Of a stretch of 64,000 bases of DNA, positions 1-64,000 are shown one piece after another (within the stretch, counting starts at the first letter, position 1; each line of letters opens with the position of its first letter). Made by a program: the position numbers and the translations under genes. The stretch is taken from assembly GCA_051294905.1 (NCBI GenBank), contig CM119372.1:310001-374000 (forward strand), in the 5' to 3' direction. Under the pieces are notes generated by a model, which saw only the letters and a program-made list of their open reading frames with translations, was not told where the DNA came from and did no database searches. The DNA comes from Botryllus schlosseri. Its lineage: Eukaryota.

Positions 1-1527
1 CGTTGAAGTCTGATGGTGGTAGATGGAATTCAGAGGAAACCTTTTTCCTAGCAAGTCATGCATGATGCAGTTATTCAATGTATTGTGACTTGCCCGGACT
101 GTGGTTCAACAGGCAGGGGCTATTGGCAAAATATCCAGCAAGGCTTTGCCACAGAGATTAGCATCGGAGTGTCGTGCTGCAAGAAAGAAATTTTTCGTCG
201 GTTCACCTCATCAAAAGAGATGATGTTGAACAGGAAGACAAAAAGCATTGTCATCACCAGATCAACACTAAAATGGAGCCAGTATTATGATAATGCCATC
301 GTAAATGGTGCACCAGATGCACAGGAAGCATCGAGGAAGTGTGGGCAATACTGATGCCCAACAGCTCAACTCCAGAAGAACCGATGCACGGCAATTGTGA
401 TGAAAGGAGGTGCTTTTATTTGAAGGTAAAACTTGAAGATGCTACCGATCCAATCCGCAAGTATCCGCTGACATCCAAAATGTATCAAATGGTCAAACCC
501 GACTTCAAGGACCTTGCAAGTATTGAGCTTTTTTCAAATTGCATGACCTTGCAAATGCAGAATGCTAAGGGTTATGCAACTCTAATTAGTATTGGAGTGC
601 CATGATGAAATTGATGCTAAAAATTCTATGTTTGAAAGATCACGCGTGAAATATGGGTGAAGTATCTCCACTCACACTACCTGCAATCGGTATTTTGACA
701 ATATCGCAGTATTCTTGATATGTTGTTTCATCTTTACAACATCTAACTGATGTCCAATTCAAGGTCTGTAAATTTTTCGAATCTGGGATAGCAGTTTTGA
801 GTAAAAAATCATCAAATCACTCATACTTTTTATGACTGATTTTGCATTTAGGCACATTCAATTGTCTTCAAATTTGGCTATGTACTGAATAAAGCATGCC
901 TGTACCATTTAAAAGCAACAGATTTCAAATACCTGCTCTACTTTTTCAATAAAATATTTTTCAATTTTCAAAGTTGATTTTCTCCTATTTCTAGTTTTTG
1001 TTAATATGGTGTCACGGGGAAAGCGAATTTTGATATCAGAAGACCTTCAATTCTGATCAAACTTGGCTCAGTACAAGCAGTAGGGCTGTTCTACCTGCTG
1101 AAACTATTGTTTCTTCTATAAGAGTTTTAGTTTACTTACTTTGCTACTTATGATCTGAATTTTATGAAAAAAAATCGAAAATTCGGCACCGTACCAGTAC
1201 CAAACACATATTTCGTAAAATTTTTCGAAAAATCGGAAGTTTCAAGCGTTTCAGCAGGTGCTTAGAGGCCTTAGGACACTTTATGAAGCATTTTTTAGGA
1301 TATCTCGGCATCCATCGAAGAGACAGGCGTTTCCCCGTGCTAACCGTCCGATTCACCAATCTCCCCCCCAATTCGGGCCCAAGGAATTTTTGTAAAATGC
1401 TGAAATTTTTACAGTGTATAAAGTTGAGTATAAATAGTTCACATACCTATTTTTGAGAATCTAGGACTGACTGTTCAGGAAATATCGCAATTTGAAAATT
1501 TTGTGTGTCTAGCAGTACCTTACCCCC
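1..1527 (+). mobile_element. Right-hand part of a decayed Kolobok-type DNA transposon (transposase remnant ~1-605)
   Basis: Frameshifted peptides SQYYDNAI..., WAILMPNSSTPEEPMHGNC and VKPDFKDLASIELFSNC resemble the YYG.AI / WA...H..ST...P.H..C / F.DL....LL..C pattern of Kolobok (Mutator-like) transposases. The element ends CCCCC|TTAA at 1523-1531. Confidence 0.55.
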
Positions 1528-2767
1528 TTAAGGTCTGTCAAATATGCTTTAACGGAAGTATCGCTGAATATAATTAGGATACCGGGTGTCCGTGGTTCCG
1601 TTCACACCGCAGTTGCCTATATCAAATATTTCATCACTGTAAGTATGGCCCCCCATACCGTTTGAAACTATCGTTTCTAAATCTTGCAATAACCTATTAT
1701 ACCTAGCAGCCCATTACGAGTCCTAATCTGGAAAAGTGGGCATTGCCTTTTTTAACGTTAGACCTATTTTAGCAGAACACCGTTGAAACTTTCTGGACAA
1801 AAGACATGAAATATATTTTCCGCTATTTAGAAGTATAATTTGTATTTGTCTTTCAATGACGAGTATTATCAGTTGAGTTCTAATCATAGTTTCAGTTTTT
1901 TTGTCTGGAAAACATAGATGTTGAAGTATAAAAGCAAGTGCATGTGGTCATGGTCATGGGTTATATTTTCTGAAAATAAAGCTACACACTATATGGCAAT
2001 TTCACTATCTGCCATATATTTAATTAACGTGTAGCCTACTAATTTTACAATGTTTTAAAGCCGTATCCGACACAAATTCTCCGTATTTGCTCATCGACTG
2101 AACTTGCGGCCTTATAATATGGGGGAGGGTGCCATGCCATATTATCTAAAGCGGGGTGTTCGAGTAAACAAAGAATTAGTATCGCATTCAAAATCAATAC
2201 TATCATTTAGATCCCGTCTTATGGACGACAGCTTATTCTGTCAAACATTGACGCCTCCCGCAGTCCTGGGATACATCAATATGAATCAAGCTCTATTCCT
2301 CGTACCTCAACTTGCAGCTTTTGACAGTCCATGCGAACGAATTACGACCGTTTTCACAACTACTTACTTACTTGAGTAGATTTAAAGTCAGTCAATTCTA
2401 CTTCTACTTCAAGTAGTTTTAGGTTGCTTACGAAAGAAGTACTTCTAATCGTAGTTGAGTAGAATTTTTCGTCGCTACTTCTACTTCTACTTGAGTAGCT
2501 TTCTTGATTACTTTGACCACCTCTGAGTACACCAGACAACGAAGAAACAATATATGCAGCAGTTTAACAATGTCTCATGCAACATAAAAATCATAATGTT
2601 CAACTCGTACAAGTCGTTTTGCAATCCGCGATCTCATGTCCGCAGTCTGATTTCAATGAACGATCAACATGTCATCAAAATGTCAAAATGATACAATGTC
2701 ACTAGCCGACAGAAAACATGGGGGGGGGGGGGGGTCTGCTGATTGGAGAAACTGACCAACATAACGG

Positions 2768-3099
2768 TAGGGTTCCATGCGTCCGTAATTGAAAGTGTCC
2801 TTGGAGGACGCCCGGATGTCCTCTTTTTCGAGAATTTTTCGACTTTTTTGAAATCTTTGGTTTAATATAGGAGAAAATTGGACCGAAATACGAAATCAGC
2901 ACTCAAGTAACGGTCCGGCAGGTTATTTCATATAAGTGGCTATTTCAGAAGTCGAGTCGGAATGATCACCTTTTTTTTAGTCAACCAACTACAAAGTCGA
3001 AAAGAATTTACCAATTTTTCCGGATTTTACTCCGTTTTATAAGTCTGAAAATTTTGAAGAAGCGTCCTCTTTTCACAATCCCAAAATATGGTCACCCTA
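2768..3099. mobile_element. hAT-Blackjack-type MITE
   Basis: TAGGGTT.CCAT...ATGGTCACCCTA termini. Relatives lie at ~12600-12898, 17767-18207 and 58979-59355. Confidence 0.7.
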
Positions 3100-3560
3100 A
3101 CTAACGGGCCAACCTTTAGGAAATTGCAACTTGCGGCGCCTTGGTCGCAACGTTTGGTGAAAATTTGATGGAGATCTTCGACGATATATGCATTATTTGG
3201 GGGTTTACGTGATATGAGAAACCAATTTTTAGCAATCATTTTAGCGGAGAAATTTTGCAGTTCATATTTTCCTCGCTGTTCGTCTTGACAGATTCAGCAG
3301 TTCATCCTAAAAAATAATGCCATGAAATGTTTGTTTGGTTTTAAGTTTTTTTTTCTTCAATATCAAAAATTCGCGTTTTTCACTTCGATTAATTTAGATG
3401 GATGAATCACGAACTTTTCAGCATTTTCATCATTCCTTCAAAAATAAACTTTGAAAAATGGCGCTTTGCTTATTACAAAAATAGCACATACATTCTGCGT
3501 CGGGAATTACATTCTCGTCCGCCTGATATAATCGCTCCACTCCCTTCGCGGGTTAAAGCG

Positions 3561-4570
3561 AAGGGATGGTGTGAACCTCTAAAAGATTCAGGCTCGTGTG
3601 AACGCGAACGTTTTTGAAAGGTTCTGTGTGAACGCGAACGTGAACCTCATGACGTCACGTGACGTCATATTGCTAATTCCGACCCAACATTTCAGTGAAG
3701 TGATAGCCTATATTAATGTACAGTGTACACGATTCCTAGCGACGACTTGGGTCATATAATGCCCCAATGCTGGAGTACATATTGACGTTTTAAGCGTCGC
3801 CAAATGTTTCAACTTGGGAAATCAAATGATATAATAATCCCATTAAATCAATATCTTCCGTCACTTTGCCAACAAATTCGGCGAGGGCTTACAAGGGAAC
3901 ATAAGCTTACTCCCTAACGGTCTATAGGCCAGACCGGACAATGTATTCGGGGACTGAGTATTGCTACGTTGATATTGAGCAAAGTGTATAACGGATTTAT
4001 GTGCTTGCCACCGATATTAATCATTTAACAAGTTATATACGCCAGCAGCCAACACTCCAATCGCTTGGATGCGGTTTTTATGATACAATAAACATATCAA
4101 ATCAAGATTGACCCCGTACGCCTGCTAGATTTTTTACATCAGGTCACGATATCAATTTCATTGATTGGTTGAATAAGGATCATTCGGTGACTACCTACCC
4201 CCTACATGTAGTGTATTTCGCTGTTGATGTTGTGTGATTGCTGGTCAAGCTCACAGCAGAGAGTCACAAAATATTCACAAACGGAATTCGAGCAAACTTT
4301 TGTAACAATGCAAGTAAATTTTTGAAATTGTCAAGGTGGATGCTCGTTTAGTGTTGATTTGTATGCTGCCAGCGGCATGCATAGAGGGGTCCGCAGTTGA
4401 AATGCGATAAATTTCAACCAAAGATGTTATATATTCAAGCGATAATTGTAATATATGAAAAAGGTTCACAGTGCAGAACCTACAAATGTTCGTTTGTGAA
4501 CGTGAACCTCTAATTTTCCGAGGTTCACACACAGAAAGCGAATGTGAACCTCTCGTTCACACCATCCGTA
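3561..4570. mobile_element. Non-autonomous TIR element (GGATGGTGTGAAC family)
   Basis: TIR GGATGGTGTGAAC...GTTCACACCATCC with internal GTGAAC repeats. It is colinear with the interrupted copy at 16791-20141. Confidence 0.75.
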
Positions 4571-4972
4571 AAGGATATGACTACCGATCCATTCGGGAAC
4601 GGACTATTTACTATTTCCGAACACAACCTCATACTTTCACGCGAATACCTTATTCGTGCGGTGTGACACACCATTTGCTTACAGTTGTCTAATTATTGAA
4701 AGATTAGATCTCGATTGCGATTATGAATTATTGCGATTCTTCTTACATTCATATCACCGCGCAATTTACTTCTCACCACCGTATAGTTAGTTGCCAATCG
4801 ATATTTTCGGTTTTTATATTCATGGCATCTCCGTGTAATATAACCTACCCATTCCGGTATTTTAATTTCAGAATATATTTTTTTAAACCTAATCCATACA
4901 TTTATTTTGACGATTATACCTTTCACCTATTCATTCGTGGTATGACTTCATATGTAAGTCATGAGACATTAA

Positions 4973-7660
4973 AGGTCAACTGCATGTCGGAAAAGACTTT
5001 TGCTTATTTCGTAGATTATGTGGTTAGGAATAATAAAAAAATAATGAAAAGGAAAAATGCGTGATAGTTTTCAAGTAATTTAAATTACAAATCGAGATTC
5101 CGAAAAACGGACCCGAAATCATCCAGCCGTGAAATGACGTCAAGTAGTTGACACAACAAAAATTCTTGTTATTCCTGTTGGCTGTTAGGTGGGATTCGTT
5201 GCATAGATTTGCTGTGGATTTGAGTCATTGAGTGAGATCATGAAGGCTGTGAAGGAGGTGATTCATAGAGTCAGATGTTATGTCGCGTATGGTTGCTCCA
5301 ATACGCAATATGCCGTGCCTACAATGTCTTTACATCGCTGCCAAAATCCATCCGTATACCGTCAGGTGACCGGACGCCGCGACCAAAAGTGCGGACTTAA
5401 TAGACAACCAGAGGCAGAGACATTTTCAATGACGTATCCGAGATACGAAACGTGCAATAAAGTTGACTGCTGACCACGGAAACTCTCACACTTAGTGCCG
5501 ACGTACTGCAGCAGTGCCGTTCATACTTTATTTTCACGCACCAGTGAAATTGTGGTAATGGCAGAGGATCGCACTTCTAAAGCTATGCAAAGTGTCCAAA
5601 ATCGGTTAGTGAAAATGTACTGTGTTAGCTGGTATTGTAAGAGTGTAACTAACCGTTTATAGTAGCATTGACTGTGGTACGGTAGTCATCAAAGTAGTTA
5701 TTGTTTACACTCATGTGCATGTGCAATCATCATCATCATCATCATTGGTTTATAAGCAATTTTATCAGTTCAATACACCACAAAAAATGCGATACAATGA
5801 AAAGTCAGGAAGATGTCTAAGCAACAAGGAGTAGTCTATGGAAGAACTAGGGCGGCATGTCATGGGAAGCGAGATCGATAGATCAGTCGTGGTCCGGTAA
5901 TCTTGAGGATGGACTGTATATAGGCAAATAACTGAAATAAGTATGCCTTGAAAAACTTTGAGTAGAAGTGTACGTAGTCTGAAATAAAGCCACTTAAAAA
6001 TCAATCAAGAAAGAAGATGTATAAAGGCATTAGTTAACAGGAGTCTGTAACCTGCTGACTTCATGATCTATAATGGTTATGTCGCAGAGCTCATTTTATT
6101 GGAAGAGTTGCTATTACTTTTGAAAATAAACTTCTGTTTGTGTACATGTGTAGTCATATAATCATATTAGTTACTTAAGTTACTGAATGAAGACTGTCAG
6201 ATATCAGTGACTAAATCTCTCAAGATATCGACAGCTCAGTAAAAGATTAAAACGTATCACTATCACCATAGCAGTCCAAAAGTTGGGTAGGATGCAGTTG
6301 GAAATCCTTCATTTTTATGATACTTCGGAACAGCATTTGGTACACTGCCTTTGATTCGACTTTATTATAAAAATCTGCAATGTTTTTACACCTGCTTTAG
6401 ATTCCTGCAATGAAGAAGTCGACGCATGTATTCAAGCAAGACCAGATACGGCGGAGTCGACCAAGTCAATTGCGATGGCTTCCACATTCAACTAGCGGCA
6501 TCGTGAAAATTAGTTGAAGCCATTGCTGGACAAAAGAAGCTATTGTTGGACACAAAACTACATTTCTCTCCCTGACACAGTAGTACTGTTGATGGATTGG
6601 TTGTTGCATTTATTATTTTCAATACAATTATTCCTTCGCGAAGCATTGCAAAATTGAAATCCTTTGAAAATACTAGATGTGAATTTTGATCGGATGTACA
6701 GACAGGATTTCTCGTTCGTTTGTGTTGCAGAATCCCAATGGCCAGCAAACAAAACTTCGTACACAGTATTTCTCAGCTTCCTGAAAAGCATAATTGTTGT
6801 GTAACTGACGGGTAATTACTTGGCACCCGACTCAACGTTTCATGTGAATGAGACTCATTCGCTCATGCATCGAACTAGATGGTATAATTATATGACAATA
6901 TTCCTGATGATATCTATAGTGAGATATCTCTCTGATTGAGCTACTGATTGAAATCCTGGTAATGCTGTGATGCACTAATAATTCGTTAGTTGCTCTCCCA
7001 CTAATAGTTTGCATAAGTTGGCAATAACCTCCATCCTCTATCCTGTAATTGATAATACCAAGATTAATAACTGAAAAGAGGTAGGGTACTCCACCAAATT
7101 ACACATACCGGTGTATTTCATTGGGTATAGACAAGCGGCTTCAGCTGAACAAGCTAGGCTGATCATACTATATATTACTAACCTCCTTAGGTTATTCATC
7201 AATAATCATACTCAGACGACCACTCGTTTTCGGAGCAGTAAGGAGTTCCACTGATACGGGATTGAGCTCATCAACACTTGATACGTGTTCACTGTTCAGT
7301 TTAAACATTACTTTCGTAAGCAAGGGCAAAATGCATACTTACATTCGTCATCTGAGTAATCGCACTCACTTGGTGAATCCATTACAAGCGAAACCTCCGC
7401 GATAACTAACTAATATAATCGCCCTGCTACTGAAAAAGCAACAGCCCTATAGCATACATCCGCAGCGGCCAGAAGAGATGTCAACTACATGACGTCACAA
7501 TGAACATTTCGCTTTTTCTGTAAACATACCAATATTGGGACTTTCAGTCCAAATTACGGCAATTTCCGATTAGTTTGAAATACGGAAAGTCGGCAATTTC
7601 GGTATGAAAAAAAATTCTGAACATGATGAGGCGAAGTTGTTTATAAGATGCAGTTGACCT
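4973..7660 (+). mobile_element. Kolobok transposon, internally deleted (THAP remnant on +, KolX/P2X7-ballast-like remnant on -)
   Basis: TTAA flanks at 4969-4972 and 7661-7664, with a 13-bp TIR AGGTCAACTGCAT. THAP-like RCYVAYGCSN...SLHR at ~5270-5340. Minus-strand CITALPGFQSV (~6945-6975) and RKLRNTVY...SCLYIRSKF..IFKGF (~6650-6790). Confidence 0.75.
5727..5915 (-). mobile_element. 3' end fragment of the L2/Crack-type LINE, inserted in the Kolobok element
   Basis: Matches the 3' UTR and (ATG)n tail of the copy at 35968-37110, with an internal deletion. Confidence 0.8.
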
Positions 7661-9399
7661 TTAACTTTTGCGCGTATTTAAGCGCTAATTTTTTACCTTT
7701 TATAACTATACCACGAATGTGAATTCGATACACGATAGATTCGTGAGCGACTTTCCGGTCGACTATAGCATAGCATTCCACCGCGATTCTATATGATAAT
7801 TCCGCGGCAAAATCAACTCTTTTTAACCGAGAATTTAGATTTCGGGTATGAACTATTCATTATTAAAATATGCCAGCAGCACTGGGAATGTGGATTTTAT
7901 AAGCCACTTTATTTTACATAATGTTAATTCATCTTATCAAGTATTCGTACAACCATAGCCTTTATATGGGCTATGGTACAACCTCGCTTTTGCTACAATC
8001 TCTCATTATGGTGATTTGATTTTAATCACATTTTAGCGTTACTGAAAACTCAGCGTTCTGCTGGAATTTACATAAACACGGAGGTTATTTCCCACCTTTT
8101 TAACATTAACGTCATCACATTTTTCATACTATAGGTCTTTGACATATTCGCGTTGGCTACTTCTAATTACCTTTACCTAAATAAGGGCGCTTTAACATGT
8201 TGAACAATTGTTTTTTCATTATTTTGTCCTTATATACTTACCCGCGATAATGTCATCTGAACACTATGCAGATTTTACAACCAAGCTACATGCGATACAT
8301 ATATATTTTACCTGCAATGTCGTTCGGACTAGGGTTGGGACTTCGGGATCAAATTTGAAATCCCGGGATCAGGATTTCCCTGGATTTTCGCTCCTCAATC
8401 CTGGGATTCCCCGGGATTAGAAAAGTAGTAAAATACACATACAAGTTACACAAATAACATTTAGTCCTTGTGATATTGAATTGACGCAAAGCATATGAGC
8501 ATCAAGAGTATCATCGTTTAGATCAGGGGTCTCAAACTCCAATTTGCTCGCGGCCAATTTCGTAGTTTTTGATGACGCGTAGGGCAGCAGCATCAATTAG
8601 GGGTATAATATGTATTTCCCAGTACGCCTTTTTGTCGGACCTTGCAGATTGGCATTCCATACACATTGCGAAAATGTAATACACTATTGTAATATTCACG
8701 GATGCCACGTCAATTTTTCTGCACATGCGGAAAAGGCAATCTAACCGCTTCATATCTGATAAATAAGCAAATTACAATGGAACCAATCTTTACATTGCCG
8801 ATGAGTAGGCTATATAGGTTAATTGTCACGTTATATAATGTAGGAGCTCTGGCTCCATCTCTCTCCTATCTGTTATGGTATAATGCTATATCACGTGACT
8901 TATCGCTGGTATATTACCTAGCGCGGGGCCTACAATAATAGGCCCGGCCGAGCGAACATCGTAATTGACTCAGATTAGATACGAGACTCATGTACGCTGT
9001 ACTTACTGCTTAAACTATCCGAATTACTATCCACCTGTACAATATATCTGGAAAAGGCAATATTGTCGTATATTTGAACTGCCAGTCAAGAACTACACAG
9101 AACACAGGACGTTCGTGTCAGCTACTGCGGAAGTGCCAGTTAAGTATAAACTGCGTAAGCTGATATCTGTAGACCACGGACATGCCGTATACTATCGCAG
9201 ACTAACGGACGGCCATATACCTATCGCAATAATACGCTCCTTGTGAAGCATCTTCCCAACATCAAATTACCCCGCAAAACCTGAGCACACTGCCTGAACT
9301 TCAACTTGCATTGCAACATTTCGTCTCACGATTTGTTGTTCACAAATTTAGATGGGTATTCAGTCAATTTGGAAGCAATGAAACATGCAATCTCATTGA

Positions 9400-9657
9400 A
9401 GAACAGTTATCAAACATCCTGTTTTTTAAAACGGTGTTTCCACAAAATTGGTGGTCTTATTTCAAATCCTGACCTATATCATGATAGGCACAAAAGCGAT
9501 CCGAGTTGCATTGCCATTTGTATCTCCATGTGAAGATAGCTTCTTTGTTTTGAATGATATTAAAAGCTGTGCTCGAGAGAGACTGCTTGAAATTGACGAC
9601 AAAATACGGGTGTGTCGTCAACAATCCAATGCAGCTTCGTTTCAGTCGCATTTATGA
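9400..9657 (+). pseudogene. hAT (Charlie-type) transposase C-terminal dimerisation-domain remnant
   Basis: KAIRVALPFVSPCEDSFFVLNDIKSCARERLLEIDDKIRV matches the A...LPF.(STY.)CE..FS....IK...R.RL motif. A Charlie-like left end CAGGGGTCTCAAAC lies at 8524. Confidence 0.6.
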
Positions 9658-10177
9658 TCGTACAAATCAGCATAGCCATCGCATTACCACGTATTTTTTT
9701 CTCAAAAAGCACATTTTTTGTAACGTTTTATAATTTTATAGTGTATATATATATCGACTTTTCAATTAGAGTAAAATGAAAAGGGCAAAAGAAAACAGGA
9801 AACAAAAAAAACATCAAGATAATCAGTTTTAGGCTCGTATTAAGCGTCTCCAACGTAGGCGGTCGTGGGCGTCTTCAAGCGACAGCCCGCGTTGCGCTAG
9901 GTCAGTCTCCATTGTCGAGCGCCATGTTTTCCGATTTATAGTGTACCACAAGCAAAAAAAATGGGAACCACATACTACTGACCTATACCACCTCGGAAAA
10001 GGGCTTTTTTTTTAGTAAATTCGCCATCAATCTGAATTGCCCCGTACGACGGTTACTGCCAAGATATTCTTGAAGAATATATAGATAGCTTCTACGCTTA
10101 TGCTATCAGGAGATGCGCGAGGTCAGAATTCCGCTGTCGAGCGAATCTTCTTTACAACATCAGCACTCACCTCTTAG

Positions 10178-11135
10178 CAGTGTTGGGATCAAGTCACTAC
10201 CTTCGAGTCACGAGTCATTTCGAGTCATTGCACATTTTGACTCGAGTCAAGTCAAGTCAATCGATTTTCGAAGGTGACTCGAGTCAAGTCAAGTCACTAG
10301 ATTTTTGGAGGTGACTCGAGTCAAGTCGAGTCAAGTCAAGTCAAGTCACGAGTCAAGTCACATTTCAAGTCAAGTTGCATTTTCGAATGCCTACGCCATT
10401 GCATTTTGCTAGCTGTCTGGAATACAGATTATCTGGTCATTGATTTTGAACCGATGAACGAATATGAAGGTAAATATAAACGTAGACGGCGCTGTATCGC
10501 TTACATATACGAAGAAATGCTGAACTACGCAAGTATAACGGCAAAGCCTCAGTATATAGTTACCAGCCAATATAGAGAATTGATAAGAAACGAATTGATA
10601 AGATGCAATACATTACCCATTTACAAATGAATATGATACCATTCGAGCCTGCGCCAATGGTCGAGGACTATATAAACTATCTTCAAATTTAATTTCAAGA
10701 AAGAGGTTTGGTTCAGGTACAGGAGAACAGTAATAGACATTATCCTATTAAAATACATTACCATACTAGTTTACGACAGCGTAAGCTATAAGCTTCGATC
10801 ACTTCGTAAGCGGTCAATTTATTTGTGAGAGAACAATGGAGGCTCAGTAAAACGCACGATCATTGAATGATTGGTCGCTCTCACGAGTTACACCAGCGTT
10901 TTGCGAACAATCCGATTGCAAGATACAGTGATTTTTATCGACATCGATTGCTTGATGACTTGAAATTGACTCGTGAATTTTGCTTCGAGTCACGAGTCAA
11001 TCCACATTTCCGATACGTCGAGTCAAGTCAAGTCAAGTCATTTTAACAAAGTGACTCGAGTCAAGTCAAGTCATACGAAAAAGGTGACTCGAGTCTGACT
11101 CGAGTCAAGTCATGACTCGAGTCATCCCAACACTG
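10178..11135. mobile_element. hAT MITE with GACTCGAGTCAAGTC subterminal arrays
   Basis: TIR CAGTGTTGGGA...TCCCAACACTG with a perfect 8-bp TSD CCTCTTAG. A second copy is at 52726-53498. Confidence 0.9.
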
Positions 11136-13725
11136 CCTCTTAGTGATGGACTCAAGAGACGAACAGATTTTCAAGCGTTGATTTCAATGATAGCTCTGCA
11201 CAGTTTTTTTCAAAATCCGAATACAATTAGAATGAATGAATATGCATCAACTTGGAAATTGATATCAACTCCAAATTAGTAAGGATACGGCAAAAATCAA
11301 GCTCACTTCATATGAAATTAGAGCAGAGGTGATCAAAGTAGTCAAGAAAGCCACTCAAGTAACAGTATAAGTATTGAATTGACGAAAAAATCTACTCAAG
11401 TACGAGAAGAAGTACTTCTTCCATAAGTAACCTAAAACTACTTGAAGTAGAAGTAGAATTGACTGACATTAAATCTACTCAAGTAAGGAAGTAGTTGTGA
11501 AAACGATCGTAATTTGTTGGCATGGATTGTCAGAAGCTGCGAATTCTATGCGAAAGGTGCAGAGCTTATGATGCATACCAGAGAGGTATCCAATTTTCGA
11601 CAGTGTAAGCATTCGTCCGCATCATGGGACAAGACGGACATGATCGAAAATAGATAAGTTTTCTTGGCGCAAGTTTTATGCACTGATTAGTGATTGTTTT
11701 TTGGTCTTACAAAATATAAACAGTTTTTCGGTAGCCTACGTAGCCTATTTACAAACTTGAAATGATATTTTCTGGACGTCGAGGGGACAAATTATCCGAT
11801 CGGAACTGATTCGACTTCAAGCGCGCCGCGATTTGTTCGTGTAGTTAAGGATTAAAATTTCAGGATTGGAGTGGATAGCGCTTTGACAATGTATTGATTA
11901 CTATGATCAGTTTACAAAAATCACGGCGATGTTTTTGTTATGTGTGTCTTTCGTTTTATGATTACGATTACTTTACAAGGTTCAAATGATAATTTGTGTT
12001 CACTACTGTCAACAACAATACGAACACATTTTTATAACTTTCGGTGTAGCACATATTTTCGATTTAATGTTATGGGTTTTGTCTATTAGGAAGTGTCTAG
12101 CAAACATATTCCAATTTGCTTTGGTAATGATCAAGGTGTTTTTGAAAAGTATGAAAGAACTAAGCATTCAATCAGGAATAGCGATGTGTCAATTCACATA
12201 GTGCGATATGTTGACACTTTGAAATGCGGGTATGTGTTTCAATTCCCCATCACAGATTCCAACAAAGTATTGTACCGGTGGTTGATCAACAAAAGACATT
12301 GTGGTTTCATCTTTAGTCTTGGTTACTGGAGACAATTACATTGCTCAAATATTTTCTGTTGTCTGCAATACAGCGACTGTTTTGTATCACCATGGATTCA
12401 TTTTACAATCAAAAACATTTTGACAATGTTAATTCAGACCTTCATATCTCTTATACTAAAATGATAATATGTTAATGTCAATTCGTGCGCACCGAGTAGG
12501 AATTACTTTGTTTATAGAATAGTAACCACTCTACAGCTGAATAATGAAATACGATCAATACAGCGGAGAATGATATGGGGGGTTGGATGTGGTGTTTGTT
12601 AGGGTTACCATACGTCCAAATCCTCCGGATTTGTCCTCTTTTTTGAAAATTTAGGTCAGATTTAGAGGAAATTGCGAGTGATATGCCGTAAATTAGCACA
12701 GAAGTGACGCTCCGGAGGGTATTTCGGAGTGAAAAACGGTGAATCTAGCTCTGAGCGAAAAGATGACCTTTTTTTAGTCATCCACCTAGAAATGTGGAGA
12801 GAAAAACGGTATTTTGAGCTCTGAGCGGACCGGTTTTGCAAGTCTCAAGTTTCTGAAAAAGTGTCCTCTTTTTAGATTTCCAAAATATTGTAAGCCTTTG
12901 TTTGTACAAGTTCAGTTTATCTACTTTTCATACGAATACACTTGTGCTATGTGAGCTACAACGGATTTAATTGACAGTGTTTTCGTAATTGAGTCTTTCG
13001 AGTGTTGAGATGTCGAGAGGAATAGAGTTTGCATTTCTAGTTTCGTGAAAAAATAACTAGTTCGTTAATAAAATTGCAAGCCGTAGGGTTTCGTGAGTTG
13101 TCATAAATCAATACGTGAATAAGCGGTAAGCACTATTCGTAATGACGACTATAACACATCGTCATGTAGGCTATGCAGATTTTGAATAATATTATTTTGG
13201 CATCGAGGTGACGAATTACCGCGTTCGACTACGATTCAAGTTGCATTGTGTAGTGAGTTTGATCGTGAAAAGGACTAACTCGCAAACGATTAAAGTTAGA
13301 ACATAAAGCGCCAAGTTGTTGGTTTTCGAATCTTGATGTCAAGGTGACAAATTTACGCGTTCCAAGACGATTCAACTTCAGTTGTGTAACGAGTGAGAAT
13401 TCGCTTTGCCAGAAGTACTATCTTGTCAGCAACCGAAGGATTTTGCAAACTATTTCACACCTATTTGGATAAGTGTTAACCTCTCAAAGGACTAGGGGTA
13501 GAACAGAAATAAGTGACGATTTATAGGTATTCAAGTCACCGACTGCCACGGTTCTGTTATTCGTTACGATTTTTTGATGACTCGACTTGACTCGAGTCAT
13601 TTTCTCAAAATACGGAAATGACTCGACTCGACTCGAGTCAATCTGTGTATTGACTCGACTTGGACTCGAGTCATTGCGCATGACTCGAACCAAGTCATAT
13701 GACTTGAAAGTCAGACTGTTTAGAG

Positions 13726-14629
13726 CAGCGGTTCTCAACCTTTTTGGACATGCGCCCCCTTGAGGATGGTCGAAAATATTGCGCCCCCCATGACCCTCCC
13801 CCTACATTTTTCGTCATGTCAAAAAGAGAACATCATCTAATACAGGTAGGCAACCTTTTTGCTAATCACGGCCCATTTCGATTACTCATGTAGCCTGAGG
13901 CCGCATACCAGGGCATAGCCGTAATGAACTAACTGGACGCGAAATACCTATGTTAATCTGTCCATATCCATTGCCGGTGAACTACGGAGTCCGGACGATT
14001 ATACTTTTACCAAAGGCCTTTTTTGTACGTACCGAAATCGCGAGTCGCAATGTTATGCTGGGATTGCATATTGTCGCGCCGAGCGCGAACATTTTTCAGA
14101 TTCACGAATGAATTGCGTAAATATTAGCAGCAGTATCACATATTATTATCAAATATTTATCCTCTCTTAGCGCATGTGATCAGATACACCGGTAGGGTTC
14201 ATTGAGAGAGTGCTTTTGAAAATTTAGGGCAAGATATAAATGATAATGCATCTTCGGGTGAGCCAAAAGTTATTAGCCACTTGGTTGCATGCTGTTATTT
14301 CTTGACCCCCGATCAGCGCACCGAACTTTAGGATACTGCAAAGCTATGAAGTAAGGAATGACTTACACGTGGGAATTGCTCCAAATTTTCAAAGAATATC
14401 AAAAATTTGCTCAAATGAGGTTGAAGTCAGCGTATACTCCGTTGAGCGCGAATGCTGGAGTTAGAATTTGGCGAGATTTCTCGAATACGAAATAAGTTTC
14501 ATCTTTAACAATCGTCTTCTCAGAATGATTGTGAAGCACATTTTTAGTCAGAATTCATACAGACGTGGTTAATTTCTCATGCCCCCCCCCTCTGAGAGTT
14601 TCCCGCGCCCCCCAGGTTGAGAACCCCTG
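13726..14629. mobile_element. hAT-Charlie-type non-autonomous element
   Basis: CAGCGGTTCTCAACC...GGTTGAGAACCCCTG, TSD GTTTAGAG/GTTTCGAG. Confidence 0.8.
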
Positions 14630-14679
14630 GTTTCGAGTCAAGTGTGGCCTACCTGTTTGATGCTGGTGTGATCAGACTA

Positions 14680-14796
14680 GATTATCTTCACGCGGTCTTA
14701 TCGGTCCTTCCTATTTAATACCGAATACTGTGCATGCATATTTTCTGTGCCACCAACACTGCCGTGTGTTATGTATTTTGGTTTGATGAAAATAAA

Positions 14797-14836
<40 letters not shown>
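14680..14836 (+). mobile_element. Retroposon 3' tail ending AATAAA+(CT)n
   Basis: A homologous segment with the same (CT)n tail is at ~29750-29908. Confidence 0.6.
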
Positions 14837-14838
<2 letters not shown>

Positions 14839-15469
14839 GAATAGAGTAACTTCACTATTGGGATTGCGTCTATTGGTACTGGTACTTGAAATTTGCTAAA
14901 AGTGAGGAAAATTAGTATATTATAAAGGAGAACTATTCGATATCACCAAACAGAGTTATAAAAGGAGGATTTAACAAGACTTTAACTGGAAACCGAGCAG
15001 TCAACTTAATGACTTGGACTCGGACTCGAGTCAATATACCATGACTCGGACTCGACCCTCCGCTCGCTGACTTGGTGGTCAAATGAAAATGACTCGACTT
15101 GACTTGAGTCAAAACTACAAAAGTGAGATTGACTTGTGACTCGCAGCCTTGTGACTTGGTTACAACCCTGCAGTGAACAGATGACCGTATACACGCATTG
15201 TTGCGCCTCTGTAAAATGCCGACAGTAAAATAGAAAGGGTTTGAAATATTTCCTAATTTAAATTAGCGAGGTAGCATCAATTTACATGTGTAAATGCCAA
15301 ATATTATATGGGTGGGTCAGATAAACTTCCTGCTGATGATGAACTTATGCGTATGGTATAAGCCGCAATAAGCTTTCACACGCTACTATAGGGTTGCCAT
15401 ACGTCCGGAATTTCCCGGGCATGTCCGGAATTTCACTGTAAAAATTGCGTCCGGGAGGAAACTCTAAAA

Positions 15470-16523
15470 CAGGAGTCACCAACCTTTTTGCAACCGAGGG
15501 CTACTTTTGCGTAATGATTGAAGCGGCGGGCTACTATTTACTCCCGTCGTTTACCCGTACCACACTGAATTTCCGCTTTGATATTCATAGCACTGGGCAG
15601 GACTGGACATCATATTATCTGTTTCTATAGCAGTCAGTGGGAAGCCTGGGCATTGTATGATATCAACTAGCGCGCTGTACTCTGGTATTTAACTTGACAC
15701 TGCAATTCTGAGTGAGTATTCCAGATGTGCAATAATTTAACGTGTTTTGTGTTTGTTTTTGATGAAGTTCATGTCCGAAAAGGTTGATTCACAACGATAA
15801 GTTGAACCATAGACGCTTGCAACCTTCATAGCTGTTGCGCATGTACTTTTCCGTATCAACAATGCACCAAACGTTTGCTGCAGAGTGAGGTGGCTGGTGG
15901 GGGTCATTTTGCAGTGTTACAATTTCAATCTCCTACTGTTGAGCATCCAGAAATGACAAGATTTCATTATACCGGACAGCAGCAACGATTACAGAAAGTT
16001 AGAAACATGGTATATTAAACTGCGTTGAGTGTAACAGAAACAAGCTGTGCCAAAACATGCAATACGCAATGGGTATACAGATATTGAAAACCTGCTAGTA
16101 CTTCACGGCTATCTGACTCCGAATAGTAATATTGTCTACTACTTTGACATTGTACTGGTCGTCGAGCTATCGTAACGGAACCCCCCACCTCCCATCCCTC
16201 CCCACCATTTCAAGAAGACCGTGGACGGCATTCCGTCATGTCACCTGTATAGGCAATGCGCCGTATCTCGAATTTCTGGTGATTCCATCACATACATCTA
16301 TCTAATTGTAATCGAAGATATTTTTAAGTGTTTATATGTAACTTACATGTTAGTGTGTTTTAAACGAATCAATCAATATACATATTTAAAAGCTCACTGG
16401 TAATAATCTGACGAATATTGGTAAATGCTGCTATTCCACCTATTTTTAGAATGGGCTCGCGGGCTACTCATCCAGTCCTCGCGGGCTACCTGGTGCCCGC
16501 GGGCACCGGGTTGGTGACCCCTG
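15470..16523 (-). mobile_element. hAT-Charlie deletion derivative with a transposase C-terminal remnant
   Basis: TIR CAGGAGTCACCAACC...GGTTGGTGACCCCTG, TSD CTCTAAAA/CTCTAGAA. Minus-strand KVASVYGSTYRCESTFSDMNFIKNKHKTR* at ~15740-15830. Confidence 0.85.
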
Positions 16524-17719
16524 CTCTAGAATATGCCTAAATGTCCGGAATTTTGAAGGATTGCAGTAGGATAAAATTTTCCGTAAATCACCATTATGAA
16601 CAATGTTATTTTTAAAAGGCACTTCGTCAGCCTGAGCCCACCCCCCCCCAAAACGTTGGTTTTGGGCCCCCACAGGGCGATAAGCCAAATTTTAGGGGGC
16701 TTTTCCCGCATACCCTACAGTTGGTGGATGTTTTCGCCTGTACTTGCGAGCACATTAATTCTACTCGGTGTAAGCAAAAAGATTATGTAGTAGGGATGGT
16801 GTGAAACTCTGTGTGTGAACACGAACTTTTTTGAAAGGTTCTGGATGTGTGAACGCTATAGCGTGAACCTCATGACGCCATATTGCCAGTTCCAATTCCA
16901 ACCCTTCATTTCAGTGAAGTGAGAGCCTATATTAATGAACGCGATACCTAGCGACGACACGGGCAACATATTTGCACTATGCTGAAGTACATATTGACGT
17001 TCTAAAAATTGCCAAATGTATTAACTGGGGCAATCAAATGATTTAATAATCCTATAAAATCAATATTTTCCGTCGTATTGCCTAAAGTTTCGACGAGGAT
17101 GTCGTCGAGCATGTCCGCATTCAAGTCGAAATACAAGCAATTTCTTCTAAATCAATACTAGCCAGTCTTCAGGATTACCGGACCACGACCTAACATCGAC
17201 CTCGCCCTCCGCCACATACCACCCAATGTTGTCGCTTGCGTCTTATATTCTCTGCATTACTTTTCATTCAGTGTGCATGCCTCTTATTTACTTCGCCTAG
17301 GCTAAGGTGGGTGTCTGATCTTAATGGCTACTCCAAGTTGTTTCGACACCCTCCTATCTTTTCATTGTATCGCAGTCTTGTGATGTTTTGAAACGATGAA
17401 AATATTAATAAACCTGACTGACTGAGGACTTGCAAGGGAATATCAGCTTACGCCCTAAAGGTCTTGACAAAACCGGACAATTAATGTATTCGCGGTTTCT
17501 CGGTATTGCGACGTTGATATTGCGCAGAGTATGAGATGGATTTCTATGCTACCGATATTACCCAATACCAATACCCAATACCAGTAATAGTCAACACCCT
17601 GATCGCACCTATTTTGTTTTTATGATACAAGAAACATATGAAGTCAAGATTGACTCGTACACATGCTAGATTTTTTTACACCAGATAAAGCATCATTCGT
17701 TGACTACATATAGTATATT

Positions 17720-18270
17720 GTGGCGGGATAGCATAGTGGTATAATCCACGGCTGCAACACCAAGGTTAGGCTTACCATACGTCCTCTTTTAAGAGGATTT
17801 GTCCTCTTTTTTTACTTTTTTGAAAGTGTCCTCGGAGGACGCTCTTTTGTCCTCTTTTTTGAGATTTTGTACTCTTTTTTGAAAATTTAGGTCAGATTCA
17901 GAGCAAATTGCGAGTGATATGCCGCAAATTAGCACAGAAGTGAAGCTCCGGCGGGTATTTCGGAGTGAAAAGTGGTGAATTTAGCTCTGAGCGAAAAGAT
18001 GACTTTTTTTTTTAGTCATCCACCTGGCAACGTGGAGAGAGAAACGGTATTTTGAGCTCTGAGCGGAACAGATGATCTTTTTTTTTAGTCAACCGATCAC
18101 AAAGTGGGAAGAATTCGCCGGTTTTTGAGAATTCTTCTCTGGTTTTGCAAGTCTGAAATTTCTGAAAAAGTGTCTTCTTTTTAGATTTCCAAAATATGGT
18201 AAGCCTAACCAAGGTCGACTCCAAAATTCCCGCCCAAGTGTTGGAGGTTTATCTAGGCTCTTCCACGTCA
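17720..18270 (+). mobile_element. tRNA-derived SINE head split by a Blackjack MITE
   Basis: A-box-like TAGCATAGTGG, and a B-box-like GGT|CGACTCC rejoined across the insertion. It is followed by GGAGGTTTATCT.GGCTC, as in the SINE at 30186-32250. Confidence 0.55.
17767..18207. mobile_element. hAT-Blackjack-type MITE
   Basis: TAGGCTTACCATA...TATGGTAAGCCTA, perfect 8-bp TSD ACCAAGGT. Confidence 0.9.
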
Positions 18271-18670
18271 TTTCATCCGTGTAAGAGGTATCCTAAAAAG
18301 TATAGAATTGTGCCGTGCTACAAGTCGGCAGCTAAGAAATAAAAATGCGGAAAATTGCCCTGGTGTAAATGACCATCGTACTCGTAGTCGACACACACCA
18401 TGAATACATGGAAACAAGCATGTGGTGTATTTCACTCTTAATGCGGTGTCATTTGGGCTCAAGCTCACAGCATAAAGAATCACTTAACATTCACAAACGG
18501 AAAGCTAGCTGGAAATTTTGAACAAACTTTTGTAACATAGCAAGAAAACTTTTCGAAATTGTCAATGTGCATGCTCATTCCTCATTTAATGTTTATTTTT
18601 TATGCTTCCAGCGCCATACATCGAGGGCCCGCAGTTGAAATGCAATAAATTTCAATTAAAGATGTTATGA

Positions 18671-20004
18671 CAGTGGTTCCCAACCTGTGGTACGCGTACC
18701 ACTAGTGGTACGCGAAGGTCTTCCAGGTGGTACGCGAGTCGATTCTGTCTTTTTTTTTCGATCGAAGGGAGTTATTAGTTCAGGTTAAGAACCGCTAAAA
18801 CAATGGCATTACCGGCGATACAAGTGAACATATTTAAGTGTTCCCTTTGCTTCAGTCCAGGGGTGGCCAACCTGCGGCTGTAAGAGGGAATTTGTGAGGC
18901 CGTAGACACGCAATTCAATTAGTATGTGTTGGCGGCCGTCGACTTGCAACTCGAATTTACGAATTGACTCCTATTTCTTGAAAGATTTCAATTTATCTTG
19001 AAATTTTCTTTGGGCTGCGCACGATTCAATGCGATTACATTTTTCGATTTTAATATAGTAGCACCCTTTGCAATCAGAGCCCCACAATACAGATGCGAAC
19101 ATCAGTGGAAAATGATGCGACTTACATGGAAATATCAGCTCGGAATCGTGTGCTCGTCACTATACTAAAAATCCTGATGGGAGGTCAAGAAATAACAGCA
19201 TGCTACAAAGGGACTAATACCAATTGGCCCACCCGAAGATGAATCATAATTTATAACTTGCTTTAAATTTTCATAAACACCCTTACATATACTCTATACC
19301 AGTGAATCTGATCACACGGGATGAGAAAAGATAAATGTTTGAGGGTAATATGTAAATAAACTACTACTATAAATGACGAAATTCATTGGTGAATCTGAAT
19401 TTTTTCGCGCTTCGCGCGACTATGCGAACTTCCTTCCTTAACATTACCAGTGACCACTCGCGATTTTGGTGCACATAGTAAGCCTATCATTAAATACATT
19501 AGTCCGGAGTTCACCAGAAATGGACATAAACACTTTAACCTGGGTATTTGGCGTCCAGCAGCTCGTTCATTACGACTATGCCCCGGAATGCGGACGTAGG
19601 TTACACGAGTAGTCGAAATGCGGCCGTGAATGGCAAAAAGGTTGGCAACCCCTGCTTTAGTCATAATCTGGCGTTAGCCCTGCGTATGCGTTGTGATGAA
19701 TACAAGATATTTAACTGTCAACTCGGACGTTGTAATTTGGTTTAATACTGTGGATGTGATGGATAATATAATATTTTTTCAATGTACTCAGAATTGCTAT
19801 GTGGGCCGGATAAAATCGTCTGGCGGGACGTATATTTGACATCCCTGGCCTAGTTCAATAGAGTGTGTTAATACACCTCGCATAGGTCAAATACGTGATT
19901 ATGACGTCATAAGTGGTGGAAACGCGAGTAACTTTATAGGTGGTACGCGAGCACTGCATAAAACCTCAAAATGGTACGTGGGTGGGAAAAGGTTGGAACC
20001 ACTG
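18671..20004. mobile_element. hAT-Charlie-type element with a nested hAT element at 18858-19654
   Basis: Outer element CAGTGGTTCCCAACC...GGTTGGAACCACTG with TSD TGTTATGA. Inner element CAGGGGTGGCCAACC...GGTTGGCAACCCCTG with TSD CTTCAGTC/CTTTAGTC. Confidence 0.85.
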
Positions 20005-22371
20005 TGTTATGATGAAGTGAAAATTGTAATATATGCAGAAGGTTCACAGTGCAGAACCTTCCAAGGTTCGTTTGGGACCGTGAACCTCTAAATTTACGAG
20101 GTTCACACACAGAACGTGAACCTCACGTTCACACCATCCGATTATGCAGCTTTTCGCGCCAATAGCGAAAATTTTAGATAATTCATGACTGAATCAGTTT
20201 TCTCGCTGCCGAATTTTTGGCGCACCTTTCGGAGTCCCATGTTAGCCTAAACTTCATTATGTGGTGGGACTTCGTGGCGCGGTAATGGCTGACGACGGAA
20301 TCCCGATATTTATAAATCATGCGTATTTATCGGAGAAGGGCTCGTAATAAGCGAGACATTTAGTGACACTAAATCGTGCAAAGAAACTGGAAAAATGTTG
20401 GGAAAAGTTTCAAAAAAATACGATATGATTTATGTTCATTTGCAAAATAATTTTGGCCCTTTTAAACTCGGCCCTCTTCAATTTGGCGGTTTGGGGTGCC
20501 CCAGTTACGATCATGCGCAAAATGATGGAATCGAAACCGAAAGATCGCGCAAACTGCACTGTTTAGCGATGAGTCATCTCGTATCCGTTCTGTACTTGTC
20601 GCTCGCATGTCGTCAAATGACACGTCTTAAACTCTAGGTCGAATCCAACCTGTTTCCAGCCCTAATTTCACCTCACGAAGTTCTGAATCTGCTTAAAATT
20701 TGATGCTGTATTTGAGTTATCAATGGACAAGCCTTCAACATTGCATCCTGAAATTAAGGTATAAAATTGTAAAATACCTGGCGGACCGGCAGGAATGTCG
20801 TCGCGAACCGGCGGTCGCGAGTGGTTTAGCAGTTTCGGTTGTAACAAGCTATCGCAGTGGACGTCATATTAGCAGTAAACAGCATTATCAGGTTTCTGTT
20901 GTTTAGTGTACAGCAGAATAAGATGTGGGAAAGGCAGCGTTTATTGCGGACTGAAAAAGGTCGCACTGCAGTCAACACTGGGGTTAACCATCATCGCGAA
21001 AAAGTTTGCTTTGGCCAGGACCAAGACTATAAGCATTGTTACTGGCGTTCTTGCTCCATACGCTCAAAAATGATTTTGTATAAACTCGGTGTAGCCTGCA
21101 GCCTTTTTCCATCTTGGCTGACGTCTTTAATCACAACACGGTAAAGAAGTTTGGTCTATCACCCTATATGGGTGGCCCAACACCTACGTTTTTTTTTGGG
21201 GGGGGGGGCTGACGAGATGCTGTTTCGATCCTGAGTGAAGGTAAACCTAGACCTGAGCTGTCGCCAGATCCACGAACCTCTTAAAATAACAAGGATTTGC
21301 TGGACCAGGTTGTTTCTGGAGGAAAGTGTGGAATGTGATATGCCACGGCTCGTATAAATACAACGTCTGTATAAAAACGCTTTTTAATGCTAATTTAACT
21401 TTTCGACTGTCCTCATTTTTGGATCCATGTCGATGGCAACCCTGATTATAGCACAGTCGTCTCATTTGGTAAAAACTGTGTTGCTATGAATCCAGAGGTA
21501 GTCATTGCCGCTACTCAAGCAGAAGTAACCACATACATTTCTACTCAAGTAGTTGCGATTTTAAGCAAGTAAAACGTATTCTACGCCTAATTTTGCAAAA
21601 GAACAGAAAACCGTAAAGTAGTAGTTCAAAATCCTAACCACTTGAGAAATTGGTGCAAGCAGGCTAAATCTACCAGAAATACTCGTAAAAGTACTTCGTT
21701 ACTGACTACCTCTGTGTCTAAATCTTATCATTATATAATTTAAATAGCTGGTGCAGAAATTGAAGATCAACACAATATCCATTGTAGTAAAATATTTATT
21801 CAACTCGAAGACATTGTGACATTGCGGACTTCATGGTATATTATTTTGATTGTTACACCATTCATACTTTGCCTTTTTGGCTTTGCTTTTCATTCTGATC
21901 CCTTGAGTGTGCCGTTAACTCTTGAAAAGAGGCACCCAAAAAATCTTGATAGTTGAATAAATATTTTACTACAATGGATGTTGTAATGGAAGCGATAATA
22001 TAATTTAGAAAAGCTGGGAATTTTCATGTCCACCTGCTCCGAGTCAACCAAGCCCTTGCCACATATCAACAACATGAAGTTCCGAGTTGCTGCAGATTGC
22101 ATGAAAGGAATCTAAAATCAGTGGAAATCACAAAGAGACACGGCCTTTCTTGACAACATAAGATAACAGGTAGAATAGCAAGACTGACAGACGAACAGTG
22201 GATAAAACAATCAGTAGAAAAGGCACCACAAATATCAGACGGGTGTCGACATGAAGATAGTATCGTAGGACCGTATCAATTCTGCATTGCTCTAGGTTTT
22301 GATTAAATAAATTCCACCAATCTCCCACATATTCAACAGCGATCGTGCAAAATTCCGGCATGAAATGGGAG

Positions 22372-25300
22372 CTACATGTGTTCCGGATGATTCTGCAGGC
22401 ATTCGATGAAGGATGAGGGGGGCAGGTTTTCAAAACAGATCCGGTACACGGCAGTAAACAGCGGATACCTGTACAAATTAGGATATGTTGGAACATGATA
22501 CTGATACAACACAAGGAATACAACTCGATCAGATTCCGTAGTAATGAATTTTGGAAGAGTAGTCTTCGTTGTTACTCTCGAGTGAAAGTAACGAGTAACA
22601 TTTCATCTCAAGTACAGCTGTGAGTAGCAATTTTTAAGTAAGAAGTTACTAATTTAGGCCTACTGCACGGTGAAAGAATGAAAATTGTGAACGAGTACTC
22701 AAAAATTTTCATAACCACTCTGGTTAGCACAAGTAGCCAAAACCTACTTCAAGCACCCGAAAAAAGTAAAAGTAGAATGCAAGGAAAACAATTCCATCTG
22801 CTCCTATTGTAATGAATTTGGGGCCTCGGCCCCTGACGAACAGAGGTGGCCCAATAGTCATGGTTGGCACGCCAGTAGAAGTAGTGTCGTCAAATTTAAC
22901 TCGGGTACAAGTTATGATTACCCAGTAAAATAGGAAGTATCCTAGTCTTAGTTTTGGCAAAAAAAGTGGGAACTAGAAGTAGTCACTTGAACAATTAGTA
23001 CAAGTAAAAGTACAAAACATGTTCGAGTGCAAGTAGAAGCAGTGATTTACAAGTAAGTAAAAGTAAGTGTACAAGGACTAGTTTTGCCTAAAAAACTGAA
23101 AATCGTCAAGAAGGATTCTAAAACGATCATAACCCATCGAGCAGGTAGGCAAAGAAACGTACTCGTTCAAATCGATGGATTTCGATTTGAGAACGCTGAC
23201 GACTTCCGACGCGGTTTGAGGTCCCTGCAGTTTCTGCCCGTTTAGCATCTCTTTCTCAAGTTCAACAATGGACTGAAAATAGGAGATTCATCAAGCAGAC
23301 TGCTTGTAATGAGTCATATGACTCGAGACTCAGACGGCCAAGACAGGCATTCCATTGTGACTTGGAAAAATAGTAAATAACCAAATCACCGGTAGTTCGG
23401 CTATCAGTAGCCTATTGGTACTGAAAAAAGAGGACCAGAAATTGTGTAAAGTGAGGAAAACGAGTATATTATGATCAAGATGCATTCAATACCACCTGGG
23501 AGAATTGTAACTAAGTAGGTTCAAGAATTCTTGGACCAGGAATTGAACAGTGAACAAGACAATTCAAGTTTCAAAACTATGATTTGGACTAGAATTTGAC
23601 TCGGTGATGAATTGAAAACAAATCAATGTGACTCAGGTCATAGCTACGCAAGTAAGATTGACTCGTGACTCGATCACAACCCAGGCCCCACCTTCCCGGT
23701 CTTTGCGAATGCCTCCGAGACGCGTCGATTGCGTCCCCCGTAACACGTTGTCACCAGATCTGCCACCCCGCACGATTCCAGGAATGTGGCAGTCTGCGGT
23801 TTTACTTCTGGGAAAAACACCTGCGCGATACACTTGTTATTTTGAAAATCCAATTGTCAGTACAAGTCTGTGCAGTCAATTACGTACCCTTGTGAATTTC
23901 ATCATTTCCATCAGTCCCAGACGAATAACGGCTGCTTTTGTGTTATCTCCGAGGCCAAGACCGTCCACAAACCCAGCACCGCACGCGACAATGTTCTGGA
24001 AATGGTCGCATCACAAATTCCTGTTTCACGCGTCAAAATGCAAACCTGACTTTCAGAGCGCCACAAATCTCCACGGTTTCCAAGTCTTGCACGACGCAGA
24101 TTCGGAAATTCGGCGTCTGCAGCAGCTTTTTGAAAGCCTGTCCGTTGGGCAGCGACTTGGTTCCGATCGTAGTCTCGCAGAACATGCCGGAAGCGACCTC
24201 GTGAGCGATATTGGCGCCCATCAGAACGCTGACGTCCATTTTCAGGATTTCTCCGATGATGGAACTGATCAGACGGAAGCCTTTGTCTGAATGATCCACT
24301 CCCTGCAGAGAGTTGGAAGACTAGGAAATTATCGCCTTTTCCAGATAAGATTACAATTAGAATGGTAGCTATACAGTTCTTTTTTTTTTGAATTTGAGTT
24401 AGAACTACACAGTTTTCTCTGAATTAGATTACAATTAGAATGATAGCAACACATTTTTTTAAATTAGACTGGAATTAGAATCATAGCTACACAGTTTTCT
24501 CAAATTACATTACAACTAGACTCATAGCTACACAGATATTTTTTAATAGTATATTCATGTAGAAATGAACCCGAATATTTTCGGCCGACACTCGTCAGGG
24601 GTAATCGTCAGCAACTAGTAGAGAATTCAAAAGAAAATCGTATCAAGAAAATATGAAGTCACCAGCATGAAATGTCAATATGCGAGCGTTCAATTCGACA
24701 TTCATGCTGGTGACGTCATATTTTGTGATAGGATTGTTGATATACAATGTTCTTTCTTATTCTCTACTAGTTGCTGACGATTACCCCTGACGAGTGTCAG
24801 CCGAAAATATTTGGGTTCATTTCAATATGAATATACTAATCAATTGTATATTGAGGTTCTGTTACCTTTAAGAAGCTGCGCAGATATTTTTCCGAATTAC
24901 ATTAGAATCAGAGTGACTGATTTCGGAAGACTTTCAAGTCGAGTTAAATTCGGGATTAGAAAGAAATCAAAAAAATCAATTTCCTTTCATATCAAATCAC
25001 AGATCATGCTCATAAGAATGAGCAGCAAGCTTGCCTGGTTTCGCACAATACAGTTACTCCTGTAGCATTTCCAGGAAAACCGGAAAGTAGATTAGAATTA
25101 AAATGAGAACATTTCACAAATTAGATTAGAATTAGAATACCGGCATTTCGTTCTAATCAGTCTAATTTGGCAAATAGAATTATCTGGTTGCCATTGCCAG
25201 GTCGACATTTGCAATGCTATGACAAACTTTCTCTCACTTTGATGAGCGAAATGCCGATCGCTCCAGGCTTCACGACTCCTTTCATCTCGTTGCATAGACC

Positions 25301-26245
25301 TTCAATAAACTGATGCGGAACCACAAAAATGAACATGTCTGCGTCGGTCGCTGCGGTGGCCAGGTCTGGCACGGCAATCTGAACAAGTCCAGCGGAGTTA
25401 CTGATGAAAGATTCTTATCAAACACGACATCTAAGACTAGACTGAATTTATCAATGACAAACATAGGTTCAATACTATTTTTGACTGTGGAAGCCCAGAA
25501 ACCTCGATTGGTTATAGGCCTATCGCGGCAGACGAAACATGTAGTAGGCTACAAACGTAAACGCACGTCGGTGGAAACAACATATATCTGTGAAGTTAAT
25601 TTTAAACATTCCACATCATTCCTATTGCTATGACGTCTTAATACTTGGATACTTGACTCGAATGCCAATACTAAATTCTGCACCGCAGCAGCCAGGTACT
25701 CAGCCCAAGCAACAACTCACGATGTTCTCCGGGAGGATATGGCCGGGCAGATATTTCACGTTTTCATGACTCTCGTTGATAATTTCACTGAGATTTCGAT
25801 TCTGTATCACTTCTTCTTTTACAAACATGTTCACTCGTGACTCAAAGTCCGGACTCGCAGCCGCGTTGGCTCCGATGATCTTGGCGATTGAGGAACCCCT
25901 GAAGATAGGTGTCATTCAGTTCATGTCACGGTTACAACGACTCGAATCTCGACTTTTTTGGGACTCGCCTTGATTCGAGTCATTTTTTTTGTACGGAAAT
26001 TGACTCGATTTGAGTCAATTTCTGTAATCACTCGTCTTGTACTCGAGCCATAGCGCATGATTCAAGACCAAGACATGAATCTCATTGCAACTTCAAAGAA
26101 CAGTAAGTTATCATATTATTGGTAGTCCGTAACCAGTCAGTATTGGTACTGGACTGACAAAAGTGTCATAACCATGATCTGCTGATATATACATAATAAA
26201 AATTCACCAATTTCCAGATCCGACGATACAAATCTTCTTTGCCAT
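22372..26245 (-). CDS. GPD1: Glycerol-3-phosphate dehydrogenase [NAD+], cytoplasmic; 8 exons, 350 aa
   Basis: Exons 26245-26208, 25898-25721, 25378-25238, 24302-24051, 23995-23888, 23820-23692, 23272-23163 and 22468-22372 are all GT-AG and total 1053 nt in frame. Motifs: [63 protein letters not shown]. Minus-strand AATAAA at 21795-21800. GPD1 versus GPD1L cannot be resolved. Confidence 0.96.
24547..24838. repeat. Long near-perfect inverted repeat (foldback MITE) in GPD1 intron 3
   Basis: Arms such as GAAATGAACCC...CACTCGTCAGGGGTAATCGTCAGCAACTAGTAGAGAA pair with their reverse complement around a short loop. A partial copy is at ~57745-57797. Confidence 0.9.
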
Positions 26246-26634
26246 CCTGAGCATCGATATCAACAAAAGTGCGAGGGAATATAGGCCTACTATTAAAATC
26301 CTGTAAAGTACATAAAATATTTGGGTCCGTTTATGATACCTAGCCTAATATAATATGCATAATATCTATAGTGTAAATAGCCCTGCTTGGCTGCTCAAGA
26401 AGCAATTTTTGCCTTTGCCTACTGACAAAAGTCGACCCATCATTGGCTTATTATTTCAATTTTATCAGTTCAATACACCACAAAATGTGATACAATGAAA
26501 AGATTGGAACGGGTCGAAGCGACTTGCAGTAGTCTATGAAATCCGACACCCATCTTGGCCTAGGCGATGTGAAGAGGAGGCAATAGGCATGTTCACTGAA
26601 TTAAAACTAAAGGAAGATAGTGTAGAAAAAACCA

Positions 26635-28296
26635 GGCACTTCTTCGATGGCAGTCAGGGATCAAAAAGTGTTCACCATGATCACCAATAAATGTTTTTCA
26701 TGAACATGAATAAAAATTTAAACGTCAAAATTAGGGTTGGGTTAGGGGGGATATTAGGGTTGGGGGAGGGGAATGTTGGGGTTAGGAGGATATTAGGGTT
26801 AAGGAAGGGGGATAGTAGGATTGAGGGAGAGGATATCACAAGATTACGGTTAGGCAGGGGGATATTAGGGTTGGAGGTAGGTTAGGTTCAAAGTTGGGGT
26901 TAGATTACCTCTAACCGGGGTATAACCCACCTCCAATCTCCCTTTCCCCAACCCTAATATCCCCTCTCCCACAGCCCTTATACACCCCTTTCCCCAACCC
27001 CAATCTTGGGATACCCTACCCCAACTTTGACCACAACCCACCTCCAATCCCCCCTACCCCAATCCTAATATCCTGCTAGCTCCCAACCCTAATCTTAGGG
27101 TACTTTGACCCAACCCACCTCCAATCCCCCTTTCCCCCAACCCTAATCTTGGGATACCCCATCCCAACTTTGTCCCTAACCCACTTCCAATCTCCCTTTC
27201 CCCCACCATAATATCCGTCTCTCCAAAGGTTGCCGGAGAACCCGGCCTTACAAACTCGGCCCCCGGAGAACCCGGCCCTCGATGAACTCGGCCCTCGGTG
27301 AATTCCGCTCTCGGGAAATTTTGAAATTAAGTGTATTAACAAGTATTAATATGAATTAATAAACTAATAATGTTATTATCAACTGATTTGTCGGTCTTGT
27401 AAGGAGGTCAGGGCATGCGTAGGTCACGCAGTCACGGCGTGATCAGATCTCGTGATCACGATTGCGTGGTCGGCTCATTGTTGAATTGACTTGGCCAGGG
27501 GCGGACGTGCGACATCCTCGTATCTGTTCATGACATCGCATTGGGTCTTATCGCATTGTACATTGTGTGTGACTTGTTCAGATGAAAAATATATCCCAAC
27601 GATTGTTATTGCTCACATATCAACCACGCGTGGTCTGCTCGTTATTGCAAATGTAGGTTGAGGTGGGGTAGGGTAGGGGGGAGTGAGACATTAGGGTTCG
27701 GGGAGTGGGACATTGGGTTCGGGTAGGATACTAGGGTTGGGGGAGGTGGGATATTAGGGTTGGTGGAGGTGGGATGTTAGGGTTAGGATATTAGGGTTGC
27801 CGGAGGTGGGATATTAGGGTTGGGGGAGGGGGATATTAGGGTTGGGGGAGGGGGATATTAGGGTTGGTGGAGGTGGGATGTTAGGGTTGCCGGAGGTGGG
27901 ATATTAGGGTTAGGGTTAGGATATTAGGGTTGCCGGTGAATACAAAATTTCCCGACGGCCGGGTTCACATTTAATGCATTTTCAATTCAAAATTGTTCGA
28001 GGGCCGCATTCACCGCGGTCACGAGTAGTCGAAAAACACCATGAATACCACAAGTAGACCACGCGTGCTTGATATACAAAATTTCCCGAGGGCCGAGTTC
28101 GTCGAGGGCCGGGTTCTCCGAGGTCCGAGTTTGTAAGGCCGGGTTCTCCAAGGTCCAGGTTCTCTGGTAATCTCTCCAAAGGCACAAACAACGATTCATT
28201 TTGACATTTATAAATTTTTATTCGTGTTCATGGAAAACATTCATTGGTGATCATGGTGAACACTTTTCGATCTCTGAATGTGATCGAAGAAGTGCC
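26635..28296. mobile_element. Merlin/foldback-like TIR element containing TTAGGG-rich minisatellites and a nested GAACCCGGCC-type element
   Basis: About 90-bp TIRs starting GGCACTTCTTCGAT, with an 8-bp TSD AAAAACCA. It splits a LINE 3' UTR fragment (26450-26634 / 28297-28392). The inner element (~27229-28172) is flanked by the direct repeat TCTCTCCAAAGG. Confidence 0.8.
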
Positions 28297-28453
28297 AAAA
28301 ACCAATCAACAAAAAATGGGGTGGCATGTCATGGAAGGTGAGATCGATAGGTCATGCAGGTTGTGGTCCGGTAATCTTGAGGATGGACTGGTATAGCCAA
28401 GCTATAGTTACAAGGAACAGACCTTGGCGTTAACAGCACCAGCACCCTAAGAA

Positions 28454-28810
28454 GGGCCCTGTGGATATACAGCTTCGTCAGTTTACATTTAGCCATTGCG
28501 TCTGTACATACCTTTATCATGGAATTCACTGTTTCGTAATTATTGTTCGTGTACAGTCCTTTAGAGTACGAATGCCGATCTAATCAAAACCTTCTCACGG
28601 GCTTTCACTAGAAATGATACTCGAGTGATATAGCTGCCTGATACCTGAGTGATATACAGAGTGATGCCTGGGTGATACAGCTGATACTAGAGTGATACAG
28701 CTGATACAGCTGTGATACAACTGATAAAGCTGTGATACAGGTGATACAGCCGTGATACAGCTGTGATACAGCTAAAGAGGATCTGATACAGCTGTATATC
28801 CACAGGGCCC
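28454..28810. mobile_element. TIR element with an internal (GT)GATACAGCT tandem array
   Basis: Perfect 20-bp TIR GGGCCCTGTGGATATACAGC, flanks CCTAAGAA/CCGAAGAA, and a 9-11-nt unit array at 28625-28795. Confidence 0.8.
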
Positions 28811-29874
28811 CCGAAGAAGCATACCGTAATTCCAATTATTTTCTCATCTACAAATCGTACTCAATCAGAGTCATACGCTTATATGGCTATACATTATACA
28901 GGACTGCAATGAATTACTGTTATTCATTCCATTTCAACTACGACAATCTAACTGTGATTGCACGTTGCGATAGTGCGACGCAAAACTAACTGAATATAGA
29001 ATATCTAACTGCAGTAAATATGAAAGGTAATTAGCACATCTCAAAGTGCGAAGGTCACGAGCTTGCAAAGCTACAAAACTTGCAGCCTGCAAACTCGTAT
29101 GAATTCAAGCATGACCACTGTATGCGTGTGGAATGCACTGAGCTATATCTACTATATAACAAATGAAGATGTTTCTTTGTAGTTTGTATGTCCGAGGCGG
29201 TTTTCCTCAATCCTCCTCCGAGGGCGCTCACTCATATGAGGTAATTATTTGTAAGTTGATTGAATCGATAAGATTGTAATAACCTCCCCGAGAAAGGTTG
29301 GGGCGATGGGCTGCGACGACTGACCTTTGTACGGGCGAGTGTCTGTCCCTAGAGAATGTTTATATTCTATAGTCCTTATTGGACACTCGACTGACCTTAT
29401 TATTATTTTATTATCAATATTTTTACTAAAACCGGACAGGAATGTAGCAAGTTTTTTTTTCCGAATCACGACTTGGTCCGGATTCGTGTTTTTAGCGTAT
29501 GAAATGAAAGTCGTTTCGTCACCCCACCAGAATCACGACCTAACACATCGATCTCCCCTTCTGGCACATGCCCCTTCATTTTTTCGCCTGCTTTTTTATA
29601 TTTCCTGTTTTACTTTTCATTCAGTGTGCATGTGCAATGTGCATGTGCATCAGCATACCTCTTCTCTACTTCGTCTACGCCAGGTGGGTCTCTGATTTCG
29701 GAGACTACTCCAAGTCGTTTCGACACCTTCCTATCGTTTCATTGCATCGGTCTTCACGGTCTTATCGATCACTCCTATCTAATACCGAATACTGTGCAGT
29801 GTGCATGTGCACGCATATTTTCTGTACCGCCATCACTGCCGTTTGTTATGTATTTTGGTTCGATGAAAATAAAT

Positions 29875-29911
<37 letters not shown>

Positions 29912-29932
29912 TTATGCTATAAACAAAAAAAA

Positions 29933-30184
29933 CATCATCATCATCATCATTGGTTTATTAGCAATTTTATCAGTTCAATACACCACAAAAATGCGATACA
30001 ATGAAAAGACAGGAAGATGTCGAAGCGACAAGGAGTAGTCTATGGAATCTGACACCCACCTTGGCCTAGGCGATGTAAAGAGGCGAGGCATGCACACTGA
30101 ATGAAAGTAAAGAAGATAGTACAGAAAAAGAATGCGACAAGAAATAGGGCGGCATGTCATGGGAAGCGAGATCGATAGGTCAGC
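29933..30184 (-). mobile_element. LINE 3' UTR copy with (ATG)n tail
   Basis: Near-identical reverse complement of ~36860-37110. Confidence 0.85.
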
Positions 30185-30185
30185 A

Positions 30186-32250
30186 GGGGAGATAGTGTAG
30201 TGCAGTGGTTCTTAACCTTTTTTCCTCCAGCGCCCCCTTTCAAAAATTATCGTGCTCCAGCGCCCCCCAACCGCATATTGTAAGGAATGTAATAAAGACA
30301 ATGAGTAAGAGGGAGGGCCGTAACAGCACTTCGTCATCCCCCCTAAAAATGATTGCCTTGCGCACCCATAGCGTGATAAACCAAACTTCCGAGGGCTTCG
30401 CCCCCAAGAACCCCGTAGCGTGATTTCGATGGTCAGCAAAGTTTGTGTGGCATGGTCGCCCTAGGCCCTTTTCATACCGGATTTACGAAACTCTTTCGGG
30501 AACACGTTCCGAAACAGGCGATGTTCACATAGAGAAAAAATTACCGAAACAGTTCCGGGAAAAGAGCGCGTTCATACCTATTTAGAGTTACCGCGAACTT
30601 ATGTTCATACAGATCGTTTTTTCGGTAAATTCGCGGGAAATTATGGCCAGTATGAACGCGATTCTCCGTAAGTGTTGATAGTTACGAAACCATGTCCGTG
30701 GGGTGTTCCAGTTGTAATATGCTTGTGGAAAACGATGAGGGATAGGCATATTCGTGAGACGGGGAGAAGTTGGCTCCAACTTTTAGCTATGGGATGTTGC
30801 GGATATGCCTTCTCAATGTGTATGGGGCTCTATACTCAATATACCAGTATCAGTAATAGAGCCCGAGCATGTTTCTGGCTTGTATATTATCAACCGAAGC
30901 TGAGAGCAGAAACTGAAAGCCAGCAAAGAGGATAGAGTCCTGGAATGAAAAGAACCACCGATCACATCTGCGTACAACAAAGTCAGTTTATCTTGGTGAT
31001 TGCTGTATAATGGTTTGGGTAAATCTAATCGTATGTACACTGTACAGAGAAACCAGGGAATTCGAGAAATCCGTGAGAGAAACATTCGGTATACTCTGCG
31101 ACGAGCTTCGAGACCATAGCGAAAAGCAGCCAGCAAATTATACGAACTCAATTTCTCTTGCTTGCTGAGTAGCTGTCGCTCTTTGGAGGCTAGCCAATGA
31201 AGCCAATCGTTTATAGATCCAGCTCATCCAGGTAAACATCAGATGTATTTTAAGAAGGCAACTGTCACAAGTTGATTTTAATAAAAATAATTCTGCAGCC
31301 TGCCTAGTAGGGCTAGCCACAATGATTCGAGTACTTGTCCTCTCTGCTCACGTTACCAGATTTACCGGTAGAGCTGAGTGAGGTGCAATGTTCCATCTAA
31401 GCTGCTCACGTGCGCAGTGCGGACATGGTATCTGTGCACAGAAAATCTACGTTGCGTACAACTAATCCGAAGTTTTGATCTTTTTTAGTCGTTACGCACT
31501 GTTGTCCAAGGGTCTGCGCAGTGAGTTTATTGAGTGTGCGCAGACTCATCAAAACGTAGAGCGAACATTGTTAGGTGTCTTGGAAAGTGTAGGGCCCGTA
31601 ACTAATAATTGAACATATTCGGGCGGGCGAACCCGTTGGTATGACTTCGTTGCATGATGTTATTTCGTGACCTCCTGTCTGCTATATCAAAAAATATAGA
31701 ATCGCCCAACAGGGATATCGCCCAACAAGAATATCTAGTTTTAGATATCCCTGTCGCCCAATCGTACTAAACTAAAAGACGAACACGATTTCAAATTGGT
31801 ATTTCTTCACTGGCATATAATTTTTTCCTGCCGGATGGAATTCGTCTTCTGGGGTTCAGATTGCCAACACAGGAATATTCGGTGCCAGTCATTTAGGCGC
31901 CCATGGACAATTAAACCTATATGTCTTTTGTAGGCTATATATAACGAAGTTTTCGGTGTTCATTTTCTCTGAATACTCATTAAGGATATGTCCTACCACC
32001 ACATCATCTACTGCGAAGCCATTTTTCTCCAGCGCCCCCCATACCGCCCCCCTGAGCCCAGCGCCCCCCATATAGCCCCCTGAGCGTTTCCGCCCCTTTC
32101 AAAATCGCCAGCGCCCCCTGGGGGGCGCTGGAGGCAAGGTTAAGAACCACTGGTGTAGTGGTTACGATAAGCGCCCAGCACGCAGGCGAACCGCGTTCGA
32201 TTCCCGTCGGAGGTTTATCTGGGCTCCTCTTCCCCTGCCGTTGCCGTTCT
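30186..32250 (+). mobile_element. tRNA-derived SINE head interrupted by a hAT element
   Basis: The rejoined sequence GGGGAGATAGTGTAGTGGTTACGATAAGCGCCCAGCACGCAGGCGAACCGCGTTCGATTCCCG has A and B boxes but lacks an acceptor-stem 3' strand. Confidence 0.65.
30203..32152. mobile_element. hAT-Charlie-type non-autonomous element
   Basis: TIR CAGTGGTTCTTAACC...GGTTAAGAACCACTG, perfect TSD GTGTAGTG. A partial relative is at ~37673-38500. Confidence 0.9.
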
Positions 32251-32667
32251 TACGGCGACAAAAAAGCCCAGAAAAAGACCCGACGAAAGAAAGCACTCAC
32301 AATGAATGGAAAAGAACTAGTAGAAAGGGCCGCGGCTTCAAACAGATCAACATCGAAACAGAACTGTGACATCGGGCACTCTAGGCCGAGGTGGATGTTA
32401 GAGTAAAGGATCGCTACTGATGCGTGTCGTTCTACATCCTCCTATCTGTTCATGACATGTCTTATCGCATTGTACCTTGTGTGTGACTTGTTCAGATAAA
32501 AATATAACCCAACCATGTTATGTTATGTTAGGTCAGTCGTGGTCCGGTAATCTTGAGGATGGACTGTATTTATTTAGTAGTAATTGCTTGTATTTCGACT
32601 TGAATGTGGACATGCTCGTCGACTGTCGGATGGCCGGCGGGATACTGTTCCACACATCAGGTCCGGC

Positions 32668-33262
32668 ATATCTTCTATGTTTAGGACGCCGAATCTCTTC
32701 AGCAGCGACTTATTGGATGGGCAGCACTGTCACTCACTATCAAAAGTGATATACAGTGCCTCCTTCTTCGATTTTCACACGCTGTGCGCTGCGGGATATA
32801 TTACTACTTAATGCGAAACATTTTGTTAAAAATAACCTTAGTAAGTGTGACGGCAGTGTTTTAAATAATGGGAAATTGGCGATCAAAAAGTACGCGCAAT
32901 TCATTTTAATGAGACATAATAACCCACTACATTCATGAAAACAGTAAGCCGTTTGTGTCGAGTCAGAGGCTCGGAGTCTCCAGTTCGAAGGCCTAAATCT
33001 CCTGTGTTGTTCCGATACCGTAATTCCGAGGCTACTATCGTCTTAGTTCTTCAAAGACCACTGGAAATGATGTGTTGGTTTCAATATGAGTTATGAGCAG
33101 GGCCATAATAGCACTTCGCCAGGCCCCCTCCAAAACGCCTCCCATATGTTGATGAACCAAACTTCTTGGGGGCCTCGCCCCTCAGGCTGTTCACTTATTA
33201 CCGCTATTTACTTATCGTCTATATTGGGGGCCGTTTAGTGGTTCAACTTTTCTCGCTCAACG
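32668..33262. repeat. Local duplication, second copy at 39389-39530 + 39985-40428
   Basis: Near-identical sequence that includes the same LINE truncation junction (GGGCAGCACT). The second copy carries an extra ~450-bp TIR insertion. Confidence 0.9.
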
Positions 33263-34998
33263 CGCGAAGCGCGAAAATTTTCTATCACTCATGATTCAAT
33301 ACGATCGGAAATTGCATATATGTTGCTATCAATTTTTGATCCTCTCTGCTCACGCAATCAGATTTAGCGGCAGAGCAAAGTGAGGTGTCTTGGACACTGT
33401 AGGGTCCGTTGGCATGACTCCTTAACATGTTTTTATTCCCTCGTGAGATTCCGATTGCCAAGACAGTGTCTTGTATATATAGCGAAGTTTTCGGTCAGCA
33501 CAAGGGCAGTCCTTTTCAGTCAAGGTTACGCATGACTCGAACCAAGTCCTCTCAACAAGTCAAGCTCAGCAAGCCAAGAAAAAAAAATCAAAATTTTGAT
33601 ATTTTTTCGAAATTTTGACTTGCTATTCCAATTGAAACGATACTACAAAGCTTTGGTCTTGATCGCTGCCTTTCGACCAGTGGCGGATTGGTGAAATCGA
33701 TTCTGGTCAACATGAGGCGGTACTTTTGGTCAAGGCTTCCTCGTCGCCGAGCTATTTGCACACTTCGCAGAGTCGCATGTTAGCCGAAACGTCCACGCCC
33801 ATTTATATGGTCCAGTCGTCTTGGAGCAACGTGATGAGACGGCTTGCCGAATTGCTGTAAATCCGATCGAATTCACATGGTCATTGATCACGTTTCCGAT
33901 CCCATATAATTTGTATGTATATCCAGCTAGGTGCCGTTCTTCCAGGTTGAAACAAATAATGTACGAATGAGATGCATGTAACAGTCACTAACGATGCCGT
34001 GTATATGCCAGAGGATACTTGATTACTTGGGTGCAAGGATCGTTTTGTATCGCATGTCGCTGTTAGATCAAGCTGCTAACCGATGTGGTGGGCATAGGAC
34101 GTAAATGTGCCTGCTATATAATTAAAATACTGTTATAATAATAGATAACTCCAGATACTTTTCGTCATCTAATGCAGCGCCGTCGATCGATGAAAGAATG
34201 CTCATGCCAAGCCTGCGAATTGACCATATGCATGATATATTTGTGGTTGATGCAGGGAACAATGGAATGTTTCCCCAATCAATGTTCAGGGAACAATCTT
34301 GATGACACAGACAAGTCCCAATCGTTCATAATAATTCGACATTTGAATGCAGTGCCAATAGGCCTACTTATCGCCGTGTAAAGTGCATCTGAGATCTCGT
34401 GCCCCTGGGTGTTTTCTGCGAAAAGCATGTATTGGACACATTGCATTCAACTAGCCTACTTGTATATGAATTGTGAATGATTGTAATCATATCTTCAATT
34501 GCTTCAGATTTTGTCAAATTGGTAACGGAATAAACAAAGTTTTTGTAGGAAAATATGACAGTTTCTTTATGTAGAAAAGGAAGGAGGGGCAGGGAGTCAG
34601 ATTATCTACGTTTGCATCACTAATGGGATTGGGCGACGGAGATGCGAAGAAACTGCAAGGCTATCGAGTCTGCACCACGGTTTTATCTTTCCAAGCAATC
34701 CCATTGCGTTGATCGCCTGGCGTGGAAGCTGTGTGGACACCATTTTTAATGTAAAGGCGTTTGTCTGACCTCGCAATAAGATATACGCAGAACGCTCATA
34801 CATTACTCTATCAAGTATTTATCTAGATTCTAGGAAGTTCAAGGAACGTATGTTTCGGTGTTAGTTTACAACGCACCGCCCCAAAGTACTTTTTCAATAG
34901 TCAGTGGGAATTAAATTCATTTCTACAGCGAACACAAAAGGTAAACACGTGTAAAGCCGTGCAAATTTTGAACCCATCCCTAAACTACTCAATAAAGT

Positions 34999-35967
34999 GG
35001 TAGGGGAGATGTGGTACCGATGGATCAAAAATTGGAAAATGATTGCGGGCCCCAAAATGTTCAGCCGAAAACAGCAGATCTTTTGCTGGCTCAGCACTTT
35101 GATACAAGCTCTACCTATCGCGCACATATACATAAATATCCGTCTTTTCAAAAAATATTTATGGACGTTCAAAATTTGTTGCTCGAACGTATCATCGGTC
35201 CCCACCCGGTGGGTCCAATGGCACACGACCCGGGGACCTATGACACATATACCCTAAAAACTCAAATGTGACATCTTTTCTTGCTCAGTATTATAATCTA
35301 AGCTACAGCAAGCCAAAGAAGAATGTTTAGTCGCAACCGTCACAAAATAGAATAAATATTAACTAAAATGTTGTCATAAAATCACGTTTCGATTTTGGCT
35401 CGAACTTATAAATTTGAGGGTACATACATATTGCCCGAAAATCGATAGTGTGACTTCCAAATACCTCATTATAGCGATAAAGCATCATATGCAATTATTA
35501 GATAAAGATTGTCTATACGTAGGCATGTTTCATTTGTTTCATGATTAGTACGCTTGATTATTTTGCTTGATTTGGCTACTGTATCATCGGCCCCCACCCT
35601 ACGAATTTTATACATGAATCGAAAAAAATTCCACTCAAGGAGGGTACTGAAAAAAATAATAGGTGCCATTATATAGCCTGATACAAGCCCTACACTTCAC
35701 AATAAAAATGATTGCTGGTTTGTTCGTGTTGAAGGTTACAAAGAAAAATATATATGTCGATCTAAATTTAGTTTACACCCCCCAAAACAAAAAACATCTG
35801 TGAGAGACCCCATAGCTCGCGCACGTCGAATTTTTTTGTATGTGAAGAAAGATTTTGACAGCATGCAATTGTAGACAAGTTCATGAAGTGTAATCATGGA
35901 ATTATCATGGAGAATTTTCAAAGTATTTTCGGTCCCAGTGATCCGTCGGTACCACATCTCCCCTACC
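34999..35967. mobile_element. Non-autonomous TIR element
   Basis: TIR GGTAGGGGAGATGTGGTACCGA / TCGGTACCACATCTCCCCTACC. Confidence 0.8.
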
Positions 35968-37110
35968 TTATATGTCAACGACATTTTTGAAACCTCCTCA
36001 TTGAACACCACACTGTTCGCTGATGATACTCACCTCCTCTCTTCCGCATCTTCGACGGCAGAGCTGGATGCCCTGACTGGTGACCAAATGCCCAAAGTCC
36101 ATGAGTGGACGGCCCAGAACAACATTCGCATAAACGCCTCGAAATCGCAATTGCTGACAGTAAATTCAAAAAATAACCTAACCGTTAATATCGCTGGTCA
36201 GCCCGTTTCCAACACAGATAATGCCAAATATCTCGGAGTTTTACTGGACTCGAACATGTCCCGGAAGAGTCATATTCAGTCCCTAGAAACTAAATTATCA
36301 CCGAAGTGCGGCCTGTTCTACAGCCTTGGGCGCTTCATGCCAGCATGGGTTATTCTGATACTCTTTAAATCCTTAATCCAATCGAAGTTACATTATGACA
36401 TCCTCTATTGGGGGGCTGCCAGTAAAACTGCACTCAAGCCACTGCAGAAACTACAGCATAAAGTACTCCGAATCATAGATAGGGCCCCAAAGGGGCCTGG
36501 TTGCCCATCCAATAAGTCGCTGCTGAAGACATTCGGCGTCCTAAACATAGAAGATATGCGGAAACTAGAAATCGCCAAGTTTATGTATCAGTTTCACTGC
36601 GGTCGTTGCCCCGAATATTTCAATGACTTCTTTACCTCTGAATCAAAAGCGCACAAGTACAACACACGCGCGTCCACGTCGTCCAAATATCATATGATCG
36701 ACCGAAAAGATCATCGCTCTATCAAATATGCCGGACCTGACGTGTGGAACAGTATCCCGCCGGCCATCCGACAGTCGACGAGCATGTCCACATTCAAGTC
36801 GAAATACAAGCAATTACTACTAAATAAATACAGTCCATCCTCAAGATTACCGGACCACGACTGACCTATCGATCTCGCTTCCCATGACATGCCGCCCTAT
36901 ATTTCTTGTCGCATTCTTTTTCTGTACTATCTTCTTTACTTTCATTCAGTGTGCATGCCTCCTCTTTACATCGCCTAGGCCAAGGTGGGTGTCAGATTTC
37001 ATAGACTACTCCTTGTCGCTTCGACATCTTCCTGTCTTTTCATTGTATCGCATTTTTGTGGTGTATTGAACTGATAAAATTGCTAATAAACCAATGATGA
37101 TGATGATGAT
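35968..37110 (+). mobile_element. 5'-truncated non-LTR retrotransposon (L2/Crack-like): RT C-terminal half, 3' UTR and (ATG)n tail
   Basis: Open frame to 36864 with YVND...LFADDT, KYLGVLLD, HKYNTRAS and SIKYAGPDVWNSIP...FKSKYK, followed by AATAAA and GAT repeats. Further fragments at 17103-17412, 29530-29750, 32520-32725, 37399-37672, 39220-39448 and 60077-60295. Confidence 0.92.
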
Positions 37111-38779
37111 GTATCTTAAGTAAGTGCGATAATAGTGGAAGTCGTCTATACAAACCTTGCCGCCAGCAAGTTGGAATTGCAAATGAAGAGCATCTACTTG
37201 AGTATTGTCAAATTGGATGCAAAGGGCGGATTTTCATCCAACTAGATGTGCCAAAATCACGAACTGGCCATGAACTCGTGGCCGGCCACGATGAATTCGT
37301 ATGGCCGGCCATGAAATTCACTGTGGCCGGCCACGAGACAACGCATTTTCATGGCCGGCCACGAGATACTCAAATGAAACAAATGGGTTGACATGGTGTT
37401 ATCATCGCTCCATCAAATATGCCAGACCCGATATGTGGAATAGTATCCCGCCGACCATCCGACAGTCGACGAGCATGACAACATTCAAGTCGAAATACAA
37501 GCAATTATTACTAAATGAATATTATTCCATCCTCAAGATTACCGGACCACGACTGACCTATCGATCTCGCCTTCCATGACATGCCACCCCATTTCTTGTT
37601 GCTTGCTTTTTTCTATACTATCTTCTTTACTTTTCATTCAGTGTGCATATGCCTCCTCTTTACATCGCCTAGACCTTTTTTCCTCCAGCGCCCCCTTTCT
37701 AAAATTATCATGCTCCAGCCCCCCCCCACCTCATATTGTAAGGACTGTAGACAATGGGAGAGAGGGAGGGCCGTAACAGCACTTCGACAGCCCCCCTAAA
37801 ACGATTGTCTTGGGCACCCATAGCGTGAACAACCAAACTCATGAGGGCTTCGCCCCCCAAGAACCCCGTCGCGTGATTTTGATGGTCAGCAAAATTTATG
37901 TCGTCTGGTCGCCATAGGAGCCAAAATTTTCTAAAATGCATGAATGAAATAGGTTGTAATTGCTTATATATGTCCCTATAAACTTTTTTCACTCTCAGCC
38001 CACGTAATCAGATTTACCAGTAGCGCTGAATGAGCTCTTGTATTGGAAAATGAAGGCCACGTAATTATAATGATTGAATATATTCGGGCGTGCCCGTTGG
38101 TACAATTAAATAGTTAAATGTTATTTTGTTACCTCTTGTGTGCTATATAGTCAAAAGATATTGAAACGCATAAACGTATTAAATTAATGTCAGCACACGA
38201 TCCAAAATTGGTGTTTTGTCACGGGGAAATAATTTTCTCTGATGGATGTTATTTTTCCTGTGGGTGCAGATTGCGACGACATGATAATTCGGCGCGACCG
38301 ATTTGAGCATCTGTGGACAATTAGACTTATATGCATCGAAGTTTACACTCAACATAAGGGCAATCCTCTTCGGCTAAATTTTTCTCGCTTGCGATCGTTT
38401 TGACACACTTCTCGGAGTCCCATATTCACCGGAACTTCATATGTCTTCGTGCATTGTGGCGTGTAATGGCCGACGCCGAAATGCCAATTTCTATTTTCTA
38501 TAATTATGCGTATTCTTCCGTGAATATTCCGGGAATATTTCGCGCTTTACATCCGCTCACTTTAATTTAGTACTGTACCCAGTTATTAATTTTAACACGA
38601 ATGTATTCCAAACATAGCAATCATATTATATAACGTTCATGTGAGGTTGTGAACCACAACACGAGACAGTATCATGCTTTACGATACGATGACGAAATAT
38701 TCCGACGATTTAATTTTGTAGCTCTCAAATACAAGTATATTTAGTTATTCATTTCGTGCAGTTTCAAAACTTATTTTAT

Positions 38780-39164
38780 TGTAGCGACCCTGATACGGCG
38801 TCACGTACCTAACAGGGAAGCCGGTGTGTTCCTGGGCTCCGGACCTCGTCTCTCTGCGTTCGCCGCCTGCTGCGCGCTCGCTACACGAAACGCGTAACAC
38901 ACAGCACACCAGTCCATACGGTTATAATAAAATTATATTCCACGACACAGTACTCAAAACAGCGTTTCACACTAGACTGATATTACACAAGATACACAGC
39001 GATACTTACAAACTGATAACGTACAAAGACGACCTAACAATACCAGACACAGGCCTACACACAGCACACACAAACCGTATTCCGACAGCTAGGCCTAAAC
39101 CTACACCAGCAGCAGCGTTTCCATCTACAGGCGAGGGACTAACTACGGGACAATATCACTCCCC
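38780..39164 (-). mobile_element. Possible LTR with a polypurine-tract remnant
   Basis: The minus strand reads GGGGAG|TGATATTG...GGGTCGCTACA (TG...CA, ~379 bp). No partner LTR or internal ORF is present in the window. Confidence 0.35.
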
Positions 39165-40512
39165 AGATGCTTGCGCAGCATCTTCCGTGATCTTTCCATG
39201 CCCCAGTCACTTATGTTATGGAGCGATGATCTTTTGGTCGATTATATGATATTTGGACGACGTGGACCACTGGACGCGCGTGTGTTGTACTTGTGCGCTT
39301 TTGATTCGGAAGTAAAGAAAGTCATTGAAATATTCGGGGCAACGACCGCAGTGAAACTGATACATAAACTTGGCGATCTCTAGTTTCCGCATATCTTCTA
39401 TGTTTAGGACGCCGAATCTCTTCAGCAGCGACTTATTGGATGGGCAGCACTATCACTCACTATCAAAAGTGATATACAGTGCCTCCTTCTTCGATTTTCA
39501 CACGCTGTGCGCTGCGGGATATATTACTACTTTGACTGCCAACAATCCTAAATATAGGATTTTACTCAATCCCATAAAGTGCCAGCGATCCTATATTTAG
39601 GATATTTTTGAAATGAGTACAGAAATGTCTGGAATTGGTTCTATCCCCGGATTACGGCTGTATCCGAGGCTAGTGAATAGGCTTGTTGTCATAAACCACC
39701 ATTTTCGTTGCCGGAAGTATTTTTTTTAAATCACATCCGTATACAATAGGTCAACCTTTTTTTGGTTTGACCACTAGGTGGCTTTTCATAAAATGAGCAG
39801 CAAAAAAATGGAAATATTTTTATAATTCCTTGATGTTGAAAAAAAATTTTTTTTTCATAAGTTGCGCAGGGTTCGCACTTATCAGCACGCCCGATTCCAG
39901 CCAAATATCCAACTAGTCGAAAATTCATTGTTCGCTGGCGTTTACTGGCAATTTCCATGATAGGCCTTGGCAGCTAAAGTGTTGCGAAACATTTTGTTAA
40001 AAATAACCTTAGTAAGTGTGACGGCAGTGTTTTAAATAATGGGAAATTGGCGATCAAAAAGTACGCGCAATTCATTTTAATGAGACATAATAACCCACTA
40101 CTTTCATGAAAACAGTAAGCCGTTTGTGTCGAGTCAGAGGCTCGGAGTCTCCAGTTCGAAGGCCTAAATCTCCTGTTCCGATACCGTAATTCCGAGGCTA
40201 CTATCGTCTTAGTTCTTCAAAGACCACTGGAAATGACGTGTTGGTTTCAATATGAGTTATGAGCAGGGCCATAATAGCACTTCGCCAGGCCCCCTCCAAA
40301 ACGCCTCCCATATGTTGACGAACCAAACTTCTTGGGGGCTTCGCCCCTCAGGCTGTTCACTTATTACCGCTACTTACTTATCGTCTACATTGGGGGCCGT
40401 TTAGTGGTTCAACTTTTCTCGCTCAACGCTTCGGCATCATGCTTGCTGGACCGTGACGACGACCTATGACAGACGGAGTCTTCACAACAGGAAAGCGCTC
40501 ACGCGTGACGCC

Positions 40513-40641
40513 TTACGTCATCAAAGAAGGTTCTGGAAGGCTACAACACGTGCTCGTTGCGTAATCTCGCTCGGCCGACTTTTCTCTCTTCTCCCATCCC
40601 ACTAACGGTAAAGAAGGCTTCCTTTTCTCTTCTTTCTCTCC
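40513..40641 (+). promoter_or_regulatory. HSP70 promoter: heat-shock element, CRE-like site and pyrimidine (TOP-like) tracts
   Basis: aGAAggTTCtgGAAg at 40525-40539 is a perfect 3-unit HSE. TTACGTCA at 40513-40520. Pyrimidine runs at 40579-40600 and 40619-40641. A possible 5' UTR intron runs 40748-40945. Confidence 0.7.
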
Positions 40642-40950
40642 GCCGCAGACTTCCAGACCTGCCGCCTCGTGCTTGTCAGTTTCCTGACGAAGGTTCCTCG
40701 GATCGGGCGCGCTCAACATTCGGCGAAAACTCAACATTCGGACTCAGGTCAGTTGCTTTCCTACGACTTCTAAGCGGCTGTCAAGCGGCGAGTCTGCACA
40801 CACTGTCGCCGTTTCGTGGCCGCACGTGGATTGAATCGAATCTCGCGACAGCAAAACCTCGGACAGCTTTGATAACGCTCCGTTAGCAGCGATTTCAAAC
40901 TAGACGCGCGGTCACAATCCGTCTCACACGACGTCAACTTTCTAGAAATC

Positions 40951-43900
40951 ATGTCGGCGATTGGAATTGATCTTGGAACGACGTACTCCTGCGTTGGAGT
41001 CTTCCAGCATGGAAAAGTGAGTCTCTCTAATATATGGGTCGTTTATTACAAATGTATGCGTCCGATTACTGTGGGTTAGGCGTTCGTGCAATAAGTGACC
41101 GTATTGACGCGCTCCTCTGTGTTTTCAAAAGTATGAGCATCCTATGAACTGTGTGGTACAAGTTTGCAACGTGCTTGATAACCCGCTGTGACTCAGAATG
41201 CTGAAAAGTGTAGCAGTGCTAAAAATGACTTGAAATCACAGCCTCCGAATTCTTGAAAATGTATATACCCGACAAATAACCAACTACTTGACTCGCTGCT
41301 TTCGAGCAGCCGTACATGGACTTTGCATGAACCGAATTTGTCAAAAAACGCTAATTACGTATTGTGCTCCTGGCTCATGCCAATTACCTGTTCTGATTTA
41401 TAAGACCACGGACCATGATGTTTCTTCATAAGAACATCCGTCCTATAAATAGAAACAAAAACTGATGCGTCAAAAACTGTACCAATAAGTGCAATATGTC
41501 TTTAGAGAAGTGTTCATTTAGTCTCAGTTTCAAGGCCAAATAATCTTGACAATTCAGTATGGTCTTGTCAAGCTGCATCAGTCTCAATTTTAAGACTGAA
41601 TATTCTTGACAATTCAATATGGTCTTTAAAAGTTTTGATCAGTCTAAATTTTTAGATAGTAATTTTGGCAAAGACCTCATTTCATCAGTGAGACGTAATT
41701 TACTGACAATGAGACCAAATCTTCTTTGTCTTGAACTTGAAACAAAATGGCAAATTTTTTTTGTAGTGTAATCGTCTTATAGATTGTTCAAGAATGTCAA
41801 TCTACAGTGTCATAAATTATTGTGACTCAGAATGAGGTATAGACATCCTAGCACTTTATTGCAGTGTAGGTCACATGCGCAAAGAGCACCATATTGCTAT
41901 ATGATTCGTGTAACTCGTGGCCACGTCATTTCTATCTCATAAAATGTAGGGAGCTTGTATAAGTTTCATTGCATGTATTGCAGGATTCCGCGCATATGTT
42001 CAATGTGATATGAGCGGCCAGACAGCATGCTAGAATGAAGTTACCCCAAAACCAATGTCCCAGGGTTGACTTTGTGTCTGTGGCACTGATTGGGTTGCAA
42101 CATGCGAGTTGCACGAACTGCTGGATTTTTTTACCTGTAAATTAGTGCTTAAGAGACTTCTCTTTGAAAACTCGAGCGAGAAAACCTTACAAAATACGGA
42201 AAAAAATAAGACAACACTGAACTTACTCCCTATCAGCATTTTCAAAGACTCATTCCTTGGAAGAAATTTTGAGTTGGTTTTGCGGGTAATTAAAGCTGTG
42301 GGTGCTGAACATTGGGCTGGAAGTGGGTTTTGATTATTTTATCCCAATATTAGGGTTCGCACCGCACCAAGATCTATGTGGTTGACCATCAACTAACTAT
42401 AGATTTTGTACTGTTCAAGAGTAGGGGCATGTTGACTGAACTGCGTCAATGCGTTGACAGTTATGATATGGATCTTGTTTGTAGGTTGAAATCATTGCCA
42501 ACGACCAGGGCAACCGAACCACTCCATCCTACGTTGCTTTCACCGACACGGAACGGCTGATCGGTGACGCTGCCAAGAACCAGGTCGCCATGAATCCCAG
42601 CAACACGGTATTTGGTGGGTATCTCATTTGTGGCTAATTCCATTGTTCCTCATAATTGTCTACAAGCTACACAAGTTCTTCAAATTTTCAGTAGATGTAG
42701 AATTTTGTCTAAGTACCAGTGATGAAAAAATACTGCATTTTTAAATATGTCGTCACTACATGCCGTAGCCTGAGAAAAAACCTGAAAAATCAATCTGTGC
42801 TGCGGTGATGGTAGAGAACCGGTTGAAATTTTGGTTTGAAAGATCTTTGTTCTTATTTTGGATTTGTAATGAACTGATAACTAGGACAAGATTTTCTTGC
42901 AGTCGTCTAATCTGTGGAAAGTTGAATCAATTTTTCACAAAAGTTACATTCATTTTTCACAAAAAAAATTTCACAAAAAAAATAGCATTTATATACAAGT
43001 TCCCTACAAGTTGCCCTACTAATAACAGTGTATGTAATAAATGATCAGGATTGACGTTGCATTGTTTATAAAGTTAAGGCAACATGAAATTTCACATCTG
43101 CGAAATGTCGAGGAAAAAATTATTTTTGCAAATCGTATATTCTACATACGACATTTACAAAACAGACATACGCTCATTCTGGTGCGCTAAAGCTGTTGTA
43201 CTCCTTCCCATCTTCATGACTATTACGTGTCGGTGGATTAAACGCAGCTGATATCAAAGTCCTGTCGGCACGCGGGTGGTTTTTCTAGCCACTAACGCTA
43301 CTTGTATAGGACACATCCTGTTTCGATAACTCGTTTTCTGTTGGATGAGGTAAGGACATACGTGAAAATGGAATGTGGTTCCGTTCAGATGCGAAACGAC
43401 TGATTGGCCGCAAATTTGACGACGCCACTGTGAAAAGTGACATGAAGCATTGGCCGTTCGATGTTGTCAGCGACGGTGGAAAGCCAAAAGTATCGGTGAG
43501 CTGTTAAAAACGTTCACAATAGTCACTGTTTGTATTTTAGTACAAGTAGTTATGTTAGAAATATTAATCAAGTAGAAGCACTTACTTGAGAGTTGAGGTG
43601 GTCGGAAGTAGTTGTTGGTATACTTCACCTGAACAAATTTGCTCTCGATTGCAGTCTTGCTGGTAAAGCGTGGTCTTACAATTAAGGGGACTAGCAACCC
43701 AAAAACCTAAATTTCGGATGGTTACCCCCATCAGCAGTTGCTAGATGTCGCTATGCTATAAACGACAAACAAAAAATTTTTGTTCTACCCTGGAGATTGT
43801 GAATTTTTTTGTATTTCCCGGACAGAAAATGAACCGAGACGGGGAATGCAAAATCTCGGATATTGTGAAGCCCTTTTTCAGATCTAACGCCTTCTTTAGG

Positions 43901-46900
43901 AAGTACTAGGACAGTGCTGTGCTATGCTAAAATTTGAAGGATTACATGCAACCCACCTAGGACAAATTCCATTTCGAAATTCAAAAAAATCCCAATTTTT
44001 GTTACAAATTTGCAGAAAGTTTACTGCGACGTTCTGTACCTCTTGACATTGTAGACCTATGACTGAAAACTTTTAGCATAGCACACGTCTGAATCTCAGC
44101 TTTTCAAAAAACCTTGAGTGACGCATCTACGACAAATATTTCAAACCAATTTTTGGTTTGCCGTGATGCAGCTGAACAAAATTTTACAATTGAGAAAACG
44201 ACGATCAAACACGTGAAACGTAAAAAGTTGAACAAGTGTTAACGATGTAATGATAAGAATGAGTGTCAGAATGCTAGAATGCCAACTGACAACAATCTAA
44301 CAAATTTATACCCGGAGATAATATAGGTAGATATATTTTACAACTGTCAAACCATATATTTTATAGAGTCATCGGACGAAACATGCGATCTTTTGGTTGG
44401 AACTAGAAAAAAAAAATTATTGAAGGAAAATAAAATCAAAATTTTTGAAGTTTTTAGTTGTTGTTTGGGTGAAAAATGTTCATAAGGTGACAGCAGAGAT
44501 ACAATGTTAATATTTCCTACCAGGAAAAAAAAAATCAAAAATTTTGATTTCTTGGGTTGCTAGTCCCCTTAAGACTGAATTAGCTTTTCAAGACCATATC
44601 GAATTGTCACGGTCATTCGGTCTTGAAAATCAGACCAATAAAATGCATTTTTATAGGACAATATTGTGCTTATTAGGACAGTTTCGGATTCCTTTTTTTG
44701 CGAATTTTGCAGTTTTATGAGCTGCATGCACCTTGATAGCGTAATCTAGTGAATGTCTTGTAAACTCCTTAGCAAAGTAATATCACAGCACTGCGCATTC
44801 AGGACTCTCTCTCTCATGCTTCCCCTTCGCTCAGAACCTCCCAAAGCACTGCTACTATTTTCGTTTTATTTAGGTCTTGCTTTCGAGACGGGAAGTACTT
44901 AGTAGACTGATTGGTCTTGAGACTTTTTTGCTGAGACATGAACACCAAATTTGATTGGTTTTTTTTGGTGGTGTACATAGTTGTCGAGTCAAGAATAATC
45001 AACTTGGGTTTGTGTGATGATTCTTGCCGCCCCAGTCTGATGCTTTGTGACTGATCCGGTTTTGCTGATGAACCCACATCAAATTCAAGCTTGGCTTGCA
45101 TGTCGACATTCTGATGTGGCATGAAGTAGAGAAAGCAGAAGTGATTTCTCTTAGTTGTTTATTCGAAAGTCGTGATTTCCTAGTTAGAAGTAGTAGTTTG
45201 CAATTTAGGTAATCTTCAATTACCAATTACTGGGTGATGTAGAAGTCAGAAAGTATATGATGAAAAAAACCGAGGAATTCTTCAAGTAAAGTATTTACAG
45301 CCGAGCTTACTTCCAAAAGGAGTTAAAACACAACTCTGCATAGGGTGGTCAGGAACAAGTACTTATACTTTCCAAAGAACTTGATAAAATCTTCTATTTG
45401 CATGGTAATTTTCAGTTCAAAGTTATTTAGAACATTGATATTTTTACTTGTAAATTGCTGCCTCATACTTCAGTATTCACTGACGGTGTTATTTTGCTTG
45501 AGTGATGAAAGACTATTTTACTGACTGCCCCTGGTCACTGCGACGTACGATTTTGATCTTTTCTCATTTGTTGCGCTCGCCTCTGCAGGTCGAGTACAAA
45601 GGAGACAAGAAGACCTTCTTCCCGGAGGAAATCAGCTCCATGGTGCTCACCAAGATGAAGGAAACCGCCGAGTCTTATCTCGGAAAAAAAATCGACAACG
45701 CGGTCATCACGGTACCGGCTTACTTCAACGATTCCCAACGTCAGGCCACCAAAGACGCGGGAACCATCGCAGGATTGAACGTGCTGCGTATCATCAACGA
45801 ACCGACGGCCGCGGCTATCGCTTATGGTCTTGACAAAAAGGTAGTAGAATATAGTCGTGCTAGTGGAAAATATGCACGAGTTAAGATGGCAGGCAGACAT
45901 GTTTGTGTAATAGTGGGCTTTCAAAGCACAACTAGAACTAGTAACTCCTTCAGACTGCAGGACCGAAGCCAAAATGAAAGTCCTGACTTGAAAATTTTGA
46001 AACTAGAAACTAGAACCCCTCCCTACAAAACTGGAAACCAGAACCACTTGTTTCTAGTATGCTTATAGTTTCGAAACTAAAAGTTCTAACTAACTGAAAG
46101 TTCTTGAAAACCAGAATTTAAACTCAGACTAAAACTATGCTTTGATAAGAACTTAGTCGAGTAGCACTCACGGCGGAGCAATCTTGACTTCATTAGATAA
46201 TGATTTAGTTGGTTTGTGTGATGATTCTTGCCGCCACAGTCTGATGCTTTATGACTGATTCGGTTTTGCTGATAAACCCAGATCAAATTCAAGGTTTCCG
46301 TGAGGCATAGCTTGCAAACTATCATATAGAGCTTTTTCTTCTAGGTTGGTGCAGAAAGAAATGTTCTGATCTTTGATCTGGGCGGCGGTACTTTTGATGT
46401 CAGCGTCCTCGTCATCGAGGACGGAATCTTTGAAGTCAAGTCTACCGCTGGAGACACGCATTTGGGAGGTAATACATGGCTTGATTCGCTGCTCATGTCC
46501 TAAGGAAAATCGCGATTTCAAATCTGAATCTGTATTTTTTTGTATCGCGTTCATGTTGAATTTGGTTTACGTCGCATATTCAGTTGTATATTGTGTATTG
46601 CATATTCAGTTGTTCGACGCAGGGTTATCTGGGGGGTTGAACTCCCTCGGCTCTTGCCCGTGTGGTGCTGGAGCGTCCTCTTGTGGCGTATATTCTGAGC
46701 CTCGGCGTCTGACATTGATCCGGAACCCCGAATTTTCGGTGCGGTTTTGGATTTTCGCATATTCCTTCAACTTCCTGTAGTCACTAGCGGGCCATAACCA
46801 GGGAGAAAAGCCATGTGACAAACATCAAAATTCCACATGATATTGACTGACAATTGTAAATCAGAAAATTTCTAATCGTGAATAAAATCTCTAATGCGAT

Positions 46901-49900
46901 GTCGTTTGTGGCTCGTAGGTGAGGACTTTGACAATCGTCTGGTGAATCACTTCTCCAAAGAGTTCCAGAGAAAACACAAGAAGAGCCTAGAATCGAACAA
47001 GAGGGCTCTGCGTCGTCTGCGAACCGCTTGCGAACGCGCAAAGAGAACTCTATCGTCTTCCTCGCAAGCCAGGTTAGCTCGTCTTTTGATATGTTGAGTT
47101 GCCGCGTGTGATATTACATGGGTTCATACAAGATTGAATCTTAAAATTACGACTATTCTGTTGACAACAAATGATATGGAAAGTACCTAGTTGCTGAGAA
47201 CGTGGATATAATATTTCTACTGTAATATAATGTGTAATAATTTAGTTTATGATTGATATATTTGAGTTGCAATTGCGCACTCCTTAGATCCACTTCTTGC
47301 GAGCTAACCCATGAAACCTCAGTTTCGTCGAAGGAGGCTGGGCTTCGAGCTTGTTGCTGAGGTTTCGACGTTCTGTCGTCATCTCCTTAACACCCATGCT
47401 GCCCGGTCCCCTTGAATCTGGGGGGGTGGGGGCGGTTCGCACCAACGCTTTGTTGCATCGTAAGAAGTGCATGAGTCAAATGTGCGCCAGATAGATTTTC
47501 TGCGATATAGTCCTCAACTTACTGATCGCTGGGTTTGAGGCGGGTCGGAGAAAGACATTGAATTCTATGAGAATTACCGTATGCATTCAAAAAAGGATAT
47601 ATTCACGATCGTGTTTGAAAGTATGTGATGAAGATTTAAAAAGGGTTTTGTATATTAACAATATTATCACCAAATATGGTAGTTCACCGATTCCTGTTTC
47701 TTTCTGGCTACGTGATTAAATCGTTGGGTTATCCACCGATCAAGGATAATCCCAGAATTATCAAAGAAACTGAAATAACTCCGCTTCCACTGCTTGGAAT
47801 TGAGTCAAATTTGTTTTGCATAGTTTTTGAACACAGCGCAACAATTTCATAGGGTAAGCAGAAAAATTTGAATATTCTTTTTTGAATTCTTATGCAAAAT
47901 CTGTACGAAACTGTACATTTTCCAGGCAATCTAACGTTATAATGACGTAGCCAGTAAGATAACGGAAAAACGGGTTATTTTTGAACAGCCCTAATATACA
48001 TTATTCGATCATATATCGAGGTCTTTTTGCCTCGCGCAGTCCTCATTCAAAATTTTAACAGGTGGTTTTCTGTTACAGCATCGAGATCGATTCCCTGTAT
48101 GAAGGCATCGACTTTTACACCTCGATCACTCGGGCGCGTTTCGAGGAAATGTGTTCCGACCTGTTCCGTGGCACGTTGGACCCCGTCGAGAAATCTCTCC
48201 GGGACGCCAAGATGGACAAGGGGAAGGTGAGGTCGCCAGGACTTCGATGAAAAACTTAATTTTAATATATGGATTATGATACAGAACATAGTTTACTTTG
48301 AACAGAGCGTTCATTGTGACTATCGTGAAGGTCATAATGTTCAAAAGCCGTAGGCTACGCTTCAACAAGAACTTGAACTACTCAGTAATTATTCTACTAA
48401 AGTAGCATTCATATGACGGTGCAATTTGACTCCACTTGAAAATAATTTATGGGTTCGTGTAATGATTTTTCCGCCCCAGTCTGATGCTTGCGACTGAATT
48501 CGGTTTTACTGATGAACCCAGATTAAATCCAAGGTTTCTGTTTGGCATTGCCCACGTCTGCAATGTAGCATGAAGTGAAGAAACCGAATAGTATTTTATA
48601 TGGGTCGAAATGGTGAACTACATTGCACTACTGGAGTGGAGTGATATAGTCGAGATCACTTGTGCAAACATAGTACGGTCATCCGTTAGAATATGACAGA
48701 ATAGTCGAAATAAGCGATTGCAAATCATCCCATTGTAACAATGGCAACTATAATCTAGTGAAGTCTACACGCATGTAAAATGGAAGCATGGCGGGTGCCA
48801 CTTTTTTTACAGACTCTTTGAAGACTTGATGGCCCGTTACTGTTGTTTACCTTATAAAAGTTAAGAAAGTTATTTCATTTCGAAGATTGATTTATACAGC
48901 AGTATTCAGTTTTCGATCTTGCATTATCGATTGATATTTCTTGCAGATCCACGACATTGTCCTGGTTGGCGGCTCCACCCGTATCCCAAAAATTCAGAAG
49001 CTCCTGAAAGATTTCTTCAACAGTAAAGAGCTCAACAAATCCATCAACCCAGACGAGGCCGTGGCCTACGGTGCTGCGGTCCAGGCTGCCATTCTCTCTG
49101 GAGACAAATCTGAAGAGGTATGAATTCGGTGTTTCGGATAATCTTGTCTGGGGGAAATGAAATATGACTACACCTGCTGCTAGTATTGCACGATTGCCCG
49201 TGTCAGGGTCAGACAAAATTATTTATTTCATTTCGCATATTCAGTTGTGTACCTCGTTATTTTTCGACGCAGGGTTATCTGGGGGGTTGAACTCCCTCAG
49301 CTCTTGCCCGTGTGGTGCTGGAGCGTCCTCTTGTGGCGTATATTCTGAGCCGCGGCGTCTGACATCGATCTGAAACCCCGAATTTTTCGGTGCGGTTTTT
49401 GATTTTCGCATATTCCTTCAACTTCCTGTAGTCACTAGCGGACCATTACCAGGGAGAAAAGCCATGCGACAAACATGAGAACGGAGTGTCGTTATATCTT
49501 ATTTGTGGAATGATTCTATACGTATCTAATTCTACATGTGAACTGTACAGTGCAGAATCTTGAAGCGAGATTTTGAAAACAACTTATCCGTCTGTAATCC
49601 TGTTTCAGGTTCAAGATCTTCTTCTGTTGGACGTGGCCCCCCTGTCTCTTGGTATCGAGACTGCGGGTGGGGTGATGACGGCGCTCATCAAGAGGAACAC
49701 GACCATCCCTACCAAGCAACAGCAGGTCTTCACCACCTATTCGGACAACCAACCCGGCGTACTCATTCAGGTACTGTCAAAAGACCATTTCGCTCGTCCT
49801 GGTATGTCTTGCAAACTATGAGACTGAAAATGCACTTCTGATACTCCCATTTTGCTCTTGCACTCGAGTAGTTGTGTTATCGATGGACATGACAGTGCCA

Positions 49901-52309
49901 TTTTTGACTACTCGAGTAGGTATTGCGTACTTGACAAAATTGCACAGATGCATCCAGCAGGTACTACTTGCTTTTCAAAACTCGGAACGATAACTACGAA
50001 AATTGAAAATAACTTGACAAGTTTCCTGAACTGGATTGTTGCTTAGTGCCCCTCAGGTGCAACTATCATGGCAACTAGCAATTATTTCTTGTCAGGTGTA
50101 CGAAGGCGAGCGTGCCATGACCAAGGACAACAACATCCTGGGAAAATTTGAGCTGTCTGGCATCCCGCCCGCTCCCCGCGGCGTCCCACAGATCGAGGTC
50201 TGCTTCGACATTGACGCCAACGGCATCCTGAACGTGTCTGCCCAGGACAAGAGCACGGGACGCGAGAACAAGATTACAATCACAAACGACAAGGGACGCT
50301 TGTCCAAGGAGGAGATTGAGAAGATGGTGGGTGGACTATCTTGTTCAAGTGGTAATCTGGGCTGGGCAAAATGATTCGAGCACTCTCGATCTGAATAGTC
50401 TTTATTCCAATTTAGAATGTGCTATCAAATTGATTTATCAGGTTAATTCTCAAACTTCTCTCCCACAACTGAAATCATTGAAACCTAGATTGTATCGAAG
50501 CATCCAAAACAACATAACTCTAAAAGCTATGCTTGTTAAGTGAATGTGACTTGTGCCGTAAAACGGGTACATTTTGTCGAAAATATGTTCTAATTCTGAT
50601 AATCCTATACTCGTTCAGACACAGGTTCGCAATCTCGATTGTCAAGTAATGCTGACAATTTCCACTATGGTTAAAGCATTGATTTATCGAGGCTCTGTTT
50701 GTGCCTGGAAAACTCGAGCAGAGTTGTAAAATCACATCTCTAGAAAGTAATGCAGGTAGATGAATTCTACATAAGTCCCACATAAAGTAATCTTACCGAT
50801 AACATTGGTTATGACAAAGTGCATTCGCAACTACCTCATTAGGGGGTGTTCTGAAATGGAAGTTTTTTCTCGAGTTGTACTGGCAACTTGATAGAATTGT
50901 TAGGGTACCTAATTTGAGCCTACATACCAAATTTTGTTCCAAACAGTAGCCGCATTGCCACAGAAGAAAGTTACATTTAAAAAATGATAAAAAAAAATTT
51001 GCAACCTGTTCTGTTCTTGTATTTTGCCCAGCCCTCATGAAAATCTGTGTTGATGAAAATTTCTAATCTCCGAATCACTCATGTTGACAGACTAGAGTCC
51101 CTGAACAGAGGATGTGCACACGATGTTAGTTTTGTTTAGTGTCGAAAAACTTGAATTTGTGTGGTTGGCAGGTTAACGATGCCGAGAAATACAAGGAGGA
51201 CGACGAGAAGCAAAAAGAGAGAATCGGGGCCAAGAACGCGCTCGAGTCTTACTCGTACAACGTGAAACAGTCCGTGGAAGACGAGAAGTTGAAGGACAAG
51301 ATCTCCGATGAAGACAAGAAGGTCATTCTCGACAAGTGCAACGAGACCATCACCTGGCTCGACAACAACCAGGTTTGTTTGTTTGTTTTTTGTTTGCTTG
51401 CTTAACCACAACGCGTTGATGATCAAAACAATCCAACTCTGAACAAGATGTCGACATATCTGCAATTCTGAGCGTACATGATAGAGCCTGACCGATTTTC
51501 TGTTGGCCATTTGAGGGAAAAAAAGTGCGTCTTGATCTAAACTCTTTCCCGTGATAAATGGCTCACACCTTATTGGCCGGGCTCTATTGGTAGATATGTA
51601 TTGAGTCTGTTCCTCAGAGTTGTAATCCGGATTCCTGGCAGTTTGAATTTGTTTTCAGACTGCAGAGAAAGACGAATTCGAACACCAACAAAAGGAGCTG
51701 GAAAGCGTCTGCAACCCAATCATGACGAAACTGTATCAGGCTGCTGGAGGTGCGGGTGGCATGCCAGGCGGTATGCCTGGTGGAATGCCAGGTAAATGAA
51801 CCCAGGACAATTTTCTGCTCGTTTGAACTAAATTAGAACGACCGAATCTAGGTAGACAGATTCCAGGTATCGAATCCTGATATCATCCAGAATCAGGTTA
51901 AAAGAATAAGAGCTAGTTGTTCGAAATCCTTGAAAGACATTCAATGTCTGTGGCACACTTGACTGGAGTAATTCTTAACTCAATTGATTGACAGTTATCA
52001 AAAGAACAATTCTATCATCTGCGGATTTGACATGAAGTGCGCTTTTAATTTTCCTGTATTTGTTTTGAATGCTGTTGAAAAAGGTTTTTCTATCTAATTG
52101 ATTGAGTTTGTAAACACTGGAAACTTGTGTAAAGCTTGTTACTTTTCCACTCATCTTCTATTATGATTCAGCCAATTTATCTGCTTTAAAATTACATTTC
52201 CTTTTTCTTCATTTTAGGGGGTATGCCTGGTGGATTCCCCGGGGCCGGTCAACAGCCCCAACAAGACAACAGCTCCGCTGGTGGCCCCACGATTGAAGAA
52301 GTTGACTAA
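40951..52309 (+). CDS. HSP70: Cytosolic heat shock 70 kDa (cognate-like) protein; 13 coding exons, 656 aa
   Basis: Exons 40951-41016, 42485-42614, 43389-43495, 45589-45840, 46345-46468, 46919-47072, 48079-48226, 48947-49117, 49609-49770, 50096-50326, 51172-51372, 51659-51791 and 52218-52309 total 1971 nt, all GT-AG. Signatures [20 protein letters not shown] and [16 protein letters not shown] repeats and [14 protein letters not shown] at 52421. Confidence 0.97.
41971..42105 (+). ncRNA. H/ACA snoRNA candidate in HSP70 intron 1 (18S guides)
   Basis: Two hairpins, hinge AGAATGA, terminal ACA+3 nt. The 5' pocket GGATT/CCAGACA fits 18S UGUCUGG[U]UAAUUC. The 3' pocket AAACCAA/CTGATT fits 18S AAUCAG[U]NNUGGUU. 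Confidence 0.7.
43191..43318 (+). ncRNA. H/ACA snoRNA candidate in HSP70 intron 2 (18S guides)
   Basis: AGCTG/CAGCT stem, H box ATATCA at 43251, GTCCT/AGGAC stem and ACA at 43313-43315. Both pockets lie 14 nt from their boxes and fit 18S UAAU[U]GGAAUGAGUAC and GCAAGUC[U]GGUGCC with one mismatch each. Confidence 0.75.
43686..44568. mobile_element. Non-autonomous Kolobok-type element in HSP70 intron 3
   Basis: TTAA|GGGGACTAGCAACCCAA ... TTGGGTTGCTAGTCCCC|TTAA. Confidence 0.85.
45006..45075 (+). ncRNA. SNORD31: C/D snoRNA U31/SNORD31-like, copy 1 (intron 3)
   Basis: GGGTT/AACCC stem, box C GTGATGA, guide CCGCCCCAGT before D' CTGA (antisense to 28S ACUGGGGCGG, P-loop), box D at 45065-45068. Confidence 0.88.
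46211..46278 (+). ncRNA. SNORD31: C/D snoRNA U31-like, copy 2 (intron 4; variant guide)
   Basis: Paralogous to copy 1 with boxes intact; the guide reads CCGCCACAGT. Confidence 0.75.
46613..46827 (+). ncRNA. SNORA73: U17/SNORA73/snR30 H/ACA snoRNA, copy 1 (intron 5)
   Basis: About 215 nt. m1-like ATATTCCTT (46759-46767) and m2-like AAGCCAT (46808-46814) sit on the TCGCAT/ATGTGA stem, with terminal ACA. The 5' hairpin resembles vertebrate U17. Confidence 0.85.
47275..47560 (+). ncRNA. SNORA53: SNORA53-like long H/ACA RNA (intron 6)
   Basis: TCCTTAGATCCAC...GTGCATGAGTCA pocket, as I recall for SNORA53, complementary to 28S UGACUC/UUAAGG. GCGCAC/GTGCGC basal stem, hinge AGATAGA, a second hairpin and ACA at 47555-47557. 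Confidence 0.8.
48451..48519 (+). ncRNA. SNORD31: C/D snoRNA U31-like, copy 3 (intron 7; variant box C)
   Basis: GGGTTC/GAACCC stem, intact guide CCGCCCCAGT-CTGA; box C reads GTAATGA. Confidence 0.78.
49263..49478 (+). ncRNA. SNORA73: U17/SNORA73/snR30 H/ACA snoRNA, copy 2 (intron 8)
   Basis: Near-identical to copy 1 while most flanking intron sequence differs. Perfect TCGCAT/ATGCGA stem and ACA at 49473-49475. Confidence 0.85.
50618..50739 (+). ncRNA. Weak H/ACA snoRNA candidate (intron 10)
   Basis: Hairpin, AAAGCA (H box), hairpin (GATTT/AAATC), then ACA+3. No convincing target was identified. Confidence 0.35.
51045..51108 (+). ncRNA. C/D snoRNA with a SNORD52/snR78-type guide (intron 10)
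   Basis: CTGT/ACAG stem, TGATGA at 51051, D' CCGA, and guide CAGACTAGAGTC before box D CTGA (51101), antisense to 28S GACUCUAGUCUG. Confidence 0.82.
51411..51475 (+). ncRNA. Dual-guide C/D snoRNA (28S and 5.8S) in intron 11
   Basis: ACGC/GCGT stem and TGATGA. D' guide AACAATCCAAC is antisense to 28S GUUGGAUUGUU; D guide TCTGCAATT is antisense to 5.8S AAUUGCAG. Confidence 0.82.
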
Positions 52310-52725
52310 ACGTTTGGTCAATTGTTTCCATCTCTGTGTGGGCTGTTGTTGATTGAATTTGTATACTTTTTGTACCCCAATTGGTCGAAGAATCTCCCTC
52401 TCCAGCTACTGGAGACGTCTGAATAAAACGCGCAAAATAATACGTCTGGTTTTGTGAGGAAAGACTTGTCAGTAGAAAGCGTTAGGGCCGTGGTTTCACA
52501 TTTTTAGTAGCGCTCTCCTTGCAGTGGGCCATGGCGAACTTCTAATACCCCTGTGCTAGTGCACTACCATAGTAATTCGGAAACGGAGACCCTATACAAA
52601 TCACGGGTTTATAATATCGGACATCATCGGACTGGTCATTTGAAGATCTTGATCAGTACAATACATTTCTAGTCCTAGACGGCTGAAAGACCCCTTCCGG
52701 CCTTCATCGTCAACATTCCAGGTAT

Positions 52726-53498
52726 CGGTGTTGGGATCAAGTCACTACCTTCGAGTCACGAGTAATTGCACATTTTGACTCGAGTCAAGTCAATCGGTTT
52801 TCAGATGTGACTCGAGTCAAGTCGCTCCATTTTGCAGGTGACTCGAGTCAATTCAAGTCATGTTGCCTTTTCGAAGTATGAGGCATGATAACGTCATTGC
52901 ATTTTGCTAGCTCTGATATACGGATTGAGTTTTCATTGATTTTGAACCGATGAACGCATATAGAGTTAAATATACACGCAAGAAGGCGCTGCATCGATCA
53001 CATGAGTAAAACTGCTAAACCTCAGTTTATAGTTAGTTACCTGCCAAGATAGAGAATAGATACGAATTGGCAAGATGCAATACATAACGCATTTGCAAAT
53101 CGGTATGATACAATTCGAGCCAGCGCCAATGGTTGAGGACTATATTCGAATCCAGTTTCAATAAAACAATAGGTTTGGTTAAGGTACAAACAGAACAAAA
53201 TTTACTTTACTATACTAGTTTATTACAACGTAAGCTGTTTGCGGTCAATTCATTTGTGAGAGAACAATGGAGGCTCAGTGAAACGCACGATCATTAAATG
53301 ATTAGTCGCTCTCACGGGTTCATCAGCGTTTGGCGAACAATACGAACATATGCAAGATGCAGTGATTTTGATCAAAACCGATTACTTGATGACTTGAAAT
53401 TGACTCGTGAATTTTGCTCCGAGTCACGAGTCAATCCACCTTTCTGATAGGCCAAGTCAAGTCATACGAAAAAGGTGACTCGAGTCATCCCAACACTG
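52726..53498. mobile_element. hAT MITE, second copy of the 10178-11135 family
   Basis: CGGTGTTGGGA...TCCCAACACTG, perfect TSD CCAGGTAT, colinear internal sequence. Confidence 0.9.
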
Positions 53499-55189
53499 CC
53501 AGGTATCGCGCCGTCGATTAGTAGGTTAAGTTTTTCAACTTTTTTACAGCTTCCTAAATACTCAGTTATGTAGGATGCTGTTTGAAGGAATCATATCGTG
53601 ACTTCTGTTCCATTTTTTTTTCGATTTTCATGAGGATTATTCGATTTTTCATGCAACCAATTTACTGGAAATATTTGGTAGTATATTTAAATAGATCGGT
53701 CACTTTTTTTGAGAGTTTTGGTGAAATGCACGGATAAATTTGACTGGATTACCGTAAATCAGCACCGAAGTAACGCTCTAACGGGTATTTCGGGCGCTGA
53801 GCCGAAAAGTTGACCTTGTTTTTAGCCAACCAATGGTAAATGTGGATGGAAAACTATTTCTGGGAAGTTGAGCTTTTTTTATTTAGTCAACCGACCAAAA
53901 TGTGGACTTTTGATGCAACTTTCGCGAAAAATAAATGCAACTTTCCACGGATTTAACTGCAACAAAAACTTGCCCTAATCTAGATATATCATTGGAATAG
54001 CCTAATGCAGTGGTTCCCAACCTTTTCCGACCCATCGCCCCCTTTTCAAGCTCAACAGCGATCATCGCCCCCCAAATTTTGTGAACCGAAAAATGGGCAT
54101 ACAAACTGTAATCACCGGCGGGTTGACTAAAAAAAGGTCAACTTTTCGCGGCTCGATGTCGAATTTTTCACTTTTGCAACAAAATTTTAGAAGGTTGACT
54201 AAAAAAAAAGGTCATTTCTTCGAATTGACTCCAATGATAGCCGTTTTAACGCGTCATCGCCCCCCTTCGCTATCTTCGCCCCCTTGTCAGTTTTCGCCCC
54301 CCTATCGCCCCTTCGTCATTTTCGCCTCCTTAGCAGAGATGAGCGGATTTGAAATTTAGTAATCTATAGTCGCATCTACGGTTTACCTTAGTTATCTATA
54401 CTGTAACTGCCATGCCCCAGAGCCGTACTGACTCCGGAATCACCGGTTGGCAAGACCAGTCATGCGTAGAGCATTTTGCAAGTGCAGGAAGAAATTACAG
54501 ACTGCCGCTGCCGGCACTTACTACAGTAGATATGTTATTCTGCCAGCACTTTAATCGAGGAGGATAGAGTGGGGGTGAAGTAGGGGGGGGGGGGGGGGGG
54601 TGAAGTAGGGGGGGGGGGGACGAGACGGAGACTCCTAGAATACGGGTGTTAGGGGAAAGTCTATATCGTCGCAGTGTAATCAAAGTATAGCCTATGTCTA
54701 TTTCTCTATTTCATTATTTGGAAATCAATTTTTTCAAACTTGTAGAAAATCAAGTTTTTGTGAAATTTAAATGTTTTTCTGCCACATTATGGCCGTTTTT
54801 ATGTTTATCACGTTGTTTCAGAGTAAACCATGGTCAGGATATGGCCGAATGAAAGTGAAAACTTTACATGAAGGTACTTTTCTTGAAATGTGTAAATTAT
54901 AGACATAACTAACATCGATACTGGAATCTCGGTACATTTTGCCTAATATAACATGTGAGCAGCGGTGATTTTCCAAGTTGAAGTCATTTAATGAAAAATA
55001 ATTGAAAAAATAAAACATAGTGTGAGCAGTGAGCACACAGCGCAGGACACCGATTCCATATAGGACTAACATAACATACCGTACATACAATAAGCAAATT
55101 CCACAGCGACGATATTTCCAGTCAAAAGAAGTGACTATTATGGATGCTTTTTTCCTGAATTTTGCAGTTTCCTTATTACTCCCCAATAA

Positions 55190-55942
55190 ATGCTAAGGAC
55201 AATCAGCCAGAAAGTCTTATCCACTAAACTTCGGACTCAAATCAAAGCCATGAAAAGAGCAATGGACCCTAGCTGTCCCGTCATAAAGCTGAATAAAGAC
55301 TACAAAGATGCCGTCGAAAGAACAGTAGACGTGTTGAAAAACGAAGGGGTTGTAGCATTGCCTACAGACACTGTATATGGGGTTGCGTGTCTGGCACAGT
55401 CCACAAAAGCAGTAGAACGAATCTACAAAATAAAAGGCCGCGACCTTTCAAAACCCATTGCTATTTGTGTGGGTGAAGTGAAAGATGTTTACAAGTGGGG
55501 TCAAGCCCCATTTTCTGCAAAATCTGAAGCTCTGCTGGATGATGTCTTCCCTGGACCAGTTACAATGGTCACAAAGCGTACCGACGTATTGAACCCTAAT
55601 TTAAACTCAGGAACTGAACTTGTGGGTGTTCGCATACCTGATCATGAATTTATCCGAGAGTTAGCTAATAGACTTGAAGAACCCTTGGCTCTGACATCTG
55701 CTAATTTTTCGTCACAAATGAGTTCATTATGTATCAACGATTTCAGTGGACTGCACAGCAGATTAGATCTGATCGTAGACGGAGGTTTGATCGGAACTGG
55801 CGTTCAGTCGGAGAGTTCAAGAAAAGGTTCAACCGTTTTCAAGATAAATTCGGATTCGTTTGAGATTATCCGAGAGGGCTGCGCATGTGACGCGACAATC
55901 GTGACTTTGCGGGATAAATGGGGGTTGACTTTGCTCGGGTGA
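55190..55942 (+). CDS. YRDC: Threonylcarbamoyl-AMP synthase (YrdC/Sua5), single coding exon, 250 aa
   Basis: VVALPTDTVYG, IYKIKGRDLSKP, PGPVT, VGVRIPD, PLALTSAN, GSTV and IIREG motifs. Confidence 0.95.
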   Translation: MLRTISQKVLSTKLRTQIKAMKRAMDPSCPVIKLNKDYKDAVERTVDVLKNEGVVALPTDTVYGVACLAQSTKAVERIYKIKGRDLSKPIAICVGEVKDVYKWGQAPFSAKSEALLDDVFPGPVTMVTKRTDVLNPNLNSGTELVGVRIPDHEFIRELANRLEEPLALTSANFSSQMSSLCINDFSGLHSRLDLIVDGGLIGTGVQSESSRKGSTVFKINSDSFEIIREGCACDATIVTLRDKWGLTLLG

Positions 55943-57904
55943 ATCATTTTCACTCTGTTGTACAGATGTAAGGGTCGTGGTTTTCGGGATCTGAATCGTG
56001 TTTGATAAAATGAAATTAGGATCCAAAACAATCATGTACAAGGCTGTGCATTAAGGTTTTTCGAAAATAACTTTTTTGTTAAAATTTTACTTCCTAAATA
56101 AATGCTGGACGCTGCACACCAAATTTGGTTCAATTCCAACCTGTACAAGCGCGAAGCTATAGGAGTAGAAAGTATTAAATTTAAAAATGACTTTTTTCAA
56201 ATTTCACTTTGAACCCCATGAAATAATTATGTTGTCTAAAAGACGATTTTTGATAAAGTTGACTAATTCCAACCAGTAGAAGGGAAGTTATTAGAGCACA
56301 AAACTTTGGAGTTGAGAATAATAGTATTTACGATGGCAAATTCTTTAATTATTTATTATAGAACTACCAGCTATAAATACCTTTATTTGAAATCAACAAT
56401 TTTGAACATCAACTATCTACTGAGTGGAATTGAGTCAAATTTGGTGTGCATTGTATTTGTAGGCATCCCAACAATTTCATGTGGTTGCCGGTAAATTTTG
56501 AAATATTATTTTTTACATCAAATTAACAATTTTCGAACTCTAAATAGCTTCGCTTCTACAGGTTGGAATAGAGCCAAATTTGGTGTGCTACATTTCTCAT
56601 CCAACCTAACAATTTTGTCGAATAGCCAGATAAATGTTAATAAAAGAGTAATTTTTGAATCGCCCCAATGTTATAATATCTTTCCTATGATACCTCACGG
56701 CAATGCAATCAAGCGGAACCAGTCGAGTCCAATTTCAAGCGAAACATTAAAGTGAACAAACCAAAATTTTGAATCCTGTTGAAATCAGGTAATTGGGCGA
56801 GCAATGTGATTTTGGATTCAATCCAGATCCAGAAAAAACTTTTCGAATTCAAGTCCGGTTAGCTAATGAAGTGCTTCTACTTCAAGTAGATTTTGCCTAC
56901 TTCCACAAGTGGTTAAGTTTTAGACTACTGCATTCACTTCACATATATCACTTCTCTAGGCAAAAGTAGGTGTGGGATATTTACATTTCTACTTGGTTAA
57001 GGAAATGAAACTTGTACTTCAGTAGAAATTCACTTCTACTTGAGTACTAACGGCGGCTACTTGACCACCTCTGACCAGACTTGGACAACCAGATGATTCT
57101 AGTTGTCGAATCAGACTAAATTAGAGCGAAATGCTGGTGATCTAATTTTGAAGTGTTTCCATGCTCTTATTTTAATTCTAATGTAATTTCTGGCTTTCCT
57201 GTAAATGCTGCAGGAGAACTGTATCATGCGATACGAGTCAAGTTTGTTCTACAGACATTTGCTATTCTTGTGCTCATAAGAATCAACTATGAGTTGATAT
57301 TACGGAAATTGATTCGATGACCAAGTTGCCACCAATTCAGTAATTCTAATCTAATTTGGAAAAAAGTGTGTAGCTATCATTCTAATTTTAATCTAATTTG
57401 GAATTTTTTTTTTATTAAGGATAGAGTTTTCGCGCTTCACTGTTTTGTGCATTTCTTACCCATTATTGCATCAATGACTTTTTTGTGCAATAAATCATGT
57501 TTCGTACAATTGTGTAGCTTGCTTTGATTGGATGTCTGCACCTTTTATGTTTCACACGTACCCGTAAAAACATGGCATGCTAACATTAGAAATGCAAACG
57601 TGTCAATGTGTGAGGCTTTGGGTCACGAGACGGATCTCAAGATTTGGTCTGTGTTCTAAAGAGCTAGAGAAACACTGATGAAGAGAGTCCTGTAGGTACT
57701 GAACTTCACGTACCATTGAATAATATATTGATATTGAAATAAAACCGTCATTCGTCACGGGTAATCGTAAGCAACTAGTAGAGAATTGAAAAGAAATTTG
57801 ACTTCAATTAGGGTGAATGCTGTAGCATCTTTGCCGTGCTGGAGACGTGTAGTTTTACAGAACTTTTATTACGGATACAGATTACAGATTATAACCGTCA
57901 ATCA

Positions 57905-60900
57905 TTAATGAAACAGGATCAGGTAAACAGCAGCAAGGAAACAAGGTAGGAGTGACGTCGACGTGGTTGTAGCACCGTTGTCAATGCTGACGGTCCAATC
58001 TTCATTGACGATCGTGTCTGGAAAGAATGGATGTCAGAGTCGCGCTAGGAACTGAATTCAGAATAGGGTTAGGCGCAATGAGTCGAGTAATCCAAGCTGA
58101 ATCGATTATTAGCTCTAAGAATTCGAGCCGAGTTGTGAGAGGTGATTTTTTCCAGTACGAAAATATACGCTCCTTGCCGTCAACGAGAATGATGGTTTCA
58201 ATACTATTTTGCACTGTGGTGAGCTGTAAACATCGATTGGTCGAGTCCAAACATGTAATACAAAGGTACACGCGCCAGACTTGAACAACTGGATCATTCA
58301 GTGTCTAAGAAGAGCGAAATAATCTAATTCAAATGCAATTTGTGAAATGTTTGTCACTTGAAAATGCTACAGCGTGCGGAACGAGCCAAGTTCCGCGCAC
58401 AGACATTTGCCATTTTGTACTTGCGTGATCGAACTCTGAATCGATATGAAGTGAACTTGATTGAATTTGCAAGTTTCCATAAATTCGGTAATATCCGTAT
58501 GTTCTATATATCTGTATAAAATATCTGTGAATTTGTGATCGACCCACAAATAGGTTTGCTTGAAAAATAGCAAACCTTCTTCAATGTGATGTAGAACTGG
58601 CATGCAATCTTTGTGGTCGCATAAAAATTACATATTTCAACTTTCCGCATCTTTCATACTGTTATGCCATGATAACGGGTGACGCTCGAAGCCTAATAAT
58701 CGACTCAGAAGCGAACAAACTTGTCGGAGGCTCCCAGCTGTAGTCCGGCCATCCTCTCACTTCACGATGTTTGTCGTTTTCGACCTTGAGGAAATCCTGC
58801 AGGTCTGCAAAGTATCGGAGCAAGGAAGCGGACGACATCTCGCGGGTACCGGTCACTTGCTCGAGCGCGTCCTCCCAAATCACGCTCGACCCCAGTTTGA
58901 GCATGTTCCTGGAAATGAAAGACTCGTGTCATATTTCTAAGGCTCCGTAAAGCATGGGTGTATCTAGTTGGTCAAATGTAGGGTTACCATACGTCCTCTT
59001 TCAGGTTTTTGTTAGAAAATGTCCTCCGAGGACGCCTAAATGTCCTCCGTTTTGAGATTCTGTCCTCTTTTTTGAGAATTTTTGTTAAATTTAGGGCAAA
59101 TTCGACTTAGATACCATAAATTAGCACTGAAGTAACGCTCCGGCTGCTATTTCGGGAGCTGAGCCGGAAAAATGACTTTTTTTTTAGTCAACCACGTAGA
59201 AAGACTGTATTTTGGGCACTGAGCGAGAAAGTTGACCTTTTTTAAGTCAATCGACCACGAAGTGGTTAAATTTACCATTTTTCATCCAGTATTGCAAGTT
59301 TGAAAATTTTGAAAAAGTGTCCGCCTTTCCCAGATTCCAAAATATGATAACCCTAGTCAAATGATACCAGCTTCTCTACTATATTTCATTATTCTACTTG
59401 AGCAGCCCCAGTGTCACTAACTATTTTACTTCAGCAGCACCAATGTCGCCAGCTATGTCGACTTACCAGGAAGTATTAAATTATTCTACTTGAGTAGCCC
59501 CCCTGTCGCCAACTATTCTATTTGAATAGCATCAATGTTCACAACTATTCTACTTGAGTAGCCACAATATCGGCAACCATCTCAAGCTCAACTCTGCCAA
59601 CAAATATTTCATTATTCTGGAGTAGCATCAAGTATTGCCGACAAAATTGATACATCCGTTAAGCATCTTACCCGAGTTTTGCTCCCGCGTCCAAATTACT
59701 GTCAAAATCGCATTTGTAAAGGGGGCCTTGGTGACCAGAGGCGTCGCAAAGTGCCTCGTAGAATTGAAATTGCAGGATAAAGCTCGTGAAATACCTGTAA
59801 CAGCAGCCATTAGGGTTGATTTAAAAAAAGAATTGCCAATATTTGCGGCTATTTCATAAAATTGATAGGTTGGTTAAAAAAACGTTACGTACCAAATTTG
59901 GCTCAATTCCAACTAGAAGATATGAAGCTAGAGTAGTTTGGAAATTTTGAATTCATCATCAAAAAATGAAAGATCTTTTTTACAAATTTTACCATCCCCC
60001 CATGGTGAGTTGGGTACAAAAATGACGCAAAACAAAGTTGATTCAATCGCAATCCGTAGAAGTGAAGTTTTTCGAGTTTACCGGACCACGACCTGACATA
60101 TCGATCTCGCCTTCCGTCGCATGCCACCTTTTTTTCACCTGTCCTTTTATATCATCTTCTTTTACTTTTCATTCAGTGTGCCTGCCTCCTTGTTACATCG
60201 CCTAGGCCAGGTGGGTGTCTGATTTCGAAGGCTGCTCCAACTCGTTTCGACACCTTCTTATCTCTCATTGCATCGCAGTCTTGTGGTGCATTGAAATTTT
60301 TAGCAACAAGTTGAATTGAATTCATTCATAATTCTGGGATTAAGCGTCGTCAATGCTAATTTCACAAATCCAAAATTTTCAACTGCAATTACTTCGTTTC
60401 TACCGGTTGGAAATGACCAAAAACGGTCCTGAATCATTATTTTATACAACTTCATTTTTTTGCTAATAAATCCAAAACTTTCAAACTCCTATAGCTTATA
60501 TCTACTCCTCGGAATTGAATCAAATTTGTTTTGAAAAATAATTTATTTTTTAACAACCAGAGGGTCATACTCATGGTAGGCTTGGGCGAAAATGCCACAA
60601 TTAAGTTACCTAATGTACGGCACATTGTTGGAAACGTGGAATTTCGCAGCTGGGTCAAAATCATATTCGTCCCTCGGCAAAGGAGGGGTTACGCCTTGAT
60701 ATTTGAGTCGATATTCCCACCAGCCTTGATTCAAATTTCTTGAGTCCACCTGAAATAGGATTTAAAAATAGATCGTAAGCCGAAAGGCACAACGATTCTT
60801 TCGAGAACTGAAATGATACGCTCCTTTCCACTAATTCATCAACAAGACTGATAGTTTTGACACTATTTTCCACTGGGGAAGCTTTGGCACCTCGATTGGT

Positions 60901-63870
60901 TGTATCACTGCATACGAGACATGTAGTAGAAACAGTGGTAGTCAAAGTACTTACCATTGGTACTTGAGCAACACTAAAAGTAACGCCGTAAATAAAACTC
61001 AAGTTCAACTAGAAGTAGCGATTTACAAGTAAGTAGTCAAGGGGGCGTTTCTTCGAGATACCCCCGAGATCAAAATTTATAAACGGAAGAATAAATTATT
61101 TTTCGTGTCGGGATTGGGATGGAATTGGAGTTGTGGGTGCTGGATATTAGGGTGGGAAGTGGGTTAGGGTTATGGTTAGGGTATCCCAATATTTGGGTTT
61201 TGGGTGGGAGATATTAGGGTTGGAGGATGACGAATGTTAGGGTTGGGGAGAAAATATATTAGGGTTGGACGATAGTTTGAGGATTTTATCATCCCTAACC
61301 CTAATATCTCTCACCTACAACCCTAATATATCCCACTCATAACCCTAATATCTCGGGGGTATATCGAAGAAGCGCCAAAAAGTGAGTATCTAGGCCTAGT
61401 TTTGTCAAAAAATCTCAATACCGTCCAGTGAGAGTAGAAGTAACACCGTAAATTTCCACTCAAGTACAAGTAGAAACTTGCAAATATGCAGAATAGTTAG
61501 TATTCCAGACCTTTTTTGCCTAAAAACTGACAAGTAAGAGCAGAAGTACTTTGTTACTAACCACCTCTGACTACAACGCTACGCACAAAGTAAAACCGTA
61601 GAGTTCTACTCAAATAGAAGTGGAAGTAGTGAGTAACAAGGAAGTAGGAAATCAAGTATTTTAGACCTAGTGCTGCCTAAACACCTGGAAACTGTCCGGT
61701 AGAGTAGAAGTGAAGTCGGAAATTTCGACTAAAGTAGAAATAGAAATTTGCAACCTAGTATTTTAGGATTAGTTTTGATTCTAAAAACTGCAAAGTAAAA
61801 GTAGTCTAAAATCATAACCACTTGAGGAAGTAGTACAAGTATTTACAAGTACATTCTGAAAAGTTCAAGTACTTTGTTACTGGCCATACTGATTACAAAG
61901 CTATGCACAATAGTGGAGATCACATATCTGCCAAGTTGTGGTCGACCCGCAGCATTGTCTAAAAGTGCAATGAAATAGGTACGGTCAAAAAAATACAAAA
62001 GTATATTTAATGTGTTGTAGAACTTGTATTATATTCTTGGTGGTCGCATAAAAGGTACATAGTTGAACTTTCCGCATCATTCATACTGACTGTAATGTCC
62101 ACAAAAAATGCGTGACTCACCCTGCCACTGAAAACGTCCCACCGATATTTATCAATGAGATAACCAAACGGTAAGAATGCGATTTTATCAAGAGCTTGAC
62201 TCATCAGGTAGTTGATGTTGCTCTCCGAGTCATCCGCTGGCGTCGGAATCAGATCCAACTTTGCCATATGCTCCAAAGTACTCACGGAGAGAGCCAGGGT
62301 GTCGCCGACCTAAACAATAGTAAGGACTCGAATTATGCGATTATCTCATTCTCGAGAATAGAGATTTTTTGAAGAACTATAATCTGCGACAGCTAGGCTA
62401 GGAATGTTGATCAATTCTCATGGCTTACAAGGGTCCTGAAGCAGCCTTTCTACTATATTGAATGACCAAGTGTAACAAGGGCTGTAAAGCTGTCGAAATA
62501 AATGCTGTGAAGCATTAGAAATGCACCTCAAGTTAGACGCAATATCTTTGAATATTGGGGTTATCGGTGAAGTGTGATTGGTTTTAATATTGGCTCAAGC
62601 AGACTTGGACTAGATATTTATAGTTGCTTAATTAGACTACTTGAAGTTATCTAATTTTATGAATGTTTCTACGCTTTCATTTTAATTCTTTACCAATTTC
62701 TGGTTTTTCTAAAAATGCTACAGGAGATCTGTACCGTGCAAAACGAGCCAAGCTTGCTGTACAGATATTTGCAATTCTCGTGCTACGAGAACGAGACATG
62801 GTTTCTTTTGAGCTGAGCTTGATTTTGTTGTATCTCTTCCTGATTCGGAATGAAATTCAATTTTAAATTTTACGAATTCAGTCATTCTAATTCTAATCTA
62901 ATATGAAAAAACTGCAAAGCTATCATTATAATTTATTTTAGAAGAGCTGAAAATATTTCAGTCGTCACCAGTTTTCTAATTGTCACCTACCGCTTCGTGG
63001 AATCCGGGATTGGCGCCGTCTCTGAAGGCTACGTGCTGGTCCTTGTACTGGAGATAATACTGAATGTGGCCCAGTTCGTGGTGGATCGTGATGAAGTCTC
63101 GCTGCGTTTTTGTCGTGCACATTTTTATGCTAAAAACATGGAAAGTCGTGCCGGTATTTACGGGTATAGTGATTTCAAGACTTTTTGTTAATTTATTATA
63201 TCAAGTCAAAGTGGGCCCCTCATCGAGAGTTAGCGTTGACAAGTCTACAGAGATTCAAATGATAACCAATTTGGTAAAGTGTGCTGTAATAATGTAGCAA
63301 TAAAAAAGAGCATTAGGTGAAGGCAGGTAGTCATGAAAAAATTCTGGCGAGAAATAGGCCAAAATTAGGGTTACAATACCTACTTTTTTTACTTGCTTTG
63401 AAATTGCTCCTACTCAAGTACAAATTTATGTTACTTCTACTTTGTAACCAACAATAAAGTGGCCGCGTTTTCAGACTAAGTCTACTTTTTTACTCACTTT
63501 GAAATCTATAGTTCTACTTGAGTGGAATTCATGACGTCATTTCTACTTGTACTCGACTGTTTTCAGTCTTCCAGGCTAAAAACTCGGCCTAGAATACCTA
63601 CTTTTATGGCATCTCTGGAATCACTACTTGTGCTTGAGTTTAAATTTAGGAGGTTACATCGACTCCCCTTCGAGTGCTAATGATGACTAGCTCTACTCAC
63701 CGGAAGTCTTTTCTGTTATAAAAATCCCAGGCTGACGCGTGGCAGACCACGTCTCGATCTTCCGGTTTTGTCAGCATGCTCATGTTCCAGAATTCTGCCG
63801 GCACGGCCTCTAGGCCCATGTTGCTGAAGAAATCATCGGCTACTTGGAACATTTCCTCCACTGTCCAGCT
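57905..63870 (-). CDS. ACE: Angiotensin-converting enzyme-like M2 peptidase, last 7 exons (5' part lies beyond the window)
   Basis: Exons 63870-63701, 63129-62991, 62309-62121, 60749-60610, 59794-59672, 58908-58721 and 58017-57905 are in frame with GT-AG. Motifs: [53 protein letters not shown]. The last exon is less certain. Confidence 0.92.
58979..59355. mobile_element. hAT-Blackjack-type MITE in an ACE intron
   Basis: TAGGGTTACCATA...TATGATAACCCTA, perfect TSD GTCAAATG. Confidence 0.9.
61044..61376. mobile_element. Short foldback element with TTAGGG/CCCTAA-rich arms
   Basis: GGCGTTTCTTCGAGATACCCCCGAGAT...ATCTCGGGGGTATATCGAAGAAGCGCC. The termini resemble those of 26635-28296. Confidence 0.7.
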
Positions 63871-64000
63871 CTGCGTAAATAAGTCGAGATTTGTGGCACA
63901 GACAGACTTGTAAAATAAGGGCACTTCAAAAAAAACTTTTCCTTCAGATTTCACAGGCTACTTGATAAAATTGCTAGGTTGGTTAAAAAAACGCTGCAAA

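Follow-up and report, generated by a model that had tools for sequence, protein, structure and literature searches.

Intronic snoRNAs of both classes in a cognate-type HSP70 gene of the tunicate Botryllus schlosseri, and a candidate decayed duplicate carrying four of them

The window analyzed here, a 64,000-nt stretch of the Botryllus schlosseri genome, carries a gene for a cytosolic, cognate-type HSP70 (Table 1), whose product contains GGMP repeats and a C-terminal EEVD. All 12 coding introns have GT-AG borders, and the Pfam HSP70 domain match is located on exon 4. With four RNA runs aligned to positions 40500-52600 of the window, 11 of the 12 coding junctions, together with that of an intron in the 5'UTR, are found among the 15 RNA joints listed of 65; for the twelfth, that of intron 11, which adjoins a skipped repeat, no full joint is listed, and we observed 448 loose read ends carrying exon-11 letters. 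The motif and the pyrimidine tract found just upstream may be a heat-shock element and a 5'TOP start, respectively. Exon 4 has 12 matches in the genome, and the three closest paralogs are intronless frames of 626-632 aa, from which we infer that the window gene is the intron-rich, cognate-type HSP70. Two dispersed MITE-like repeats make up much of the length of introns 3 and 6, the former being present in ~39 further places in the genome. The genome also contains two GH6 matches above cut-off, GH6 not being known from animals other than tunicates, and the 18S start looks ascidian.

Table 1. Features of the HSP70 locus (positions in the window; rRNA positions in the species' own numbering)
Feature	Position	Strand	Remarks
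Cytosolic cognate-type HSP70	40951..52309	+	657 aa, 13 coding exons; open spliced frame, Pfam HSP70, RNA junctions
HSP70 coding exons 1-5	40951-41016, 42485-42614, 43389-43495, 45589-45840, 46345-46468	+	
HSP70 coding exons 6-9	46919-47072, 48079-48226, 48947-49117, 49609-49770	+	
HSP70 coding exons 10-13	50096-50326, 51172-51372, 51659-51791, 52218-52309	+	
Heat-shock-element-like motif, then pyrimidine tract resembling 5'TOP start	40520..40600	+	read by eye
5'UTR intron	40748..40945	+	198 nt, GT..AG; RNA joint skipping 198 nt
SNORA15-like H/ACA RNA, intron 1	41971..42102	+	27.8 bits, E 0.11; predicted pockets for 18S U1328 (8+5 bp) and 18S U110 (6+7 bp)
H/ACA candidate, intron 2	43191..43315	+	hairpin, H box, hairpin, ACA; fold z -2.26
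Dispersed repeat (MITE-like), intron 3	43682..44572		~890 bp, 33-nt terminal inverted repeats; not a snoRNA
U31 (SNORD31), intron 3	45008..45074	+	39.9 bits (gathering 40); 12-nt duplex, predicted guide for 28S G2941
U31 copy, intron 4	46212..46278	+	35.9 bits; one guide mismatch; duplex score 9.0 vs 11.5 for intron 3
U17/SNORA73, intron 5	46614..46827	+	61.2 bits, E 5e-13; m1, m2 present
SNORA53-like long H/ACA RNA, intron 6	47274..47559	+	32.7 bits, E 1.5e-4; fold z -2.87; single copy by DNA search
Second dispersed repeat (MITE-like), intron 6	47691..48017		inverted repeats; many genome matches
U31, intron 7	48452..48518	+	33.7 bits; 10-nt duplex, predicted guide for 28S G2941
U17/SNORA73, intron 8	49264..49478	+	67 bits, E 1e-14; 95% identical to intron 5 copy
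C/D RNA, intron 10	51045..51109	+	D-box guide for predicted 28S U2720; 10-nt duplex in register
Double-guide C/D RNA, intron 11	51411..51476	+	predicted D' guide for 28S G3239 (11-nt) and D guide for 5.8S G74 (9-nt), both in register

We identified ten snoRNA candidates in this gene, one each in coding introns 1-8, 10, and 11, and all on the sense strand: two U17, three U31, one SNORA53-like RNA, one SNORA15-like H/ACA RNA with two guides, two C/D guides, and one weak orphan H/ACA RNA. No snoRNA was found in introns 9 and 12 or in the 5'UTR intron. The sequence-only reading of this DNA had described a dense host of C/D and H/ACA RNAs, about 11 of them, on the sense strand of 10 of the 12 introns; both classes, the strand, and the very same ten introns were recovered, but the count falls to ten, with no supported eleventh. 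A C-box element in intron 2 (42719-42785) with a 10-nt 18S complement has no terminal stem and no canonical D or D' box in register, and we rejected it. Also rejected were a second C box in intron 3 at 45502, which has no target, and a snoZ107 match on the minus strand (50930-51045), which overlaps a dispersed repeat and was taken as chance.

Searching the whole 64-kb window with Rfam at gathering score gave no match. When the threshold was relaxed to E<=10 on positions 40500-52400, we obtained 22 matches, six of which have E<0.001. These six all lie within introns and on the sense strand: SNORA73 in introns 8 and 5, SNORD31 in introns 3, 4, and 7, and SNORA53 in intron 6. Weaker ones include SNORA15 in intron 1 (E 0.11) and SNORD96 in intron 11 (E 0.87). 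Of the family names given earlier, SNORA73, SNORD31, and SNORA53 have models that match these introns, although none at gathering score; SNORD52 and SNORD69 are without any Rfam match and stand on their target sites only.

Guides were tested against the species' own rDNA, where they fit in register. Since plain 10-nt rRNA complements are frequent on both strands of the region, boxes, a stem, and correct register were demanded as well. A rule combining a C box, a D box, a stem, and rRNA antisense recovers five sites in the 12 introns (introns 3, 4, 7, 10, and 11), whereas 500 dinucleotide shuffles gave 0.038 on average and never more than 2, a contrast that is somewhat inflated because the rule was set after the candidates were known; it gives no site on the minus strand and one in the remaining 52 kb of the window. 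One might regard all these elements as chance box-like motifs in long introns, in keeping with the empty Rfam search at gathering score and with the frequency of 10-nt complements. However, E-values go down to 1e-14, the C/D rule clearly exceeds its shuffles, and the candidates are conserved in paralogs amid flanks that are not. Chance is a most improbable origin for the set: it is refuted for nine of the ten candidates, which are well supported, and remains only for the weakest, that of intron 2.

All three U31 copies have C and D boxes, a terminal stem, and the family guide before the D' box, with one mismatch in the intron 4 copy, which may be impaired by it; none reaches the gathering score of 40 bits of the SNORD31 model (RF00089). 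We did not accept a second guide in these copies because their best targets differ. The guide and boxes of the intron 10 RNA are kept in a copy at a second locus, C9 (see below). Its predicted site, 28S U2720, is taken by us to be the U52/SNORD52 site, and the SNORD52 model gives no match in intron 10 at E<=10 or E<=5, so that the RNA is SNORD52-like by target site only. Concerning intron 11, the two predicted sites presumably correspond to those of human SNORD69 (28S G3239) and SNORD96 (5.8S G74). The RNA scores 24.1 bits with the SNORD96 model (cut-off 43), of which the 3' half only is aligned, and has no Rfam match to SNORD69. A pattern search of the genome found one further match, which lacks a D' box after the guide. 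Human SNORD69 is a guide for 28S G4464 and resides in GNL3 (PMC6984369).

Among the H/ACA RNAs, the SNORA15-like element of intron 1 remains below the cut-off of 47 bits (RF00398) and has no canonical ANANNA at the hinge; both of its pockets are retained in the C9 copy. The intron 2 candidate matches SNORA30/37 with 17.3 bits (E 1.7) and is present in a single copy, and neither a convincing rRNA target in the pocket search (best score 9.5) nor a genomic paralog could be found. The intron 6 RNA is a full-length match to SNORA53 (RF00563), again below the cut-off (38 bits). It contains a predicted 6+6 pocket for 28S U2565, located 16 nt from the H box, which was read by eye with its spacing checked and had been missed by the automated pocket search. 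By DNA search this RNA appears to be single-copy; the genome-wide search with the SNORA53 model missed even the window copy and is uninformative.

The U17 RNAs of introns 5 and 8 are both full length and have the terminal ACA, though they do not reach the gathering score of 74 bits (RF00045). Position 6 of their H box is a non-canonical G. A SNORA73 search of the genome gave four matches, these two and two at the C9 locus, the latter with a canonical ANANNA and with scores of 75 and 91 bits, which pass gathering. The motifs that pair with 18S are intact in introns 5 and 8, in agreement with the initial assignment of U17 to this gene: m1 is unchanged in all four copies and pairs with rm1 at 18S 818-823, and m2 reads AAGCCAU in all four. 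In all 14 species tabulated in PMC7601244 m2 is AAACCAU, and variation in m1 and m2 is matched there by compensatory changes in 18S. In rm2, at 852-857 of the species' own 18S, we found a C opposite the changed G; five of six positions are paired, and one G-A mismatch is adjacent to the changed pair. Judged from the two RNAs, the m2/rm2 change is a compensatory pair between U17 and 18S. The spacing between rm1 (818) and rm2 (852) is 34 nt, the same as in yeast (PMC2664660). Across the four copies, eight of 66 pairs have changed on both sides. A U17 pattern scan of metagenomes gave no match.

In one RNA library, labelled as a metagenome, two of the seven listed contigs (13 records in all) are intronic, and both fall fully inside predicted RNAs: 49274-49443 in the U17 of intron 8, and 47288-47486 in the SNORA53-like RNA of intron 6; contigs give neither strand nor ends. 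In the same library nine of ten wholly intronic bins are empty, those of the elements of introns 1, 2, and 3 among them. Suggestive support from these contigs is limited to the two longest RNAs. In two raw-read libraries, which are apparently poly(A)-primed, no ends of molecules were found to coincide with snoRNA borders.

The gene had also been put forward as the home of the essential U17, which is not supported in view of the two better-scoring copies at the C9 locus. A similar situation is found for U31: of six genomic SNORD31 matches, three lie in HSP70 and three in introns of an hnRNP A/B-like gene, whose product has two RRMs and a Gly-rich tail; two of the latter three copies pass the Rfam cut-off. 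HSP70 is thus not the sole source of either RNA, and better-scoring copies exist elsewhere in the genome. We rejected the hnRNP-like gene as a derivative of HSP70, with which it shows no homology. An import of U31 from it together with a piece of exon has a similarity of 2/1000 shuffles in its favor, which, being one of 18 tests and spotted by eye, is only a lead.

Several HSP70 copies might accordingly be decaying spares, with working U17 and U31 supplied by the C9 locus and the hnRNP-like gene. This would be consistent with the higher scores and canonical H boxes of the U17 copies on C9, as well as with the U31 copies that pass the cut-off elsewhere and the mismatched guide of intron 4. However, the U17 copies of HSP70 keep m1, m2, ACA, and stems intact with covariation, one RNA contig matches the intron 8 U17 allele, and the U31 guides of introns 3 and 7 are in register, and we consider it rather unlikely that these copies are spares.

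The absence of U14 from HSP70, noted in the sequence-only reading, was verified: there is no Rfam SNORD14 match in the gene, and the species' own U14 aligns to none of the 13 introns above shuffles. Nor was a U14 remnant found in the C9 stretch that matches intron 9 (33/500 shuffles). In the genome U14 has two matches, one at a locus without evident host and one in an HSP90 intron, the latter a predicted guide for 18S C424. A diverged paralog of this U14 occupies the following HSP90 intron.

The C9 locus (C9:9191182-9192933) contains on one strand, and in the gene order of HSP70, a copy of the intron 1 RNA (75%), two U17, the beginning of exon 10, and the intron 10 RNA, which continues into the beginning of exon 11. 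Its four snoRNAs, namely the SNORA15-like RNA, the two U17, and the U2720 guide, have all guide elements intact at 75-82% overall identity; the two U17 are 85% identical to each other and 77-81% identical to the parental copies. The exon 10 remnant, with ~145 nt aligned, exceeds 1000 of 1000 shuffles and is frameshifted, and the exon 11 start exceeds 60 of 60. In an unconstrained test only two of 26 exon halves beat all shuffles. With position constrained, exons 2, 9, and 12 have their starts aligned at acceptors, though not significantly (102, 122, and 548 of 1000); exon ends stand at 73 (exon 8), 55 (exon 10), and 30 (exon 11) of 1000 shuffles, and the intron 11 RNA at 42. Acceptor sites on C9 fall opposite the starts of exons 2, 9, 10, 11, and 12, and an AATAAA is present downstream. 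The exons have no coding potential, given the frameshift in exon 10 and the absence of a collinear tblastn match to the HSP70 protein; no promoter or first-exon homology was found at the locus. Whole-gene DNA searches were swamped by repeats, and further decayed HSP70 copies may exist.

We read C9 as a collapsed and frameshifted HSP70 duplicate with splice-site-like signals and four intact snoRNAs, and probably as a nascent non-coding snoRNA host. A genomic duplicate would have lost roughly exons 3-7, the reading frame, and the intron 11 RNA, its U17 unit would have been duplicated in cis after the duplication of HSP70, and the four snoRNAs would have been kept under selection, which in turn would imply expression. 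We give about even odds to a stronger version, in which C9 would be a transcribed and spliced non-coding host born from the HSP70 duplicate, and now the main source of U17 as the parental copies drift, as their H-box change may indicate. Alternatively, C9 may be a silent pseudogene fragment, or its snoRNAs may be made inside an unrelated transcript, as the missing promoter and first-exon homology and the noise level of most exon remnants would suggest. Against this, the guide elements of four snoRNAs have persisted while the exons were largely erased and frameshifted, and the aligned acceptors are followed by an AATAAA; this alternative appears to us the less plausible one. The decayed duplicate is the more interesting part of the finding, and also the less proven.

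The sequence-only reading had suggested that the snoRNAs could explain the high intron number of the gene. We compared it with 80 metagenome HSP70 loci, ten of them with introns and none known to be tunicate. Introns 2, 4, 8, 9, and 11 match other HSP70 loci in position and phase, by an automated picking of junctions that made at least one implausible call. Since five of 12 introns thus occupy positions that other HSP70 genes share, the number of introns is not explained by the snoRNAs; moreover, introns 9 and 12 and the 5'UTR intron persist without any. The snoRNAs may help to retain introns, but judging by these shared positions at least five introns do not owe their origin to them.

Rfam was applied to ten other HSP70 loci (eight with introns), a small sample of unknown taxa. 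One of them contains U14 and another a weak SNORA65 match at the intron 8 position, whereas the snoRNA families of the window gene were found in none of the ten. This bears on the age of the set, which may be an old tunicate or chordate arrangement not assembled in this lineage, a view that differs from our preferred one on age only. The nearly complete decay of the C9 exons argues that introns 1 and 10 and the U17 introns were occupied before the duplication. By contrast, none of the families was found in the other loci, within the limits of that sample, and the 95% identity of the U17 copies of introns 5 and 8 implies recent spread or conversion, at least in part. An old origin of the set is a serious possibility, which we rate somewhat below an even chance.

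Taken as a whole, the data are best explained by a tunicate HSP70 gene of the intron-rich, cognate cytosolic type that is host to multiple snoRNAs, with a set probably built by moves and cis duplication and a C9 duplicate that is probably a non-coding host, a reading to which we assign a probability of roughly 85%. Splicing of the pre-mRNA at the predicted sites is seen in RNA reads. Following the known intronic pathway, debranching of the lariats and subsequent trimming would leave the RNAs under the protection of C/D or H/ACA proteins. Methylation of 28S G2941, U2720, and G3239 and 5.8S G74 would then be the task of the C/D RNAs, and pseudouridylation of 18S U1328, 18S U110, and 28S U2565 that of the H/ACA RNAs, and U17 would pair with rm1 and rm2 of 18S during processing. 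In evolutionary terms, snoRNAs would have entered introns, some of them old, of a gene with broad expression, and cis duplication would have given three U31 and two U17; U14 is housed in HSP90. The C9 duplicate would have come later, losing most exons and the reading frame and keeping the SNORA15-like RNA, two U17, and the U2720 guide.

It is established that housekeeping genes carry snoRNAs in their introns, that HSP70 can be a host, and that snoRNAs switch hosts, and so a dense cluster alone is an annotation find rather than a surprise. Vertebrate HSPA8/hsc70 hosts U14 (PMC7277114; PMC2653536), which in chicken hsc70 lies in introns 5, 6, and 8 (PMC2653536). As in these genes, the host is a cognate cytosolic HSP70 with one snoRNA per host intron; unlike them, it carries not three U14 but ten RNAs, which represent both classes and about seven kinds, and U14 resides in HSP90. 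Introns 9 and 11 are at positions matching those of animal-type HSP70 loci. The cluster is real, and an unusually dense form of a known host type.

Concerning U17, human U17HG is non-coding with two copies, and a ribosomal protein gene of Xenopus hosts six (PMC7601244; PMC1687206). The present case shares with them the presence of U17 in several introns of one host, intragenic duplication, and host switching between species, and differs in that the hosts are HSP70 and an HSP70-derived decayed locus and in that m2 departs from that of the tabulated species. Duplication of snoRNAs in cis and host switching have been described (PMC1687206; PMC2653536), as well as a 'constrained drift' among broadly expressed hosts, by which unrelated snoRNAs come to occupy orthologous introns (PMC3511168). 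With an ancient housekeeping host and unrelated snoRNAs in orthologous introns, our case is no different in principle from what that source describes, and adds a dense single-gene example from an under-annotated phylum.

The C9 locus resembles UHG/SNHG1, GAS5, and U17HG (PMC7277114) in that its conserved intronic snoRNAs seem to be flanked by short exons without coding function, with the difference that the coding parent of this putative host is still recognizable and active in the same genome. It also recalls the lncRNA fossils of protein-coding genes (PMC5577775), in which a coding gene decays to a non-coding locus; the main text of that work has no occurrence of snoRNA, SNHG, or host gene, whereas retention of C9 after duplication is plausibly driven by its intronic snoRNAs. 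PMC2655684 and PMC2817437 served as background only. Our literature search found no report of a tunicate HSP70 snoRNA cluster; older papers on U17/SNORA53 or on intronic clusters may report such hosts.

In ascidians, 12-24 snoRNA families have been reported with a warning of low sensitivity, and tunicate sets are thought to be heavily reduced, possibly through failed detection (PMC5006418). That ten candidates in one gene all lie under Rfam cut-offs supports the explanation by failed detection, and these candidates can serve as seeds for better snoRNA models. What is new here is the C9 locus, read as a decayed duplicate with four snoRNAs, and the apparently compensated m2/rm2 change present in all four U17 copies, a natural compensatory pair in a motif otherwise invariant across the 14 tabulated species. 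The C9 duplicate may offer a direct test of how coding hosts become non-coding snoRNA hosts, and, if our reading is true, would represent a datable origin of an SNHG/U17HG-type gene whose coding parent is still alive.

The 18S rm2 of B. schlosseri departs from its usual form, and the changed m2 motif of U17 matches it in all four copies. In the HSP70 locus of another organism, SNORA65 is matched weakly at L106:240-347 (32.2 bits, E 0.055), inside an intron whose position is equal to that of I8 in the HSP70 of the window.

Coordinates of features in the window and at other loci of B. schlosseri
Feature	Location	Remark
HSP70 duplicate	L028:8182-9933 = G000:C9:9191182-9192933	collapsed, frameshifted
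C/D-box-like element	L028:9484-9544	in part of duplicate equivalent to HSP70 intron 9
hnRNP A/B-like gene	L039:1034-4547	host to three U31
21-nt element, two copies	window 45114-45134 and 48563-48583	86% identity
MITE-like dispersed repeats	window 43682-44572 and 47691-48017	
Shorter repeat fragments	window 41518-41632 and 50837-51016	
U14 in HSP90	L030:5929-6022	minus strand
Diverged U14 paralog in HSP90	L030:5468-5532	minus strand
Second U14	L011:1501-1596	57.6 bits
18S rm1/rm2 region	L009:2036-2075 = 18S 818-857	own rDNA

Concerning U31, the 3' flank of the I7 copy resembles the next exon of the hnRNP A/B-like gene (2/1000 shuffles; 1 of 18 tests), and is possibly a trace of that gene as donor. 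The 21-nt element, which lies ~45-55 nt 3' of the U31 copies in I3 and I7, may mark the extent of a duplicated unit, or may represent a processing signal.

HSP90 harbours U14 in one intron and its diverged paralog in the following one, the D guide of the latter now matching 28S C2141 over 10 nt. No host gene is evident for the second U14; by eye, an apparently tRNA- or SINE-like stretch lies upstream of it.

The HSP70 duplicate on another contig (C9) retains four snoRNAs: one that is SNORA15-like, two copies of U17, and a counterpart of the I10 C/D RNA, the predicted guide for U2720. No rRNA target was found for its C/D-box-like element, which does not resemble U14. The duplicate is likely a nascent non-coding host.
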